Shown: positions 1-64,000 of the stretch, in pieces
Numbering within the stretch: position 1 is the stretch's first letter
Layout of the letters: the number at the start of each line of letters is the position of its first letter
Source of the DNA: Lingula anatina
Taxonomy: Eukaryota; Animalia; Brachiopoda
Reading direction: 5' to 3'
NCBI GenBank assembly: GCA_051362555.1
Contig: CM120641.1
Span: 21,266,001-21,330,000 of the forward strand
Length of the DNA stretch: 64,000 bases
The notes under the pieces: generated by a model
Told to the model about the DNA's origin: nothing
What the model saw: only the letters and a program-made list of their open reading frames with translations
The model's database searches: none
Translations under genes and position numbers: made by a program

Positions 1-3000
1 CCTGCATTCAGCCCCTATATGTTGTGGTCGATGCAGGCCACCGAGCAACCTAATCGGCCGTGCAGTCAGCAAATACCAGCCTTTCATTATCCTATGATGG
101 TTTGAGAGTTCGTGCGCTTGACCGTTCAAAGACAAGGAAAAGACCATGTTTGATCTGCGTTTGTAACAAAATTAGCGACGATTTTGTTACTTTTGCCAAA
201 CAAGAATCACCTTTAGTTTTCGGTTGACGGCATTTATGTTTAATAATAGATAAATTTGACTATTTGAAAAAGGTTTTGTGCATCCGTTTTTTTACCGTCC
301 TTTTCATATTCTGATTCACTCTCTTGCTAGACACCAACAGAATGTATTTCGCTTGAAACTACGAATATTATAAAGCTAAGGTCGCTTCACATGAATATCA
401 GCATATCTTATTAGTACAAATTCGAATATTTGTTGCAATTATTTGTCCTTCTTTTATCCCTATTTTTTCTCAATATAATTTCGTGTCAGGCAAATCAAAT
501 ACGCAGCAGGGATAACGACCTTCGCAAAAAAATCACATTTTTCACGTGCAAAAAACAAATAAATCTTCATCTCCCACATTATTGAAACAAGGCATATGCC
601 AGGAAATGAGAAAGTTTGACTGCTATATTAATAAGCAAACTCATCTGAATTGATATATAACGACGGCAAATGAAAAGAACAATATATGGGAAAAATGATG
701 GATTGTATTTGCACGTCCGCTTCTTCGGTGAGGTGCAAACGAGAAGTTAATTTCGCGCCAGCAGAACGCAGAAAAGCACCTAGGCAGGTAATTTGTAGTT
801 TATGAACACCACGACAAGCACAAATCTAAAAATTTATTGCTTAATTATCCTTGTTTGTGCGGAAACGTGCTGATAAGGAAACCATATTGGTGAGATACTA
901 AGACGCTAATTTTGTGAACTAGATTAAGCAGAGCTACGGCGATAAAAAAGAAAAAAAAAAAGACGTCGTCCTAGATGGGGATGAATAGATCCGTCTTTAT
1001 ATTTTCGAAAATGATCATTCCGAAACTCGAGATGAGACAATCTCGCTGCAAATTCAATCTCTCCTGGACTCATTTCAAGGGGCAGCATTAATTGTTTTAT
1101 TTGATTATGGTATCAGAGTCGGGTAGCTATTATAAAATTACAGCCATTCTTATTAGATTATCAGCTTTAATCTTGGAACAGAACAGACCGATATCTTGTT
1201 ATTGGGATGTTTCATATTAGTCTATCGACAAAACGTTAAAAGGATCAGAAAATTAAGACATGAAACGATGAATAGAACGTACGGATTTCACTGCTGTGAG
1301 TTCGTCCCCAAAGACCTGCTTTCGCTGTGTGGCGAGGATGTCGAAAGTGAATAGAAACAATGCGTAGATCTGTCAAGAATATACCGCATTCATATCAAGA
1401 AAGTTTTTAGCGGAAAATGCGAAAAGAAAATCAATTACCATTAAACAATTGCGCTTGGTTTGTGGAAATCTACAGAGAGGAAACTTTGTAATAGTGGCGC
1501 TAGTGAAGCTAAAAGCACATTCATTTAATTTTGATTCCAAACTTATTCAATCTTAGATCAATGAACCTTTTTTTGATTCGGAGACATTCTCGGGGCACTG
1601 GCATCTCGGGGATCGTTCACCTTGATTGCAGTGAGGTTACTGATGAAAATACCACTTACCACAAAGAGAATTGTGAAATGTGGCATACTATCCGTAAATT
1701 CAACTGAAGGACGGTTTTGAGCACGACCAATTTCCGTCATGATTCTTAAATAAGCATTTAAAAACCTAATGCATATTTTTGACAATTATGTTCTAAGTAG
1801 AATATCGATGGTAAATGGATTTAAATTCTCACCTTTTTCTGACATTTTATATTAAATTGTGTAACCCTCCCTTTTTAATGTACATACAAAAAAAGGGACA
1901 CAAAACAACCCCCCCCCCCCCAAAAAAAAAAAAAAGCATGAAATAAACCTTAGATAAAGCAGAGGTCTTTATGCCCTTGTGGTAAAGTAGGTTTATCAAT
2001 TAGGAATTGCCATTATAGACATTATAGACAACCGAGGCTTTCCAATTTTTCCTTTTTTTCCCCAAACATAACAAACTTGGCAGAGACGTAAAATTTCTCT
2101 CATCCATACTTTGCTCTTCAACATTTCTGCCCTAGGTAAAGGCGCGATAAGCAACGATACCAGTTCATGAAATTAAAAAAAAAAATTTGATAAATTTTCA
2201 ACTGCCGTAAGGTCAGAGAGAGATCTTATTCCATTGATCCAAGTATAGGAGCCTTCGGTATACCGGGTAAATATTGCTGTCCCGAACCTCGGGAGCTTAC
2301 CTGCGTCATGACGTACAAGGTCGCGCCCCGTTTCCCGCCTTTCCGGAGCCAGCTATGGACATTGAGCCAGGGTCGGGACCCTTCCCCTGGGTATGAAGCA
2401 GGTGTCTTTAGAGAAGAATAGAGAACTGTCTCCCCCAAATGCGAATTAAACCTGGAAAATTACACGGTCTAGGACCCGGCGCGCCATTCCATGGTCACAC
2501 TAATAGCCGCTCTTTGCTGGCTGAGATTGTTTAGTATGTTGAGACCTTAAACAAACCTAACATTGTGTCTGGACGAGTAATGGAAGGGTTTTTTATTTGG
2601 ACTTCCTCTTGTTGACCTACCTAGTCAAAGCAAAATAAAACATGTCAAACTTTGAATATTTACCCTCCTGTTCGAGATATTGATTAGACCATAATAAAGG
2701 TGTACAGCGACTTTAGATACAATATAAAGTAATATCTATTGCTTTATTCATGACTACTGACCTAACCAAAATGCCCGCTAAATACAGGTGTTCAATTGAA
2801 ACATCATTGATGTGAAAGAAAGGACAAATACAATCGAAATTAATAATGGGAATATGCACACTGCCAAGACACTTCATTGAACAAAGGCAACACAGGCCGT
2901 GATTTGGGAAAATATTACACCATTTATTTTCCACATCCTTATACTTGAAAAGAAAAGATATGGAAAGTGTGACATAATGCACCTTCCAGTTAATAGAAAA

Positions 3001-6000
3001 ACCTGTCCTTAATTTAAGAATCGTCGCAGTGCTTGTGCAAACTTAGCGGAAGAAATACTCAGGTTTCCAGCAGCTCGCTTAAGTATTTCAAGGATAATTA
3101 AGAAATTGCCACGATCTTAACCAGCTGTAGATTAATAAAGAAAAATTAATTGGTTGCAAAATATGAAGTGCTTACCCTTTTCTGTTTACCCAAATTCAGG
3201 ATCTTGACCCGATTTTATTTGGAAACCCAGGTAAATCATGCACGTTTGTTGATAAACCGCCGGGTAATGTTTGCTGAATACGCCTTCAAATACTACCCGA
3301 CTTAATTAACGCTTTGTGGAAGATATTAATTAGAGTTATCTTCTCCCGCCCACCGTATGTGTTCACTTGTTAACTTGCATTGAGTTTGATAGGCGTTCAT
3401 AATTAGGCCAAGTATTCGCACAACAAAGCTAAAAGTTTGGTTTCATGTTATATAAACACATGCTTTAAAGACGCAGTTCTTATGCTTAGATATCAACTTC
3501 GCGATCATGGAATTATTTCGCGACTTATTTCACTAGCGGCATTTAATTTCAGACAACCTATTAGCTTAAAACTGTTATGTTTTTAAATTTTTTAACTATA
3601 AAAATTAAACAATTTGATAATCTTTAAATTTCAGCAAAAAAAAAATAAATAGTAATAAATCTGGCTAGTCTAAACTTTTCGATTTCTTGACATGCTCATC
3701 GATTTCAAACACCCCGTGACTGTGTTTAAAATTTACGACAGTTCGCATTTCTAAGTGGTCTTCTATTTAATAACATAAGCTGATAATGGCGTACTTTTAA
3801 TATCATGTTGAACCATGATGCGAATTGAACGGCAGAAGATACGATATATCGATTCTCTCCATCTCACAGCAATCAATACTCAACATTAACATGGGGTTGC
3901 TTGGAAATTCTTAAACGTGGAAATGTGAATAATACAACGCTTATCAACCTATATATCATCTACTTAAACGAGAATTGATGAAGCTAGAGGAGAAATTCTA
4001 TCAAACATCTGTCCAAAGTAATTATCTTTAGCGTCAAGGTCTACCTGAGATGGACTGTGTGAAAAAGCCGATTGTTTGACGTGGCTAACAAAGTTCTTAC
4101 CTGCATGATTGTAGAATATTTTGCATATCATTTGGTCCTCTTTTATCAACGTTTAATTCGTAGAAATAGTATCTAATTTGGACTGTTTATTTTTTATCAT
4201 TATTGTCTGCTATATACATCTATTAAATGTAAAATTTAATTCGCAATAATTATACTCCTACAATTTCTCTAGTGATTGTTTTTATATTCAGTATTAGTCA
4301 CTACTATTTAATCTTGGATTTTTTTAATGATGTATGCAGACGCTTTGGCATTTATTTTAACTCTATCTTTCATCTCGTTTTTCTCATTTTCTCATTTCCC
4401 GCCTCTCAGCCTTGTCCCAGGTAAATGGCCAGAAAAGCAAATGAACTCTGGCCTGGACCGGGGAAGGTTTATCCCGCTCTTCCAAGGTGGTGGTCCGTGT
4501 GAGGGGATTAGGCCCTATTGCAGGTAGCCCGCTTAACGTTCTACACTCGATCCGCGATTAAATTAACACGGTCTTAATGGTTTAGGTGTGTGGGATAAAC
4601 CGCTGGCATTGTCTTCCTGAGGTCGGCTTTAATTACCACCCAATCGGCATAAAATGGGATTTATTTTAGCAGCATTGTATTTTGATAGATCCTGCCCTTT
4701 ATAATCTCTCCAAGAATGTGGGTGGTGTGCGCGGTTGCACACTTGTCTCGAAAAAGAAGTGTTTTGCTGACTCACACAGGTGGGCCTTGGAGATTACTTA
4801 AGCAACACGAGTGTCTGGGTTGCTCGTGTCTAAGATTTTTTTTTCGATTCAAAAATATTAATATTCGGCCGTGAGGCAGCAATTAACGGAAAGGAGGAAT
4901 AAGAGGAAAACAAAATTAACAAGGCGAAGTGGAAAGAAAGAAAAAAGAATCGTTGCGAAACAATTTTCACGTCAGTTGATAATACACAATCTTATGTCAG
5001 CGCCTGGTTCTAATTTGATCATATCCAGTTCGTAAAGCACACGTTTCTGGCAGCGTATTTGCTTTATCTTTAAAGACTTTGCGGAGTTGACAGCTGTAAA
5101 TGTCATAAATATGGCATTTGCGACTATCGGAAAATCCAGCACTTAGCTGTTGACTGGATGTTTGATTGTCATAAATATATCGCTTTATATATTAAATCTG
5201 TGGTGGCAAGTGATAAGATACGTTATGGCCTCTGCCCTTACTATCGCACCTGCAACTGACTGGGTCCTCTAGTCCGACAGACGGTAAAAATGTGGCGGGA
5301 AAATTTTTCGCCGCCATATTCATAAACTGACACGCACCTAAAACGTCTGAATAATCACGCGTGTTTTTCTTACCTTCCCTAAAAAGCTGTTAAACTGGGT
5401 CCTTTTCAGTTTTTGTCTCCCTCTCGTAGATCTTCACTCTTCAGAGCAATGCGATTTGTACATTACCCGATAAAATTTTGAGAAATATGAAGATAATCTG
5501 GAAGAATATATACACAGGCTGATCACCGTATTTGAGCTGTGTCTAAAACCCCTTCAACTGTGTAAATTTGGACAAGCGTAAAGATCACTTTTCCTTATCT
5601 AACTCACACAGTACAAGAATCGAAACAAACGTTTTATAATGTGTACTGTTCCTATCTTGTAACTTTCTGATATGACCTAACTTCACACAAATTGGTATGA
5701 AAATGTTTACTTCTTTGTGTCTATACACACACCACAAGTGGGATAAATGAATATGCAATGGTGTGCCAAGCAATTACAACAAATGACATAGCAGTTCAAA
5801 ACATTTATCTAACATCGCAGAGTTCAAGTTTGTTTTCTATTTGCATTATGTTTTATAGACTAAGCGATCTGCATACTAGTAATCTGAGGCAACGGTTACA
5901 TTACACATATTTTCAGTTCGCAATTGTAATTTCGACAGACGGGCTTTTTATACAAAAACAGTGTTTTTTTCTCACAAAAATGTGTCCCAGTAAAACAAAA

Positions 6001-8486
6001 TTATGACTCACATTCCGTGTTATTCTTATCTCGTATGGTTTCACAGAAAAAAGTTTTTATCAAAATTACGAAGTAATGAAAAAATATCGCGGCCTACTTC
6101 AACATGTTGGCCAGGAAGAAAAGGACTTACACAAGCCCTACCTAGTCACTTAAATGGTTCCGGAGTAACTTGAAGTTCTGTGTCACCTTATTCTGTTAAG
6201 ATAATGTGTGTTTGTGCGACTGAGATTATAGTTATCTCATTTGTCAATACCAAAAGGGCATGAGAACATCTCTACATAGAATCCTCTATGGGAACCGTGG
6301 AATATATATACAAATATACATAGTTGTCTGTATCCATATACACACATGTAGATAGAAAAGGGAAATTATATTTTAGGCTTGTACAAAAAAAGGCAAATAA
6401 TTGCGACGATAATGATGTAAAGGTAAAAAAAGTTAAACATCTTGTCAAGTAATTGTAATATATATTTATCATTTATAATTGCTTTTAAATTATTTTTATA
6501 TATTTTATTAACTTTTTTTGTTAAACTCACTTAAATCATCAGCGAATGAGATTTAACTTAATTTTTAGGAAGAATATAAGTGGACGCATTTATCATTTCA
6601 TTAAACAACTCGCGTCTATTATATGATAACTCTTCGATAATGAAACCAAATAAGATAGAAAATAGAGCTGAAAATAGATATGTTGAATCAACAATTTGCG
6701 CGTCTTATCGTGCTAGTAGTTATAAGATATAGGCATATTTTTTTTCTGATATACATATCCATGCCCGCTTATGATATCAAATTATATGAAAATAAAATGT
6801 TAAGGCTGCATATAAAAATCTAAGGTGTCGTGTAGATTTCATTAATATCTTATTCAGACTTTGGGCCGGTTGTAATTTTGCAGTCTTGCAATTTTCTCAT
6901 TCATTCTCAGTTCTAAACTTTTGCATGCATTAGGTTTTTTACTTCCTTGTGCTTACACAAAAAATCATCAATTCAAATAGTTGCAAATAAAAATGAAAGT
7001 AGATTGGAAAAAAATTACTCGAATGTAAATCAGGAAGCCTTCGCATAAAAAAGGGCATCTGAGGGCGAGAATAAATTAACTCGTTTCTTATTGTTATCAT
7101 GGGTTTCAAATTAATTATTCAATGGTTTCACATCAGGGGAGCATTGTTGCAAATTGAAAAGGGAAAATGAACCTCGAATAATTATTTTTAATCCGCTGTG
7201 GCTTCGGGTAGGACATTGTCTGTCATTTTGAAGTTCTTTTTGAATCTTGCGATATTATCCTGTTTAGAAGAAAAACCAAAAGTAAAAATCGAAAATAGTA
7301 TGTATCACTTGACACTATATTTAGCATCATAAGAAAAGAAAAACCTGTCATTAAAGGTAAAACGAAGGTTGTGTTTCAGACTGAAACGTGCGTCGCTTTG
7401 CAGATGTTCGGGCTTCCAAGTCTTGATTAGTATTATGCGTGATTAATATAAGCCTTGATAGCAGTAAGGGTCCCAAATCAGGAATTTCATTAATCGCCTT
7501 CCTTTTTGCAGGAAACTGAGTCAGGTTTTGTTGGCCCTATTGAGTCGGCTCAAAATAAGCTGGATTCGATAGCGAGAAGGGCTGTTACCCAAGGCGCGCT
7601 AGCAGGTCGAGGAATTTATCATAGTCTTATCGCACGCGTCAAAGGTAAAAGCCCGGTGAACCTAGCAACGCATCCGCGACTGATAGTGACGGCATCAACA
7701 GCGCGGAGGCTAGGAAGATAAAGTCCTTACTTGTATGGCAGGAGATATGACACACACTGTGGGAATGGCTGTCCTGCATTTATGAAGAATATTTCCCTTG
7801 AAGTTCACTAAATATGTCGCTAACTGTCTGAGTGAAATATATATTTTCGAAATTGCGTATTCTTCACTTTCTGTGGAAAAGAAAGACATGAACACAACGT
7901 TCATTTGAAGTCACATGAGTATTATAGGGGCGTTATAATTGAGTTTTATTGTAGCTTCAAAAGAACTATAAGCACATGACGGTCAGGAGATTACATTTCT
8001 CATCATATTTTCATAATATCATACCTCAACAAACATTTTTGAATGTAGGGCTATCAATTGGATTTTACCAGGACATTTGGTAAGGGTGAGGTTTGTTTAT
8101 GAAATCTTACCTTAATAAAACACTTTATTAAAACTGTGGACGTGGAGTTAACTCACTTTAAATTATTTCGTATGTGTGCTTGAACTGTAGATAGAAATGA
8201 TTCAAAAAGAATTCGAGTTAAACTGACAAAGACTATTAGCAAATTATTCACTCATGCAACCAAAAAGTGAAAAAAAGGTAAACACTGCACGGAAGTTCAT
8301 TTTCCCAAACTCGTATCAGCTCTTTCTCTAAAATATGTTGCCAACTTGTTGAAGGAGTTTGTTCATCATAAAGTCTTAAAGCAATAAGGTGAAAAGCTGC
8401 AGTGATCCAAATTATACGTCTTCTTTTTGAATATTTGGTATACATATATTGTAAATGTCCGAGATTTGAAAATTACAAAATTAATC

Positions 8487-8489
<3 letters not shown>

Positions 8490-8530
<41 letters not shown>
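8490..8530. repeat. (TA)n microsatellite
   Basis: Uninterrupted TA dinucleotide run of about 40 nt followed by a T run. Confidence 0.95.
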
Positions 8531-8538
<8 letters not shown>

Positions 8539-9696
8539 TGCAGCTGATCTCCATTCAAAACAATTTTCTATTTTCTTTTCTCTTTGCTGCTCTGTTTTTT
8601 ATGCAACTCAATAGAATTCATTTAATAATTTTCCCGCCTCCATTGAATATATTTTAAACCCTTCTCTGCCCGCCTCCACTGTCGTCCACATTAAGAATTG
8701 TGTAAACAGTCAGTGTCAACATTACCCAACGATTGTACAACCTAACAAACAAACAATTTCTGATAAAGGGTTGTGGATTTATTACTATTTACCTGTTCAG
8801 CAAAATAGATTTGCTCAAATATTTTACATCTACATTTGCTCATATTAAAATCACATGTTATGTTGATATAAGACAGAATTAGCAATCAGTTTCTCCTCTA
8901 TTTCCCTATGGAAAACATTTTTTTTCTGATAAAATATTTAAATATTTACACCAGTATTCCCCTAATCTAAATCAATCACTTCCTATACACTCTTGTGTAC
9001 CGTCTCTACTACAAAACAAATAGACAAAATACTTAAAACTTCATTTGAAATAAGAAGTTGATAAATTACGCTCTACTCTGTTTTCAGGAAAAGGAGATAT
9101 ACATACACAATAATGCAATAATGGTGGTGTTCTAGGTTTGATCATCTGCTTTAAATGGCACCATGGTTTATGTTATATATTAATAATAATATATACTCAT
9201 TTCGCATTGATACTAAATATTAAAAAATAAAAAAACCGCCCCATGACAAAATATAATAAGTATTGACAATATTTTTTAAATGGAAACAAGTTCGCTAACA
9301 ATGTTGCTTTGATTGTCTTGTAAATGATGAACGGTTCATGAGAAAATAAAGAATGGCACAAAGAATACAGGAATACGCACCTCTCCATTTTGATTTGGAA
9401 AGACAGCGCGAGTCCGCTCATCAAATTTGAACAACATCCGCTGTCAGAAGTTAATGTTCCTTACAATTGGCAATTCGGTAAATGCATTTATGTTATAAAG
9501 TTATTTGGTGAGGTACATAAAAAAACTCACCGTAAACTCTTAGTATCTTTTTCTGATAATATAAATGCAATCTGCTGTGATCCTCGGGACTAATCCAAGG
9601 ACAGATGGCAGTCGAAAGAAGAGTTAGGTTTTGTTGCGGTTCTACCCTTGAATAAAAACTCTTTGGTATATCATTTTAGTGCAGTTTTTGTTCTGT

Positions 9697-10899
9697 TCAT
9701 AAACTTGTTGTGACGGAGGACTGGGGAGGACCGTATTTGTAATAATCACCGTCTGTAGTCATGTTAGGGTTGGCTTCTTTAGCAATATTCACCGCCGACG
9801 GCATTTGTCCATAATATGCATGCTGCATGCTTTCATACATTTTCATGTCCATTTTATTTTCAGCTGACATAATGTTACTTATTGAAAAAGGGTGATTGAA
9901 ATGTGGCCCGTTCATCTGACCGGGATGCATTTGCATCATACTCTGAGCGTCCATGTACGTCGCTGCGGGTCTCATGTCCGTGTGTGACTGTTGAACAACC
10001 TGGTGGTTCGGAGAATGGGAAGGAGGAATCGGTTCAGCCTTTGGGGGCAGTTCTGTGTTGTTTTCCCCTGTGTTGTTCGGCGTTTGTTGCGGGGGCTGCT
10101 GCGTCGTCTGCTGCGGTCCGAGTGGAGGGGGTTGTTCGTCGCCGCTATCGTCGTGGGAGTCCATTTTGGAATCGGGGGATCCCATACCATGTTTTGCCGC
10201 CGTACGTAGTGACTCTTTTTTCGGGTCCTTGAATCTTTTCTGTCTTCTCAAATAGCAGCCATTTTCAAACATGTTTCCAGAATCTGGATGGAGGGTCCAG
10301 TATGAGCCCTTCCCTGGCTTGTCGGGCGTGCGCGGTACCTTAACAAAACAGTCATTGAAGGATAAGCTATGGCGGATTGAATTCTGCCATCTTTGCTGAT
10401 TCTGACGATAGAACGGAAACAAGTCCATGATAAATTGATATATTTCACTGAGGGTACACATTTTGCTGGGGCTCTGTTGGATCGCCATTGTGATGAGGGA
10501 GATGTAGGAGTAAGGCGGCTTGGCGTGTGTATAACTACGTCTGTAAGTCTTTTCACGGGCTCTGTTAAGCGCTTGATGGTCCAGGCCAACGGGAGACATA
10601 GAGGGACTCATTCCGTTCATATGTCCCGCCATGGTACCCATACCCATGCTATTCATGCCTCCCATGGATCCCATGTTGGCCATGTTCATACCAGTCATGC
10701 CCATATGGCCCATGCCCATTGCGCCCATACCTGTACCTGGCATACCGCCCATGGAGCCCATGGTCTGCATGGTCTGCATAGTCTGCTGGGGATAACCCAT
10801 GCTTGTCATGCCCCCATAGGCTGTGTTCATCCCTGGCATAGAAGACATGGAGTACCCACTTGTACTCACGGTGTCGTAGGGGGATTTCGCAAGATTCAT
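9697..10899 (-). CDS. FOXA: Forkhead box A transcription factor, single coding exon, 400 aa
   Basis: Forkhead domain [22 protein letters not shown]...[20 protein letters not shown]...[29 protein letters not shown] is diagnostic of the FoxA class. Met/Gly-rich N-terminus and a C-terminal EH1-like [12 protein letters not shown] motif are also present. Confidence 0.97.
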
Positions 10900-11149
10900 G
10901 ACTTAAGGAACTGCTGCAGTCGCGGTTTTTCAACTGGAGGGAATTTACCTCTTTCGCTTTACTGCGCCGTGTACTGCAAGTCACCGCCGTCAAAGTTAGG
11001 ATCACAGATGGTCCCTTCAGCTGGTCTTGTATGGGTTTTCTCGGTTCTGTCCCAATCCAAGCATGAGTTGAGATAAGAAAGTAGTCCTAGTAGCACCCTG
11101 TGCTGACACAGTTTGATAGCTTGCGTGGAGCAAATACAGTGTAGAGTGG

Positions 11150-11510
11150 TTGACCCTGGGTAAATATACCTATGGCTTGTAAGATATCCTGACTCCGCCC
11201 CCTTCTATAACACGCGTCCAAACAGAAACTGCGCGCAGGTAAATTAAGCCGCTTCGCCCCGCCCCTTGTGCATACTAATTGGCCGCCATCATCAAGATCG
11301 GACGGTTTTGTAGTATAACCATCAAGCTGAAGTGTAAGTTTTGTCCACAAATTTGTTATCAAAGTAAAATAGTAGTATTTTTATTGAATCATGAGACGAT
11401 CAAGTCGTAAAAAATCAAAAGCAGGACGATAGGTAACATAAAAATTTATGCGCATTTCCAATAGATGTGTCATGAGTAAGCGCCCAGGCGGGTTCCTGAC
11501 GTCAATATCA
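11150..11510 (-). promoter_or_regulatory. Candidate FoxA proximal promoter
   Basis: CpG-rich stretch 250-600 nt upstream of the ATG. It has a TATA-like TATAGAAG (11209-11202, -), GC boxes (11195-11200, 11259-11264), CCAAT (-; ATTGG 11278-11282), a forkhead core GTAAATA (11160-11166), TCF/LEF ATCAAAG (11358-11364) and a full CRE TGACGTCA (11497-11504). The TSS is not determined. Confidence 0.55.
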
Positions 11511-13920
11511 ATGTGACCGTGGCGCGATGTACAGAGCAATTTGTAAAGATATAAAAATAAGGCATAACTGTCCCCAGGCAAAAATCGAAGGGCTGCTCTC
11601 TTCAGTGAGGTCAATCCACGACTTCACGTATTGAGTTTTATAAATGTTCTACCTTGCTTGGGATGAAGCCATGCGTATTGTGGAGACGGGATTTAGATTT
11701 TTTTACCCATGCCTTGTTTGGGGTTGTTGCCGCAAAGTGAATGACACTCCTATATATATTTGGGTTCTATAGTTACGGATAGTTGCATGCCACCTGCCGA
11801 TGTCGAGTAGCACTGAAAAATCTAGGTTCTTTGTGACACTCGCTCCTCGAAAATCATATTTGTCAAGCAAAATTGAATTCTTATTGCAAGACAGTACTGT
11901 AGGAAGTGGAAGATTTGTTTTTCAAGTGTTTCCCTGCTATTTGCGTTTTGTAGTCTTCTCTATGGGAACATAATACCTGTATACTCCTGTAAACAGAGCT
12001 TAATTTTCAATGGAGAAATCATTATGATATCTGAACGAGAGCAGCCAGGGACCCATCGTCGGTTTTCTTGATAAAACACCTTTATTTAAAGAAGTGATTT
12101 AGTTTTATTTATGATTATCTAGATACTTTAGAGTAAAATTTTTGGATTCAACATTGAATAAATAAATTTAGATATAAAAAAAACTCAGCATAATTTTAAT
12201 CCAAAATTATGCTCTGTGAAATATCTTGATGTTGCATATTATATAGTAATGCCAAAATTATACATGCCATTCACCTCTAATTTTAGGGCCAAATTTTCAT
12301 GATTATTGTGCTAATTTCGTGCATTATGATCTTATTACGGGATACAGTAGAAAGGGAGGGGCAAAGCAGACCTCCTCTTGTGTTGGGGGAGAGGTGACAC
12401 GTGGACTTCGGAAACAGCTTCACTGGTTGACATCCAAATCGTGACTAATAACAGCTAGTTAAAATTCAGAAATGCAAAAGGAACAAATTGTCCACTTAGT
12501 GTAGCGGCCTTTCACAATGACCTACCTGACGATACAGGTGTCCGTGGCAGCCAAACTGACAGTAATACGCCTCTTAATAAGTTTCACGGGTTTCTCGCCA
12601 CAGATGACAAAACATCACCTGTGGCCACCTGTACGAAGGACAATAAATTAAGGTCAACTAATTTGGAGCAACAGGGTCCTCTCAATAACGGTGTTGGGGC
12701 TATTTGTTCAGTGGCACTTTAAAAGCTGGAATCATTGTTCCCTTTTAACTGTGAGGTTTAATCAGGCTTTGTTGTGAATCCAAACATAAACAAACTCCCT
12801 GCACCGCTTTTTCTAGATGTCTCGGAACCGACCATTACGCTTGGGTCTATGCGAGTGAAATATTATCAGTTATTCGCTTGTGACTGGTTGGATTTGATCA
12901 TTTATGGAAAAAATTCAAAATGATGGAAACATTTGATGTCAAAATATCGTACAATAATGGGGTAATGAGAAAGATATATTATCCCTTTTCTACAAATTGT
13001 TTTTCTGTAACAATTATAAAATCAGTTTCTGCACTTGTCCTATTAAACGAATTCTCAAGGACAAGAATATGTAGTGTTAAGAAAACTTCTTGACAAGGTT
13101 AAAGCAAATTTACACTGATTTATCGTTTATTTTTCTAACATAAGTCGAGCTTCTTCACTAAGTGGTGTATCAACTTCTAAGTTATGATTTGACAACATTT
13201 GTCTGGCGAAGTTAAACATTTTTATCAAATATTAGCTCAGTCTCGCTTACTTTTCTCCGATTGTACGCGGCAGCTTGCATCGATAAAAGTAACAAACACA
13301 TTGTGGTCTTGAAATTCATGTTTTCTATAAGGACCAACCTTTTGTGACCTTTATGAATAAATTTAGGAAACTTCATAATGCAAGTTCTGGTAATAGAAGA
13401 CTGTTCCAACTCTCGGGCGAAACCTTGCAAACATGCGAGTATATAACATCAGCCAACCCGAGGTAGACAGCCTCAACAAAAATCAATGCAATTCACCTCA
13501 GTTTAATTGAAAAAGCTTGGACCGGAATTATTTACCCTGGCGATGGATGGAACTCTAGTTGACACAGGTTCGCATACCTGAAGACCCTGGGTAAAACCCA
13601 GATACGGTATCCTTAATGGTGGGAATGAGAGGGTCGGAAATTTGGATTGTAAAACCGTGTGTACATAGCTTAACTGCATAAAACCTTGGTTGCATCATAT
13701 ATGGATATTTAATGCGGGACTAAAAAGTGATGTGATTGACCAAGCTGATCAGTAAATACAGAATAGAGAAGGAAAGTTTTTAAGTAAGTACTTTAAAAAG
13801 TACATTGTCACGTACTTTAATTTCGTGAGTGATTATGTCAATTATGTGTCAATTATTTTTCTAGCGATGTGTTTGGAATTTTGAGCTCAAACATATATAG
13901 CAAAATTCAAAGTAACATCG

Positions 13921-13923
<3 letters not shown>

Positions 13924-13965
<42 letters not shown>
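13924..13965. repeat. (AT)n microsatellite
   Basis: Direct read of the dinucleotide run. Confidence 0.95.
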
Positions 13966-13969
<4 letters not shown>

Positions 13970-15349
13970 GAAGTAAATAAATAAATAAATAAGAAATATG
14001 CTCTATTTTGGGGATTACGAGGTTGATTTTCAAATAAACATATAAAGAAAGAGAAAACAAAAGGAAGCTAGTTTGCTTTGTCATCGTAGTCACACGTAAG
14101 TCTCGAGGCGGTGTTGGCTTCACGTTTTTCTTTCGCCCGCGGTTAACAAACGGCTTCTCCTTGGCTATCGGGACATAAGTTGACTGGCAGGAGCCGCGAT
14201 ATCGATTCTGACGGAGTTTTAATTACACACCAATTGCTATCCGTAGACAAAAGACGGACATGGCTATTCTCAGGACGTTAACTTTTACATAATATCCAAA
14301 GCCTTTTTTTTTACTCCATTTTCTGGATCTCACTTCCTAAGTGCTTAAAATTAAACACCCCATTCTACAACAAATTACTTTATTGAAAAGAATATATTCT
14401 TCTCATCTTTACTCTACTACAGGTTTTATTTGCTTACTAAATGAGGCATAAAATCAACGGTAAACACTTTTATTTGATTTGATATTATTTCGATAACGTG
14501 TGGTAAACAACGGCATCAAGAGCCGATACCCCTCCAAATCTAGCACAAGCTCGGTTCACACATAAAAAATCGCCGAATCCTCCTTTCGTGAAGGATTATA
14601 GCGTAACAGTTGCGCAATACTCATAAGGTTTCAAACATTGTTGAAAATTCAGTTGGGAAATGCAGAGAAAGTCCTCGTGCATTTCAAAACTTCGGCCACG
14701 GATCAATAGCAAGACGCCTAGCATTTTACGTGTAATAAATAGAAAACAATCGGCATAAATAATTACTGGCTTTACATTGTTACTGTTTGTCAATGCGCCT
14801 ATTTTGGTTATGCAGAACGCTTTTGGGCCCTCTGAATGAGCTCTCCATGAATCGATGAACCCATTCATTGTAAAGAGGTTAGATCCACGGAACATTTTAT
14901 AGACGGGAAATTGGCGAAGGATAAAAAAGTTGACAAAAACAACATGGGATGCCAGACGAACTGTCTGCCGTCTAGGTCGGGATACACTTTTGGCGACCAG
15001 GCTGGCAGCCCGTCCCGAACCTAATTAGGTATAATACAATAGACACAGGTAATAAGACCCGCCTTCTTGCAACGCACCCTTGTGTTTACGTTGATAGCGA
15101 CGTGCAGTTTATTTGCATTTCCTTTAATTGCTTTGTTAATAAGATATTCTCTTTCCCTTTGAGTAAAAGCACGTAAATTCCTGTAATGCGTGGCCCTATG
15201 GGTGTTGAAAAACAAAAATTTATGAATAAATATAATATATGATAAAAAAGAACACACTCACACACACTGACTTAAAAAAACATGAACGATCCTGTAATCC
15301 CGCCATTTATTTTTATTTTTAAATTAAGGCACCTTCTGAATATGTTTTG

Positions 15350-15452
<103 letters not shown>

Positions 15453-18400
15453 TTTGGACAAAAAAATCAAAAAGATGATGGATTAACACAGGACAAAAAC
15501 CACCGAAACAATAATGTGTTGGTCACAGAATTTGGATCGTGGACAAAATTCAAACTACCTAATTCTATGAATTCCTCATTTTATTTGTTAAATAACCACA
15601 TGGTTATTTCAGCTCGTGTCAGGGATAGGACGATGCGTGCTGGATCAGCTGTACAGGTGTCCGACACTGTGAAAATAGAAGATCTGAACAAAAACCATCG
15701 AGGACGATAAAATCTCGAGCTCAGAATCAACTGCCTGAAAGAAATGCAAGGCATATTGTCTCTGTTCTACCTTGTTTGTTTTATTGTCGTTATTATTTGA
15801 TGGTTATTTCAACACTCAACACGCACTTCGCGTAATATCTTCAGGTGTGAAAGTGGTCTGGGTTTTTGTTCTAATCTGGTTGTTTACTTTTTTTCTTAAT
15901 TAAGTGGCACACACTTTCATGCGCGATATTTATAAAGCACGAGACATATTAGACATGAATAATAAAATAGAAAAGAAGTATACGTGGATGAGAACTTGAA
16001 GGAACAAATGCGGATATCAGAATATAAATTAGTTCTTAACAAATAGTTCATAATAGTGCATTTATGGAATATGACGTTTTGCAAGCACTTTAGTAAAAAT
16101 GCAATGATATTAATGCATACTATAAAGACTGTCTCTTTATGAAAATAATTCAAATTTCCTTAGGGTTTATCCTAATGATATTTCTGTTTCTATGTACTCT
16201 GTGTCTTTTTATAAAGCACTGAATGTATACTGAAGGAAAGAGAGAATAAAGCCACCATGTAAATTTGATCACAACGTATTCCGATTCTGCGTGAAGGACT
16301 TTCGGTGAAGCGAACTAAAGTTCTCTCGCAAGTACAATGAAAATGATGAAAGTTTTATCGTGCTGCCCTGATAATCGATAATTTAGATGAAAAAATATCA
16401 CTGTCCACTTTCTGTGTCGTAAATGTGATATATTCAGCTGTATATGTGTATGTTGTAAAAAGATTTACGTTGCTGGATAATGCATACAGGTGAAAAGGGA
16501 CTACTGTTCTCTCACGTAATTGTGGTATACTTTTTCAGCTGCATGGGGGCACATTCGCCATCAAACTAGTTGCACAACTATATGGACCCAATATATGGGG
16601 ATAAGCACTTTTTGGCTTGTAGGCGGACCCAGCTGAAATGAGCGGACTAAAAACCGGCGTTATCGCAGAAACACAATCTTATTTCTTTTTAACGCCATGT
16701 TTTTATAGATATTTGTGTATTTGCATGATGAGCGGCTGTTGTGCATTCACAGAGCCAGGGCGGTAATGCAAACACGACTGTTTTGCTCGTTTTCAAAAAG
16801 AACAATACATTTGTTTGTTCAGCAAAGTTGTTTTGATGTTAAATATGCTGTAACGGTTTGGCAGGTTGCAAACACAATAAAAGTCACTTGATTGCTTCGT
16901 AAAAGCTTTAAATGAAGGAAGACTTGATTATAACTTGCTTCGAGCTAAGTAACTCGACCATTCCAACCTCATTTCACTTTGGAAAAATGATTGGCCGTCA
17001 TTTAATTTATTTGCAGAAATATTATTTAAGTAAACATATTTGACCCCGTAACTGAAGATTTGGAAGCAGTTTACTAACGTCTATAAATTTGTTGTCCTTC
17101 CTGTTTATTTTCTCAACAAATTAGTCAGAAGGACTTGTAGAAAACTAGGATAAAAAAGTTTATTTGGGGGGAATGAAGGCTATACGATATCTTTCTTTAA
17201 AGCCTGTATGAAATTTCATTCATTAAAATTTTTTTCTATGCCCAAAGATTTACCCTAAAAAGAAAAAAAGGAAAAAGAAACGTCTGTTCAAAAGTGTCGA
17301 TAGAGGAAGTTTTTTATACATTTATTACACAGTGAATCAGTATAGAAATGTCGTTTTCTGTTTCGTTATGAGGGGATAGAGTACAATGCGCATTAAAATA
17401 TGTAGACAGCAAATAGAAAAAGGAAGGTCATCTTTACGATAACAATTTGCGAGAATGCAAATAGCCCCTATATTTCCCTTAAGATGTCAGTTATTTATCT
17501 CGACGCAATGTTTTAATTTTCAGTGAAAAGATCAATCAGGTAAAAGAGAGCTATGATTACCTTGAGACAAGAAGATCCATAAAATATAAAAGCACTATGT
17601 GATATATAAAATTATTTATTTGAATATCCAGTTTGGTATATTAGGCCACATTGTTTTACATGCGCTGCTTATACTGGAGGTGAAATAAATAAATAAACGA
17701 AGATCTTATTTTCTCAATTTCTTTAGAATAAAGCGAAATGATTATCATTTTGTTGTATTCGCATAATTCACTCCACAATGCTTCCATATTACTAGTTAGT
17801 AATTTTGTTTTAATTCCCAAGTTTCTATATGCCTATATGTTCAACTTTTCAATTACATGAAAGTATTGGGTTTTCTGCAATGAGATTGAGACAAGATGGT
17901 GTATGGTTGTGGTAGGTGTGACATGTACTCTCGCCTCCAAGCGTGCACGTCGCAATCAGGAATCGGACAGAGAACCACAATGAGGCATTGGTTGTAAACT
18001 GATAACAGATTAAAATATTTTGTTTTCCATATTATGGTACATGTTCAAAGCCTGTGCTATATGAGTCATAATACACATTCTGCAGTTAAAGCAATAAGCA
18101 CGCTGTTTTTCTAAGAGTCCTGATCGCAAGTAAAAGTATTACTGGTACATTGTATAGGCCTACCAGTAGGCTATATATGCAAGACTTCTTATTCAACCCT
18201 TGATAATGATTTAACGGACATAACATGGGTATCTCCTGCAAATATAATTTTTCAAAATGACACGTTAAAACAAGTAATTTCAAGGTTAAATAATTTATGT
18301 TTTTATTATCAAACATCAAACGTCACATAAACTAAAATTACACATCCCAAGGAAAATCTCATTCTACTAAAATTCCCTAAACAGCATTTCATTAAAATGA

Positions 18401-19201
18401 CTGATAGAGTAATACTGTCTGTCTGTTTTAAGTCTTTTTAAAAATAATTTACTCAAAAGATAATGCAACAAGGAAGACTGGGCTCGTAGGATTTGACCTT
18501 CTACACTATGAGAACAGGCAAAATTGATGAGTTGATCAACAAGCGGCGACCCTCTGTAGGTCGACAGATGGAATTTATTTTAATTTTTTTTTAAACATAT
18601 AAAGATTGAAGAGAACAGAGAACAGAAGCTTAATTTTAGAGTTTTGGAGGGGTGTGTGGAAATGTCAAATCTGAAGCACGGGCGATTTCAAAGCATCAAA
18701 TCAACATCGTGAAGATTTTTCCTGATATGATGTCATTTGTTAATGTCTTTCACTTATCAAACCAGTACCCAAACTTAGAAGCATCTTTTTTCAATTTGAA
18801 AAAAAAAAGATAGGTGCGAAAAATACTGATATCCTCAAAATCAAGGTTAGTCGAGCTCATAAACCAACTTATCAACTACCTGGCTTACAGGAACAATGTT
18901 CAAGCTTTTTCCATTTTATCCAAGGCGTATAAAATGTCCGTCCAACTTTTATTTACCAAATCAGCTGTATTTACCGTATTGCCTCTTGAGGGTCGAAATT
19001 ACGACCCAATATTAAAATATAAATCAAATCATACTCCAGATACTCCACCTTGGGAATGTTAACGACATTGGATGCCCCTTTTTGAATACGCAAATATTTA
19101 GAATATATGTTCATTATCTCCACAACTTAACTTGCCGAATCTCACTAAAAGGAAAAATGTACACTTTCCCAGAAAAAATCAACAACTGAGTAAGTCAATG
19201 A

Positions 19202-19240
<39 letters not shown>
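19202..19240. repeat. (AAT)n microsatellite
   Basis: About 13 AAT units. Confidence 0.9.
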
Positions 19241-19241
<1 letters not shown>

Positions 19242-20059
19242 TCGATTCATCACGACCTATGCGATCATCATGTTTCTCTTCATCGTCCGGGTTGACTTCG
19301 GAAATAACGGTATTAAACAAGCTATTTAAATTACAATAGCAGTAATCAACTTAACCAAACCACTTCAGTACAAGCAGCAGTCCTGGGCTCATTTATAACT
19401 CAAATAGAACCATTTCGTAGCTTATGAACCTTTAGCCCAAATTGACATAAAATGTCCCATTATGTCCATTTGTAACAAGCAGATACTTCAATATTTGATA
19501 GCACATTTCGGTATGAAATGAGCCGTATCGCTGATTCAGTATTTTTAAAACATGTACACCTCACTTTCATAGATAACTTTTGATGAGATACCCACAAAAA
19601 CTGCATTATGCGACCGGTATATACTGCTGGAAGACAAAAAAATCACTGCATTCGAGGATCAGCAACCTTATTTACCCTAGAACAGCATTATGTAATTTTA
19701 TCTATAAGCAATTCTTACTTCCTTACATAAGATTATAATATATAAATACATGTAAAAGATCAAAGTATACCATAGCACCGTAGGGATTTCTGTGTCCACA
19801 TAAATCACAGCTATAGCTATTGATGTTCATTAACCACGGCGATCGCAACCTCAATCAGGATCGCTCGGGCTTTTCCGTCGGGATAAAAAGATACATAAAT
19901 TTGGAAGACAAATGAACATATTCTTTCATTTTTTGTTAAATCATGAGATAAAGATAACTTCAGCCAAAATACGCAATTATACAACCCGCTACAAAAGTAA
20001 TAATTATACAAAAAACATAACTTTGAAGTTGATGAATGCTAAATAAAGTTAAAAAAATA

Positions 20060-21163
20060 CTAATTCCCCTCAACTAGTTCCAACTTATAGGGTTTACTTA
20101 TAGCATAGGAAGGTTCGTCCACGATAACTACTTGGAGAGTTTCCTGTCCCAGTTTCAGCGTTTCTTTAACACCTATACCAAAGTCAACGCTTGTGCGGTG
20201 AACAAATGGAATTAAATCGCTCAAATCTTCGCATGGAATCACCCTCATGCGAGCGCTGGTTCCCACCTCTTTCTTGTGACTGTAGAAATACGTTTGGCAC
20301 TTGCTACTTTTGTACGTTTTCCTAAGTACGGCGTATGAATCATAGGGCGCGTTTGCGTATACGTTACCAAAAGGTCGTCGGTGTAAGGGAAAGACGTTAG
20401 ATTTCTTGTATATATAGTTACGAAATTCATACGAACTATCCCAAATATGGGTCTGATTCTCCTTGTAAAAATGAAGATCTAGATACGGCCACCGCCAGCT
20501 ATATTTAGTGGTGAAGTTCGAGTTCTTTGAAAAAAATTTCAAACGGGGACCAGCTTTATTGACGTAATATTCTGGAGCGAATTGGGACAGAGCTTTAAAT
20601 AATATTGCCTTCTCTTGAATATTGAACAGAAGATCCACGTCATCATCCCAAGGAATAAGATCATGATGCCTATAGGAACCCAGGAGACTACCGCCATACA
20701 GAAGATATGTGATATTATGTTTTGAGCAAGCCCGGTCTAGAACTGCTAACATTTCCATGAGCAATTCTTTTTCCGACTGCGACACTTGCTGTTGAAAGTA
20801 AAACAACGGATTACTCTTATCGTAAGACTCCCTAACATATCTCCTCAAAACGAGTTTTGGCATTGATTCTGATAATGATGAAGATGCATTGATTTTACCA
20901 TTGGCACGAGAGAATCTGTTCCCATTGAAAGAAGCCATGTGCAGAGATTTCACCAGCTTTAATATATCATTACTTTTGTGCTCTAATGCGCTCCGGCTCT
21001 CTTGGTGCAATTCCAAGGCTGTTTCCAAGGCTCTAATTCGGGCCATTATTCCCTCTTGCCCTACACGCAATGTCATAATAAATAACGCCACGGACCCAAA
21101 CAATAATAATAGAAAAAAGGCCGTCATGTATCCGTTGCCAGGGTTACGGAACATCTTTCTCAT
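20060..21163 (-). CDS. LicD/fukutin-FKRP family phosphotransferase, type II membrane protein, single coding exon, 367 aa
   Basis: N-terminal signal anchor (YMTAFFLLLLFGSVALFIMTL), helical stem, then the LicD nucleotidyltransferase-fold signature YLLYGGSLLGSYRHHDLIPWDDDVDL and a downstream WPYLDL motif. A splice acceptor (T10CTAATTTCAG) at 21201 indicates a 5' UTR intron, with a candidate GTGAGT donor at 21349. Confidence 0.88.
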   Translation of the reverse strand: MRKMFRNPGNGYMTAFFLLLLFGSVALFIMTLRVGQEGIMARIRALETALELHQESRSALEHKSNDILKLVKSLHMASFNGNRFSRANGKINASSSLSESMPKLVLRRYVRESYDKSNPLFYFQQQVSQSEKELLMEMLAVLDRACSKHNITYLLYGGSLLGSYRHHDLIPWDDDVDLLFNIQEKAILFKALSQFAPEYYVNKAGPRLKFFSKNSNFTTKYSWRWPYLDLHFYKENQTHIWDSSYEFRNYIYKKSNVFPLHRRPFGNVYANAPYDSYAVLRKTYKSSKCQTYFYSHKKEVGTSARMRVIPCEDLSDLIPFVHRTSVDFGIGVKETLKLGQETLQVVIVDEPSYAISKPYKLELVEGN

Positions 21164-21811
21164 TTTTTCCTTTATCGGGTCATTGGCACGGTGGGCTCAG
21201 CTGAAATTAGAAAAAAAAAACATATACCATGGGTTGAAAAAACAAAATGTAAGTACGCTCGTGTTGTAAAACCATGCCACTAATTCAGGTGCCTCGTATT
21301 TGTTGTGCTAAATTCGGGAGGCTATGACATTTTGTCTAATTCTACTCACGAACATTTCGAACCTGTCTAAATCCATCATCCTTATCGATGACCGCTGATC
21401 TTGGCCCAGTAGCAAAAGAAAACTGCGAGACGAATGGAGGCCACGACCGTAATGGGTCACGTGCCTCCCCACTCCCCTAGGCTTCGGAGGTACACGTACG
21501 CTGTACCCACTTTTGTCTTCCCTCCCTCACTCCCTCTCCCCCACTTAAATACAGTGTGAGAAACCTTACGTAAAATAATAAATAAATAAATAAGATAAAA
21601 TAAAAAAGATAGCTTTCGTCCATCGTTTACTATTTAATATTTTATCAACTGTTCGATCTTTGTCCCCGCTCAGGCAGTGCGACACTGAAACTTTCTGAAT
21701 GTTGCATTTTGAACGCCATGCATAATCGTGACCTCTTCTTAATGAAAATCACATGAAATGTCACCTATGGTGTTATTATGATGTTAAATTATATTTCAAC
21801 AGGTGGCTCCA

Positions 21812-21815
21812 AAAA

Positions 21816-21853
<38 letters not shown>
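21812..21853. repeat. (AAAT)n microsatellite
   Basis: About 10 AAAT units. Confidence 0.9.
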
Positions 21854-21855
<2 letters not shown>

Positions 21856-21919
21856 ATGGTGCAAAATTTTTACGTATTACCAGCTTGAAATGAAGAATGG
21901 GAGAAAGATTTGTGAATAA

Positions 21920-22171
21920 GGCTTCGTTCACATGCAATGTCTATTTTCTATTTTCTATTTTCGGTATGTCTTATGATCACGGTCTGTGCACTGAATATCC
22001 CGCGGCGTAATTACTGGCAGCGCGAGCCAGTTACTATAAGTTACTATAAGTAACTGGCTCGCGCTGCCAGTAATTACGCGGCGGGATATTCAGTGCACAG
22101 ACCGTGATCATAAGACATACCGAAAATAGAAAATAGAAAATAGAAAATAGACATTGCATGTGAACGAAGCC
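21920..22171. mobile_element. Fully palindromic MITE, PIF/Harbinger (Tourist)-like
   Basis: Arms of about 115 bp are near-perfect inverted copies (GGCTTCGTTCACATGCAATG...CATTGCATGTGAACGAAGCC). The element is flanked by a TAA target duplication (21917-21919, 22172-22174). Confidence 0.85.
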
Positions 22172-24807
22172 TAAGAGCCAATGGTTCTCAATGGAGGTCA
22201 TGATGACATTTTTACCAAACATAAACAGTATAATGGTAAATATCGATGAATAATCAAAGTTACATTTTTTACACACAATTACCTAGCTATCTAGCTGAAC
22301 AGATGTATGCAAAGCGTTAATTCATAACTGTCCCTTGTCTTAATATTCTCCGTGAATCATCATACAGACAGATGCGTTAATGATATTGTATTCAAAATCA
22401 ATATAGTTAGATTCCCAGGCTATGCGTTTGGTCGTGGGTGTGTGCGAGTGTATGTCTGCCCGTGTGCTCGCCTGTATATAATAAATATACATATAATGTA
22501 CATATAAAACAACTACTAGTAAATACACATACCTATATTTGTGTTACCCGAATGACTTCTACAGCGCCTTATAACCTCCGTTCCATGTGGTATTCATCCT
22601 AGGTGTGCATGAATATATGCAGGCTAATGCACCTTTTTTAATATAACGCTGCCTGACAGACCCCCTCTCTGCAGAAATTTCGGCCGCAGATCTCAAAAAT
22701 AAACTCTGAGCATGCTGTTCTATGCTCTCTGCCCATTCCGCATCTGAAACATGTCAGCATATGGACCATTACTGCTCTGAGCATAATCCTCTGAAATCAG
22801 ATTGACCTACGGATGTATGTAGTAATTGAATACACCTAATTTGCCTCTACATTCTGTTTTTGTAGACTCAACTTAATACAAACCGGCATGTATAACGATA
22901 ACAAAACCGAAATCTGTGCTTTATATGACTGAAAAATCGTGAGACTTCAAATTTCATAGTTTTTTAAACTACTGGGCCAGGTACTTGGCTAGGTGCGCAG
23001 AGGCAATGCTTGCAGTCGATTTAGTTGAAAATTTTAGCTGGTCTATGTAGAATATAAGGGCCAAAGGCATTTATTTCATGTTGAAATGAATGCCTTTGAA
23101 CCTTACATTATCCATAGACCCACTCTTATCTGTAGAGTCTTGCAAATTCCTACAACCACATAATATATACACATAGCAAAATGTAAGTATATTTTTGAAT
23201 AGACCGTATAATATCGGTATGTAATAAGTACTTACATGCCCAGTCGTATAACCTTCTTTGACCCCTGCCAGACGTCTCTGGTACACGCGAGCCCAGTTCA
23301 AACACAGAGCGTTTCTGTAGAGGTCAACATATTTTCGGTGACTATGCACATACAATGTAAATAAGAGAGATCTAGAGAGATGCGTCTCGGGATCCCTAGC
23401 GAAAAGTACGAATAGTGCCAATCAATACTTGCTCTTGGTAAAAGATGACCCAGATATTCAGCAATCCATTGGAAAGCAATTGTGATCGTGTGTTAGGAGA
23501 ACGCCAAGCAAAGAGATCTCTATATAATGTCGTAATTCAACCCACCTACGCTGTTCAAGTACTTCCGTGAACAAAAAAGCAGATCAGATGTCACGTTTAA
23601 CTTCCGCCAGTCTGGATCTGCGTGTACTCTGTGTACTGCATAATCAAGTGTGGGGTTGTGCTTAGTGTAGTGTAGTATAGGTGGCGTGCATTTGATTTGA
23701 TTTTGATGAAATACGACAAGCCTTTGGGGATTGGTTTGTGGACGTGGGACCTCGAACCGCGTGCTACTGACGCGTGAATGCACAGTTTAGGTGCCGCGGT
23801 ACACTGCAAATTCACTGCCGTAAACAAAGTCCCAATCTGAACAGAAGATAGTTATCAGAGTTCTTGGTTGAAAGAATCGGTTTATGTATTGTGATATCGA
23901 TTGGAATGATCTCTATGACATCAGAATAGTAAGAAATAATGCGCCAGATGGGTTTTAAACTGAGGTTTCACCACTCGTCGTTAACTACTCTCGTCTTTAA
24001 TACGTGGACAATTTAATTGTTCACATCACCGGTATTAACGCCGATGCCATTAATTGGACGGCGATACCATTAACTGCAATATTGCCTTTGTGTCCATTAG
24101 CATTAGAAAATGCAGAATGTCTTACAGACAGTGTACAGAACCCGTTCATTGATTTTGATGTCTCGGGAGAGCGGTATCCTGAATTTTAGAGCCCTCTCGA
24201 TGATGACAAGTGCTTGGGTCATCTTGAATGGCCTATCACTCAGGGAAGTACTTTTGTCACTATTTGAATGGGCTTCTTTTACAACATGGCGTTATGCTAC
24301 TGAAACATTTCTTTACAGATCTAATGTTTTACAACATATATTAACTGTCATTTATATATTAAAGTTCGTAAATACATGCCCAGTCGTATAACGATCAACC
24401 CGAAATGACGTGCTAAATGGCAGCGATGATTTGCCAAAATTACTTTAATATATATTTGTCATTAATTTGGAAACCGTGGATAGTCACCATATTTGCTCAT
24501 AATCAAAACTACTAGTAGGTATGGTCTGATGTTTAGATCCTGAAAAGCTTCTACATGCTAGTAATGCTCAAGTACGACAGTACTCTAATAAGAAGAAACT
24601 CTGTATCAGAAACTTTCAGGAATATCATTCTCTGTTACTGTATCAGCTGTACACAGCTACGTGCATACATATTTGCACTAGTTAGTGCATACGTATTATA
24701 AGTGGCCTATGTTGAGTGCGATTTGGTCTCCGCACGTAAGTTAACTCTGCCTTTCAAACAAGGCATTTTTCCTGAGACAAAAATTTTCACTTTTTGCCAA
24801 CACAAAC

Positions 24808-25084
24808 AGGCCCCGGTGATCATGTGCAGTTCACGTGTCTTTTCACAAAAGAGCTAAAGTCTAAAAACTGATCTAAACTTTTAGACCAAACTTTTTGTCC
24901 ACTTTGACACAAAATAAATTGCTATTCCATTTAAAATGAAATAGGCCTACTGCACCTGTCTGATAACAAAAAGGTCAGGTCTAATGTTTCAGACCAATAC
25001 TTAAAGCGGACTGCTGAATTTAGTAGATCAAATTTTGGGTCTTAGACCTATTTTGGGTGAAAAACGGTTTTATGAACCCAGTCC
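24808..25084. mobile_element. Degenerate non-autonomous DNA transposon (imperfect terminal inverted repeats)
   Basis: The left end GGCCCCGGT...TTTTCAC.AAAA...CTGATCTA loosely mirrors the right end TAGATCAAA...TTTTGGGTGAAAA...GAACCCAGTCC. No clear TSD. Confidence 0.35.
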
Positions 25085-27435
25085 AAGCAGCGATTAGACC
25101 ATGCTCACCTATTACATGCTGCATAAGTTTTCTGAATGTAGAGATATAAAGACCATATGATAAAAAACAATGCTATGTTAGTTGTGGATCTCATCGGCTG
25201 ATTTATTACACTTGTCATACAACTGAGACATAAACGCTTATCGGTAATTATCACCAGGCCTTTAGCCAGCAATTGCAATTTTTATGATATGGACCTTTGA
25301 ACCCTTTCAGCTGACCCAACCTTAAGTTTAACAAAAAAATAATTTGATCTGGGAAACTTGTTCTCTCTTACCACAGGGTGCGCTAGTATAAGATTAACCG
25401 CCAAATATATTGATCTCAGTAAATTAAAGCTTGAAATGAATTGTTTAGAACTGAAATTCATTGTCAAAAGAAGTCAATGAAATTTCTTCAGAATATTTAA
25501 TGGGAAAAATATAAGGCAGTTTGCTACATATTTTTTTGTTAAAATTTTTGATTCAAGACAAAAAACAATTGTGCTTATCAAGTGTTTTATAAGCCCAAAA
25601 GCTGTTTTTTTTTAAATTTTTTCTCACATGGCACTTATATAAACGAATAAAAGAAAATAAAAAATGATTAACCCACAACAAGACATTGTCGTCCTTTTCG
25701 TGTCATTTTCAAGTAAAGGGTATATTATGTTTTTCATTCTCTGCATTTTTTTGGCACGATTGCATGGACTGGGTGCCACTGCAATGCAGTGCAATGTTAC
25801 TTTGTGTCTCACCTACAGCAATGTACAACGGGATTATCTCGGGCAATCAACACTTTTCATTTATATATCTTTTGCCATATTGATATAGTAAGCATTTTCT
25901 CTCCCTAACCCCAGTCAAAAAAAAAAAAAAAAACTTGTTGTCGGTGGGGTGGGGTTATAAAAGGTGTGATAGCACATAAAAAGCTACCAGATTGAGAATG
26001 CTTTCACACATATTTGGACACTAAAGACATACTGAACGCCTTACTAAAAATCACTTTTTTTGATACCAATGGCCGAAAATCAGGGGTCTGGCCTACTAGG
26101 AAAGTTTTTTTAAAAGAAAGGAAACATCAACGATTTTCAGATTTGGTGAAAATTAATCATACTATTATTTCGAGAACCTCACTCTCATCACCTCAAATTT
26201 AAATTTAAGTTTTAGACTTTACTAAAATATGCTTGCCGCCTTGGTTATTAAAATCCCTAGATCACGATCAACCCGAAATAGATACGAACGAAACATGATG
26301 AGCAGAGCCTTGCACGGAAATTTAGCACGTGAGCGTCTTGCATTGTCTCACATTTTCATGTTTTTACACATGTGCATTTCACTATTATGTACTTATGCGT
26401 GAAAAGTCCCGTTGTTATTCTATTATTGACTTTGAAAAATCGATGAATGAAAAAAATCATTCTTTAGCAAAAACCGAGCTTTTGTCATATAAATTGTAGA
26501 GACATTTAAATTTAAATTAAAAGATGTTTTTATAAAAATATTGCAACTTTGATTGTTTAATTAGAGACATTTTGATCCTCACATATTTATCAAGCTATAT
26601 ACATGTATCATACCCAATTTAAATCTAATACTTTTCATTTCTACCCGTCTACCTAATGTTAGAGTTTGTACAGGGAGTTAGTGGGTTAGCAAGGAGGAAA
26701 AAAGAAGAGAGAAAGGAAATATGTCGCTGCTTTCGAGAGGGACAATTTCATAATATCAGTAAAATCAAAGGTTCACACTTTATCAATAACTACCACAGGG
26801 ATAGATCAGAAAGCAGTCAACGATGCGTTCCTACTTTTGCATAATGTATACCCGGTCTTGAACGCGGCGATTGTAAATTATACAGAACTTAGAATGAAAG
26901 TTTAAGGTTGAAATGAGGTTTTCGATGAAAAGTCACTTCTTTTCATTCAATTAAACTGTCATTATTAATGACTGCTTATTGTACATGATTATGTAAGCTT
27001 TTACAGTGTAGTTACATTGGAATTGATGTGAGATAGTTTTGGAATTTTTGTTGGGGCAGTGTGGCAGTCGTTGAAAACCCACAATACAGGTTGTAGGTAA
27101 TTTGTACTGCCTGTCAAGTGGTTCCCATCTTGAAATCTAGACGCTGGCTAAAAGAAAAGGAAAATGAAGATAAATGAAAACAAACAAACAAACAAACACC
27201 TCTGCAATTTTTTATTCAACTTACATATAGATACACAAGTATATAAGGGACATTTTAATGACCATTGTACATTCATTGTGCATTTTTTGTTTTGAAAATC
27301 CAAAATGTATCTTATAGCAGATGTAACTGACAGCTACGATTCCCTTTCCCTGCTGCCAATGAAGAAAACACGCTTCCTACTTGCCACATACATAGCATAC
27401 AGACGATATTGCAGTAGTTGAGATGTAACACCCCA

Positions 27436-27636
27436 TTCTCATAGATTAGATCGACCTACATTGGATCGACCTAACTCCCTGGGGGTTCACGCTAAATAGC
27501 TGTCAGCCGGGCGGACACGAAAGTTAATTACCCCTTAAAGCTTGTAGTAGGCGGGGACGGACACTTAAGGGGGATAATCTGACAGTAATCTAGTGAGACT
27601 CCCCGCGGTGATAGATCGATCTAAAAGTTGTGAGAA
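27436..27636. mobile_element. Hairpin MITE-like element, same family as 41017-41188
   Basis: Imperfect inverted arms of about 70 bp (TTCTCA..AGATCGACC...CTGTCAG / CTGACAG...GATCGATCT..TGAGAA). It shares AGTTAATTACCCC and TAGTGAGA..CCCC..GG.GAT with the copy in the P450 intron. Confidence 0.6.
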
Positions 27637-27667
27637 CAGAGCCTATGATGCAATAACGTTTATTTAT

Positions 27668-27858
27668 GGTGTCATTCAGAAAAGTGGATTAACTAATCCG
27701 TGGATCAAATATTGCCGACCCACTTGAATGCTTGTTACGTAATCCACGCTGGGAATCTTTTCAGTGTCTATTAGTGGATTAGACGACAAGCTTTTTAGTG
27801 TGTCGCCATATTTGAGCCGTGGACTACATGTAGTTAATCCGCTGTTCTGAATGGGATC
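27668..27858. mobile_element. Palindromic MITE-like element
   Basis: Inverted arms of about 80 bp (CATTCAGAAAAGTGGATTAACTA...TAATCCAC / GTGGATTAG...TAGTTAATCCGCTGTTCTGAATG). The TSD is not recognisable. Confidence 0.65.
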
Positions 27859-29915
27859 TTTTCAGATCAGGGCACTCAGAATTATATTTCCTGATTTATT
27901 TTATGTTGATGCCCTGGTAAAAGCAAATCTTGTCACTTTAGAAAAGTGGTGCACAGAACCATGCAAATTTAAAAAATAAATAAATAATAAAGAACGACAA
28001 GAACAAGCTAAATTACCTCCAGAACATACAGAAAGCTAAGACATAATCTATCTAACTTCAGTGCACCATTATTCAGACCGAACCTTTCCGAAACACTTTT
28101 ATTCCTTTGTATTTATCTAACTTTTAGTGGTCTGTGTTTTATTTCAAATTCAATTTGATCTTAATATAAATCCTATATTTTATGTTAATATTTCGTTCTA
28201 ATTCGTACCTAACGGCACCGTTCGCACACTACTGCAATTTGTAAATCCAACGTCATCTAACATTGTTAAAGTGTTGCAATATCGTCGTATCATCATCTAC
28301 CAATCCACACTATCTGCCTTTGGGTTGTAAAATACTGATAATATGCACACACGGTCTCAACATTATATTTGGACATCAACTAATCGATCTGTCGTTTATT
28401 AAGTGAGGAAATTTTGTCATTCTGGAGCAATAATCACTAACGACTGATATGATAAGAAAAGTCCATGCGATTAAAACATTACTGCTTTGTACAATCTGAT
28501 AAAATACCCTTCCCATTATTATTATTATTGTAATTAAGACAACAAACATGTTGATCTATTTGCTGTTTACAAAAATAGTTTCTGTTATGCTTTAATAATT
28601 TAATTCCCGAATTTCATATCCAGCAGTGTTTGGCACAAGTATCTTTCAATGATTTAAAAAAGGTGATAACTTGGTTGGATTCTGTATTTTGTAGAGAATA
28701 AAGTGCATTTTTTGCCGACAACTTATTGGATCAAGTGCTTTTCGTAACGGGTGGCGTAAGCTTACTGAGGCGAACTCTCACAAGTGCGTACATGATATAT
28801 GCAAACAAACAGATTGCACATTCGTATCATCGCCAACCTGGCTGTTAGACGATTGTAAAATCTGTTTGTTGCTAAGAGCTGGCACACCTTCAGCCATCCC
28901 TCTGCAACTTATTAAATAAAGATCTATTTCTGATGTTTTCTTGTAGACTATACGACTAAAGTGGGTGTGTGCCAATTCATTATAACAAATAAAGGTTATA
29001 GCTACGCGAGGTGAAGCCCTGTTGGTGTAGTTATTTTGGAGCTTGCCATGTGCAGTTTAAATGATCTATTTGGTGTATATTTTCCTTGGGATATTTGTTC
29101 CCTCATTTGGACACGATTTGGGGTCGTCTTCCGATTGAGATGGCATGCAGGGGCATGCGTTTTTACGGGGTTTATACAATGGAAAGAGATAGGCAGGGCC
29201 ATTCAAGCAATATGGTACGCAGATTTTTTTAAGGCAAAGGAGGCGATTTTTAGTATGAAAAAATTGAAAAGCATTATTTTTTTAAAAACTGTTCAAATTG
29301 TGATATATGTGCACATACACACACAGAGGTTAGAGATGGTAGGCCAAATGGATTTTCTTTTGTTTAGAATGGACCAATTGTTTTTCAGCGGAAATTTTTC
29401 TTTAAGATTTTATTTATAACAATGATCTGACAAAATGGAAAAAATAGCCACAAACGGCAGTCAGAAGGTTTCACGAAGCTTTAGTTTACCTTCTTAATTC
29501 GCTATTGGAATTTACAACAAACCTGAATACCAGCGCGCATGTATCGTTATGGAGGAAATCGATGAGATTAGGTCGCGACACCTTTATTGCCGTTTCCCAC
29601 TACGAAGCCCTAATGATTTCTCTTCAATAATAAGGAGCTGCTCGTTTCAGTCGCAGGTTAAACATTAATGCACAGCCACCGCGTCGGACTTCGGTTAACA
29701 TGGCAACGCAGATCACGTGGGTTTAATCCCACATTCTACTGTACTGTAATCTACAACCACCGCGATTTTGCCAGTGTAATACATGTTAGTCGCCACTGAC
29801 ACGTAGAGTGCGGGACGTTTGCAAGCTTCATTATTTGATATCAGTGGTATACGCAATTGTGTTTTCTCGTTTATTTATTTGTCATGAAAGCGCTGATGAC
29901 TTTTAAAGAAGCCCA

Positions 29916-32562
29916 ATGCCTTCGATGACAAGCAGCAAGCCATTTGACATCGACAGTGTGATTAGTCAGTTGGTTGCAGGGAGGGAACATCCAGGAAAAC
30001 AGGTAGGCTTTTGTATGTTACTTTTCACGTTTCCTCATTTCACATGGGAGGTTAAACGAGCACCAAGAGTCAGGGCTTGCTTAGCAGAGCTCTAAGCAAA
30101 GAGAACCGTTCAACTATATGTTCAACACGTACCTGACGTGCGCTCCAATTAAGATCGTCTTCTTGATTTCTGGATATCGTGTAATAGTGCATACAAAAAG
30201 GAATGCTTGCATTTTTACTCATGGCATCCGTGGCATACTAGTTTGGCAATCGAAAAACATGAAAATGTAAAGCGATTCAGTTTTATTCGCAATGAGTGGA
30301 ATAAGGCAACACGTTGTGTTAAATAATCAGCATTCTTCAAAACGTATGCAATATCAGTTTATTATTGGATCTAATAACGCTTCAAGACAAACGGCCATTT
30401 AGGTCAGAGTCTGTAATATTATCGGCAATACAGAATTAAATATGTTACTCAAAGGATGAATGAATAATTGATGAAGCAATTGACATAGGGGAGAAGCGTT
30501 TGTTGAAGGGAGAATATACACGTCAATAATTCCTAGATTCTGTTGAATTTCCACATTATAGGTTTATATGCTTCTGCTACATGTAGCATGTGAAAAGTAT
30601 ATTTGCATTACCCTCAGGTTATTCTGAACCTGATGTTGTAGCTAAATTTGAGAGATTTTATAATGTACATATCCAGGGGACAAACCCTTTCTGTTTACAA
30701 CTAGTTTTCTATATACAACTTAGAGAAGCCATTGAATATTTACTCTTTGGATAAGCAAACATAATTACACCTTAGATAAATATCAACATAAAACATTTAT
30801 TGCCCCATTAAATTTTGAATTATATGTATATAGTTCCCTGCAGTACTTCAACTAACTATAAATTCATAAAAAAGAAAGAAGAGAAAAAAAAGAAAAAAAA
30901 TTGTTACAAACTTCTTCTGGATTTACAATTTAAATAATTTCTTTAAAGTTCATTTGAGTTATGTTTCTGTCTCCTGCATACATCAACTTAATATAAAATT
31001 TGCACAAGACTGTTTTAAAAGTTTTGATCATTTTTGTCCTTTTTTTTTTTTTTGCATGACAAAGGTCCAACTCCCAGAGTCCCACATCCGGCAATTATGT
31101 CAACTTTCCAGGGAGATTTTTATGGAACAGCCCATGCTCTTGGAGCTGTCTGCACCAGTGAATGTAGTAGGAGATATTCATGGCCAGTATGTGGACCTCC
31201 TGAGACATTTTGATGCTTGTGGCTATCCCCCAGATGCAAATTATCTATTTCTAGGAGATTATGTGGATAGGTAATGTTATTTGTGTACATTGTCTGATGT
31301 TGCATTTAGGTGTTTTTTTTTCGTTGCCTAACTTTATGTCACGTCAAAGTGATTGAGTGAGAGAGATGTTATTTGCTTATGTTGGCTGTTTTGTATTAAT
31401 TGGTGTGTGATTGTGTGCAAGATGTGTGTGCATGCAGATGTGTGCGATGACATGCTTGTTATTTGACTGAATGTGTGCAACAATTTCTATAATAAATTTA
31501 GTATGTGGATTGGAAGTATTGTCTGTTATGATGCTGAATTTTGACCTTATGAACATCATCGCACAGTATTCTCTAAGGGTTTCTTGATTCAGCTCATCAG
31601 TATTGTCCTAATAGGCTTTGTTTGTAATCCTGTAAATAGACAACTGATTTAGCAAGGCAGTGTGCCATTTTCTGGTATGAGATGCTGTGGCAATACTCTA
31701 ATGCATACTTATACCCAGTACAACACTGGGAACATATTGATTTATCCACATGTAGAAGAAGCTCAATATTGGTTATTCGAGTTAAAAGATCCATATAGAC
31801 CAGTGCCAACAGATCAGGAGCAGTAGCCCTGTATATGTAATAATCTGAGGGAGGTTTATTAGCATAATATGTTAAAATGAGTTAATTTTGAGCCTTTAGC
31901 ATGATATCTTTATTATATTTACTTGTACTGTACATTTTCTTTATGCACACTGTTTATATTTGAAGTGAGAAATCTGGCAAAGCTACAGTGTGAATTGGTG
32001 ATCTAATCCTTTGAATTAATTGTCACGTATTACAAATCAATAAATTCAATACTGTTGTCTATAAGTCTGTCACATTTAAGATGATGTATGCATGTGAAGT
32101 CATATATGCATATGGACACATGCTCTGTACATGAAGGAAATGCTCAAGATATTACACCATTGATGCATTTGTACTGGCATTTCAATGCATGCCATTTTCT
32201 TTGCCTGTGATGACAGATGTGAGAGAGTTAAACCTTAAATGAAAACACCTATGAGCATTAAGCCTGTAGGCTTGTAAAGCCACACACACAACCACACATA
32301 CACACACACATTAAGGAGATTCTGTTTACGTAAGGGACTATTTTAAATGTTTTACATCAAAACATCTTTTCCGAAGATCTTATAAATTTTTCCTCATTTT
32401 TCTTTTCTTTTTTTTTTGTATCAGGGGTAAATTTTCCTTGGAGTCAATTTGCTTGCTGCTGGCCTACAAGATCAGATACCCCGACAATTTTTTCCTACTC
32501 AGAGGTAATCATGAATGTGCCAGCATCAACAGGTAACCTTTCCATTTTATTGTTACCTACTA

Positions 32563-32598
<36 letters not shown>

Positions 32599-35500
32599 AT
32601 ATGAATGTGAAAATGTTTAAAATTTTTGTTTTTCAGTCCAAAGAAAAAAATCTACTTTTTAGGATAATCATACCTTACATGCAGTTGTTTTAAGGCACAA
32701 ATAAATAAAGGTATTCTGTTGTGAAGCATACTCATGTGCACAAAGATTAACTTTAAATGCCATGGGGAAAACGTACTTCGTTGCCAGCCAAACAAACCCT
32801 TTGACAATACTTAATACTGACAATTCAAAGAGCTTTATGGCAAACTTACATCTCCCTCATGAGGTTAAGATCTGAATTATAGGTTTTATAATGAAATAAA
32901 TCTGTCAGAATGATTTATAAATGGTCTGTGTTGGTCATGTGAAAAAGGTGTTATCATGTTAGATAAAGAGGCCTGGTTGGTTTTATCAATATTTTTGCCA
33001 AGGCATTTGAAATCAAAGGGTTATATTGGAAGCTGCAGGCGTTCTCTTTCTTTATTGTAATCATTTTACTGTGCATCTTAGCCTCTATGAACTGGTTTCA
33101 CAAAATGCTTCAGATTATTTAATTTATCTTAATTTTTCATCAGGTTATCATTGCTTTGGTGTCAATGTTTTGGTTAAAGAAATAGCCAAGCCTGCACAGT
33201 CATGTTTAATTGAAGTATTGTAGCAAAAAGTGAATGACATGTAATAGTAACTAAAACAAATTATTTTTTCACAGAATCTATGGCTTCTATGATGAATGCA
33301 AAAGACGATATAATATTAAGATATGGAAGACCTTCACAGACTGCTTCAACTGTTTACCAGTGGGTAAGGGAGAATCATTTTATTTTCTTCTTTTACATGT
33401 TCCAATCACCCTGGGTCTGCAGGAAACTGTCCACTATAACCAGCAGGTGCTGGTTTCTGGAAAGCCACTGTCATTGCTCTGAAACTCGGGGTGTTTTACT
33501 GTAGAAGTTTCAAATCAATATCTTGGGGAAAAAAAGAAATCTATGAATTTATGTCAGTTGTGATAAGGAAGGGCATTAGTTACCATAGAGAAATTAGAAT
33601 GGACAATTGGTTGAGGGGATAAAAGTCTTGGGACGACTTAATCTCACTCATCAAAAATCAATTTTGGATCCGAGGGTAAGTAGTGAGTGTAGTACTCAGA
33701 ATTTTAAAATAAAGGTTGATTTCCAGAGGAGATGGGTTGGCCCAATGTGAGTATTTCCTATTGCAAACCATCTGGTTGAGATTTCTAACCATATACAGCC
33801 AATTTGATCCTTCTGTTGTCCCACCCAAATGGTGTAAGTTACCTGCCATTAGAGAGGCCTTTTATAATTAGAAATTGCAAATAGACAGCCTGGAAGGATA
33901 CACATATTGAGTAGTACATATTTAAGTTAGGTCATGACAGTTGGGAACAGGCCTTAAGTATCAAGCATCTTATATCACATGCCTTTTATCGTTAGTAACA
34001 AAAACTTGCATATTGAGTTGTTTTTACTCTGGCTTTCTTAAATCAATATGCAGTGTGTAAGCTTGTGCTAACCTTGAGTCACGGAATTAAAGATGTCATG
34101 TTTTACCCTTACTACAGAGGGATTAGCAGTCACTCTCTCCATTTTTTTTAATCATTAACTTAATTTATTTAAAAAAAGATTAGAAAGGGGCTGCATGTGA
34201 CTGCTAAACCTCTTTTTATAATAGTTTGAATGGCAGCATTAAATAGAGTGATAATTGCACATGAAATACTTAAATTAACTGACGTGTATTTATTGGAGCA
34301 TATTTAGAATCCACATTACTGCAGAACTCATGACATGTGAGGAGCTCCTGTGAAGTGTTGAAAAATAAAAGGGAACTAAATAAAGAAATTTAATTTTAAA
34401 AGATTTGAAAAAAAAATATAGATGAATGTATGCTGGCCACATTAGTTATGTTTGCATAAATATTGAAACCTGAATTGTGTATGAGATTATATATTTGGGT
34501 TATCCAGCTTACATTAAAAAAAAGTTTCAGAAAGAAATTTCAGTAAGAAGTTGGGTAACCAGCTTGAATCAAATTGAACTGAGTGGTCTAGTTCCCAAGT
34601 GAAACTTGTGAAAAGTGATAAAATGTAATTTTGTATGCCCTGTGGCATATTCTTAACTCCAGGGGTACTTTTTTTTAGAATGAATGTACCTGTAGCAGTA
34701 CTCTTGGATGCTCAAACTAGTTTAAGATGTGAAACATATTCCACATCAACTGACAGGAAAGATTATTATATAAACTGTACATGGTTCTGCCCTTTTACAA
34801 AAAGCTCAAATGACAGTGTCAGGTTGATTTGGAATAAAAATAAGTACGTAGTCCTTACTGCAATCAAGCAGGTGTTTCCACAGCATTAGTATTTTTCAGT
34901 CATATACACATTTTGACTGAATTTGGAAACCTCAAGCTGTTAATGGGGGGCATGCTGTGTGGCAACTTATGGTTACAACTGTTTCTAACATCATTAAGAG
35001 TAAGTCAGGTTTAGTTTATTGGACCCTGAAATGAACTAGGTCTGAGATTTTGTGGATGAGGTATAAGTTAAATGATTGCACATGCACATCCCTATAGTCA
35101 AAGGAAATGAGCTGAAAGTAGGAAAAATTGAGGTCCATTCACAGGCATTCCTGGAATACTTTAAGATGTTTTTTATCCCGCCTCAGGTGTGCAGTATGTC
35201 TGCTTTTAGAATCTACACCTAGGCGTTCCCTACGCTTAAGTTTGATTTTTTTTACTGTGAAAGTTCATTGCTTCAAAGACTTATTGGTGTGAAGATTCAT
35301 TAGTCTTAATCTTTCGTATGTTTGTTCATTGGCTTGAAAAATCAAAAGTAAATTGTTATTTTAGAAATAACAGCAACAGGAAAACTTTCTGTCCATCAAG
35401 TTGTTAAAGAGAATATCTTCAGAAATGATGTTCACACAAAAGAAGCACAAAAATTAATTTTAATTATGGAATGGTCAGTTTTCTATTTTATCTGTGCAGA

Positions 35501-37978
35501 GAAATTAAACTTACTCAGATGCAGTCTTTGAATTGTAAAAAAAGCACATTCCTGACATATGGTGGTCATAACAAAAATACAATACAAACTTCTTTTCCTA
35601 ATTTCATTTTTTAAAATCACACATTGTATATCTTCCTAGCTGTTTCCCTACATAGTGTTGATTGATAAAATAATGTTTATATTCTGCTCAATTCAGCTGC
35701 TGTAGTGGAAAGTGCCATTCTGTGCATGCATGGCGGTTTGTCTCCTGATCTCAAAAATTTGGAGCAGGTAATTTGTGTTGGTTTTTCTTATTGGTATCAA
35801 TTTTTATTGTATCAGTGCTGTGTGAGATTCTATGCATTAACTTGATTAAGGATATATTTTGGATTGTTGATGGACTGTGAATAAATGAATAAATAACATC
35901 ATAGAATAGAATATTTTAAAAGAATTATTTAATTAAAATTATTCTGGTCAGAATAAAAAATGTTGATGCAACTGACAAAAAAAAAAAAAAAAAAAAAAAA
36001 GAATTTGAAATATTTTCTGAAGTTTTTGTTTAGTGATTGATTTATTAAAGTTTTTTTAAACCAGATTCAGGATCTTGCACGCCCCATAGATGTACCCGAT
36101 CATGGGCTTGTCTGTGATTTACTGTGGTCAGACCCAGACGAGGTATTTATTTATTTATTTATTATATGAAAAGTCAGTGCATAGTTTGCTCTTAAATATG
36201 TGCAGTAAGTTACCTGTTACTGATCACTAAAGAAACGGTGCTATTGTCAATAAATTTCATTATTTATTATCAAGTGTAATTCCCCGTCTCCAGAACAACG
36301 TAAAGCTGACTCGAAAATTTGAAACTAAAAAATGGTTTTATATATAGATTATGTATTTCTCAACAGTTTTCCAGGAAATGGTGTACCATGGTGAACAAGG
36401 GAAAACTGTTGAAATTTCTTGAAAAATGATTTTTTTTCTGTATGAAGGTTTAACACTCATTGAGTACCTTTAAATATTTCCCATTAAAGGACATCACAGG
36501 CTGGGGAGAAAATGACAGAGGGGTGTCCTATACATTTGGTGGAGATGTAGTGAGAGGGTTCATTAAGAAACATGATATAAGTCTCATATGCAGAGCACAT
36601 CAGGTAAGACTGCTGAACAGGAAGCATGAAGCAGTCTGAATTATTTATTTTGATTTCTGCTTGTCTCTATGTAGTAAAGTTTGATAATGAATAATGCATT
36701 GATTTTTTATATGTTGTCCATCAGTAAGACATTTAATTGAAAGAAACATTTTTTTAGTCTTTTATGAATTGAAAAAGGCAATAATTGTGTAGTGGCTTAG
36801 CCAAATTGGTCACTTCTTGGTGTTTGCAACTGGTCGTAATCTATTTATCCATATTAACTTTCAGGTAGTTGAAGATGGATATCAATTCTTTCAAAAACGA
36901 AAGGTTAGTACCAGGAGTTCATAAATTTACATATTTTGAATGTGTATTTTGAAACAGGTTTTTAAAATATTTGAACAAATCAATATATTTTGATGCTTAT
37001 CAGTACCAGTACTATCAATGCATTGATATAAATCTACACTCTTTACATTTACATAAAATATTGTCAGTGTGTGTGTGTGTGTGTGTTTGTGTGTAAATAC
37101 AATATAAGCAAGGTACACTTTTTTCAGTTGGTGACTTTATTTAGTGCTCCAAACTACTGTGGTGAATTTGATAATGCAGCAGCAGTGATGATAGTAACAG
37201 AGGATCTCACATGCTCATTCAGAATTTTGCCAGTAAGTAAACATATACATTAATGATATCAGTGTCACACCTTTGTCAAATATGCTTTTAGGTGAATATT
37301 ACATACAGGTATACATGTAATATCCGTACTGGGGTAAGTCACCCTGCTGGGTTTAAGAGAGCACTGGACACTTGCCTCTATGCTCTCCGCAAGCTATTTA
37401 CATGGTAATGTGTCAAAAAATTCAACCAAGGTTAATTAATTAATTTCAAAGAAATGTAGACTGCCAGTGTTTCTAAAACTTGGGTTGCTCCAAGTGCACA
37501 GCGCTCTAACATTGATACAGTGCATGTATCATGTGATATAAATGCCAACCTGCATGGTTACATTTCAGATACATGTATTAGTGATTTAATAATTGTACAT
37601 TATATATGTACGCCTTCTAGTACGCTTTGTCAAACTTTGTGTGTGTTGGCTGAGTAGGTCTACGTTAATTGTATAGAATTGAAATCATGAAGGAGCTGCC
37701 GACATCAAAATTATTTAAATGATTAGATCTGCTGTTTTATCTGTATTGTTAAGTTGAAAATGCCTGTAAAATGCAACAGAAATTCATACTTATACATTTA
37801 TACAATACATTAGTACTGTAACAATAATAATTAAGTTTGCAACCTTATGTTTAAGTGTCACTATATCATTAATAATATGTTCTTTTTTTTCCAGCCTGAA
37901 AGTACACGAAAATTTATAGGAAGTGACAAGAAAAACAAGAAGGATGGGAAGGTGCTCAGAAAACAAAAATCTAGCTGA
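29916..37978 (+). CDS. Serine/threonine protein phosphatase PP1 catalytic-subunit-like (divergent paralog), 10 coding exons, 326 aa
   Basis: Exons 29916-30002, 31065-31270, 32425-32532, 33275-33363, 35697-35767, 36065-36142, 36490-36603, 36865-36903, 37128-37232 and 37895-37978 are all GT-AG and phase-compatible (981 nt). PPP motifs GDIHG, GDYVDRG, RGNHE, HGG, WSDP, RAHQ and the PP1-type SAPNYC are present. Confidence 0.92.
32566..32596. repeat. (AC)n microsatellite in PP1-like intron 3
   Basis: Direct read. Confidence 0.9.
34116..34213. repeat. Short inverted repeat or MITE relic in PP1-like intron 4
   Basis: AGAGGGATTAGCAGTCAC mirrors GTGACTGCTAAACCTCT around an AT-rich spacer. Confidence 0.5.
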
Positions 37979-40214
37979 TTATAATTATTTGTGCAAGGAT
38001 ATTCTTCCTCTTATTATACTTATTAAAGTATTATCTAAGCGCTGTGCTGACATAAGAGAGATGAATACATAAAAGAAGCTGCTATAATGAAGAAAGTATG
38101 TGCAGAACTCTTGCGGAAGCATTATCACATGAGATGCCATTTTCTTTTGACCTTTTGGAGCTCTGTAACAGTACAATTTTTCTGATAAAATGGACAGGCT
38201 TAGCAGTTTTGTGGTATGTAAAGCAATGATTTGCTGTACTTTTAATAGAATTTAACTGCAGTTTTCTGTTTGAATAAAATTTAGCAAAGAAATTTTTTTG
38301 TGTAAAAATCAATTAACTTTGTGATTAATTGTGTCATGTAAAATGTGTATAGAGAGGTGTATGAAAACATGAAAATATGAAAGTGGACTTAAAGGTTCTA
38401 AATGGATAAAATGCCACAAAATTTCAGTGTTGGTGACCAGAAATATACACCTGACCTAGAAAACTGATTTGTACTGAGTGTTATGGAAAAAGTTGGAAGT
38501 GAACTTTTGTCTTCAAGGGAAGAACAATTATAATCCTTTGGTTTAGCAAGCCAATTATTTTTCATGTATGGTTACTAAATATATAATGTTTATTTTATAT
38601 TTATCAGGTATCATTTAGTTGCACGTTCTTGGATCTTGTAATGACAGGTGCCTTTGAGCAAAATACTCTGGTTACAATGTTTGGCAATTTGGTATAAATT
38701 GAGAAAGCTACATCATTTTGGGAGATACTTTACGGGCACAATATTAAAATACAAACTGTGGTGCAAACTCGTGTAAATTATTAAAATTTAAGGAGTTAGA
38801 TGTAATCTTTATTACAACAGTGATACTATTAGGATTGAACTATTGTGATGCTTATACAATATGATTCAGGGCAGGAGGGCTAATGGAACTGTAATTCCTT
38901 ATATGCTGCACCAGAATGTGTAGAAAATGAAATAAATCCATTTTCAATCTTCCAAGGTGTCTGATACAAATTCCTATATGCTATTTTATGAGAAGAAATC
39001 ACAAATGAAAACAAAATGAATTCAAACTTTTGACCACAATAACTTAAACCAAGCTTTTTTTTTTTTTTTTACTGGGACAATTTATTGAAATTTTATATTG
39101 AAGCATAACTATGTCACTCACCTATTAAATATAGATTGCATGGAACACTGTTCTCATTATTTATTACAAACACACCAATTTGAGTACACATATATCAGTA
39201 CTCAGTTACAAAAAAATCCTGAAAATTTATCATTGTGAAAGCGCAATCGCTACCAAGCATATACCAGTATGGTAACCAAACCAAATTTATATGTGATCAC
39301 ACTTCACTAATTCAAAATACAAGCATATCCATTTCCATGCACTTGATATGTAGCTCACACATGTGCACTTGCCCATGGTCTTTATTTATAGATATAGCTA
39401 CTTAACAACTTACAAATAGATCTCAAGTTCATTTTGATCCTTTAACAATAAGAAAAAACAATGCGAGTATATTGTTAAATATTATATAAAAATTTTACTT
39501 AACTACAGTGCTGGTGGCTCCCATCACGTACATTTAGTAAAAGTAATAGTAAAAAAATACTTATCACTGTACTCTCTTTATCTATGATGTACAAACAAAA
39601 AGAATACTCTGTTTGGCAAAGAAAAGTGACTTTTTTTACCCAACACTGATTTAAAAATGGTTTTTCACAGTTCAAATATGTAACAATTAAAGTAATATAT
39701 ATATCAAGTAATAAATGTTAAAACAAAAATTCTACAGTTACATAATACTGAAATTGAATGACAAGCATTCAAATTTATTGGTCACAATTATTTAGCAATT
39801 AAGTACTTGATGTATACACCATCAAAGCATAGGATATAAATTAGTCCTTCCCTGTATAAAAAAAAACATGAAAATACTTATCGAGTGAATGGCAATTATT
39901 TGGCACAAACACGCAATTTTAATGAGGCACAACAATCAACTTTAGTATGCTCTTATATATGCAGTTATATATATAATTCATGCAATTTACTCTGCCCATG
40001 ATATCTGCTTCTCAGAGAAGTTTTTGGTTACACCTTCTGTGTGTGTGTAAAGACAAAAATAAATCTAAACCAGTTATCTTAAATAACCAGACAATAAGAT
40101 TAATGGTCAAGTTTGGTGCTCACATCTAATCTGATTTGGTGTCTGAATGCACCTTATCGACTATGCCTGATCAAATTCCTTTCTAAGATATAAAATATGC
40201 TGGCATGTCATTTT

Positions 40215-43200
40215 TCATTCTTCATTTCTTGGGGTCAACTTTATCCAAATCCCATGCTCAGGACGCAGGATGATTTCACTCACTGGGCGAAGTTCTTCAC
40301 GTTTTTGGGTTGATGTCATGTTGAATTTTCTTAACATGGCAGACAGCATGACTTTCTCTTCCATTATGGCAAATTTTTGGCCTATAATAAATCATAATAG
40401 TAAAACTATACATCAGCAAGTTTGAACAAGCCAGCTAAAGCCGAGACAGGCAACCTTACCAACCGTACCAATAAACATGGGACATTGATAAAATATAACA
40501 GCAATATACAAACTTTGGGACTTGACACCCAATGACAAAAAACTACTGCTAACCAACATTATTGAAAGAAATATTGAAACACGAAAAATAATCCAGCTAG
40601 TTTTCCAGCTCAAGTTGCATATAAGTCCCATGAATCATTGATGTAAGTTTGAGAACATTTAGTATCACAATTTCCACTTTCTTTTATTTTTGGCAATTTT
40701 GCAACATTACGTAATGGTTAACAGCATAATCACCCCCACTTTTTTCCATGTACTACTTTAATTATTGGCACCTAAAAAATGTAACTGGCTCCAGGCTTAT
40801 GAGAGTTCAAAGTCATGCATTGAAAATATCAATGACATGGGAAAACTGCCTGTCCAACTGGTCATGGGCACTTGACTTGCCAGAGGACCTGCAAGATTTT
40901 TGATATTGCAGGTCCTCTGGACTGGAAAGGTTTATTTGAAAATAATATACATATTAGTAAATCACATGTGAACTAAGAGATAATTAGTGACTATCATACT
41001 TACTTTGGATCGAACTATCTCCATGGGGATTCTCACTTAACTACACTTAACTTAAGCGGCTTAGATGTCTGTCACACCTACTGAAGCTGATAGGGGGTAA
41101 TTAACTATCATTTAGCAGCTTCAGTAGGCGTCCCACACATCTAAGCCACTTAAGCTGAAAGCAATTTAGTGAGAAACCCCGTGGAGATGGAGATGGACCT
41201 ATCCTGTTAGATTGATATAGGTATGGGAACCCAGTCTAAGTTTAACAGAAATTAAATACTTAGTCCAAACTTCCACAGAATGAGGAGGACCTGCAGATTT
41301 CTTGTAATGAAGGTCCACTGGACCTTCATTATCTCCAAAGTTCTTCCCATATCTGGACACATTCACAAAAATTGAAGAAAAATTTAAGAAAAATACCCAA
41401 TCACTTTGGTTTCTGAACCTGTGCTGCATTTTTGTCCGTTGAGTGTACGATGACAGTGACGGCAACAAAATGCAGGCGTTAGCCTTATGTCCAGACACGA
41501 AGTGCATGTCCATAAAAAGTATTTTCATTTCTAAATTCTAAGACATTTCTCAACTACCAGCCCTATTCATCCTTAAAGAAAATTTCACGAGAGTGTCGCA
41601 TTTTACCCAAGGCTCAATTAAATACAGATTTTTAAACTAGATGTATTAGATGCATAAATGTGATTCTCCTGATTCTTACCAATGCAGTTCCTCATTCCTG
41701 CGGAAAAGGGAGTGTAACTGTACGGGTGTCTCTTACGCGTGTTTTCAGTCAGGAATCGATCAGGATCAAACTTTTCAGGATCAGGGAAATACTTGGCATC
41801 CCGATGTAGAGCTGTCACAAGAATAATACCTTCAGTTCCCTTTGGAATCTTGAAACCTTCTGAATGATAAATATATTTTCATTTGAATATTTTGACAAAA
41901 TGTGAACAAGACCTTTTCCAAAAATTAAAACTTCTCTCTTTTTCAGGCATTTTGCTCAGATGATATACAAGTCATACATATAATACACACCACAGGGTAT
42001 TAAAGGTATACAAGCCTTATTAATCAATTTTATTAGTAAAAAAAAAATTCCTAAAAATGTCAACACCATCTGCTTAATCACCATGCATGGTGTACCACAT
42101 CCAAAACTATTAAAAAAATTATGATCTAAGTGTTCTAAGTTTCTAATTCTTGAGCCACTCTTGTTATTTGAGATAAATAATGGCAAATGACACTTGTGAT
42201 GGTATAAACTGGAAATATATGTACAATAACCAGATTCTTACTGATCTCACAATCCTCAGTGAAGGTTCTGGCATGAAAAGGCACTGATGGGTATATGCGT
42301 AAGGCTTCCTAAAGTTAGAAATAAAATTCTTTATGAAAAAAAAAATCCAAACAATTTAAAACTTAAAATTTGTCAATGAATTATCATTTACAAAATCAGA
42401 AGTGCGTTAATAAATACGACAGATACACGAAATTACTTTGTTATGTAATTACCATTCATAATTTCATATCCATGTGGCAACAAACTGAATGGCAAAACAA
42501 AACATGTATTTTCACTCTTTGACATAGCACAGTGAGATAAACAGTGGCTAGTGTACCAGCAACTACTGTTCCTTTAGTTTTTAAAGTGTTAAAACATTCG
42601 TTCCCTATCTACCTTAACTTGGGCACACAAAGTTATAATACATACCTTAATCACACATTCCAAGTACTTCATTTGTGCAATATCTTGTGGTGTAGCTCTT
42701 CTGTCGCTGTCACCTAAATTCACATAAAACCTACATGACCTTTGATGATTGGCAAATTTTTAAAAACCATTACTTTTAAGGAAAGAAAAAACTGTATTAA
42801 ATAACATTTCAGTCTACTCAATCTACTCAATAAAAGCATCACGTCTCTTTATAGAGTGTAACTGAACATTTAAAATCAAAGTGCATGGTCTTTAAAATAT
42901 GGATACCAAATATGCTGTCCATCTCTTCATGGAGCTTTTGCTGAACTTCTGGGTAAGCGCCAATAAAATAACTGGCCCAGGTCACCCCTGCTGCTGTGGT
43001 ATCATGGCCCTTAAAAATGAAGAAACAGTATACTGATTTTGAGAGAAGAAATCTGATGAAGTTCACTTCCTGTCAACAGTTCTCATTAATAGATATACAG
43101 TAAACAAAACTTTTATGAATACAGGGGTACTTCTTTTTCCTTTAGTAAGGTGAAAAGGTACATCAGTTTCTTTTAAAATTTTTACTTCAGGCAGGGTGTC

Positions 43201-46200
43201 AGTTTTGTTAATGAAAAGGGATATAAAAGCTTTTAATATACAAGCCCAGGCTGCCTAAATTTTTTAAAACAATACCACTCACATGAAGCAACCCTTTTTA
43301 CAGCTATGTGGCTAAATTAATTATGTTAGAAAGATTTTGGACAACAGCATTTACATAATGCTCATAATACAGAATGCATGAAAAAATCAATAAAGTAATC
43401 TACAATCAAATTTGCTTAATCTGTACATGGACAAAAAAATCCTCCCTTTGACTTTGAGACACACAAAAATCTAATCATCTTCTTACAAAATTTTACAAGA
43501 TATAGTAAATCAGTATAATGGGGTTAAGGTACAAAAGGTCTTTACAGGGTAAAATAAAATAAATTTCCCGTTGGGCGTGTATTAGTGAGAGATTTATGAT
43601 AACATGCCATACCTCAAACATGAACGTATCCACTTCCTCCCTAATATCTTCATCTGTAAGAGGAGTCTCAGTCTCTGAGCTGTGAAGCAACATGTCAAGC
43701 AATGCCAACTTTTTACGTCCACCTATCGACATATGGTCTTCACCTCCCTCACTGTACTGTTCCAGTGTTTTCTTCCTGTCTTGGATGAGGGATTTTTGAA
43801 ACTGTTCCTTTCGTTCAGCAATAACCTTTAAAAGTTTGATTAAAAATGTATGGTTCATAGCTGTCAAAATGCTCAAAACATTTAAGACAGCAAAGTTGTC
43901 TAATGAACAGGTTATACACTGATTAAAAAATAAATGACTTATGTCTTTCTTGTAAAAAAACCTTTAAGCTGTCAAAAATTGAGAAATTAGATTTTGTGAA
44001 ATGAATATCACTCAACAAAAGATGAACACATGGATCCGCTCTTATCTATATATATAAAGCAGATCAAAATTTGAGTCTCTGACTCATGCTTATAAAATCT
44101 GACATAATAAGCATATAATATCCAATTGTTTTCTTCACAGACCTTATTAGTAAAATTATGAAGCACTCGTAGACATTCTTTGGTTTCTTTTCCATCACCA
44201 AATATGTCATAAATGAGGCTGGGCCAAAACCATGGTTGCTTCTGCCTCTCGGACACTAGATAACAAAGCCTGGCAAAAAGGAAAGCTCTACAAATATGTG
44301 GTGCTATGCACACACACACACACGCACACATACACACACATTCTCTCTTTTTCACAACTAATCAATCAAACTTTAAATAAATTAACAAATTGCCAATATT
44401 TAAACGGCACACACTGTGTGGGTAGCTAAGCCTGTGTGCACACCCACCTATGTGTTACTTTACATATTTATAAAAAAAGTCCATATGTGAGTGGGTAACC
44501 TACCTGTAGACTGCCTTGACATAATCAGAATCACTGTCCTGCTGGGCATTAACTGTCTGCCCCATAGCCGTCTCTGTAAAATAAGAATTGTCATTGTTTC
44601 AAAAACAAAGAAATTAATGAGTTTTTTAGCTTATGATTATTTTTATGACATTAAATTGGTTGAATTTTGTCCATTACAATACCCAAGGCATATTGCTCTA
44701 TAATGTAATGATAGAACATATCAATAAGTAGTTGAATAATTTTTTCTTTGTTTTGGGGTAGTTTTTATATTGACATGAAATGAAAAAAAAACTAAAAATA
44801 TTGAAAAGTATGTTTATTGTGATTACCGTAGTATCAGAATAATAAAAACATATAAGCAATAAAAAATCATAAAAAGTCCTTGCCACAAATGATATCCAAT
44901 GCACAATGAGTGATGTAAGGAAATACATCAAAGGCAGGTCCTCCTACGTGTTTTGCCATCTTGTTGACCATAATGTCTGCCTGCTCACACATCACATTAA
45001 GAAAATTGTTCAGAATCTTGAAATGAAAAGCTGGAGTCAACATCTTCCTTCTTGTATGCCACTTTTCTCCTTTACTAAACAATAAAAGATGAAATGATTT
45101 ATTTGATCTGATATCAAGAGAAAACTTTACTACAGTTTGCATTGCTGAACATTTCACATGGATTTACTCATACACAAAACAAAATTTTAAATCTGCCCTT
45201 TAAAGCCTTATCTTACCTATGACTTTATCTTATTTTAGTTATGATAAGACTTTTCAAAACTTCACCAAAGAGCCTGGAAAGCAGGACTAAATTGTCACAC
45301 ATTAAGTTTAGAATGCTAGAAACGATTCACTTTTTACCACCACTACACAAGAGACAATTAGAAGTCTAGGCCATCATACTACATAAAAGGGCTCAACTTT
45401 TTCACAAAGAAAAGGTAAGTGAATATATATATCTATTATTCACGGTTACCTTATTAGTAGACCTGTGCCTAGCCAGGGTACAAGAAATCTGTAATCACTA
45501 GATTTCTCAGAATGCTTTGTACTGTTATAAAGTTCCTGAAAAAAAAAAGAAAAAATATTATACTTTTTTCTATGTACCTATGTTTAAATTTTTACATAAT
45601 AGTCTTTTAAACTTTTTTAACATGCACCTAACAAATAGATAGACCAAAACAAAAAAAAAATTTATAGGTCTGTATTATTACTTTGAATAAACAAATTGTG
45701 GTTGAAAACTAAGCAACATATCTACATAACATGTACCAAATTATTATGGTAACAAGAAATGTGCATGTCTCCAGCTCTGGCTTCTGTTCTAGCTCCTCTG
45801 GTTCAGACAAAGTTCCAGTAGGTGATGGCAATATGCAGAGACAATAAAACTATATCACAGTGTGTCTGAACATAAATTCATATACCTCCACAGTATCGGC
45901 ATGAAAAAGGATGACCCTTGGTGATTCTCCAAGCCACACACGGATTATCCCATGTTCTTCATAATCTTTACTATATTTCATTATCTGCTCATAGAAATCT
46001 GAAAGTGACAAAAATAATAACTATGTGAGATCTGAATGTGACAGAATAATAGCAATAATACAAATATATGTAGTTGGACGACATTGACTGCTACATTACA
46101 ACAGTGTCTACCTCAAGGACGCAACAAGTCCATCTATAAGTCTATTTTTATAATAAGCAATTAAATTTTGTATGTATTTTTAAAGCTTTATTGTTATACA

Positions 46201-47484
46201 AAATTAACAAACTTAACTTAAATAAGTTAAAAATTAACTTTTTCATAAAAATAATTTCCTGTGTTTACTTGAAATGTAATGACTTAATTGAGTTTATTCA
46301 CCAGTTAAACAGCAATGTACACTTGATAAATGGGGACCTACTAGTACCTTGTACCAAAAGCTTAGTTGAATAATTTTCTAAAAGGCAAACTATAATGCAT
46401 TATTCTTTTAAAAATCAAAAGCAAAAAATCTTGGGAATTTAATCTTATGAGAAAAGTATGATGTGTAAGAACATTTTTAAGCTCTTCATTTATAATCTTT
46501 ATGTCCTGAGTGAGTGGAATTCACAGTCCCTATCTCCATCATAGTATGGTACTGTAGTCTAAGTGTCTTAAAAATCATAACTTTGAAACTCAAAAACATG
46601 TAAGTTAATGATAAAGGGAAAAGTATCAACAGTTATAATCTATAGGAAATGTATTGCACTCATAGTGTGACTTAAATCATAATCATGTATTAGCAAGATG
46701 GGATCATTCCTACAGCATATCAGTCATCATTCGACAACTTATATTCCAAATATTATGAGGCAATATGGCAGGAAGATGAACATTATTTTAACATTATTCT
46801 AAATGCAAAGTTTTGGAAAATTTGAAATATTTCAATTTTTTGGTGCTAATAATGCCAGAATTAGCCAACATCTATGAATGTCCAAGCTGGGCCTACGTGT
46901 ACTTTGACATGAACTGTTACACATGATAAGCCAAATAGGTTAATGTTTAGTCAAATGAATATTTGCCACATAAAACCATCTTATGTCATTGGTCAATCTC
47001 TGGGGTCATTACCTGGTCAATACGTGGGCTGAAATGGCCAATGACATCAACGTCAAGGGTTTACCGTAGTTTCAGTTTGCATCACGATTACTATAGTCTA
47101 TAGTCAGGTAAACAAAAGCAGAAAGACAAGTGTCTGTATACAGAGATTACATTGAATTGGACTCCAGACTACTGTTTAACTTTAAATCTACAATATCTGT
47201 CCTAGGCTGTGGTACTTTAGACATTCGTACTTTGAACTGAGCTCCGACCACCTGACTACAGTGTATATGCAGACACCATAATAAAAAAACTAACCTGCGC
47301 CTCCAACTGCGAATTGATGCGTGTTTCCCACCAGCGGCAACGCTGGAGGCCCAGCCATCTTATCAAAATGACGTTTAGTTTTGAAATAATGCAAAGCATA
47401 TGCGACAAGCGTCGCAAATATAAACGTTATCCCAATCAAAGGAAGGGATGCACTGGTGTACACCGAAAAACTCTGTTCCGCCAT
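40215..47484 (-). CDS. CYP4V2: Cytochrome P450 family 4 (CYP4V-like), 12 coding exons, 524 aa
   Basis: Exons (-) 47484-47295, 45998-45886, 45535-45450, 45074-44884, 44573-44504, 44269-44143, 43825-43613, 43009-42907, 42713-42646, 42308-42242, 41859-41680, 40381-40215 (1575 nt). Motifs: N-terminal TM plus [14 protein letters not shown], the CYP4 I-helix [22 protein letters not shown] and heme [10 protein letters not shown]. Exon sizes 113/86/191/70/127/103/180 match my recollection of human CYP4V2, so the symbol means -like, not proven orthology. An in-frame upstream ATG at 47532 is possible. Confidence 0.92.
41017..41188. mobile_element. Multi-stem palindromic MITE-like element in the last P450 intron
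   Basis: Nested inverted arms: ATCTCCATGGGGATTCTCACT/AGTGAGAAACCCCGTGGAGAT, CTTAAGCGGCTTAGATGT/ACATCTAAGCCACTTAAG and CCTACTGAAGCTG/CAGCTTCAGTAGG. Confidence 0.75.
44574..44883 (-). other. Non-canonical GC-AG intron (P450 intron 4)
   Basis: The conserved IC-E-TAMG junction needs a phase-1 donor at TGTG|GCAAGG. No GT is available there and the resulting exon is 191 nt. Confidence 0.85.
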
Positions 47485-47705
47485 TTTGAACACTCGGATC
47501 ACATGACAATCAATCTTGTCACGTGACAGCATTTCCGCGAGATCTTGGGGAAAGCCGACAGTAAGTTGAACGTGTTGTCTCTAAAACCAATAGTTAATTG
47601 ATTTTTGGTTGTTTATTTATCAGAAAATACAATTTACCAATAAAGCTATGCCAGTGCCTTGTCATATTCATTTTAAAGAACCAAATGATCATCTTTTGAT
47701 TCAGA
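47485..47705. promoter_or_regulatory. Bidirectional promoter shared by the CYP4V-like gene and IPMK
   Basis: Only 221 bp separate the divergent ATGs. The interval is CpG-retaining and has a 12-bp palindromic E-box TGTCACGTGACA (47517-47528), an M-box-like TCACATGAC (47499-47507) and a CGCG-element-like TTCCGCGAGA (47533-47542). Confidence 0.75.
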
Positions 47706-50700
47706 ATGACGCTAGAAAATACGCTCGTCAAGGAGAGTAAAAATGAAGCCGAAGAACTGGAAAGTGTCTCAGAGAAACCGCTTGAAAATGATGTTCGAGA
47801 AAAAAGACCAAAGACACCTCCCCTTCCAAAAGGAACTCAAACTCTCGAGCATCAGGTCGCTGGCCACAGGCATGGAAAGAGTAAAACAAAATTAGGTATT
47901 TGAGTGATATCTGCGATAAAAATTTGTTAAGTTATTCGGCTGTGGTATCACAGAATATTACTCGGAACAAACGTGAGACAAAAGGGGCTTTGGGACGTAT
48001 TTTTTGGAACTCAATCTGTCGACTTAAAAAACTGTTATACATGTTAAGTATCTGCGCCCTCTTCACTTCATTTTTCATTTCTGGATTATATACATATCAT
48101 ATATATTAAAAAAATGTGTTGCTTTCATTCATCAAGAGGAGATTGTGTCTGACAAATACCCAACATTTCTAGGAGCCACAGGAGTAAAGAGATTTAAGAC
48201 CGCCACCATTTCTAGTAGTTAAGACCACCACCCACTGTTTTAGATAATTTTATATCGGGGTAACATGGAGTTTTGAGATGCCCCCTCATCCATTTGACAT
48301 TAAGCATGCACATATTTGACTTCATTTCAGGTTTTCTTCAAAATACAGATGGTACTGTCCTGAAAGCCATCCAGTCTCCTCCAAGAGGAATGAGAGAGCT
48401 GCAGTTTTACCAGAATGTTTTTGATGAAAATCAAACAAACTCAGCTTTAATATCTCTGAGACAATTTATGCCTAAATACCTTGGAACCTACAGCTCTCCA
48501 GAATTACCAAATGGTAAGTTGATTGAAAATTATCGATTCTATTAAATGAATAAATTTAATTCTTAAACATAATAACATAGCATGCATTGGCTGGTCACTA
48601 ATTGTGATTTCTGACAGAAATTTTATTGTTCACTTTGGTGTAAAATCTAAGTTTTAAAGTTGTAATATTTTGTAGCATTACTTTTGCTGGATAATGGTAG
48701 ATTTTTAGTCTTTATGATTTGGTTTTTGTAATTCATATTTACATTTCTACTAATGTTCAACATTATAGTTATAAATGAAGTGTTGTTTGTTACTATGCAT
48801 AAATTGTTTTTCAAGATCCAATACTAATTTCATAATGTCAGAATTACTTTATGAATAAGAAAGTTTGAGGCATTTTTCTCTAATTTCTTTAGTTATTGTT
48901 GAAGTGTGGTTTTGGGATATTCTTTGTTATTATTTTTCTGGGATTATGAGCATGTTTGTGTAAGAATGAATGTTTTCACCATCATACGGAAGAAAGGTTG
49001 TCACCATCACGTTTGATAAACATTAAATCTCCTATTTGATTAAGTCATTTTCATTACATGTATATATGGATAACATGTGAATGTATTTGGAAAGGTGCCC
49101 TTTCTGTAGTCACTGGAACAACTACACCTATGTGCCACTGCAGAGTTTTTGCCACATATTTAAGCTACAGAAATCACAAAATTATTCAGTCTGTTTTTGC
49201 ATATCACCTATTCTATAACACTTGGTCATAGATTCTAATTTTAAAAAAAAAAATTAATATGTTTTGTATTTATATATTCTGAAAATAATTTTGAGCACAT
49301 TTTTTAGATGGCTGGATTGTTTATTTGTCAGCTTTGTTGTCCGATAGTGATCACAATATCATTTTGTATCTTCTTCATAGTCACTTTCATCACAGTTGTG
49401 AAGTACTGTGGTCATGAGCATTTTGCTTATACATTCCAGCTTCTTGCATACTCCTTACCCACTCTACCAGATAAAGTGATAAGAGCATGCATTGAACTTT
49501 TGCATGTCTGTGCCTGTTGGTCATTATGTGGATTGATATTACATTATTTAGGGGTTTGCATATCAAAATAAACACAGTTTGAAGAATTTGCTCACATCAT
49601 CACTTGTGCAAAATGGGTATGCCAGTTTTGTATACCAAAAAGTGCCCAAAGTATGAGGGTCTTGATGTCACAATTAAGCCAGCTATGCTGGGTAGAGGAG
49701 AATTGCCCCCAGTACCTGAAACTGAAAGGGGGTATCAAACTGAAAGGTTCCCAAAATGTTATACCGCATTTCAGTGATGTACCTCGTGATGGAAAAGGTC
49801 ACTCAGCCTTTTGCAGAGCCCTGTGTGTGCGACCTAAAAATGGGAGCCAGAACTCATGACCCTGAAGCAACACCAGCCAAAATTGCCCGTGAAAAGGCAA
49901 AATATCCGTTCTTAGAAAACGTTGGCTTTCAATTCCAAGGCTATAGTGTAAGTACAAACTGGCTGCCATTTGCTTTTTTTTTCTAGTAGAGTGTATGGTT
50001 TGCTCACTGTTGTTGTATGTAGTGAACTTTTGCTGAGGTGCACACAGACTTGTTCTTAGACCCAGATCAATGTAGGTCTACATTACACCACCAGGCAAAC
50101 AATTGAGTAAACCAGTTATTTGGCAGTTTAAACCATCGGGTATCCGACAAGTCACTGGTCGATTTCATTTGGTTGTTTGGTGATGGAATTGGGACCTGAA
50201 GTTGTTGCCTGTCATTGTGTTGAAACTCATATCAAGATATGGTTTGGATGTTGTATTGCACAAATCTATGCCACCTAGCTATTACAGATGGTAAGCTGTA
50301 AAAAGCATTGGCCATAGAAAGTTTTTGTTTGACTTGATGTTGATGTTGAACTTTTTTCTTTGCCTCTTTCAAAATGCCTTCTCTTATTTAAAAAAAAATA
50401 GATGTTTGTAACCTTGATGACATTTCAGAAGTTTTAATGCTTACTGCTGCCTTACTAGGTCGTCCCCTCTAACAGCTTGTTTCTACTTCCTGGGAAAGGG
50501 GATTAACACTGGCTGTTTCTCTTCCAGTCTTATACCTGAGAATGGATGATATATGTAACACATTCTCACAGCCTTGTATAGCCGATACAAAAATTGGCCC
50601 AGTAACATATGATCCTGATGCCAGCCAGGAGAAAAAGAAGCATGAACTTGCCAAAAATTCTTGTCTCCCCATTGTGGGGTTTCAGCTGTGTGGATTGAGA

Positions 50701-53700
50701 GTAAGTCCCCCCATACAGTCCAAGGGACAATAAAGAAGACCTTTATCATCTTAACTCTCTCATTTGAGCAGATGCCACAAACAGGTTTAAAGCCTATATA
50801 TATATAAATTAAAGTGTGTGAGAAGAAATGTAAAAACAAAGTTCATCCAAATTTTGCAGGTTCTGAATAAAATATCTACTGTTTGACTGGAAGCAAAGAT
50901 AGCACTAGGACATGTGATATTTGATGAAAAAGATGCTTGTTTATACGGCTTTCAGTTTCACTTAAGGCATCCCTTGGCTTGAAACGTAATGTGGTTGTGG
51001 GCAGCTATCCTATCTTTAAATCTGCTGCATATTGTACTTCCCTGCATTAACCTTAACCATTGTTATTGTATTGCTTAATTTTGAACATTTACAAAGAAAG
51101 ATAGCAGCAGCAAAATGTTTTTAACAGTGTCTTGATATAATAGAAAAAAATCGATCAGTTTTCAGTGTTTCCACATATACTTCATTCAAAGTTAAACACT
51201 GTGGGTGCAGCACACAAGACCCAAGGGGAAGGGGTATAGGGAGACATGGGGGGGATGGGGGGGGGGGGGGGTCAATATTTGTACTCTTAGATGTGAGAAC
51301 CACCTCCTGTATCCCATTATGAATGGAATTGTTTTTTTTTTCCCTCTGTACCAATAGATTTGTCCTAATCAGTGTTTTTATTACAGGGAATTTTGAGATG
51401 CATGGTTTTGTTAGAATTTCCATTAGCAATGATATCATAGTAGTTTGTGACCGTATAATCCATTGTAACATGGTACCTTGCTCAGCATTTGTTATCTGAT
51501 ACATTCAGTGGTGACATCTTTTTAAGGTTCTCTTCGAACTTTTTGTATCATCTTGCACAAATCAACTAAAAACTGTTAATGCTTCTTTTTGCCACATACA
51601 CTTTTATTATTTATAGTGTGCACAAATTTGGGCACTTAAACTTTAATGCATAAATGATATTGAGAAAGATAATAAAGGAGTTGCATAGACTGAGTAAACC
51701 CAAAATATCTTAGGCAATAAGTTAATTTGTTCATTCCATAAATGTGATTGAAATAATAAAAGCAAAGCCACACTAAGCAAATCTTATTGCTTTGTATAGT
51801 TTGTACCATTGGTCTACTGTTGACCTCTAATTTCGTCTGTGTGTTGTTGAATGATTTTGACAGCGGATTTTATTTTTGTTTTTAGGTTTATGATCAAGTT
51901 AAAAAGAAGTATGACATATATGACAAGAAGTTTGGCAGATCTTTAACAGAAGTGGAGGTTCTAACCAAAGGTGAGAGTCAAACTTGGATTTATGTACTGA
52001 CAGTCAATGAAAACGCATCAGAAAACTTTCTTGTACTTTTTTACCAAGAATCGATTCCAACCATGTAAAGGAGTACAAATGCACTTGTTTGGTCATAAGA
52101 GAGTGGGCTGACCACTCAGATGTTTAAAATTTCCGCTTCAGTGATTTTGTGATCAGCTGTTACAAAATCGTGTGTTATCCTGTCTCGTGATTGGTGTGAA
52201 TTAATCAGGTTCAATATATGGTGATTAATTAAGCCTTTTTAAGCTAGTCACCAAATGCAGTATGACACATGACAAAAAACTTCAGTTATGCCACGTCTGA
52301 CACTGGAAGAGCGACTGCGGGCCCTGGGGATGTTGGAGGCTGGGTGGAACCAAAGAGATTTGATCATGTGACCTTGCATTTTAATGATCTTTTCTGACCT
52401 TTATTTCACCTTGTGTGACTGAATAATGGGTGATATTTCACATGAAAACTGTTATTTTCTTAATGTGCTGAAGGAACTTAAAATATTATTTGATAAATAA
52501 ATGATGCATTTTCATTGACTGTCAGTATATGTACAAAAAGTAAGATGACAAATACCCTCTCTTCAGAGGATTAGTTATCTGGCCTACCTAACTACCAGAT
52601 GTGGCACTGAAAGATCCAGAATTTACCATAGATTGGATCAGGTTACCGGTTTACAAGGTGTGTATCAGTACACGCTTGGAAGTGTCAGACACGGAACGAG
52701 CACCAGGCAAGAGGGTGGCACATCTGACACTTCGAAGAACGTAATGATACACACCTTGAAAAACGATAGAGTGATGCGATCAACGGTAAACTCTGGATCC
52801 TTCTGTGCTGCGTCTGGTAGTTGGGTAGGCCTGGTTATGTTGTTACCACTCAAACTTTTGAGGAACAATCCACATACAATGCATGTGAAAAAATTCCTGG
52901 AAATTATACAGGTTTATTATTCATCAAAGCATACGGTATGCAAAACTATATGTATGCCAGTTTTCTATTGTAAATGTTGAAATTTTACTGTCAAGTATGA
53001 AATTTATCAGTCTCCATCTCCATTGCAAGAGTGACTCTTTTTTACAACTAAAAAAAAATGGTTCATGAATTGCCTATCTGTGAACACTTTGATTATGGAT
53101 GCCTTGTTAATGAGAGGAAAGTTTTGAAATTTCCAGGAAAACATTCTTTGCTGTAACACCCAGTGTGTGCCTTTAGCGAAGTGTTTGTATTGATGGTATT
53201 CCAGTCTATCATTACACTCACTGTCCATTTAAAATGTTGCTCATTGGGTCAAACATTTTTTTCCACAAAACCAGCCCGTCTTATTACTTTGTCTTGTCTA
53301 ACCAGGTTTTGCAGCTTTTTTTGACAATGGTTATGGAATCCGGGTGGATGCTGTGAAAGCCATGATCAAAAAGTTGGAAGAAATAGAGAAGTGGTTTATG
53401 TCACCTTCAGGCCTATGTTTCTATGCAAGTTCACTGTTGCTAGTATATGATGGAGAGAGAACCAGCACAGGCAAAACAGATGAGGAAGTATCTGATGGCA
53501 TTGACTATATCAAAGAAACAGACTGTGCTTGTACCCCTGAAGTGGCTGGCTGTGTAAATCAGTGTCAGCTTGCCATGGACTTAGAATGCCCAGTTGCTGT
53601 GAAAATGATCGATTTTGCTCATGTCTTTCCTGCAAGTGGTCTGGATGAAAATTATTTAACAGGACTGCGCAGTTTAATAGCATATCTCCACAGAGTACTG

Positions 53701-53709
53701 GAACTTTGA
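47706..53709 (+). CDS. IPMK: Inositol polyphosphate multikinase, 5 coding exons per isoform (exon 3 duplicated), 344 aa
   Basis: Exons 47706-47895, 48331-48513, [49775-49947 or 50528-50700], 51886-51970 and 53306-53709. Motifs HQVAGH, PPRGxRExxFY, PCxxDxKxG, YASSLLLVYD and MIDFAH are present. Confidence 0.93.
49775..49947 (+). CDS. IPMK: IPMK alternative exon 3a (mutually exclusive)
   Basis: 173 nt, TTTCAG acceptor and GTAAGT donor, phase 1 to 0. Encodes VMYLVMEKVTQPFAEPCVCDLKMGARTHDPEATPAKIAREKAKYPFLENVGFQFQGYS. Confidence 0.88.
50528..50700 (+). CDS. IPMK: IPMK alternative exon 3b (mutually exclusive)
   Basis: 173 nt, CTTCCAG acceptor and GTAAGT donor, phase 1 to 0. Encodes VLYLRMDDICNTFSQPCIADTKIGPVTYDPDASQEKKKHELAKNSCLPIVGFQLCGLR. 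Confidence 0.88.
51997..52525 (+). mobile_element. Internally deleted Tc1/mariner element in IPMK intron 4
   Basis: 24-bp TIRs with 1 mismatch (CTGACAGTCAATGAAAACGCATCA), TA on both flanks, and a residual transposase start MPRLTLEERLRALGMLEAGWNQRD at 52288-52371 that resembles a Tc1-type N-terminal HTH. Confidence 0.85.
52576..52837. mobile_element. Long palindromic MITE-like element in IPMK intron 4
   Basis: Outer arms GGCCTACCTAACTACCAGA...TTTACC / GGTAAA...TCTGGTAGTTGGGTAGGCC and inner arms CAAGGTGTGTATCA...GAAGTGTCAGA / TCTGACACTTC...TGATACACACCTTG. Confidence 0.75.
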
Positions 53710-55065
53710 CAAATGTTGTCAACTAGCTATAACACTTATTTGTCTCATCTTATTATAAAGTCAGTACTGCCACGAGCTTTAAGCTATATCTTAATTTTCC
53801 AGATTTTTTTCTAGTAGAAAGATTGATTACATGGAATGCTTTATGATAACTTTTATATTGTCAGTTTATCCCCAAGTCGGGTCCCAAGTGCAAGTAACTG
53901 ATATTTTAACAGTGTTGAAGTTTTAATCAATATCACTGTAATAAACATTTTTTTAAAATGTTTTTTTTTTTTGTTCTTTTTTCTTTTTGTAAAGCATGAT
54001 GGGGTGGATTTGCTATATTTTCTTAACAAGGAAAGGAAAGGTGCATTTGGAAGCTATATGACAGAATAAATAGTTTATTTCTCCTTAAACAGCATACAGT
54101 GTACTTATTACTAATTCAGAACTTACTATTGCTACATAACTATACTTCTGAACAAAATGCCCTGCAACTAGCATTCTGACTAAACCTTTAAAAAGTGGGA
54201 ACCAACATTTTGTCTTCTTGTCTCTTTCTAAACAATGGCATGGTATAAGCTCTGTTAAAATGACAATATTATCACTTGGAAAGAAAAGAAATGCAATTTA
54301 AGGTAGGATGAAAAAGAGATGGACAATGAGATATCAATGACTTCTTGAAAATTGACAAACACACCTATAAATGTCTATTTTGCATGTTTATCTAGTCCAT
54401 CCTTATTGGAATGAAAATATTACATAATTACATATTTAATAGTGACAGGAATTGCACCTTTGTGTTAACTTGGAATGAATAATTATCTTTGTGCAAAACT
54501 GATTACTAAAGAAATCAGCATTTTTTCACAGCAATGCATGATTAAGTATGAGAGTTAATAAATATGAATCAGTAACCATTGCCTAACAAAGTGCATAGTT
54601 CAAGACCATAAAAAAGCTCTCCATAAAAAGATACATTTGAATGTAGATCCGGGAATAGTGAAAATAATTGCCCCGACAGTTCCCATTTCCTTTATCTGGG
54701 AAAGACAGACGGTTCTGACTTAGTTTTTAGTGACATGACAAAACTGCCAATTTCACCCATCTCTCAACATTCTGCAAGATGTAACAAAGTGGCTACAATG
54801 TATATCCAATATACATGAATATCATGCACTAAAATGCATGAAAGCAAGATTCTATGTGCCTTTTTTTCAATAAATGCACAGAAAATGTGTTTTACTTAAG
54901 ATGCGAGATGCTTTTGGTAAGCATGATGTAACAAAAATTGTGGTCTCCATAACGAAGGATTGTGACCATCATTTAATGTCTCTAGCCCCCCCCCCCCCCC
55001 CCCCCCCCCCCTCCCCCCATCCCCTGCCAACAATTTCATCCTCAAGCTGGATCAAAACTATTACA

Positions 55066-56671
55066 TCAGTAGTCTGGAGCTGGTGTCAGAAGAGTCTTGA
55101 TGAAGTCTGCATACTTAACTTGTCCATTTGGTTGGATCTTTGCCTCCCTGAATAATGCATCAACTGAAAATAAAAGTATTTGTGTAATGATCAAGAGTAT
55201 GAAATGAGAATCTGTAAATCACTACTTCAAATAAAACATTAGTTTTCATTTCAGTATTAACTTTGATAAATTGTGAAGGAACCAAATATGTTTTGACCGA
55301 TGGGAAGCATAGCAAAAGCAGAAGTTAAAATATATTCGTGTACAAGGATGCACAGTAACCACAACTCATACAAGAAACTAAAATAACATAATAAGTAAAC
55401 AAATTATTGTCAGTAGAAAAACACAACACATTTTCACCTTCTCTTTTGTTCAGTTTTTCCCCAAATTGTGTCAGAATATTCTTGACCTCCGATGCATTCA
55501 CGTATCCTCGTCGTTGAATATCATGTGACTGGAACGCTGCCACAAGTTCCTCCTGACACTTCTCATTCTGGGAATGTTCATGCATGATATCCAGGAAAGT
55601 GGCAAAATCAATCTTGCCCTCTGGAATTCAAAACAGGTAAGGAATAGAATAAATCTGAAGATAATAGTACATAACAGAGCTGATGAAATTCTTTTCAGAA
55701 TGAATCTTATTTTAGAGCGCTGAATGCTACAGTATTTATTCATGTTAATGAAGGTTTAAAACTGGATTGATTTTGGATCGTATCACTGAGTATTGATACT
55801 AGCAAAATTCTTAAGTAGTTTAATGTGGTTCTCAGAATCAGATCCCTTATCTATGCACAAAGCGATCACTTACTTTCTGACATGTAAATCATTAAATTAA
55901 ATTAATAATATGAAATTATTAATAGTTGAAAAGTTTTCATTCATGATAGTTTTACAGTATTTGAAATACCTGTTGACTGTTTCATCTGTTCACACTGACA
56001 GACTTGGTCACAATTGCTATCATATGTATCATAAATGATAACTTTTCAACTATCAAAAACTATTTTCACTTTTGAAATTATTAAGTCTAAAATATTATAC
56101 TAACCTTTCTGGTATTTTTTGTAATACGTTTGCAACTCTACAATGGTTGGGCTATAGCCTAATGATCTCATAATGATCTTTAACTCCTCTACATTGACAA
56201 TATGCCTTTGTCTTGCATAGAAGGAAAAACATTCCTTGAACTCTGAAAGAGATTAATATAACTTATAAGTAATCACAAGTTGTGAGTATTTTATTTTAAA
56301 ATAATAATTCATAAAATTTTAATTATGCCATTCAGACTTAAATGATTCAGTGATTGAAACAGTACATGAGATTTAGTCAAGAAATGTATCTTAACTGTTT
56401 AATTAGAAAAGAGTCTGCTTGGTTGGGAATTTAGGGCGTGTCCAACTTCGGCAGTGTACTGAATCAGTAACTCATCAGAATAAAATACTTATATCTCAAC
56501 GGGAAAACTATGCAATAAAATAACCAGTGAACCTGGTATTTGCACTTACCATCTATGTCACTCTTGCTAAAGAATCGGGCCTGAAAAGATAAAGAAATAT
56601 TTTAAGAGTTTTGATGCTGTTGCAGAGTTATAAAGTGAAAAATTAGAAATAAATGAAACGGTACTCACCAT
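55066..56671 (-). CDS. CALML4: Calmodulin-like protein 4, 5 coding exons, 150 aa
   Basis: Exons (-) 56671-56669 (ATG only, typical of calmodulin-family genes), 56580-56550, 56242-56105, 55620-55438 and 55163-55066. The protein MARFFSKSDIDEFKECFSFY...MRSLGYSPT...IDFATFLDIMH...GEKLNKREVDALFREAKIQPNGQVKY...PAPDY has degenerate EF-hands and CALML4-type termini. Confidence 0.9.
55922..56053. repeat. Short inverted-repeat element in CALML4 intron 3
   Basis: 27-bp arms with 2 mismatches (ATAGTTGAAAAGTTTTCATTCATGATA). Confidence 0.65.
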
Positions 56672-59450
56672 CTTGAATGATCCCGCACTTAATTATGTTT
56701 TGTAAATGTTTCTTATTTCAAATAAAATGTATTAAATGGTGTTATAAAAATAAAAAAATATTTGATGTATAGAAAAGATGTGTCAGTTAAAATCCCATTC
56801 ATTCAATTGAGTATTTGATGGAAAGAATTCAGGGTGACTTGAACGACCTTCACCTTTGAATTTATTCTGCATCAGTAGCTAACGCATTGGTTATTTACAG
56901 GAGTATTTACAAGATGAATAATAGTTTGAAGAAGATGTGAAAGTTAAACAATTTGATTCAGTACGAGAGGGTGCATCCATGTAAATGGTGAGCAAAGAAT
57001 TGAAATATTTTGAGATATCTATCTTACCATTCTATTTCTAACGTAAACGAATGTTTTCATTCAATTTCAAGTTGGCCATACCTACATGTAAGTCATGCCC
57101 TTCTGGGGACATCTGTTGCAATTTCCTACGTCTTGAGGGTGGTGGAAAGGAGCTATTTGATTTTAAAGTTTATGTGTTTTGTTCTTATCTGTGGCCATTT
57201 ATCATTGTTTCCAGATGGCCATACCTGAGTGAAGCCATTTATCCATTATGCTAGCTACTCCTACCTTGTGTAGCTGATACCATTCCCACTAGTTGTATGA
57301 TGTAATACTTATTTAGTTATGTAAGACCGAATTATGGCCATATAGATTAACTTCTTGATTTAGTAAATTTTCAATTATTTTCTCAATGATATTTTACAGG
57401 TGGGCCAATTTAGTACAGTATCATTAGGGATGTACATATGTATGTACCCCCATTACACCAATTGGGGGGGGGGGGGGGAGTCTTTGGAAAAATGATGTTA
57501 AATAGGTCAAAACATTATCTGTCTGTTTACAAGAAAGTTTTATAATTCACAAATGTATTCTTACAAAGTTGTTAGTTTTTTGTAATTGAAAGTTGTGCTC
57601 ATGATCAGTAAAGAATGTTACTTTTACAAAAGATGATTTCTTTTCTTCTTAAATCAAATGGTGAATGTGCCAGGTGCATGTCAAAAGAAGTCAAAATTAA
57701 GCGTAGGAATAAAATTCAAGACAATTTATGAACATTATATTCCAAAATTATTGAGATGCAAATTACTTTTTTAAAGAATGCAATTTTTGAAGTGTATCAA
57801 AATTGATACGAATGTACAATGGATATATGTGTAGCAGTTAGTATTTAACCAGAAAAATTTAATTACTAAAAAAAAAAAGAATCTATCCTTTTCTTGTCTA
57901 CTCTCAGTGAACACACAGGATTTCACCTGCATCAAGATATAACTTGAGCAGCTGCAGTCTATGATTTACATAAAATATAAGCTGAATATTAATAAAATTA
58001 CCAAAAATTATTATAATCTGTTTGAAATCTTTCTTATCATATTTATTTTTCTTTAAAACCAACCATGTTGGTTACCAATCGTCAGATATTTCCAGTTTTA
58101 TTCGCGCTGTTTTATCTTATATCAACATTATCTAATCAAATAGATAACATTCCAAAATTGTTAGGTGTTGAAAGAAATAGGTTCTATTGACTTTTGCATT
58201 TTAAAAACACATGTGTTTTATACTAACAGACAAAAATGAGATAAACTTGGAATTTCTTCAGGTGTTACCCTCTTATCTTTTTTCATTTATAAGAATACAT
58301 TTAGCTGTATATTTTTCAGAGATGTTAGTCCTAAATATCAAAGAATAACAAAGCGGGCTAATGTTGACATTTGAAACTTATCTTCATTTCAAAATGATAC
58401 TGTAGCCTCATATGGTTTCAAGATAATTAAGTATAAGATGTCAAAACCAAGTAATCATACTCACCCCTCCTTTACGGTCTTGTGAACGTGATGAGAGATT
58501 CATTTTTATACCTACATATGTGTAGGAATTGCTGGGACACAAACACACACACACACCCCTCTGATATAGCTGCCCTAATATGCAGTGTATCTATGCCTGG
58601 TATGCAGGATGGATGTACCTCACCAAGTGTAGATAAACCACAGGGCTGACATAGTAAACTTTGAACTCTGTACAGTCATTTGAATGAGATTAATGCCCCC
58701 TATTTTGTTTATGCCCCTCTGGTCACCCTTATTGTTTTATGGGTAGCATCTACTGAAGAGGCCAAGTCTAAGTTATGCACAATGTGTAAAGTTTGTGAGT
58801 TTTGCTCATGCCTATGCTAATGGTATAGACAAATCCATAGTAACTAGTTTTGTTGGTGTCCTGGTTTATAACTTGTGTATGACACTGTGGAATAGATAAG
58901 AGTGGGTTATACATGTGAGGACAAGTTAAAAGGTATAAATCCAGTTTAAAATTTTTATAGCATTTTGATAGTACAGATATGGTAAAAGAAGAAATCTTAT
59001 CAAGTAGTTAAACTATAAAAAAAGAATTGCTTTAGATGATAAGATTTGTTTGTTCATAAAATGGCTTCAAATTGTACTAACAGCGTGGGCACTGGGGGTA
59101 CTTGTGGTTTAACCAACCCATTATGTTTTTTAAGAAATCCATCTCATAGGTCGTCATGCTTTAAAATATACTTTATGAAAATTTGAACCTTCAAAAGGTG
59201 GTCATGCTTTAAGCTGCTCTTTTTAAAAATCTGAAAAGCGGGTAATATTTGGTTGATATGATCAACTGTGTTGCTTCAAATCTACATGTTGCAGGCAATC
59301 TAATTTAAGTGCTGAAATTTTCAGAAAAAGTCCATTTTTCCTGATTTATACCGAAAAAGCACTTTGTCCAAGAACAATGATTTATTTATTCATCTTTCTT
59401 TCAGATATGAATTCCAGTGTTCAATACGGGGTGTGATATGTGAAGCCACC

Positions 59451-62400
59451 ATGGCTTCTGTTAAGGACAACACACCTGGCCTGGGTAAGACTGATCTGAA
59501 ACTGGTCACTCCAGCAGTGACCAGGGGGGGCATCACACACATAGATGATGTGGGTCATGGAAAAGTGCATGATGAGGAGCATCATGAGGATGAATTCAAA
59601 ATTAGCCAAAAAGTAAGTGTTTTAGGTACAAATTGACTACTGGTGAGATAAAAGATTGTTAGAAATTTCCTTTTACCAATGTATGAAAATGTGATACTCT
59701 GACCACTATATTTGCCAGGCTTGACAGCCATTTGCTGTTATCAACAATATAATGATCAGAAGAACATTAATGATTAGTCAGTTGAGTTGCAAGCACAAAA
59801 TCTAAACTTGTTCATAAAGTGTCTTTATTGTACTTGGTATGCATTATTCATAACCTTCAGTTGTTTATCTGTTCTAATGGCACAATTTTTCAGGTGTCAA
59901 ATAAGTATAAAATTTTCACCTCCTTGACTGCGGGTGCTGTTGCTGGTGCTGTTGCAAAGACAACCATAGCCCCTTTGGACAGGACAAAAATAAACTTTCA
60001 AAGTTAGTTGCTTTGTGATATTGTTTTGCCTTCAAAGAATCTATAACCTCTCTCTGTCTGTCTGTCTGTGTCTGTATATAATTATCAAGTTCTCCAAATT
60101 AGTCAATCTACACAAAAAAATCTGACAAAAAATGATGCCAGAAATGTAGAGTAACAGTGTAGATTTTAATCATCGGTATAAATTTTTACTTCCAGTCTCA
60201 CAGACTCCATATTCCTACAAAGGAGCTTTCTTATTTATAAAGAATACTGTGAAGAATGAGGGGTTCTTCACGCTGTGGCGGGGTAATTCTGCAACCATGG
60301 CCAGGATTATCCCCTATGCTGCAATACAGTATGCTGCCCATGAACAGTGGAAACGATTGCTCAATCCAGAAAACAATAGGTAATGATGATCCAGTAAGGC
60401 AGAAAAGTATCAATCTAAACTTTGTGGTTATTTAAACTTCAAAAGCAAGAACTGTATAAAATTAAGACTTCAACTAATTTAACTCCTCACTTATTCTGAT
60501 GTATTACTTTTTCATGATTTATCACTTTTAGTTATTCATAAAAATGTGATTCACATAAACTCGATTTTCACTTATAAATCAATACACCTTAAGTGTTGCT
60601 TACACAGCATTTTTTCTGAAATTTATTTACTCATTTTCATTGTTTTTAATGAGTAATTACAATATCTTTGTTGAAAAACGTTTACCTTTTTGTTATACAC
60701 CTTTGAAATACAAATTTTAGATTATTGCATAATGTTAAAAAAAGCAGTGGACTTGTTTTGTTGACCACATTAATGAAACTCTTAATACATGAATTAAATT
60801 TTTTTTTAGAAGCATGCCTAGAAGTCTTCCGCCTGGCAGGCGATTTGTAGCAGGCTCTTTAGCAGGGATGACTTCTGTGGCTGCGACATACCCTTTAGAC
60901 ATGGTCAGGGCTCGAATGGCTGTCACGCTCAAATGCAGGTAGAACTTAACATTTGTAGTTGTGACCTTGACTGAAAAAAATCCTGGAGTACTTTTGGGCA
61001 ACTGATAGTGATAAATGTGGGGAAATGCATGCTGTGTTTGTACATTGTTGATAAAATGACTTGGAAGTCATGGGCTTTCAGAAGTTATTTTGCTATAAAG
61101 GAACTGTAACATTTTGTATGAAAATATGTTTGGGTTTTCTATTAAGATGTGGATTTGGTTTGTAGATACACTTGATATCTCAGTTTTACATGTCTGATTA
61201 AAAATGATGCCAAATAGATAACATTCACATACAATTTTTAAATATTTTTAAATTGAAAACCAAAAGTCACAAGATTCATCATAAATGATAATTTATTTGT
61301 TTTTAAAACTCTCGGGTATAAATATCACATTACTTGTATTACCCGAGCACATTCTTATATTCTTTTGAAAATCACCTCTAGGTATAAAAGCCTGTGGGAA
61401 GTTTTCTTCAAAATTTACCGAGAAGAAGGTATCCTCACATTATACAGAGGTTTCATACCTTCCTTTCTGGGAGCAGTTCCTTACTTAGGCACAAGCTTCT
61501 TTACTTATGAAACATGCAAGAAATTACTCTACGGTAAGAAATGATGATCTTTTCCAGTGTTGCGCAAATCAGTTGCTTTTGCCTGTGTGATTCAAGTCCT
61601 TGTCATCTCTTCCACTCCCCTCACTCATGAACTAACTGTTCTGTTCCATTTGTTTCAAACATGCAAATCAAACAGCAAAAAAGTTTTGTTTCCCCCGTAC
61701 TTACCCCAGTTTGAGCTTCTCTCTTTTAATGTGCTGGCACAGTAGTACCTGAACAAAGTGCAATCTTCACCCCTGTCCAGGTGCAGTTACTCAGCACACA
61801 AGATTTTCCTTGATATATGAACTGTGGCAGTTTGTCTGAACATTTGCCAGTTTAGGCTGGCTAGTTTGTCACGTTTGTCCCACCATATAAAAAAATTGAC
61901 TCTGAAAATTGCAGCAACAGAACTCGAGTTTCAATAGGAAACCAAGCACCCCCTGCATACTTTTCAAAATTCAGTGCCAGGCAATGCAGCTGATTTGCTT
62001 TAATTTTGGTAAAGTCTTTTCATCAGTACAGCCCTTCATTTCAGGTATCACAGTCTTTTTGAGGTGATTGTGAAAATTTACCAGGAAGAAGGAATCCGAA
62101 CTCTTTACAGAGGGTTTACGCCTACTGTACTAGGCTCAATTCCTTACTCAGGAACAAGTTTCTTTACATATGAAACAATGAAGAAAAATTATTTTGGTAA
62201 GAGTACCAGCCTGCGGCTTTGAGCTTGATGTACAAATAACATGTGATTGTAGTCCTTTACACAGGCATGAGATTGATATTTTTGTCTGAAAAATTGGAAA
62301 CAAGTTGGCAACGTAACTGCCCAAAAAGTTAAGTGGAAACATTAGTAAATTTGGAAAAATCTCATGTCTGCTCAAGAAACCTCACTGCAGTGGAAAATTT

Positions 62401-64000
62401 GAATTCGCTCCCTGCTAATGACTAACTAGATTATAAATAGTTAGTACAGGTTTCTTTGTAATTTTTGTTTTACTAAATATCAGTGTGCTTTTGAATCTGA
62501 ATTATGCACAGGCTGTGAAATGTCTTTGGTTGCACCTCATATTATATATGTTATTGTCCCTAACATATGTATTTATCCTCCTTTACACATTAAGACTATT
62601 TGGTGCATACTTATTTAATGTTTTATCCAGGCACAAAGTCTGCATAGGAACCATTTAGTCTCTGTGCTTGATAAAGAACTAACCTAATCAATTAATCCTA
62701 GGTGGTAAAGGTTTACAAGGTGTTACAGCATGAAGCCTATGTGGTCTTTAATATGAATGGTGTGCAGGGATTAAATGTTTCTGCTTATTGCACTTTATAT
62801 CATTTTACTTGCTCCTTATTTCAGTGTTCATTTCATTTTGCTGAAATGTCATAATGAATGTTTAGAGGCATCTCCATTTTATGTCAACCAATTATTGTTG
62901 GACAAGTTGAATATTTAAATGATGTGGTTACATTAATGTGTTCGTCCTGCAGTGGGGAAAGGGACAAACTTTGGGAAACCAACTGAATCAAACATTATTT
63001 GGGAACTTAATTCTCTCTTTGGTGATTTTTGACATCATTTCTTTTTAATCAGCATTTTGTAGTTGGACTTTAAGGGAATGTGTTTTCAAAGGTTTTTAAA
63101 AACATTTTACATTATTAAGCATGAAGGCATAGGGTGCTGCCTTTGGATCCCATAACTACTATGCAATATCATAATGTTTTACAGTTAATATGCAGATCAT
63201 CTTCACTGAATTGAATACCAAGGTTTTTGTGACAGTGCCAATTTGCTTGTAAATTCCCCCCGAGTAGCCCTCCCTTATATAAAAGTCAAGTTTTGAGTGG
63301 TTTGTTTTACAGAATACTCTGGTGGCAAAGATCCATCCGCCTACCAGAGGCTGTGTTTTGGTGCCCTGGCAGGTCTGTGCGGCCAGTCTGCCTCTTACCC
63401 TCTGGACATTGTGCGAAGGAGGATGCAAACTGCTGGTAAGGAACATTTGGTTTGGCAAAAAGAGATTGCCCAAAATGATCAAGTTCCGACTAAAAAGTCA
63501 TAATTTAAAAATTCGAGGTGACACAAGGAAACTCACAGGACAAAAACATCTTGAAATATGATATCATGACATATTTATTTTTGTGGAATTTCTTTGTGGT
63601 GTCTCACCATTATCTGTGCAGTATTCTTGGGGGGAAAAAAATCCCTACAGTTTGTGATCAGTGCAGTTTTTCTCATGGAACACTTCTTGAAATACTGATT
63701 TATTTTATCAGTAAATGTCAGTGGAGCATGATCCAGATGCTAATTTGCTAGTAAATAAGAACTTTAAGTAATTTACTTTGCTTTGGCTACATAGTTCATG
63801 TTTTTTTTTAGGTATAAACTGTCAGTATCTGTTTAATTTTTTAGGTGTCACTGGCAAAAGTAGTGAATACACAGGTATTATTAGAACAATGAGGAAAGTG
63901 GTCCAGGCAGAGGGAGTGATAGGGGGCCTTTACAAGGGACTTTCCATGAACTGGATAAAAGGACCCATTGCAGTGGGAATAAGTTTTACAACTTTTGAGA
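59451..64000 (+). CDS. SLC25A42: Mitochondrial coenzyme A carrier SLC25A42, 3' partial, coding exon 5 duplicated
   Basis: Perfect Kozak GCCACCATGG. Exons 59451-59612, 59894-60002, 60196-60379, 60810-60938, [61382-61533 or 62045-62196], 63313-63435 and 63845->64000. Carrier signatures PLDRTK, PLDMVR and PLDIVR, plus the SLC25A42-type [20 protein letters not shown] and [24 protein letters not shown]. Confidence 0.93.
61382..61533 (+). CDS. SLC25A42: SLC25A42 alternative exon 5a (mutually exclusive)
   Basis: 152 nt, CTCTAG acceptor and GTAAGA donor, phase 2 to 1. Encodes [50 protein letters not shown]. Confidence 0.88.
62045..62196 (+). CDS. SLC25A42: SLC25A42 alternative exon 5b (mutually exclusive)
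   Basis: 152 nt, TTTCAG acceptor and GTAAGA donor, phase 2 to 1. Encodes [50 protein letters not shown]. Confidence 0.88.

Follow-up and report, generated by a model that had tools for sequence, protein, structure and literature searches.

Complementary intron segments around one of two duplicated IPMK exons in the brachiopod Lingula anatina

The gene for inositol polyphosphate multikinase (IPMK) in Lingula anatina contains an unannotated duplicate of exon 3, and the intron segments that surround the first of the two copies are truly complementary, with moderate signs of selection. Our tentative reading, to which we give somewhat less than an even chance, is that an upstream stem resembling that of Drosophila serpent has been selected around exon 3a, so that exon 2 could join exon 3b, with a hairpin that competes with the stem making 3a the default. 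All positions refer to the window, the 64,000-nucleotide stretch of L. anatina DNA that was analysed, and the IPMK features described here lie on its + strand.

By its sequence, the locus is L. anatina IPMK. Compared with the L. anatina inositol polyphosphate multikinase XP_013386572.1, the spliced model agrees at 343 of 344 residues and its last coding exon at 99%, and the product has the PxxxDxKxG motif, the IP helices and the C-terminal IDF motif that mark the PF03770/IPMK family. An upstream non-coding exon ends at 47560 (RNA junction 47560-47705), and the coding part of the first coding exon, 47706-47895, is placed by that junction, by junction 47895-48331 and by the protein match. Exon 2 (48331-48513) and exon 4 (51886-51970) are defined by junction reads, and the last coding exon (53306-53709) by an RNA junction, Pfam and the protein match. 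Between them lie two copies of exon 3. Exon 3a (49775-49947, 173 nt), the copy in use, encodes the hinge, the PxxxDxKxG motif and the IP helices, as judged from Pfam IPK, junction reads and XP_013386572.1; exon 3b (50528-50700, 173 nt), an intact paralogue of 3a, is seen with Pfam IPK and in 3a-3b reads. The 3a donor GT is at 49948 and the 3a-3b intron is 580 nt long. XP_013386572.1, which forms a one-member protein cluster, carries 3a without 3b.

Several other features were observed in and around the gene. A cytochrome P450 gene (Pfam p450; 44870-47580, - strand) runs away from IPMK, and an open frame at 47290-47580, which may be its first exon and has no Pfam match, overlaps the non-coding first exon of IPMK. 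An EF-hand calmodulin-like gene (55073-56692, - strand; sub-threshold EF-hand matches) converges on the 3′ end of IPMK. Transcribed dispersed repeats occupy 51990-52530 and 52795-52833 in the last intron, with reads from both strands and many loose ends.

A sequence-only reading of this DNA had described an IPMK gene with tandem exons 3a and 3b, and Pfam, the protein match and the alignment of 3a with 3b bear this out. The copies score 45.9 (3a) and 46.6 bits (3b) against the same part of the Pfam IPK profile, are 40% identical as protein and, as expected of duplicate exons, share their 173-nt length, their phase and intact AG/GTAAGT splice sites. Each aligns gap-free to residues 126-180/182 of human IPMK (PDB 5w2g, 6m88, 6e7f), in which the exon 4 segment from residue 126 contains the hinge, D144 and K146 together with the IP helices, which determine substrate specificity (PMC12467090). 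Human Q163 is R in 3a and H in 3b, E131 is E in 3a and D in 3b, and Y168-P169 is replaced by N-S in 3b, which retains equivalents of D144, K146, K160 and K167. Among 138 full-length homologue segments (11 of 149 were left out for gaps or truncation), the Y and P that follow K167, both lost in 3b, are kept in 79% and 90%, and none of the 138 shares the T that 3b has within D-x-K; in the same comparison 3a likewise holds rare residues.

The two copies differ at pS 0.70 and pN 0.39, with 18 of 57 third codon positions identical. Third positions this close to saturation suggest that the duplication is old and that both copies have long been kept as coding sequence. With its unchanged length, stop-free frame, GTAAGT donor, pN below pS and the four retained residue equivalents, 3b looks maintained. 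The duplication carries no date, because the closest of 149 other representatives reach just 33/57 identity to 3a and 32/57 to 3b. Homologue searches at 101-2000 and at 31-100 residues, which were weak and word-limited, found no 3b-containing protein. Searches of open papers, without their supplements, gave no literature on a duplicated or alternative IPMK exon; a supplement could include a table of predicted alternative exons in Lingula. The string "splic" is absent from the text of the IPMK review PMC12467090. In the 3a-3b intron, 50185-50304 weakly resembles the 3′ half and donor of exon 2 (score 53, equalled by 8 of 300 shuffles), a likeness that terminates in a donor-like GTAAGC at 50291, and this segment is possibly a relic of a joint duplication of exons 2 and 3.

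Use of the two copies was assessed in 4 of 9 RNA runs from three studies, with 6-25% of every run covered, and a junction was listed only when it had at least 3 reads and 2 starts. Exon 2 was joined to 3a in 70 reads (60, 2, 8 and 0 across the four runs) and 3a to exon 4 in 35 (21, 6, 6 and 2). The frameshifting 3a-3b junction had 4 reads (4, 0, 0 and 0), equal to 4 of 39 3a-donor reads overall and to 4 of 25 in X13, the run that supplied all of them, and in the reads examined the 3a donor was the sole partner of the 3b acceptor. No exon 2-3b, 3b-exon 4 or exon 2-exon 4 junction reached the listing threshold in the four RNA runs; X13 could hide up to 2 exon 2-3b reads, which gives a 95% upper bound of ~10% on their share. 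Because exon 2-3b and 3b-exon 4 were never listed, the choice between 3a and 3b that had been proposed from the sequence is not demonstrated in these runs. The counts indicate that 3a is the default copy and that exclusion is leaky. Steric exclusion was rejected on the grounds of the 580-nt intron and the observed joining of 3a to 3b. Run X19 covers 50224-50677, part of the intron together with 3b, at ~9-10x from 5-6 read starts and with no listed junction; a retained intron, internal priming and an internal start are the options.

When both copies are included, the reading frame ends at codon 186, which lies 246 nt upstream of the last junction; when both are skipped, the stop lies 77 nt upstream of it. 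Early stops well before the last junction are the usual signature of decay substrates. These observations also bear on a distinctly unlikely alternative, namely that 3b is a poison or decaying exon that no longer takes part in an either-or choice, with 3a+3b transcripts sent to decay and the conserved intronic block described below tuning or silencing them. The only listed 3b junction is indeed 3a-3b, with 4 of 25 3a-donor reads in X13; its product has the stop at 246 nt, XP_013386572.1 and its cluster contain 3a only, and 3b deviates from K-Y-P and has the T in D-x-K found in 0 of 138 homologues. A poison exon would not need an intact frame, yet 3b keeps its length, frame and catalytic residues although third positions are nearly saturated, and rare residues are found in 3a too.

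The complementarity itself connects a 5′ arm in intron 2 (49608-49632) with a 3′ arm just inside the 3a-3b intron (49953-49973). The predicted pairing had been described as covering all 21 nt of the 3′ arm, with four single bulges and one G-U, and the 3′ arm had been placed at +6 to +26 of the 3a donor; both descriptions hold. Exhaustive enumeration gave 48 full pairings of the 21 nt that contain four bulges of one base each, and the best 8 of these have one G-U, a bulge at 49620 and an energy of -20.1 kcal/mol. RNAduplex put the isolated arms at -21.5 kcal/mol and the arms plus flanks at -25.1, the flanked duplex extending to donor position +5. Predicted pairing across +5/+6 supports the proposal that the stem could loop out 3a and abut its donor. 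Each arm is an imperfect palindrome, and the 5′ arm can also fold on itself as a lone hairpin (49604-49636, -10.1 kcal/mol). A 13-nt stretch of the 5′ arm, 49617-49629, is repeated exactly at 52952-52964 in the last intron, with some likeness in the flanks.

Whether the stem exceeds chance depends on how the search is framed. In controls that fix the position of the 3′ arm, an equally strong pairing was found at 1 of 196 GTRAG sites, at 4 of 1500 GC-matched random anchors, in 0 of 87 real decoy chunks and in 6 of 1000 shuffles with a fixed query. When any 25-mer of the 3a-3b intron was allowed, the stem came third at -23.3, and the best window in 26 doubly shuffled intron pairs averages -24.0, stronger than the stem. 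The energy comparison with shuffled introns that the sequence-only reading had proposed therefore places the stem above background if it is anchored at the donor, and not if every window of the 3a-3b intron competes. The whole-fragment z-score of 49600-49980 was -1.25. In partition-function calculations the stem had a probability of at most 0.29 in 8 of 8 fragments; 0.91 was attained only in the tightest fragment, 49604-49990, and the value fell to 0.00-0.02 once 100-200 nt more upstream sequence was included. The 5′-arm hairpin reached 0.56-0.66 in fragments beginning at 49400 or 49500, forcing the stem in 49500-50200 costs 21 kcal/mol, and a lower folding temperature brought no gain for the stem. 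Predictions of such long-range folds are of low reliability whether they favour or disfavour a stem, and the ensemble folds thus neither prove nor exclude this one.

An alternative is that two imperfect palindromes pair by chance, the arms being conserved for other reasons (the local hairpin, protein sites close to the donor, or a haplotype divergence that is uneven along the sequence) and the exon being chosen by proximity, splicing factors and decay of out-of-frame products. This alternative, which we regard as doubtful though quite possible, is favoured by the self-complementarity of both arms, by the third rank of the stem below the mean of the shuffled best windows and by its near-zero ensemble probability in larger fragments. 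The anchored controls, at ~0.3-0.5%, speak against it.

Natural variation was compared over 49590-50140 in X10, X4, X5 and X12, 4 of the 12 non-RNA runs. X12 gave no alignment to this segment at 80% likeness, which carries no weight as evidence, and X5 is identical to the window throughout it. X10 represents a divergent haplotype that shares its four exon 3a differences, 3 of them synonymous, with RNA run X19; L. anatina diverges among localities (PMC8146825), and that paper and PMC9013439 serve as context only. The X10 piece has 29 substitutions, 27 of them listed; the two others probably lie near a piece end, at 49604-49633 or 50108-50137, and so perhaps in the 5′ arm. Among the listed changes, 49641-49766 (126 nt) has 19 substitutions and 1 indel, and neither 49604-49640 nor 49948-49973 has any; sequence just before 49604 is unalignable. 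On the listed changes, the 5′ arm is an invariant island amid diverged flanks. The divergence of 15% in 49641-49766 extends up to the 3a acceptor region and is three times the rough average that the word share of the run implies.

The 3′ arm has no listed change in X10, X4 or X5, with insertions in the poly-T run just beyond it, and X4 has one arm substitution, at 49620, which is uninformative on stem versus hairpin because this base is bulged in the stem and looped in the hairpin. Stem energy is accordingly -25.1 in the reference, X10 and X4, counting listed changes only. Zero changes in the 46 nt of the arms has P 0.0005 at 15% divergence, two or fewer changes has 0.023, and at the 5% average divergence zero changes has p 0.09. 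A single divergent haplotype makes for slender evidence, and variability in the 15% stretch may be exceptionally high. Of the conservation that had been looked for in support of the proposed switch, the intact arms were found, in that no arm change is listed for X10, and compensatory substitution was not: the three haplotypes compared contain no such pair. Metagenome scans produced no orthologous intron: the alignment of both exons confirmed none, and of two loci with exon 3a one belongs to a distant IPK that lacks introns and the other is a false match of 71% GC.

Conservation in X10 does not stop at the arm. Over 49948-50103 two substitutions and the poly-T insertion are the only listed changes, and this scarcity of changes after 3a points to a conserved intronic block of 156 nt (Fisher p 1e-5 against 19/126 in the adjoining upstream intron, and 0.014 against an assumed 5% average). 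YGCY motifs, which are linked to MBNL, occur 4 times in the 156 nt, or at 25.6 per kb, against 7-9 per kb in the flanking introns. A search of the block against Rfam returned two sub-threshold miRNA matches only, so no known snoRNA or miRNA accounts for it. Within the block, a pyrimidine tract at 49973-49985 and an AG 38 nt past the 3a donor together resemble an acceptor, with no listed junction to the site, and the length of the T run in 49973-49985 differs between haplotypes. For a chance pairing of the arms speak the YGCY enrichment and the reliance on one divergent haplotype without covariation. The selected stem is weakened by a conserved tract of 156 nt that far exceeds the 21-nt arm, and by the 5′ arm being just as well accounted for by a hairpin or a protein site. 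Against chance pairing, the segment next to the donor finds its best partner precisely in the invariant 5′ arm.

The sequence-only reading went further and proposed a switch with two states of the 3′ arm: in the long-range stem it would give 3b, and in a local CTGCCA:TGGCAG stem propped by a helix between 49997 and 50104 it would give 3a. Its elements are present as described: CTGCCA at 49963-49968, TGGCAG at 50121, TGAGTAAACC at 50104 and TGAGCAGA at 50765. The local helix also exists, with the correction that GGTTTGCTCA begins at 49997 and not at 49998. In its favour, folding 49950-50135 by itself gives the local structure as the energy minimum, and the probability of the 49997:50104 helix reaches 0.97-0.98 in fragments ending near 50140. 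The z-score of 49950-50135 is only -1.09, however, and CTGCCA:TGGCAG has a probability of 0.00-0.03 (at most 0.03 once upstream sequence is included). Natural variants break each of the two local helices, and no compensating change accompanies them. X4 lacks 12 nt at 50112, among them the TGG of TGGCAG, which takes the duplex from -12.2 to -4.2; the same haplotype changes 49998, and in it the 49997:50104 helix is weakened to -7.8, and substitutions at 50104 and 50106 in X10 place two uncompensated mismatches in that helix (-15.9 to -10.7). The 3′ arms of the proposed local competitor (50104-50126) are thus not conserved. The weak partner past 3b, at 50765, was rejected with an ensemble probability of at most 0.001. 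We consider this exact switch largely refuted and, as an account of exon choice, highly improbable. An identical 10-mer occurs at 50104-50113 and 51691-51700 and nowhere else in the window, so placed that 3b lies between the two copies. Each of them complements 49997-50006, and the copy at 50104-50113 is not conserved.

Other helices could involve the conserved block. The four best windows against intron 2 all lie within it. Besides the main stem, it can pair with candidate upstream arms at 48936-48962, complementary to 50041-50066 (-27.8 kcal/mol; 0 of 87 decoys with a fixed post-hoc query), and at 49504-49535, complementary to 50076-50101 (-24.1), whose helix would enclose the main stem. The sum of the block's top three energies was matched by 7 of 227 real decoy blocks. 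This upstream helix set is mildly unusual and was found post hoc. No other partner of the 3′ arm stands out, and neither does a downstream stem among 56 middle-intron windows compared with intron 4 (best z -2.4). Two candidates for a second stem that would loop out 3b, 51691-51700 with 49997-50006 and 51835-51844 with 50040-50049, the latter 42 nt before the exon 4 acceptor, are both at background in decoy tests: 19 of 87 decoys equalled the first, and the second, at -15.3 against a decoy best mean of -14.5 (sd 2.8), is not above search-corrected background. It is unlikely, in our estimate, that a serpent-like ladder of stems on the 156-nt block swaps a hinge-plus-IP-helix module of IPMK (R or H at Q163), with stems from intron 2 hiding 3a and its donor and stems from intron 4 hiding 3b.

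Under the single selected stem that we tentatively prefer, pairing of the arms would loop out 3a and cover positions +5/+6 of its donor, and with 3a hidden exon 2 would join 3b, in cells or stages outside those sampled. The stem would form just occasionally, because the 5′ arm is transcribed ~320 nt earlier and may fold on itself; that hairpin would be the rival of the stem, leaving the 3a donor free and 3a the default. An either-or output would rest on frame, because 173 nt is not a multiple of three, and the 3a+3b and skip-both transcripts would be removed by nonsense-mediated decay.

The closest known system is exon 4.1/4.2 of Drosophila serpent, where Yue et al. 2016 (PMC4691838) describe bidirectional pairing with stem I formed by Ud and Ds. 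The likeness includes two exons duplicated in tandem, pairing between elements of the upstream and middle introns that would loop out the first exon, a frame shift on skipping both exons and double inclusion when control is relaxed. Serpent has four conserved elements, two stems established through compensatory mutation, and use of both exons, whereas in Lingula there is support for the upstream stem only, known here from sequence, this stem reaches into the donor, and in the RNA examined the second exon did not appear as an alternative. The analogy to Dscam, Mhc and 14-3-3 with their shared docking sites, drawn in the sequence-only reading, does not hold at this locus; serpent exon 4, with one stem per exon, is closer. 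Intronic complementarity that loops out a duplicated exon is what the locus has in common with Dscam exons 6, 4, 9 and 17, 14-3-3zeta, Mhc and MRP1 (PMC6071210). In docking-site systems several conserved selectors compete for one docking site; in Lingula the local competitor is unconserved and we found no second conserved partner of either arm. PMC6071210 also describes exclusive pairs enforced by NMD; with these Lingula shares equal exon lengths indivisible by three and an early stop on double inclusion, which occurs at a low level, and it differs in that the second exon alone was not observed.

If the stem is due to chance, there remain a conserved block in the intron and a duplicate exon that is unannotated, intact and seldom used. 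If the ladder reading is true, a brachiopod would choose exons by RNA pairing and an inositol phosphate kinase would have its specificity switched by splicing; we found neither in the literature searched. If the stem is functional, control of duplicated exons by RNA structure, studied mainly in insects so far, would extend to a brachiopod, and IPMK would have a second substrate pocket.

Follow-up and report, generated by a model that had tools for sequence, protein, structure and literature searches.

Swapping duplicated exons within an enzyme core is a known, if uncommon, way to tune enzymes, as exemplified by KHK, PKM and MAPK14. The isoforms of KHK and PKM differ in affinity or regulation. 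In these three genes and in ACSL6, homologous exons lie side by side within the part that encodes the catalytic core (PMC8373072, supplement), as they do in the IPMK gene of the brachiopod Lingula anatina described here. The PKM exons (167 nt), like the Lingula exons (173 nt), have lengths that are not a multiple of three. However, the enzyme fold is different, and the IPMK segment carries the hinge, the DxK motif and the substrate helix together. Moreover, both exons of the KHK, PKM, MAPK14 and ACSL6 pairs have RNA and proteomic support, whereas only one of the two Lingula exons is observed as the sole exon. In validated human pairs, one default exon usually dominates and frameshifting reads that join the two exons are common (PMC5740500, accessible portion).

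We found no case in the inositol phosphate kinase superfamily, and exon-pair swaps in enzyme cores are as such already known. IPMK, IP6K and ITPK are absent from a table of human tandem-duplicated exons (PMC8373072, one supplementary file), as are IPMK, IP6K, ITPKA and ITPKB from a survey of human mutually exclusive exons (PMC5740500, ten supplementary files). IPMK is also absent from the main text of PMC9741552, and no word starting with ‘splic’ occurs in the accessible portion of an IPMK review (PMC12467090). Among the papers listed for Lingula anatina, titles and the opening lines of abstracts reveal none on an IPMK exon pair. The initial annotation of this DNA knew of no such report for IPMK, and the searchable literature likewise yielded none; the IPMK passages of the nearest paper concern UFD1. 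A case could be held by subscription journals, by exon catalogues of Drosophila and other invertebrates, or by bioRxiv supplements.

Anatomy of the gene and of its two core exons

The gene lies within the window, by which we mean the whole 64-kb stretch of DNA that was analyzed. Its features are given below together with the supporting reads from four RNA sequencing runs (coded X1, X4, X7 and X8), and residues follow human numbering.

47706..47895, + strand: IPMK coding exon 1 (E1), with the ATG at 47706; matches residues 1-64 of protein P0001; E1>E2 joint in three of the four runs
48331..48513, + strand: constitutive IPMK exon 2 (E2), with the QSPPR proline loop and a phase-1 donor; E2>a reads 60, 2, 8 and 15 in X1, X4, X7 and X8
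49775..49947, + strand: core exon a, the default; equivalent to human exon 4, residues 125-182; present in XP_013386572.1; spliced on both sides; carries K132, H152, R163 and S182
49948..50527, + strand: GT-AG intron of 580 nt between a and b; can be spliced; coverage above background in X7
50528..50700, + strand: core exon b, the minor form; absent from the public protein; acceptor used in a>b reads; keeps D132, Y152 and R182 and has T145, H163 and N168-S169
50729..50734, + strand: AATAAA, a candidate intronic polyadenylation signal 28 nt past the exon b donor; another copy at 50866
51886..51970, + strand: constitutive IPMK exon 4 (E4); a>E4 reads 21, 6, 6 and 2 in X1, X4, X7 and X8
53306..53709, + strand: last IPMK coding exon (E5), with SSLL and IDF motifs and the stop; E4>E5 joint in all four runs

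As the initial annotation had described, with exact coordinates, exons a and b are each 173 nt long, have canonical splice sites and no stop codon, share their phases (1 in, 0 out) and encode 24 identical residues out of 58 (23 of the 57 whole codons plus the junction Val). Their boundaries are tttcag/TG...AGT/gtaagt for a and ttccag/TC...AGA/gtaagt for b. The two are thus adjacent exons of like length, phase and sequence, which is what Hatje et al. (2017; PMC5740500, accessible portion) look for in a mutually exclusive pair. The public annotation of the gene holds one protein, which is the a form and lacks b; the protein that we predict with exon a differs by one residue from this IPMK entry (XP_013386572.1).

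Together with the four flanking exons, the a-only and b-only messages each encode 344 amino acids. If both exons are included, the reading frame closes after 185 amino acids, at the fourth b codon, and this stop precedes the last junction by 246 nt. Skipping of both leads to a stop at 126 amino acids, 77 nt upstream of that junction.

The analysis covered a single assembly, and b could in principle be an assembly artefact, such as a haplotype that was not collapsed, or belong to a different, paralogous gene. This explanation is exceedingly improbable, because a and b match at only 93 of 173 bases (54%) with third positions saturated, far beyond what alleles show, and because RNA joins a to b and covers the intron between them. 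Moreover, neither another IPMK piece nor a third copy of the core exon was found within the 64-kb window. The duplicated-exon feature in Lingula anatina IPMK is real and old.

Both exons belong to the IPK domain (Pfam PF03770), as evident by scores of 45.9 bits for a and 46.6 bits for b against a cut-off of 22.2, which P0001 also passes, and by the PxxxDxKxG motif that each contains. Human IPMK (PDB 5w2g and 6e7f) is the best solved-structure match of both, with near-equal scores over the same segment (44.8 bits for a and 43.8 bits for b), and E values are about 1e-10 to human IPMK versus 0.001 or worse to IP6K and IP3K. K160 and K167 of the short inositol-binding (IP) helix are present in both exons and assign them to IPMK rather than to IP6K or IP3K. 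Outside the pair, the proline loop reads QSPPR in Lingula exon 2 and QPPPR in human IPMK (PMC12467090, accessible portion). Both exons keep P140, C141, D144, K146, G148, A156, K160, E164, K167, G175, F176 and G180.

According to the same portion of that review, human IPMK exon 4 spans residues 125-182. Its ligand-near residues are two in the hinge that make contact through the backbone, E131 and V133, together with D144, K146, K160, Q163, Q164 and K167. In Table 1 of the review, p53, SRF, AMPK and SMARCB1 are given as binding partners of this segment. This account agrees with the earlier assignment of the hinge, the DxK motif and the IP helices to the duplicated segment. The Lingula exons share the limits of human exon 4, its length (58 codons) and its catalytic and inositol-binding positions, and have R (a) or H (b) at human Q163 and E at Q164. 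Because the limits coincide, we conclude that an ancient exon was duplicated whole. The gene product is predicted to have the inositol phosphate 3-/6-kinase and PIP2 3-kinase activities of IPMK.

Two stretches of IPMK intron 4 (51995-52530 and 52795-52840) are covered by many RNA reads of either orientation, which have loose ends and carry fixed differences. These stretches are likely repeats that are transcribed elsewhere. On the opposite strand, a gene at about 54100-56700 in the window points towards IPMK, and its transcript covers 54100-54600, near or overlapping the IPMK 3′ end; from its translation we take this gene to be calmodulin-like.

Constraint on exon b and its relatives elsewhere

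Exons a and b are identical at 34, 40 and 18 of 57 first, second and third codon positions, respectively, and differ at proportions of 0.74 of synonymous sites (pS, saturated) and 0.39 of nonsynonymous sites (pN), with one of ten fourfold sites identical. Exon b nevertheless carries no stop, indel or splice-site damage. Both donors read GTAAGT, and the pyrimidine tract of b (13 of 17) is no weaker than that of a (10 of 17). Given that synonymous sites are saturated while twelve core residues have been kept, b is not a long-dead copy.

A profile of homologues gives a similar picture. From 266 proteins we obtained 257 segments, with P0001, P0192 and P0229 set aside and six others left out for want of the motif or of full length, and 84 segments were retained at under 70% identity. 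Against this profile the scores are 119 for b and 104 for a, where the leave-one-out mean is 120 (sd 11.5, n=76). The comparison is biased towards b, as many of the homologues had been collected with b as the query (best 150 of 260 matches).

We also simulated neutral decay of exon b (3000 runs per level, no indels), counting as intact those copies that retained the frame, the splice dinucleotides and the twelve residues. The intact fraction falls from 48% at 0.02 changes per site to 16% at 0.05, 2.6% at 0.1 and 0.17% at 0.2, and none of 3000 copies survives at 0.3. As judged from its sequence, exon b has therefore probably been translated as kinase over almost its entire history, which requires direct joining of E2 to b.

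The simulations would permit b to have been a working alternative for long that has lately gone unused and is starting to decay, and its function may have been lost as recently as 0.02-0.05 changes per site ago. The odd residues of b cluster at 168-172, plus T145, as might be expected at the onset of decay, and no b-only junction is found among those listed. However, decay has left no stop, indel or splice damage and has not moved the profile score from the family mean, and similar departures (a small residue at 145, no P169) occur in P0122, a sequence that groups with b. We thus regard recent loss as improbable.

Although they bear the same species label, reads from X7 and X8 depart from the window at many fixed positions (eight listed in exon 1 alone), unlike those from X1 and X4. 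This suggests that X7 and X8 represent a divergent population or a cryptic species, which would be usable for estimating dN/dS of exon b. Among the four other-letter RNA rows shown for exon a, three are synonymous.

Trees were built on 57 columns, either with 86 rows, for which the bootstrap is unsettled, or with 36 rows chosen as nearest. Exon b groups with P0122, an exon-sized ORF on a contig of 495,568 nt, with support of 98/90 (86 rows) and 97/89 (36 rows), and exon a groups with P0195 (92/87 and 89/78). P0122 shares with b the exon limits, the small residue at 145 and the loss of P169; by rare-residue score it ties with P0126 (28.5 versus 28.8), and the data do not reject a topology that pairs a with b (p-AU 0.09). 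No partner exon was found on the P0122 contig among the 28 other matches compared. No tandem pair came to light in another organism. Of 11 metagenome loci none has one, but most are uninformative: several have no intron at this place, two (L006 and L008) are truncated within the exon, and the match of one (L011) comprises 13 residues. P0192, a protein of 529 amino acids with two IPK motifs and apparently two kinase domains in one chain, was rejected as an exon pair, being a distant two-domain protein.

The grouping of b with P0122 hints at a wider spread, as a lead only. It is rather unlikely that the pair represents an ancient switch common to the wider lineage of P0122, in which a single IPMK gene would exchange hinge, catalytic motif, substrate helix and partner-binding segment as one block, and a tissue-specific b enzyme would differ from a in its inositol phosphate or lipid product or in ATP sensing. 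If true, such a lineage-wide switch would amount to a natural one-exon experiment on inositol phosphate kinase specificity.

Exon use in RNA and the probable basis of exclusivity

Four of the nine raw-read runs available under the species label were searched for splice joints, sampling about 6% of the reads of X1 and X4 and about 25% of those of X7 and X8. Joints were listed from three reads upward, and the results below concern 15 of the 17 joints that qualified. Exon a serves as the default, as evident by 85 reads in total for the E2>a joint and 35 for the a>E4 joint, which bridges b. Four reads with four different starts, all from X1, join a to b and shift the frame, and these account for four of 25 spliced reads leaving a in X1 and four of 39 over the four runs.

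Neither E2>b nor b>E4 is found among the 15 joints listed for the four runs, given the limit of three reads, and no use of the b donor is seen in the RNA of these runs. In X1, the depth over b is at most about 5% of that over a, which the four a>b reads roughly account for; if zero to three E2>b reads are assumed to have escaped listing, they would make up no more than 5-12% (95% upper bound). About three reads’ worth of depth lies over b in X4, with neighboring bins empty, which is too few to judge.

Four junctions had been proposed for inspection, and these data bear out the two that involve exon a (48513>49775 and 49947>51886), whereas the two that would define a b-only message (48513>50528 and 50700>51886) are not among the 15 listed. 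The exons had also been called interchangeable, with only one of them usable at a time. They are indeed both intact and homologous, but their use is uneven, with a dominating in the deepest run. Likewise, exclusivity holds for the full-length protein but not for the spliceosome, which joins a to b.

By the criteria in the accessible portion of PMC5740500, reads that join the two exons of a pair are allowed only if they shift the frame, as the four a>b reads do. Since one bridging junction is missing, the pair counts by the same criteria as a candidate rather than as validated. The RNA pattern nonetheless fits what a real pair often looks like in few samples, because a default exon usually dominates in the pairs validated there. 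Searches of protein collections provide weak evidence against use of b: a word search of proteins of 101-2000 amino acids returned no match for exon b and P0001 only for exon a. Among the best 120 of 365 matches to P0001, mostly from vertebrates, no isoform pair differs in the core exon.

The same reads could be taken to mean that b mainly lowers IPMK output, either as a poison exon after a or through a poly(A) end, in which case a useful b-only kinase would be gone. The only listed joint that touches b is a>b, with the shares of reads given above. In addition, X7 covers the a-b intron and b at a depth of 5.8-10, versus 0.87 in the upstream intron, and falls to 0 after 50875 (bin 50876-51109), just past the AATAAA motifs at 50729 and 50866. 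The X7 pattern is possibly that of an IPMK transcript that retains the intron or is polyadenylated within it and encodes a truncated protein. However, the depth over the introns could instead be an effect of mappability, given that the X7 and X8 reads carry no strand information and diverge by several percent from the window, and AATAAA is common here, occurring four times in the 1185-nt intron after b and twice in the upstream intron. Translation of a poison or terminal exon would run in another frame and stop at the fourth codon, such that D144, K146, K160, E164, K167 and a donor at the homologous place would not be expected to persist. A role for b chiefly in lowering output therefore deserves some weight but is not very likely.

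We consider it fairly probable that a and b form a default and regulated mutually exclusive pair, in which the b-only form is a second kinase with differences in the ATP pocket and the short helix. The core exon of this gene was duplicated in tandem long ago, and a is the default copy in the RNA examined. In some tissue or developmental stage b is likely spliced in place of a, which would yield a second full-length kinase. The splice sites by themselves impose no exclusivity, as a and b can be joined, and the a+b product, which stops at codon 185, would likely be removed by nonsense-mediated decay. Alternatively, the a+b transcript may end at the nearby intronic poly(A) signal.

Two other means of enforcing exclusivity were considered and rejected. 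Steric exclusion, which operates when a branch point lies under 50 nt from the donor, does not suit an intron of 580 nt whose first branch-like motif is 381 nt away. Incompatibility of U2 and U12 sites is excluded by the fact that both donors read GTAAGT and that the a-b intron is spliced in RNA. A docker/selector arrangement, in which conserved intronic base pairings compete, may still contribute, although the best intron duplexes in the Lingula window alone (−27 to −32 kcal/mol) fall within the range of six shuffles each.

The accessible portion of PMC6071210 lists mechanisms of mutually exclusive splicing that include decay of a frameshifted double-inclusion product, and among these, decay of the a+b product would be the best fit. 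The locus would then resemble pairs of the FGFR2 IIIb/IIIc type, which likewise show an exon length not divisible by three, joining reads and a premature stop (in Lingula, 246 nt ahead of the final junction). An intronic poly(A) end is a possible alternative here that would set the locus apart from this type.

Possible differences between the two predicted kinases

The predicted a and b proteins differ only within a stretch of 58 residues and would form a clean pair for assigning the residues that set ATP handling, inhibitor sensitivity and product. The initial annotation proposed that the exons might switch the enzyme between 3- and 6-kinase activity or to PIP2 kinase activity. This proposal finds weak support, since D144, K146, K160, E164 and K167 do not change between the exons and the one substrate contact that differs is position 163, which is R in a (as in 29 of 84 homologues) and H in b (as in 5 of 84).

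The change E131D in the hinge is common, occurring in 12 of 82 homologues, and E131 and V133 act through their backbone only (PMC12467090, accessible portion). Rarer residues are found in both exons. Exon a carries K132 (0/82 homologues), S182 (0/84), H152 (2/84) and C143 (1/84), and exon b carries T145 (0/84), N168 (1/84), S169 (0/84), C170 (1/84) and P172 (1/84). Exon b thus differs in the short second inositol helix (IP helix).

In human IPMK structures, Asp132 and Arg182 line the ATP site: the former binds one ATP-site inhibitor through its carboxyl group, and the latter takes part in a water network around a different one (PMC12670395, accessible portion). Because K132 and S182 of the default exon both occupy ATP-pocket positions, it is exon a that carries a remodelled ATP pocket: two residues present in nearly all homologues are gone from the default exon, whereas the rare exon has kept them. 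Positions 132 and 182 appear to covary (Fisher p 0.003 over 82 rows; rank 14 of 1378 pairs), but this is unsupported once relatedness is counted, which leaves one independent pair. P0240, an exon-sized IPMK ORF, is like a in that it lacks D132 and R182 (P and T instead), yet the trees place it apart from a.

Judging from these residues, we would expect both kinases to make the same products and to differ in ATP handling, turnover, or inhibitor or partner binding more than by a switch between 3- and 6-kinase activity.

A further tandem exon arrangement lies downstream on the + strand, in a mitochondrial carrier gene (Pfam Mito_carr) that is presumably SLC25A42-like. Its exons at 61382-61533 and 62045-62196 are 152 nt each, have the same phases and AG/GTAAGA ends, and are identical at 34 of 50 residues and 23 of 50 third positions. 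The fly gene CG4241 has two spliced isoforms (PMC7504413, accessible portion). The carrier exons, at a distance of 11 kb from those of IPMK, look like another mutually exclusive pair.

Follow-up and report, generated by a model that had tools for sequence, protein, structure and literature searches.

The SLC25A42 gene at the end of the analysed stretch of DNA (64,000 nucleotides, hereafter the window) lies on the + strand and has seven coding exon positions, the fifth of which is present twice, as exon 5a and exon 5b. This arrangement raises the question of whether the two copies are used alternately and, if so, whether the two resulting carrier proteins differ. The reading preferred here, to which we assign a probability of roughly two in three, is that an old duplicate has been retained, that both copies are spliced to exon 4, one at a time, and that a major, family-like exon 5b is accompanied by a minor exon 5a, for which a different pore lining is predicted.

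Gene structure and the duplicated exon

Coding exon 1 (59451..59612) begins with the ATG at 59451 within an exon that starts at approximately 59405, and it agrees with the public protein models P0003 and P0123. RNA joints were found at either side of coding exon 2 (59894..60002) and at coding exon 3 (60196..60379), and coding exon 4 (60810..60938) provides the donor common to 5a and 5b. Exons 5a (61382..61533) and 5b (62045..62196) both encode residues 196-245, which comprise the matrix helix h34 and transmembrane helix 4. Coding exon 6 (63313..63435) provides the common acceptor, and coding exon 7 (63845..64000), likewise delimited by RNA joints, continues past the window edge; P0003 extends 18 residues beyond it. 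All of these exons are on the + strand.

The first-pass annotation, made from the sequence alone, had described 5a and 5b as two intact exons of 152 nt each with the same phase and 34 of 50 identical residues, and had noted that using both or neither shifts the frame. All of this could be reproduced, and the helix-4 strings given for the two exons are correct. Both copies have AG..GT ends and are identical at 105 of 152 nucleotides. With either 5a or 5b alone, the frame is open to the window end; inclusion of both leads to a stop at codon 253 and inclusion of neither to a stop at codon 242. The pair thus consists of two neighbouring exons that are homologous and agree in length and phase, the features by which tandem-duplicated mutually exclusive exons are recognised. 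The models P0003 (5a) and P0123 (5b) comprise 356 residues each, differ at 16 sites only and are both public, so automatic annotation already contains both forms.

The assignment to SLC25A42 was borne out by the best matches and by the motifs of helices 2, 4 and 6. Among the best 120 of 1351 matches, the specifically named animal proteins are SLC25A42, and these best matches, with top identities of 64-69%, come from bivalves, gastropods, a chiton, annelids and nemerteans. Helix 2 and helix 6 agree with the SLC25A42 consensus, and each isoform contains three Mito_carr repeats (PF00153). A tree of full-length proteins (28 rows) puts the protein with the protostomes, though not in the mollusc or sedentary-annelid groups; the source animal is probably a lophotrochozoan without a close relative among the listed proteins.

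An assembly artefact, in which two haplotypes had been placed in tandem, would also produce two copies of an exon. This explanation has practically no probability left, since it is refuted by divergence and reads: the copies have an identity of just 69%, no homology is detectable between their flanks (398 and 1189 of 2000 random pieces, respectively, score equally well), and within single runs both copies are found joined to exon 4 by reads. On the same flank comparison, a duplicated unit that included flanking intron was rejected. The intron between exon 4 and 5a and the intron between 5a and 5b have one weak match in common (1/200 shuffles).

Several features of the surroundings were recorded as well. 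A non-coding upstream exon of SLC25A42 lies at 56957-56986, where the loose ends of 59, 7, 8 and 59 RNA reads before 59404 match; in the window allele it contains an ATG immediately followed by a stop, and the consensus of RNA runs X4 and X2 has no such ATG. Exons of a calmodulin-like EF-hand gene, recognised by weak EF-hand matches and open reading frames, are located head to head with SLC25A42 on the - strand (55066-56252), and a promoter shared by the two genes is possible near 56600-56900. The EF-hand gene has as its tail-to-tail neighbour an inositol polyphosphate kinase gene (PF03770, E 4e-19), whose last coding exon is at 53302-53709 on the + strand. In exon 1 of SLC25A42, many molecule starts fall on a run of G at 59531 (18 in X1, 16 in X2), which is probably an effect of read trimming.

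Use of the two exons in RNA and a candidate switch

RNA reads were taken from four of nine runs with the same species label (X1, X4, X7 and X2), of which 6-25% of the reads were used, and a joint was listed only if it was covered by at least 3 reads from 2 starts within one run. The first-pass annotation had named the junctions that alternative use of the two exons should leave. On the upstream side, both were found: exon 4 is joined to 5a by 8 reads (X1 5, X4 0, X7 1, X2 2) and to 5b by 22 reads (X1 10, X4 2, X7 3, X2 7). On the downstream side, 5b is joined to exon 6 by 38 reads (X1 15, X4 6, X7 3, X2 14); the corresponding joint of 5a is absent from the joint table of all four runs and is represented only by short overhangs in X1, where six reads carry, ahead of exon 6, an overhang that matches the 5a end by consensus (median 13 nt, agreement 0.81). 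The public model P0003 joins 5a to exon 6, and X1 depth is about 8.6-fold up to the 5a end, without read-through into the intron. Neither a joint from 5a to 5b nor a skip joint from exon 4 to exon 6 is listed in any of the four runs, at low depth and with the threshold of three reads. Had three of the X1 reads at the 5a end continued into 5b, the joint should have been listed. It is likely that 5a and 5b are used one at a time, i.e. that they are mutually exclusive.

By depth, 5a accounts for 0.34 of the pair in X1, 0.02 in X4, 0.26 in X7 and 0.29 in X2. For the low share in X4, the comparison of 0 with 10 read-equivalents gives a rough p of 0.05, which is borderline, and junctions alone give a p of 1.0. 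Reads of X7 have many exonic differences from the window, yet they provide depth over 5a and the one joint from exon 4 to 5a mentioned above; the exon 5b of this run has the family residue L240.

The exclusivity might be apparent only, if double inclusion happens and the product is cleared by nonsense-mediated decay; any RNA pairing in the intron between the two copies would then be a chance inverted repeat. This alternative is possible, at well below even odds. It draws on the exon length of 152 nt, which is not divisible by three, a property of 60% of human clusters according to the available part of PMC5740500. In poly-A reads, a splicing block and decay are not distinguishable. The 38 reads from 5b to exon 6 exceed the 22 reads from exon 4 to 5b, and some joining of 5a to 5b could yield such an excess, which is not decisive because the counts of neighbouring junctions range from 29 to 123. 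In a double-inclusion transcript, a later junction follows 252 nt after the stop; in a skip transcript, the stop comes 19 nt past the final junction observed within the window. Provided that no exon follows exon 7, the skip form would escape junction-based decay, yet it was not seen, which points to control at the splicing step.

A candidate for such control is a predicted RNA duplex between a 5' arm, D (61561..61587, + strand), 27 nt past the 5a donor, and a 3' arm, S1 (61976..62001, + strand), which ends 43 nt before the 5b acceptor. With a predicted energy of -34.9 kcal/mol and a core pair probability of approximately 1.0, it is the strongest pair in the region from exon 4 to exon 6, and it joins both ends of the 511-nt intron between 5a and 5b. 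In a windowed scan, in which the duplex reached -33.0 kcal/mol, none of 40 dinucleotide shuffles was as strong; two of the 116 real tiles (511 nt each) taken from the window were, which leaves room for a chance inverted repeat, and the fold of the whole intron gave a z of -2.22 only (4/100 shuffles equal). The placement of the arms, however, argues against chance: they are close to the 5a donor and the 5b acceptor, S1 covers the YTRAY match at 61990-61994, which is the best 5b branch-site match, and this is where the R3R4 pairing of ATE1 acts (bioRxiv 2020.06.04.134791, as far as available). The tile scan also recorded inverted repeats elsewhere in the window, at 22010-22075 (-46.4 kcal/mol) and 41013-41192 (-37.1 kcal/mol); the former is a near-perfect 24-nt pair with a spacing of 18 nt and may represent a hairpin or the end of a small transposon.

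The 5a acceptor is weak, as judged from its sequence, and no YTRAY match is present within 188 nt upstream of it. A hairpin with an 8-bp stem is predicted over the expected 5a branch region (61311..61348, + strand); it is weak and was chosen post hoc (z -2.16; 6/200 shuffles equal).

In the preferred reading, exon choice would be controlled in two layers. In the first, the D/S1 duplex would hide the best 5b branch-site match and leave no more than about 70 unpaired nt between the 5a donor and the 5b acceptor; once the duplex has formed, a transcript would proceed from 5a to exon 6 and not to 5b; where the weak 5a acceptor is skipped over, 5b would win. In the second layer, transcripts that contain both exons would carry a premature stop and would be removed by nonsense-mediated decay.

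Other arrangements were considered as well. A docking element of the ATE1 or Dscam type requires competing partners, and just one strong partner was found: arm D has none at the 5a acceptor in the region from exon 4 to exon 6, and its second partner, located after 5b, reaches -24.2 kcal/mol and is not above background (next best -23.4). Two further pairings, one between 61950-61967 and 62753-62770 and one between the 5a acceptor and exon 5b (-15.4), do not exceed background either. Steric interference, in which a branch point lies less than about 50 nt from a donor, does not apply to the linear intron of 511 nt, whose first YTRAY match is 98 nt and whose best-placed matches are 456-466 nt from the donor; this distance could be reduced by folding alone. 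Competing pairing arms can arise by duplication of flanks, as described in a part of PMC6071210; this model is unsupported here because the flanks have no detectable homology. The intron after 5b contains a long, imperfect A+T-rich stem (62646-62668 / 62761-62783, -24.7 kcal/mol), which overlaps the possible partner site of 61950-61967.

Age of the duplicate and differences between the proteins

Between 5a and 5b, synonymous sites are saturated (dS 1.15, dN 0.27, dN/dS about 0.23), and four-fold sites are identical at 4 of 13 positions, which is near chance. None of 5000 simulated neutral copies retained 34 residues at a distance of 0.58, and none of 5000 did so at 1.15. The saturated dS, the low dN/dS and the neutral simulation together indicate an old duplicate under long purifying selection. 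Exon 5a contains no stop and no frameshift, agrees with the family at 19 of the 21 columns showing 90% conservation, and its sole read variant is synonymous; its sequence is also compatible with a recent relaxation. Trees of the exon alone cannot date the duplication, since the free tree places 5a and 5b apart without support and a clade of 5a and 5b is not rejected (p-AU 0.56, 25 rows). The first-pass annotation took 5b for the ancestral-looking and 5a for the derived copy, in keeping with a comparison to 115 orthologue rows (121 full-length rows minus two own and four divergent protist-like rows), of which 85 are nearer to 5b and 16 nearer to 5a, with 14 ties.

The differences between the isoforms had been proposed to cluster in helix 4. 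This holds for six of the 16, at 220-230; a further six lie in the matrix helix and loop (197-213) and four at 240-245. Residues were mapped by alignment to solved ADP/ATP carriers, with side-chain directions taken from the alignment and not from coordinates, and compared with 199 orthologue rows (211 proteins minus the own ones, fragments and four divergent rows), many of which are congeners. In this alignment, G225, residue 226, Y229 and residue 230 correspond to G192, I193, Y196 and R197 of TtAac, and residue 222 corresponds to S189. According to the available parts of PMC9226169, G192 and Y196 belong to contact point II, R197 is critical for substrate binding and a member of the cytoplasm-side Asn/Arg pair, and an S189A variant is non-functional without a defect in binding; what is available of PMC12410006 agrees on the ADP/ATP-carrier residues.

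The earlier suggestion that the isoforms differ at contact point II was weakened by this comparison. G225 and Y229 are the same in 5a, 5b and all 199 orthologue rows, and residue 226, which is A in 5a and S in 5b, is ordinary in either form in single-copy orthologues (A 10, S 46, V 141, I 2; n=199). The pointer was off by one helical turn, and the case for altered transport would rest on residue 230, which is L in 5a and in none of the orthologue rows (A 130, S 62, G 6, T 1; n=199). The analogy to the ADP/ATP carrier at 230 is one of position, not of function, because SLC25A42 has no charged residue there. F223 of 5a is found in 0/199 rows and S222 in 3/199, with T222 in 195/199. Bird, marsupial and coelacanth rows read PTILGVIPYAG in helix 4, and the human protein presumably reads PTVLGVIPYAG, as given in the first-pass annotation. 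The otherwise conserved proline before Y229 has been lost in several bivalve and other orthologues (P0043, P0053, P0061, P0073, P0075, P0080, P0083 and P0038), a lineage-specific change that adjoins contact point II.

It is conceivable that the exons are mutually exclusive but that the proteins transport alike, with 5a being redundant and kept by frame and fold and its odd residues representing tolerated drift. We give this possibility clearly less weight than the preferred reading. G225, Y229, G231 and the YETxKK gate motif are common to both isoforms, the profile score of 5a (126) is inside the range of single-copy orthologues (7/115 lower), larger helix-4 changes are tolerated in bivalve orthologues, and the isoforms of SLC25A3 were equal in one rescue assay (PMC13252106, in part). 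On the other hand, 5a has two residues unseen in 199 rows within 8 helix-4 positions, as opposed to 1/229 columns outside the exon, and full redundancy would probably have led to the loss of the copy before its synonymous sites became saturated.

Alternatively, selection on 5a might have been relaxed recently, or the exon might confer low activity; it would then act as a dimmer, such that its inclusion reduces the amount of functional carrier without providing a second specificity. The minor share of 5a in all four runs (0.02-0.34), its weak acceptor, the bulky residue at a pore position, the loss of T222 and one splice form of the Drosophila orthologue that showed no transport in liposomes (PMC7504413, as far as available) would fit such a role. 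It is nevertheless unlikely, given an intact reading frame, a dN/dS of 0.23, a read variant that is synonymous and a share of about one third of the depth in two runs. The predicted structure of the 5a protein (pLDDT 85.8, pTM 0.82) has the six-helix carrier fold and matches carrier structures, namely the ADP/ATP carrier and UCP1; no solved SLC25A42 structure was found among the structure matches.

Under the preferred reading of two alternately used exons, the 5a protein, which retains all carrier motifs, would still be an exchanger of CoA, dephospho-CoA and PAP, and a shift in rate or affinity would come chiefly from L230, which replaces a small residue at the cytoplasmic side of the binding site. 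It is tempting to go further and to speculate that an RNA duplex switches a CoA-carrier gene between two substrate preferences, with 5a favouring dephospho-CoA, PAP or ADP over CoA through L230; we consider this version doubtful. If it were true, the animal would tune mitochondrial CoA traffic through splicing, and SLC25 carriers of marine invertebrates would repeatedly have acquired new specificities by duplicating the exon for helix 4 (contact point II). With just 16 differing residues around helix 4, the two natural proteins already amount to a swap experiment, for which residue 230 is a precise candidate, and the predicted duplex is a mechanism of exon choice in a little-studied animal lineage that can be tested with minigenes. 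L230 and the predicted duplex are what this analysis adds; if both proteins behave alike, the pair adds one case to the ordinary duplicated exons, and public gene models contain it already.

Distribution of the pair and comparison with known systems

No second version of the helix-4 exon was found in any species among 93 listed members of 20 clusters and 11 oyster members, several of the cluster members being fragments outside the exon. Tubulanus and Lineus proteins annotated as isoforms X1/X2 differ by an N-terminal insert only. A tandem exon copy was likewise absent from 52 exon-matching metagenome loci (80 loci kept of 241), a scan of little power because only 3 loci had intron-split genes. 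With exon 5a alone as query, a weak search with 3 candidates, the sole match was the window's own protein, and with residues 186-256 as query, none of 75 proteins from 77 candidates was 5a-like. The exon pair is likely restricted to its own lineage, judged against species that include no close relative. Among the more distant sequences, the protist-like relatives P0056, P0066 and P0076 are about 590-620 residues long, and the metagenome locus L065:655-2158 contains two similar helix-4 stretches 1.4 kb apart, which suggests fused double carriers.

No published account of duplicated exons in SLC25A42 was found, though supplements, exon catalogues or MetazExp could hold the event, and PMC10027655 treats SLC25 intron positions without mention of this pair in the part available. 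The pair in the window is a real, expressed and old duplicated exon pair, i.e. a known splicing device in a gene without a published case found.

The device itself is standard, and SLC25A3, with its tandem mutually exclusive exons, is the textbook case (PMC5740500, PMC8373072, PMC7226361 and PMC13385207, each in part). Exons 3A and 3B of vertebrate SLC25A3, rightly invoked as a precedent in the first-pass annotation, are two homologous exons of one SLC25 gene that are used alternately, there with a tissue bias (parts of PMC7226361, PMC5740500 and PMC13252106). SLC25A3, however, belongs to another subfamily and was studied in another phylum, its exon pair covers the first part of the carrier (common position 14 is the site of a 3A mutation; PMC7226361, in part) and not helix 4, and its isoforms have been assayed, whereas 5a and 5b are known from sequence and RNA. 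The SLC25A3 isoforms are distinguished by tissue and by a slight difference in phosphate affinity, and either one rescued myotubes (PMC13252106, a preprint, in part).

Drosophila dPCoAC (CG4241), a CoA and dephospho-CoA carrier, is the SLC25A42 orthologue in flies and corresponds to the gene described here by best matches (64-69%) and motifs. According to the available passages of PMC7504413, the fly protein prefers dephospho-CoA, liposome activity varies among its splice forms, and one residue has been linked to the choice between CoA and dephospho-CoA, the determinants of which are known in part only; unlike the situation in the window, these passages do not attribute the fly forms to duplicated exons.

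With regard to control, the D/S1 duplex resembles the R3R4 pairing of ATE1 exons 7a and 7b, in which an element in the inter-exon intron pairs with the acceptor region of the downstream exon, and breaking R3R4 raises the downstream exon (bioRxiv 2020.06.04.134791, in the parts available). In ATE1, however, the same element also pairs with the acceptor of the upstream exon (R1R3), and the pairings are conserved and mutationally proven, whereas the SLC25A42 duplex is a prediction from one sequence. Since no R1-like partner was found at the 5a acceptor, an ATE1-like switch is only half present.

The pair also resembles tandem exon duplication substitutions in general, which, like 5a and 5b, involve homologous exons of equal length and the same phase within a folded domain. 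The pair described here does not differ from them in kind; in the available parts of PMC8373072 and PMC5740500, where SLC25A42 is not named as a case, tandem duplicated exons are enriched in Drosophila transporters and channels.

What the first reader, a model, noticed from the sequence alone, without database searches (positions are those of the whole stretch)
61564..62267. Docking site with two competing selectors that could enforce SLC25A42 5a/5b exclusivity
Seen: a segment 30 nt after the 5a donor (61564-61590) can pair in two ways. One is with 61978-61998 just upstream of 5b (GCAAATCAGTTGC-TT-TTGCCTG with CAGGCAA-T-GCAGCTGATTTGC, 20 bp, one G-U). The other is with 62257-62267 downstream of 5b (TGCCTGTGTGA with TTACACAGGCA, 11 bp). 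The two pairings overlap and cannot coexist. The first buries a CTGAT branch candidate and leaves about 35 unpaired nt between the 5a donor and the next branch candidate (TTAAT, about 62003), too short for 5a-to-5b splicing. The second loops out 5b. Known: steric hindrance combined with RNA structure, and docking/selector competition, are established for insect Dscam. Inference: the same logic evolved independently in a metabolic carrier gene.
Basis: partly seen in the sequence, partly recalled or inferred. Interest (0 to 1): 0.8.

Follow-up and report, generated by a model that had tools for sequence, protein, structure and literature searches.

The report
Intron stem between twin carrier exons
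In an invertebrate gene for a mitochondrial coenzyme A carrier, two copies of one exon are each used singly in sequenced RNA, and a strong base-paired stem predicted in the intron between them likely stops them being joined; this would be a new example of a known kind of splicing control, while the proposed second, competing pairing is weak.

Summary
Partly confirmed. The gene is a lophotrochozoan SLC25A42 with tandem 152-nt exons 5a and 5b. Both single-exon isoforms are already in NCBI. RNA reads show 4-5b (20), 4-5a (6) and 5b-6 (26) joints and no 5a-5b joint, at low depth. Double inclusion would create an early stop, so decay alone could hide it. Stem 1 (20 bp) is far beyond chance (0 of 400 shuffles) and is predicted to extend over the 5b branch region. 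The second pairing (11 bp) is marginal alone (p 0.03-0.06), 11-12 kcal/mol worse in context, overlaps only 6 bp of stem 1 and has a stronger local competitor. A strict two-state switch is therefore unlikely; stem 1 is better read as a constitutive lock. New here: the second pairing looks like the two arms of one ancestral hairpin split by the duplication (13 of 15 identity in register, 0 of 20000), and a third upstream partner gives an ATE1-like layout. No second species was available, so covariation is untested. The scan has noted this kind of pairing in other genomes. Verdict: new member of a known kind.

The parts
60810..60938 (+).
   Evidence: matches P0001/P0121; RNA depth and joints
60996..61006 (+). 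Third, upstream partner of the dock (pairs 61568-78, 11 bp, two G-U); would loop out 5a; ATE1 R1-like position; weak
   Evidence: 10 of 500 shuffles with no loop, 24 of 500 with one loop; rank 10 among helices
61382..61533 (+). Exon 5a, 152 nt, minor and derived copy; encodes residues 196-245 including helix H4
   Evidence: P0001; 6 exon-4 joints and 5 loose ends into exon 6; F223 and L230 in 0 of 141 relatives
61542..61562 (+). Predicted outward extension of stem 1, 5' strand (pairs 62001-62025)
   Evidence: pair probabilities about 0.7-1.0; 35 of 1000 anchored shuffles
61564..61590 (+). Dock: 61564-76 helix A, 61579-85 helix B, 61580-90 helix C, 61586-90 toehold left free by stem 1
   Evidence: single copy in window
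61586..61600 (+). Block homologous to 62242-62256 (13 of 15); likely relic loop of an ancestral hairpin after 5a
61978..61998 (+). Selector 1, 3' strand of stem 1; contains CTGAT branch candidate
62001..62025 (+). 5b branch region (candidates A62003 and, likelier, A62022); 3' strand of the predicted extension
   Evidence: branch sites not mapped experimentally
62045..62196 (+). Exon 5b, 152 nt, major and ancestral-like copy
   Evidence: P0121; 20 upstream and 26 downstream joints; closer to relatives
62242..62256 (+). Paralogous block after 5b: 5 nt of the 5' arm plus the 10-nt relic loop
62257..62267 (+). Selector 2, 3' strand of helix C
62358..62370 (+). Local competitor of selector 2 (pairs 62262-74, 13 bp, stacking -21.9 against -20.8 for helix C)
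63313..63435 (+). Downstream constitutive exon 6

Best explanation
Exons 5a and 5b are tandem copies that RNA reads show used one at a time, and the 20-bp stem predicted across the intron between them likely acts as a constitutive lock that stops 5a being spliced to 5b, with decay of frameshifted messages as a probable backup. Shown: exon bounds, both isoforms, equal length and phase, the early stop on double inclusion, and complementarity beyond chance. Inferred: stem 1, with its weak outward extension, forms in nearly every transcript once 61998 is made. It would bring the 5a donor within about 22-53 nt of the 5b branch site, too close for U1 and U2 to assemble on this intron, while the exon 4 donor could still reach 5b once U2 opens the weak outer helices. 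5b would then be the default, and 5a the minor route 4-5a-6. Exon choice would be nudged, not switched, by weaker pairings. Helix C could enter by the free 61586-90 toehold and displace helix B only, looping 5b out while helix A stays. The upstream partner 60996-61006 could transiently loop 5a out before selector 1 is made. Helix C likely arose when an exon plus a downstream hairpin was duplicated and each copy kept a different arm.
For: Exclusive use: 4-5b 20 reads, 4-5a 6, 5b-6 26, and 5 of 5 loose ends at the 5a donor run into exon 6; no 5a-5b or 4-6 joint was listed in 4 runs from 3 studies. Stem 1: 0 of 400 shuffles; pair probability 0.89-1.0. Extension: 35 of 1000. A second haplotype (X7) carries 37 substitutions and 6 indels in 1387 intronic nt but none in the 108 nt of extended stem plus selector 2 (expected chance 0.03), and its 7-nt deletion stops 8 nt short of selector 1. 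Strong helices between exons 4 and 6 are modestly enriched on the transcribed strand: 7 at -20.8 or better against 1.4 expected and 0 on the other strand; corrected p about 0.01-0.02. Relic register 13 of 15, 0 of 20000. No repeat pile-up over the stem arms in DNA runs (1 and 4 contigs laid).
Against: No second species, so no covariation. Polymorphism over the 59-nt core elements alone is not significant (0.15); intron ends are often conserved anyway; X5's private changes and 18 of X7's were not shown. Depth is low (15-109 reads per run) and joints need 3 reads, so a few percent double inclusion is not excluded. Double inclusion gives a stop at 62065, so steady-state exclusivity does not need structure. 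With the core stem only, 53 nt to A62022 is borderline. If the extension is stable, the 5b branch is buried, which sits badly with 5b being major. Helix C is disfavoured even as a pseudoknot: about 5-11 kcal/mol by my estimate with a recalled penalty of 7-9. The relic register was found after looking.
Confidence: 0.5

Rival explanations
1. Exclusivity comes from splice-site competition, protein regulators and nonsense-mediated decay; the stems are by-products or only shorten the intron.
For: 152 is not a multiple of 3; 4-5a-5b-6 has a stop at 62065, about 130 nt before the next junction. NMD is a listed cause of exclusivity (PMC6071210 introduction). Core elements are not significantly depleted of variants (0.15).
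Against: A 20-bp stem at about 6 sd beyond shuffles sits exactly between the 5a donor and the 5b branch region; strand-biased helix excess.
Confidence: 0.2
2. ATE1-type competition: stem 1 masks the 5b branch region and yields 5a, the upstream partner 60996-61006 captures the dock, loops out 5a and yields 5b, and helix C sets the ratio.
For: Same order of elements as ATE1 R1/R3/R4 plus R2/R5 (PMC7797038 section 14). The upstream partner resembles selector 1 and is made first. 10 of 500 shuffles. The extension buries both branch candidates.
Against: The upstream helix is much weaker than stem 1 (-13.8 against -30.2 on the same scale) yet would have to win most of the time; 24 of 500 with one loop allowed; it lies 375 nt from the 5a acceptor rather than on it.
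Confidence: 0.15
3. One reading: the dock alternates strictly between selector 1 and selector 2, and these two states set the exon.
For: Both pairings exist and overlap. Helix C is notable within 150 nt of the 5b donor (2 of 500 with no loop, 11 of 500 with one) and carries a duplication footprint.
Against: C-only state 10.9-12.5 kcal/mol worse; overlap only 6 bp; stronger local partner for selector 2; 5 of 111 unrelated stretches match the dock as well.
Confidence: 0.12
4. The stem is the terminal inverted repeat of a decayed transposon, or the closing stem of an intronic C/D RNA (a perfect C box at 61541, CTGA at 61990).
For: Arms enclose about 390 nt; C and D box motifs are present (motif definitions recalled).
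Against: No second copy in the window; no repeat pile-up in DNA runs; no Rfam match near a gathering score (3 matches, E 0.35-1.8); the C box is 7 nt from the donor, the CTGA is paired inside helix A, and the enclosed part varies between haplotypes.
Confidence: 0.03

Closest known systems
Human ATE1 exons 7a/7b, elements R1-R5 (PMC7797038; abstract, passages and section 14 read)
   Same: Two exclusive exons; an element between them pairs with a site just upstream of the second exon, with a similar site upstream of the first, and an element between the exons pairs downstream of the second; pseudoknot possible; separate roles for exclusivity and ratio.
   Different: ATE1 elements are conserved across vertebrates and tested by mutation; R1 and R4 sit on the 3' splice sites; R5 is 30 kb away. 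Here one 27-nt dock carries all three pairings, the upstream partner is weak and far from the 5a acceptor, and nothing is tested.
Insect Dscam exon 17, steric hindrance plus RNA structure (Yue 2013; paper not held; title seen in a reference list; content recalled)
   Same: Two exons; a stem in the intervening intron is recalled to shorten the donor-to-branch distance.
   Different: Different gene and phylum; branch site unmapped here; exons are not frame-neutral, so NMD can contribute.
Downstream docking-site systems (14-3-3zeta, Mhc, MRP1) and srp bidirectional pairing (PMC6071210 parts 1 and 3 of 5; PMC4691838 abstract and passages)
   Same: A pairing from just after the first exon to just after the last loops the last exon out (helix C); upstream and downstream pairings coexist.
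   Different: There the docking site lies in a flanking intron and selectors sit at equivalent positions beside each exon. Here the shared site is in the internal intron and its strongest partner is in the same intron.
Ivanov-Pervouchine duplication model for competing structures (PMC6071210 discussion)
   Same: Intron sequence duplicated with the exon supplies the complementary elements.
   Different: Their model duplicates one arm of a stem-loop. Here the footprint suggests that a whole hairpin was duplicated and each copy kept a different arm.
Distant-branch-point exclusivity, e.g. OGDH 4a/4b (PMC7969005 passages)
   Same: Steric limit of about 50 nt between donor and branch site in a mitochondrial metabolic gene.
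   Different: Needs a branch site near the donor and a long AG-free zone; this intron has 30 AGs, so only folding could shorten the distance.
SLC25A42 / Drosophila dPCoAC carriers (PMC7504413 passages) and the alternatively spliced mitochondrial phosphate carrier (mentioned in PMC13385207; its exons 3A/3B recalled)
   Same: Protein family; alternative isoforms within a mitochondrial carrier.
   Different: No duplicated H4 exon was seen in isoform sets of 10 relatives' clusters; the duplication looks lineage-specific, though relatives' introns were not seen.

Membership tests
Tandem duplicated mutually exclusive exons | Homologous, same length and phase | tested here: met
   152 nt each, 105 of 152 identical, 34 of 50 residues the same
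Tandem duplicated mutually exclusive exons | Each spliced singly between the same flanking exons; never both, never neither | tested here: met
   low depth, 3-read listing threshold, NMD not blocked
Docking-site/selector competing RNA structure | One site complementary to two or more partners with overlapping footprints | tested here: met
   B and C overlap at 61580-85; the upstream partner overlaps A
Docking-site/selector competing RNA structure | Alternative pairings of comparable stability | tested here: not met
   C-only state 10.9-12.5 kcal/mol worse; prediction only, kinetics and proteins not modelled
Docking-site/selector competing RNA structure | One selector per exon at equivalent positions, docking site in a flanking intron | tested here: not met
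   shared site lies in the internal intron; partners are not at paralogous positions
Docking-site/selector competing RNA structure | Conservation with compensatory changes across species | tested here: inconclusive
   no orthologous intron obtained; one conspecific haplotype has no change in the elements, p 0.15 core, 0.03 extended
Docking-site/selector competing RNA structure | Disruptive and compensatory mutations change and restore exon choice | not testable with these tools
   needs minigenes
Steric hindrance aided by RNA structure (Dscam exon 17 type) | Stem in the intervening intron brings the donor-branch distance below about 50 nt | tested here: inconclusive
   34 nt to A62003, 53 nt to the likelier A62022 with the core stem, about 22 nt with most of the extension; branch site unmapped; threshold from vertebrates
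Distant branch point exclusivity (OGDH type) | Branch site within about 50 nt of the donor followed by a long AG-free zone | tested here: not met
   nearest CTCAC and CTAAC candidates at 61620 and 61632; 30 AGs in the intron
NMD-enforced exclusivity | Double inclusion shifts the frame and gives a stop well upstream of a later junction | tested here: met
   stop at 62065; actual decay not tested
SLC25A42 mitochondrial CoA carriers | Best hits are SLC25A42 orthologues; carrier family | tested here: met
   transport activity not tested

The most novel reading that the evidence does not exclude
One 27-nt intronic dock runs a three-partner toehold switch born from a split hairpin. The duplication copied exon 5 with a hairpin behind it; 5a kept the left arm and 5b the right, so the old local hairpin became a long-range loop around 5b, with the old loop still readable in both copies. 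Helix A stays as a lock while helices B and C exchange by strand displacement, choosing between a standard CoA carrier and a variant with a remodelled substrate-contact helix H4 (F223, L230). This would be a directly visible case of how a competing splice structure arises, by a route not among the models in the paper I read.
Probability: 0.2. Interest if true: 0.65.

Novelty: new member of a known kind. Interest (0 to 1): 0.4.

Why it matters
Structure-guided exclusive splicing is known from insects and from human ATE1, so another case is expected rather than surprising; a metabolic carrier in a lophotrochozoan widens its range. Two things add value. The split-hairpin footprint gives a small (1.4 kb), minigene-sized test of how such pairings arise after exon duplication. 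The derived exon rewrites the carrier's H4 helix around contact point II, so the two isoforms may differ in substrate preference or kinetics (CoA, dephospho-CoA, ADP, PAP), which is testable in liposomes. Searches for SLC25A42 with mutually exclusive exons (1 paper, unrelated by title and abstract start), SLC25A42 with alternative splicing (11 papers, listing seen, two read in passages) and brachiopod with mutually exclusive exons (1 database paper, listing only) showed no description of this case; subscription journals and supplements were not seen.

Tried and rejected
No whole genome is held, so no genome-wide repeat search or intron-length survey. The metagenome scan gave 80 kept loci of 335, which look mostly like transcripts or distant eukaryotes; 41 of 80 hit exon 5 at 50 bits or more and 0 of 80 had two such hits, which says little about animal introns. 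DNA runs X10 and X11 gave only 35-37 nt spurious pieces; 4 of 11 DNA-type runs and 4 of 9 RNA runs listed were laid. Exon-only protein searches returned only the window's own protein among 3 candidates, which is weak evidence. Isoform sets in 10 clusters of relatives differ at the ends, not in the exon 5 stretch. A duplex statistic with unlimited loops separated stem 1 poorly (21 of 500). Two scripts returned nothing. Pairing of the 5a acceptor region (61370-78) with exon 5b (62061-69): 9 of 300 and 19 of 300 shuffles, and the common allele at 62069 breaks its end pair; not adopted. Distant branch point, transposon ends and C/D RNA rejected. Helix-count enrichment depends on the cut-off: not significant at -23.5 or -17.9. 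Yue 2013 and Yue 2017 could not be read. No earlier notes on this genome.

Full report
Gene and exons. The region holds exons at 60810-60938, 61382-61533 (5a), 62045-62196 (5b), 63313-63435 and from 63845, all with GT-AG ends. The database holds two 356-aa proteins from one contig, P0001 with 5a and P0121 with 5b, both from NCBI among other sources; they differ at 16 positions between residues 197 and 245. The best relatives are SLC25A42 proteins of molluscs, annelids and nemerteans, none above 68% identity. The host is therefore a lophotrochozoan without a close relative in that collection; a brachiopod is my guess and was not tested. The exons are 105 of 152 nt identical, with 23 of 50 third positions identical, so the duplication is not recent. 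No relative's isoform set differed in this stretch (10 clusters), so the duplication looks lineage-specific, although relatives' genomic introns were not seen.

Splicing. Four of nine listed RNA runs (3 studies; 6-25% of each run read) were laid on 60780-63480. Joints: exon 4 to 5b 10, 2, 3 and 5 reads; exon 4 to 5a 5, 0, 1 and 0; 5b to exon 6 15, 6, 3 and 2. The 5a-6 junction appears as loose ends in X12: 5 reads behind 61533, all reading into exon 6. No 5a-5b and no 4-6 joint was listed, with a threshold of 3 reads. So both exons are used singly and 5b is the major form (20 of 26). Double inclusion gives a stop at 62065 and skipping both gives one at 63861. Decay could therefore hide double inclusion; for skipping it depends on a junction beyond the window.

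Stem 1. With at most one loop, no shuffle of 400 reaches it, and only 2 of 245 window stretches do, both long near-perfect inverted repeats. A looser statistic was weaker (21 of 500). In a partition function over 61500-62300 both helices have probability 0.89-1.0, and four short helices extend the stem outward from 61542-62 to 62001-25 with probability about 0.7-1.0; the extension beats 965 of 1000 anchored shuffles. The dock has no second copy in the window, DNA contigs do not pile up on it and Rfam has nothing near threshold.

Steric argument. Three AGs lie between it and the acceptor used, while A62022 is followed by AGs only 4 and 9 nt away and then the true one, which fits the rule that AGs more than about 8-12 nt from the branch are selected (PMC7969005 passages). 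From the donor to A62022 there are 53 unpaired nt with the core stem, close to the ~50 nt threshold quoted there for vertebrates, and about 22 nt if all but the outermost helix of the extension holds. The steric model survives, but depends on the extension.

Helix C. It is real in sequence but marginal: 13 and 28 of 500 shuffles of the 1116-nt intron, 2 and 11 of 500 for its first 150 nt, 5 of 111 unrelated stretches. Forcing it in a nested fold costs 10.9 kcal/mol, or 12.5 when its local competitor 62358-70 is included. It overlaps only helix B, and 61586-90 is left free by stem 1 as a toehold, so an A+C pseudoknot is the natural alternative; my rough estimate still puts it 5-11 kcal/mol above A+B (recalled penalty). 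It could matter kinetically, in the roughly 100 nt before the competitor is transcribed, or with protein help. PMC4691838 (passages) discusses such pseudoknots for srp and prefers competition.

Origin of helix C. The introns after 5a and 5b do not align except for one block, TGTGATTCAAGTCCT (61586-600) and TGTGATTGTAGTCCT (62242-56); as a plain local alignment this is modest (48 of 2000). Its register is what stands out: the 5' arm of helix C ends just before the last 10 nt of the first block, and the 3' arm begins just after the same 10 nt of the second. No shuffle of 20000 gave such a register over loop lengths 4-40, and 55 of 20000 did for the 10 nt alone. The simplest reading is one ancestral 11-bp hairpin with a 10-nt loop, duplicated with the exon, each copy keeping one full arm. 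This was found after looking and rests on one species. It differs from the one-arm duplication model in PMC6071210 (parts 1 and 3 of 5 read).

Other partners. The dock's 5' half also pairs with 60996-61006 upstream of 5a (10 and 24 of 500), which recalls ATE1 (PMC7797038). Between exons 4 and 6 seven uninterrupted helices reach -20.8 against 1.4 expected (0 of 320) and none on the opposite strand. The cut-off was chosen after the fact; rank-corrected p is about 0.01 and the top-5 and top-10 means give 0.019 and 0.012.

Conservation. No second species was reached. Run X7 covers 60940-63000 in one contig. Its listed changes run in order to 62630, which I take as complete to that point (inferred; 39 substitution rows and 4 indel rows were not shown). 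In 1387 intronic nt it has 37 substitutions and 6 indels, none in the 59-nt core (chance 0.15), the 108-nt extended set (0.03) or a 144-nt set with all elements (0.009, chosen after the fact). Nearness to splice sites confounds this.

Protein. The exon encodes the stretch that aligns with helix H4 of ADP/ATP carriers, where contact point II lies (PMC13385207 passages; the exact position is my inference from the alignment). 5b resembles relatives; 5a has S222 (3 of 141), F223 (0 of 141), A226 (9 of 141), L230 (0 of 141) and C240 (1 of 141), among 141 of 147 relatives aligned without gaps. Orthologues differ in CoA versus dephospho-CoA preference (PMC7504413 passages), so a functional difference is plausible but untested.

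Verdict. The exon pair is real and already annotated; stem 1 is very likely a real RNA structure; its role as a lock is about even odds; the strict two-selector switch is unlikely. Earlier notes of this scan describe the same kind of pairing in other animals (unchecked). New member of a known kind, interest 0.4.

Noticed in passing
window 61951-61961 with 62759-62769: A second helix that would loop out 5b (11 bp, stacking -22.5), itself competing with a local hairpin 62652-67 with 62762-77; same pattern as helix C and its local competitor.
   Followed up: partly
window 62380-62390 with 62947-62957: 11-bp helix that would shorten the 5b-6 intron by about 570 nt; haplotype X7 changes 62382 so that a G-U pair becomes G-C. 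One event only.
   Followed up: partly
window 61104-61118 with 62714-62728: 15-bp helix that would enclose both alternative exons.
   Followed up: no
window 61311-61318 with 61340-61347: Perfect 8-bp hairpin 34 nt before the 5a acceptor; two X7 changes fall in its loop, none in the arms.
   Followed up: partly
window 61363-61378 with 62061-62076: 5a acceptor region is complementary to the start of exon 5b; marginal, and a common allele breaks one pair.
   Followed up: yes
window 61382-61533: 5a share seems to differ between RNA runs (5 of 15 exon-4 joints in X12, 0 of 7 in X15 plus X16), hinting at tissue or stage control; counts are small.
   Followed up: no
window 61630-61660: ACTAAC followed by a 20-nt pyrimidine run inside the loop of stem 1 looks like an unused branch site and tract; no joint uses it.
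   Followed up: partly
window 9697-10902 (-): Long single ORF of a FoxA-type forkhead protein (family named from recall of the domain).
   Followed up: no
window about 21950-22130 and 52580-52830: Long near-perfect inverted repeats, probably transposon-derived.
   Followed up: no
window 20060-21196 (-): 378-codon intronless ORF with a DDDVD motif, resembling LicD/fukutin-type proteins (resemblance recalled, not searched).
   Followed up: no
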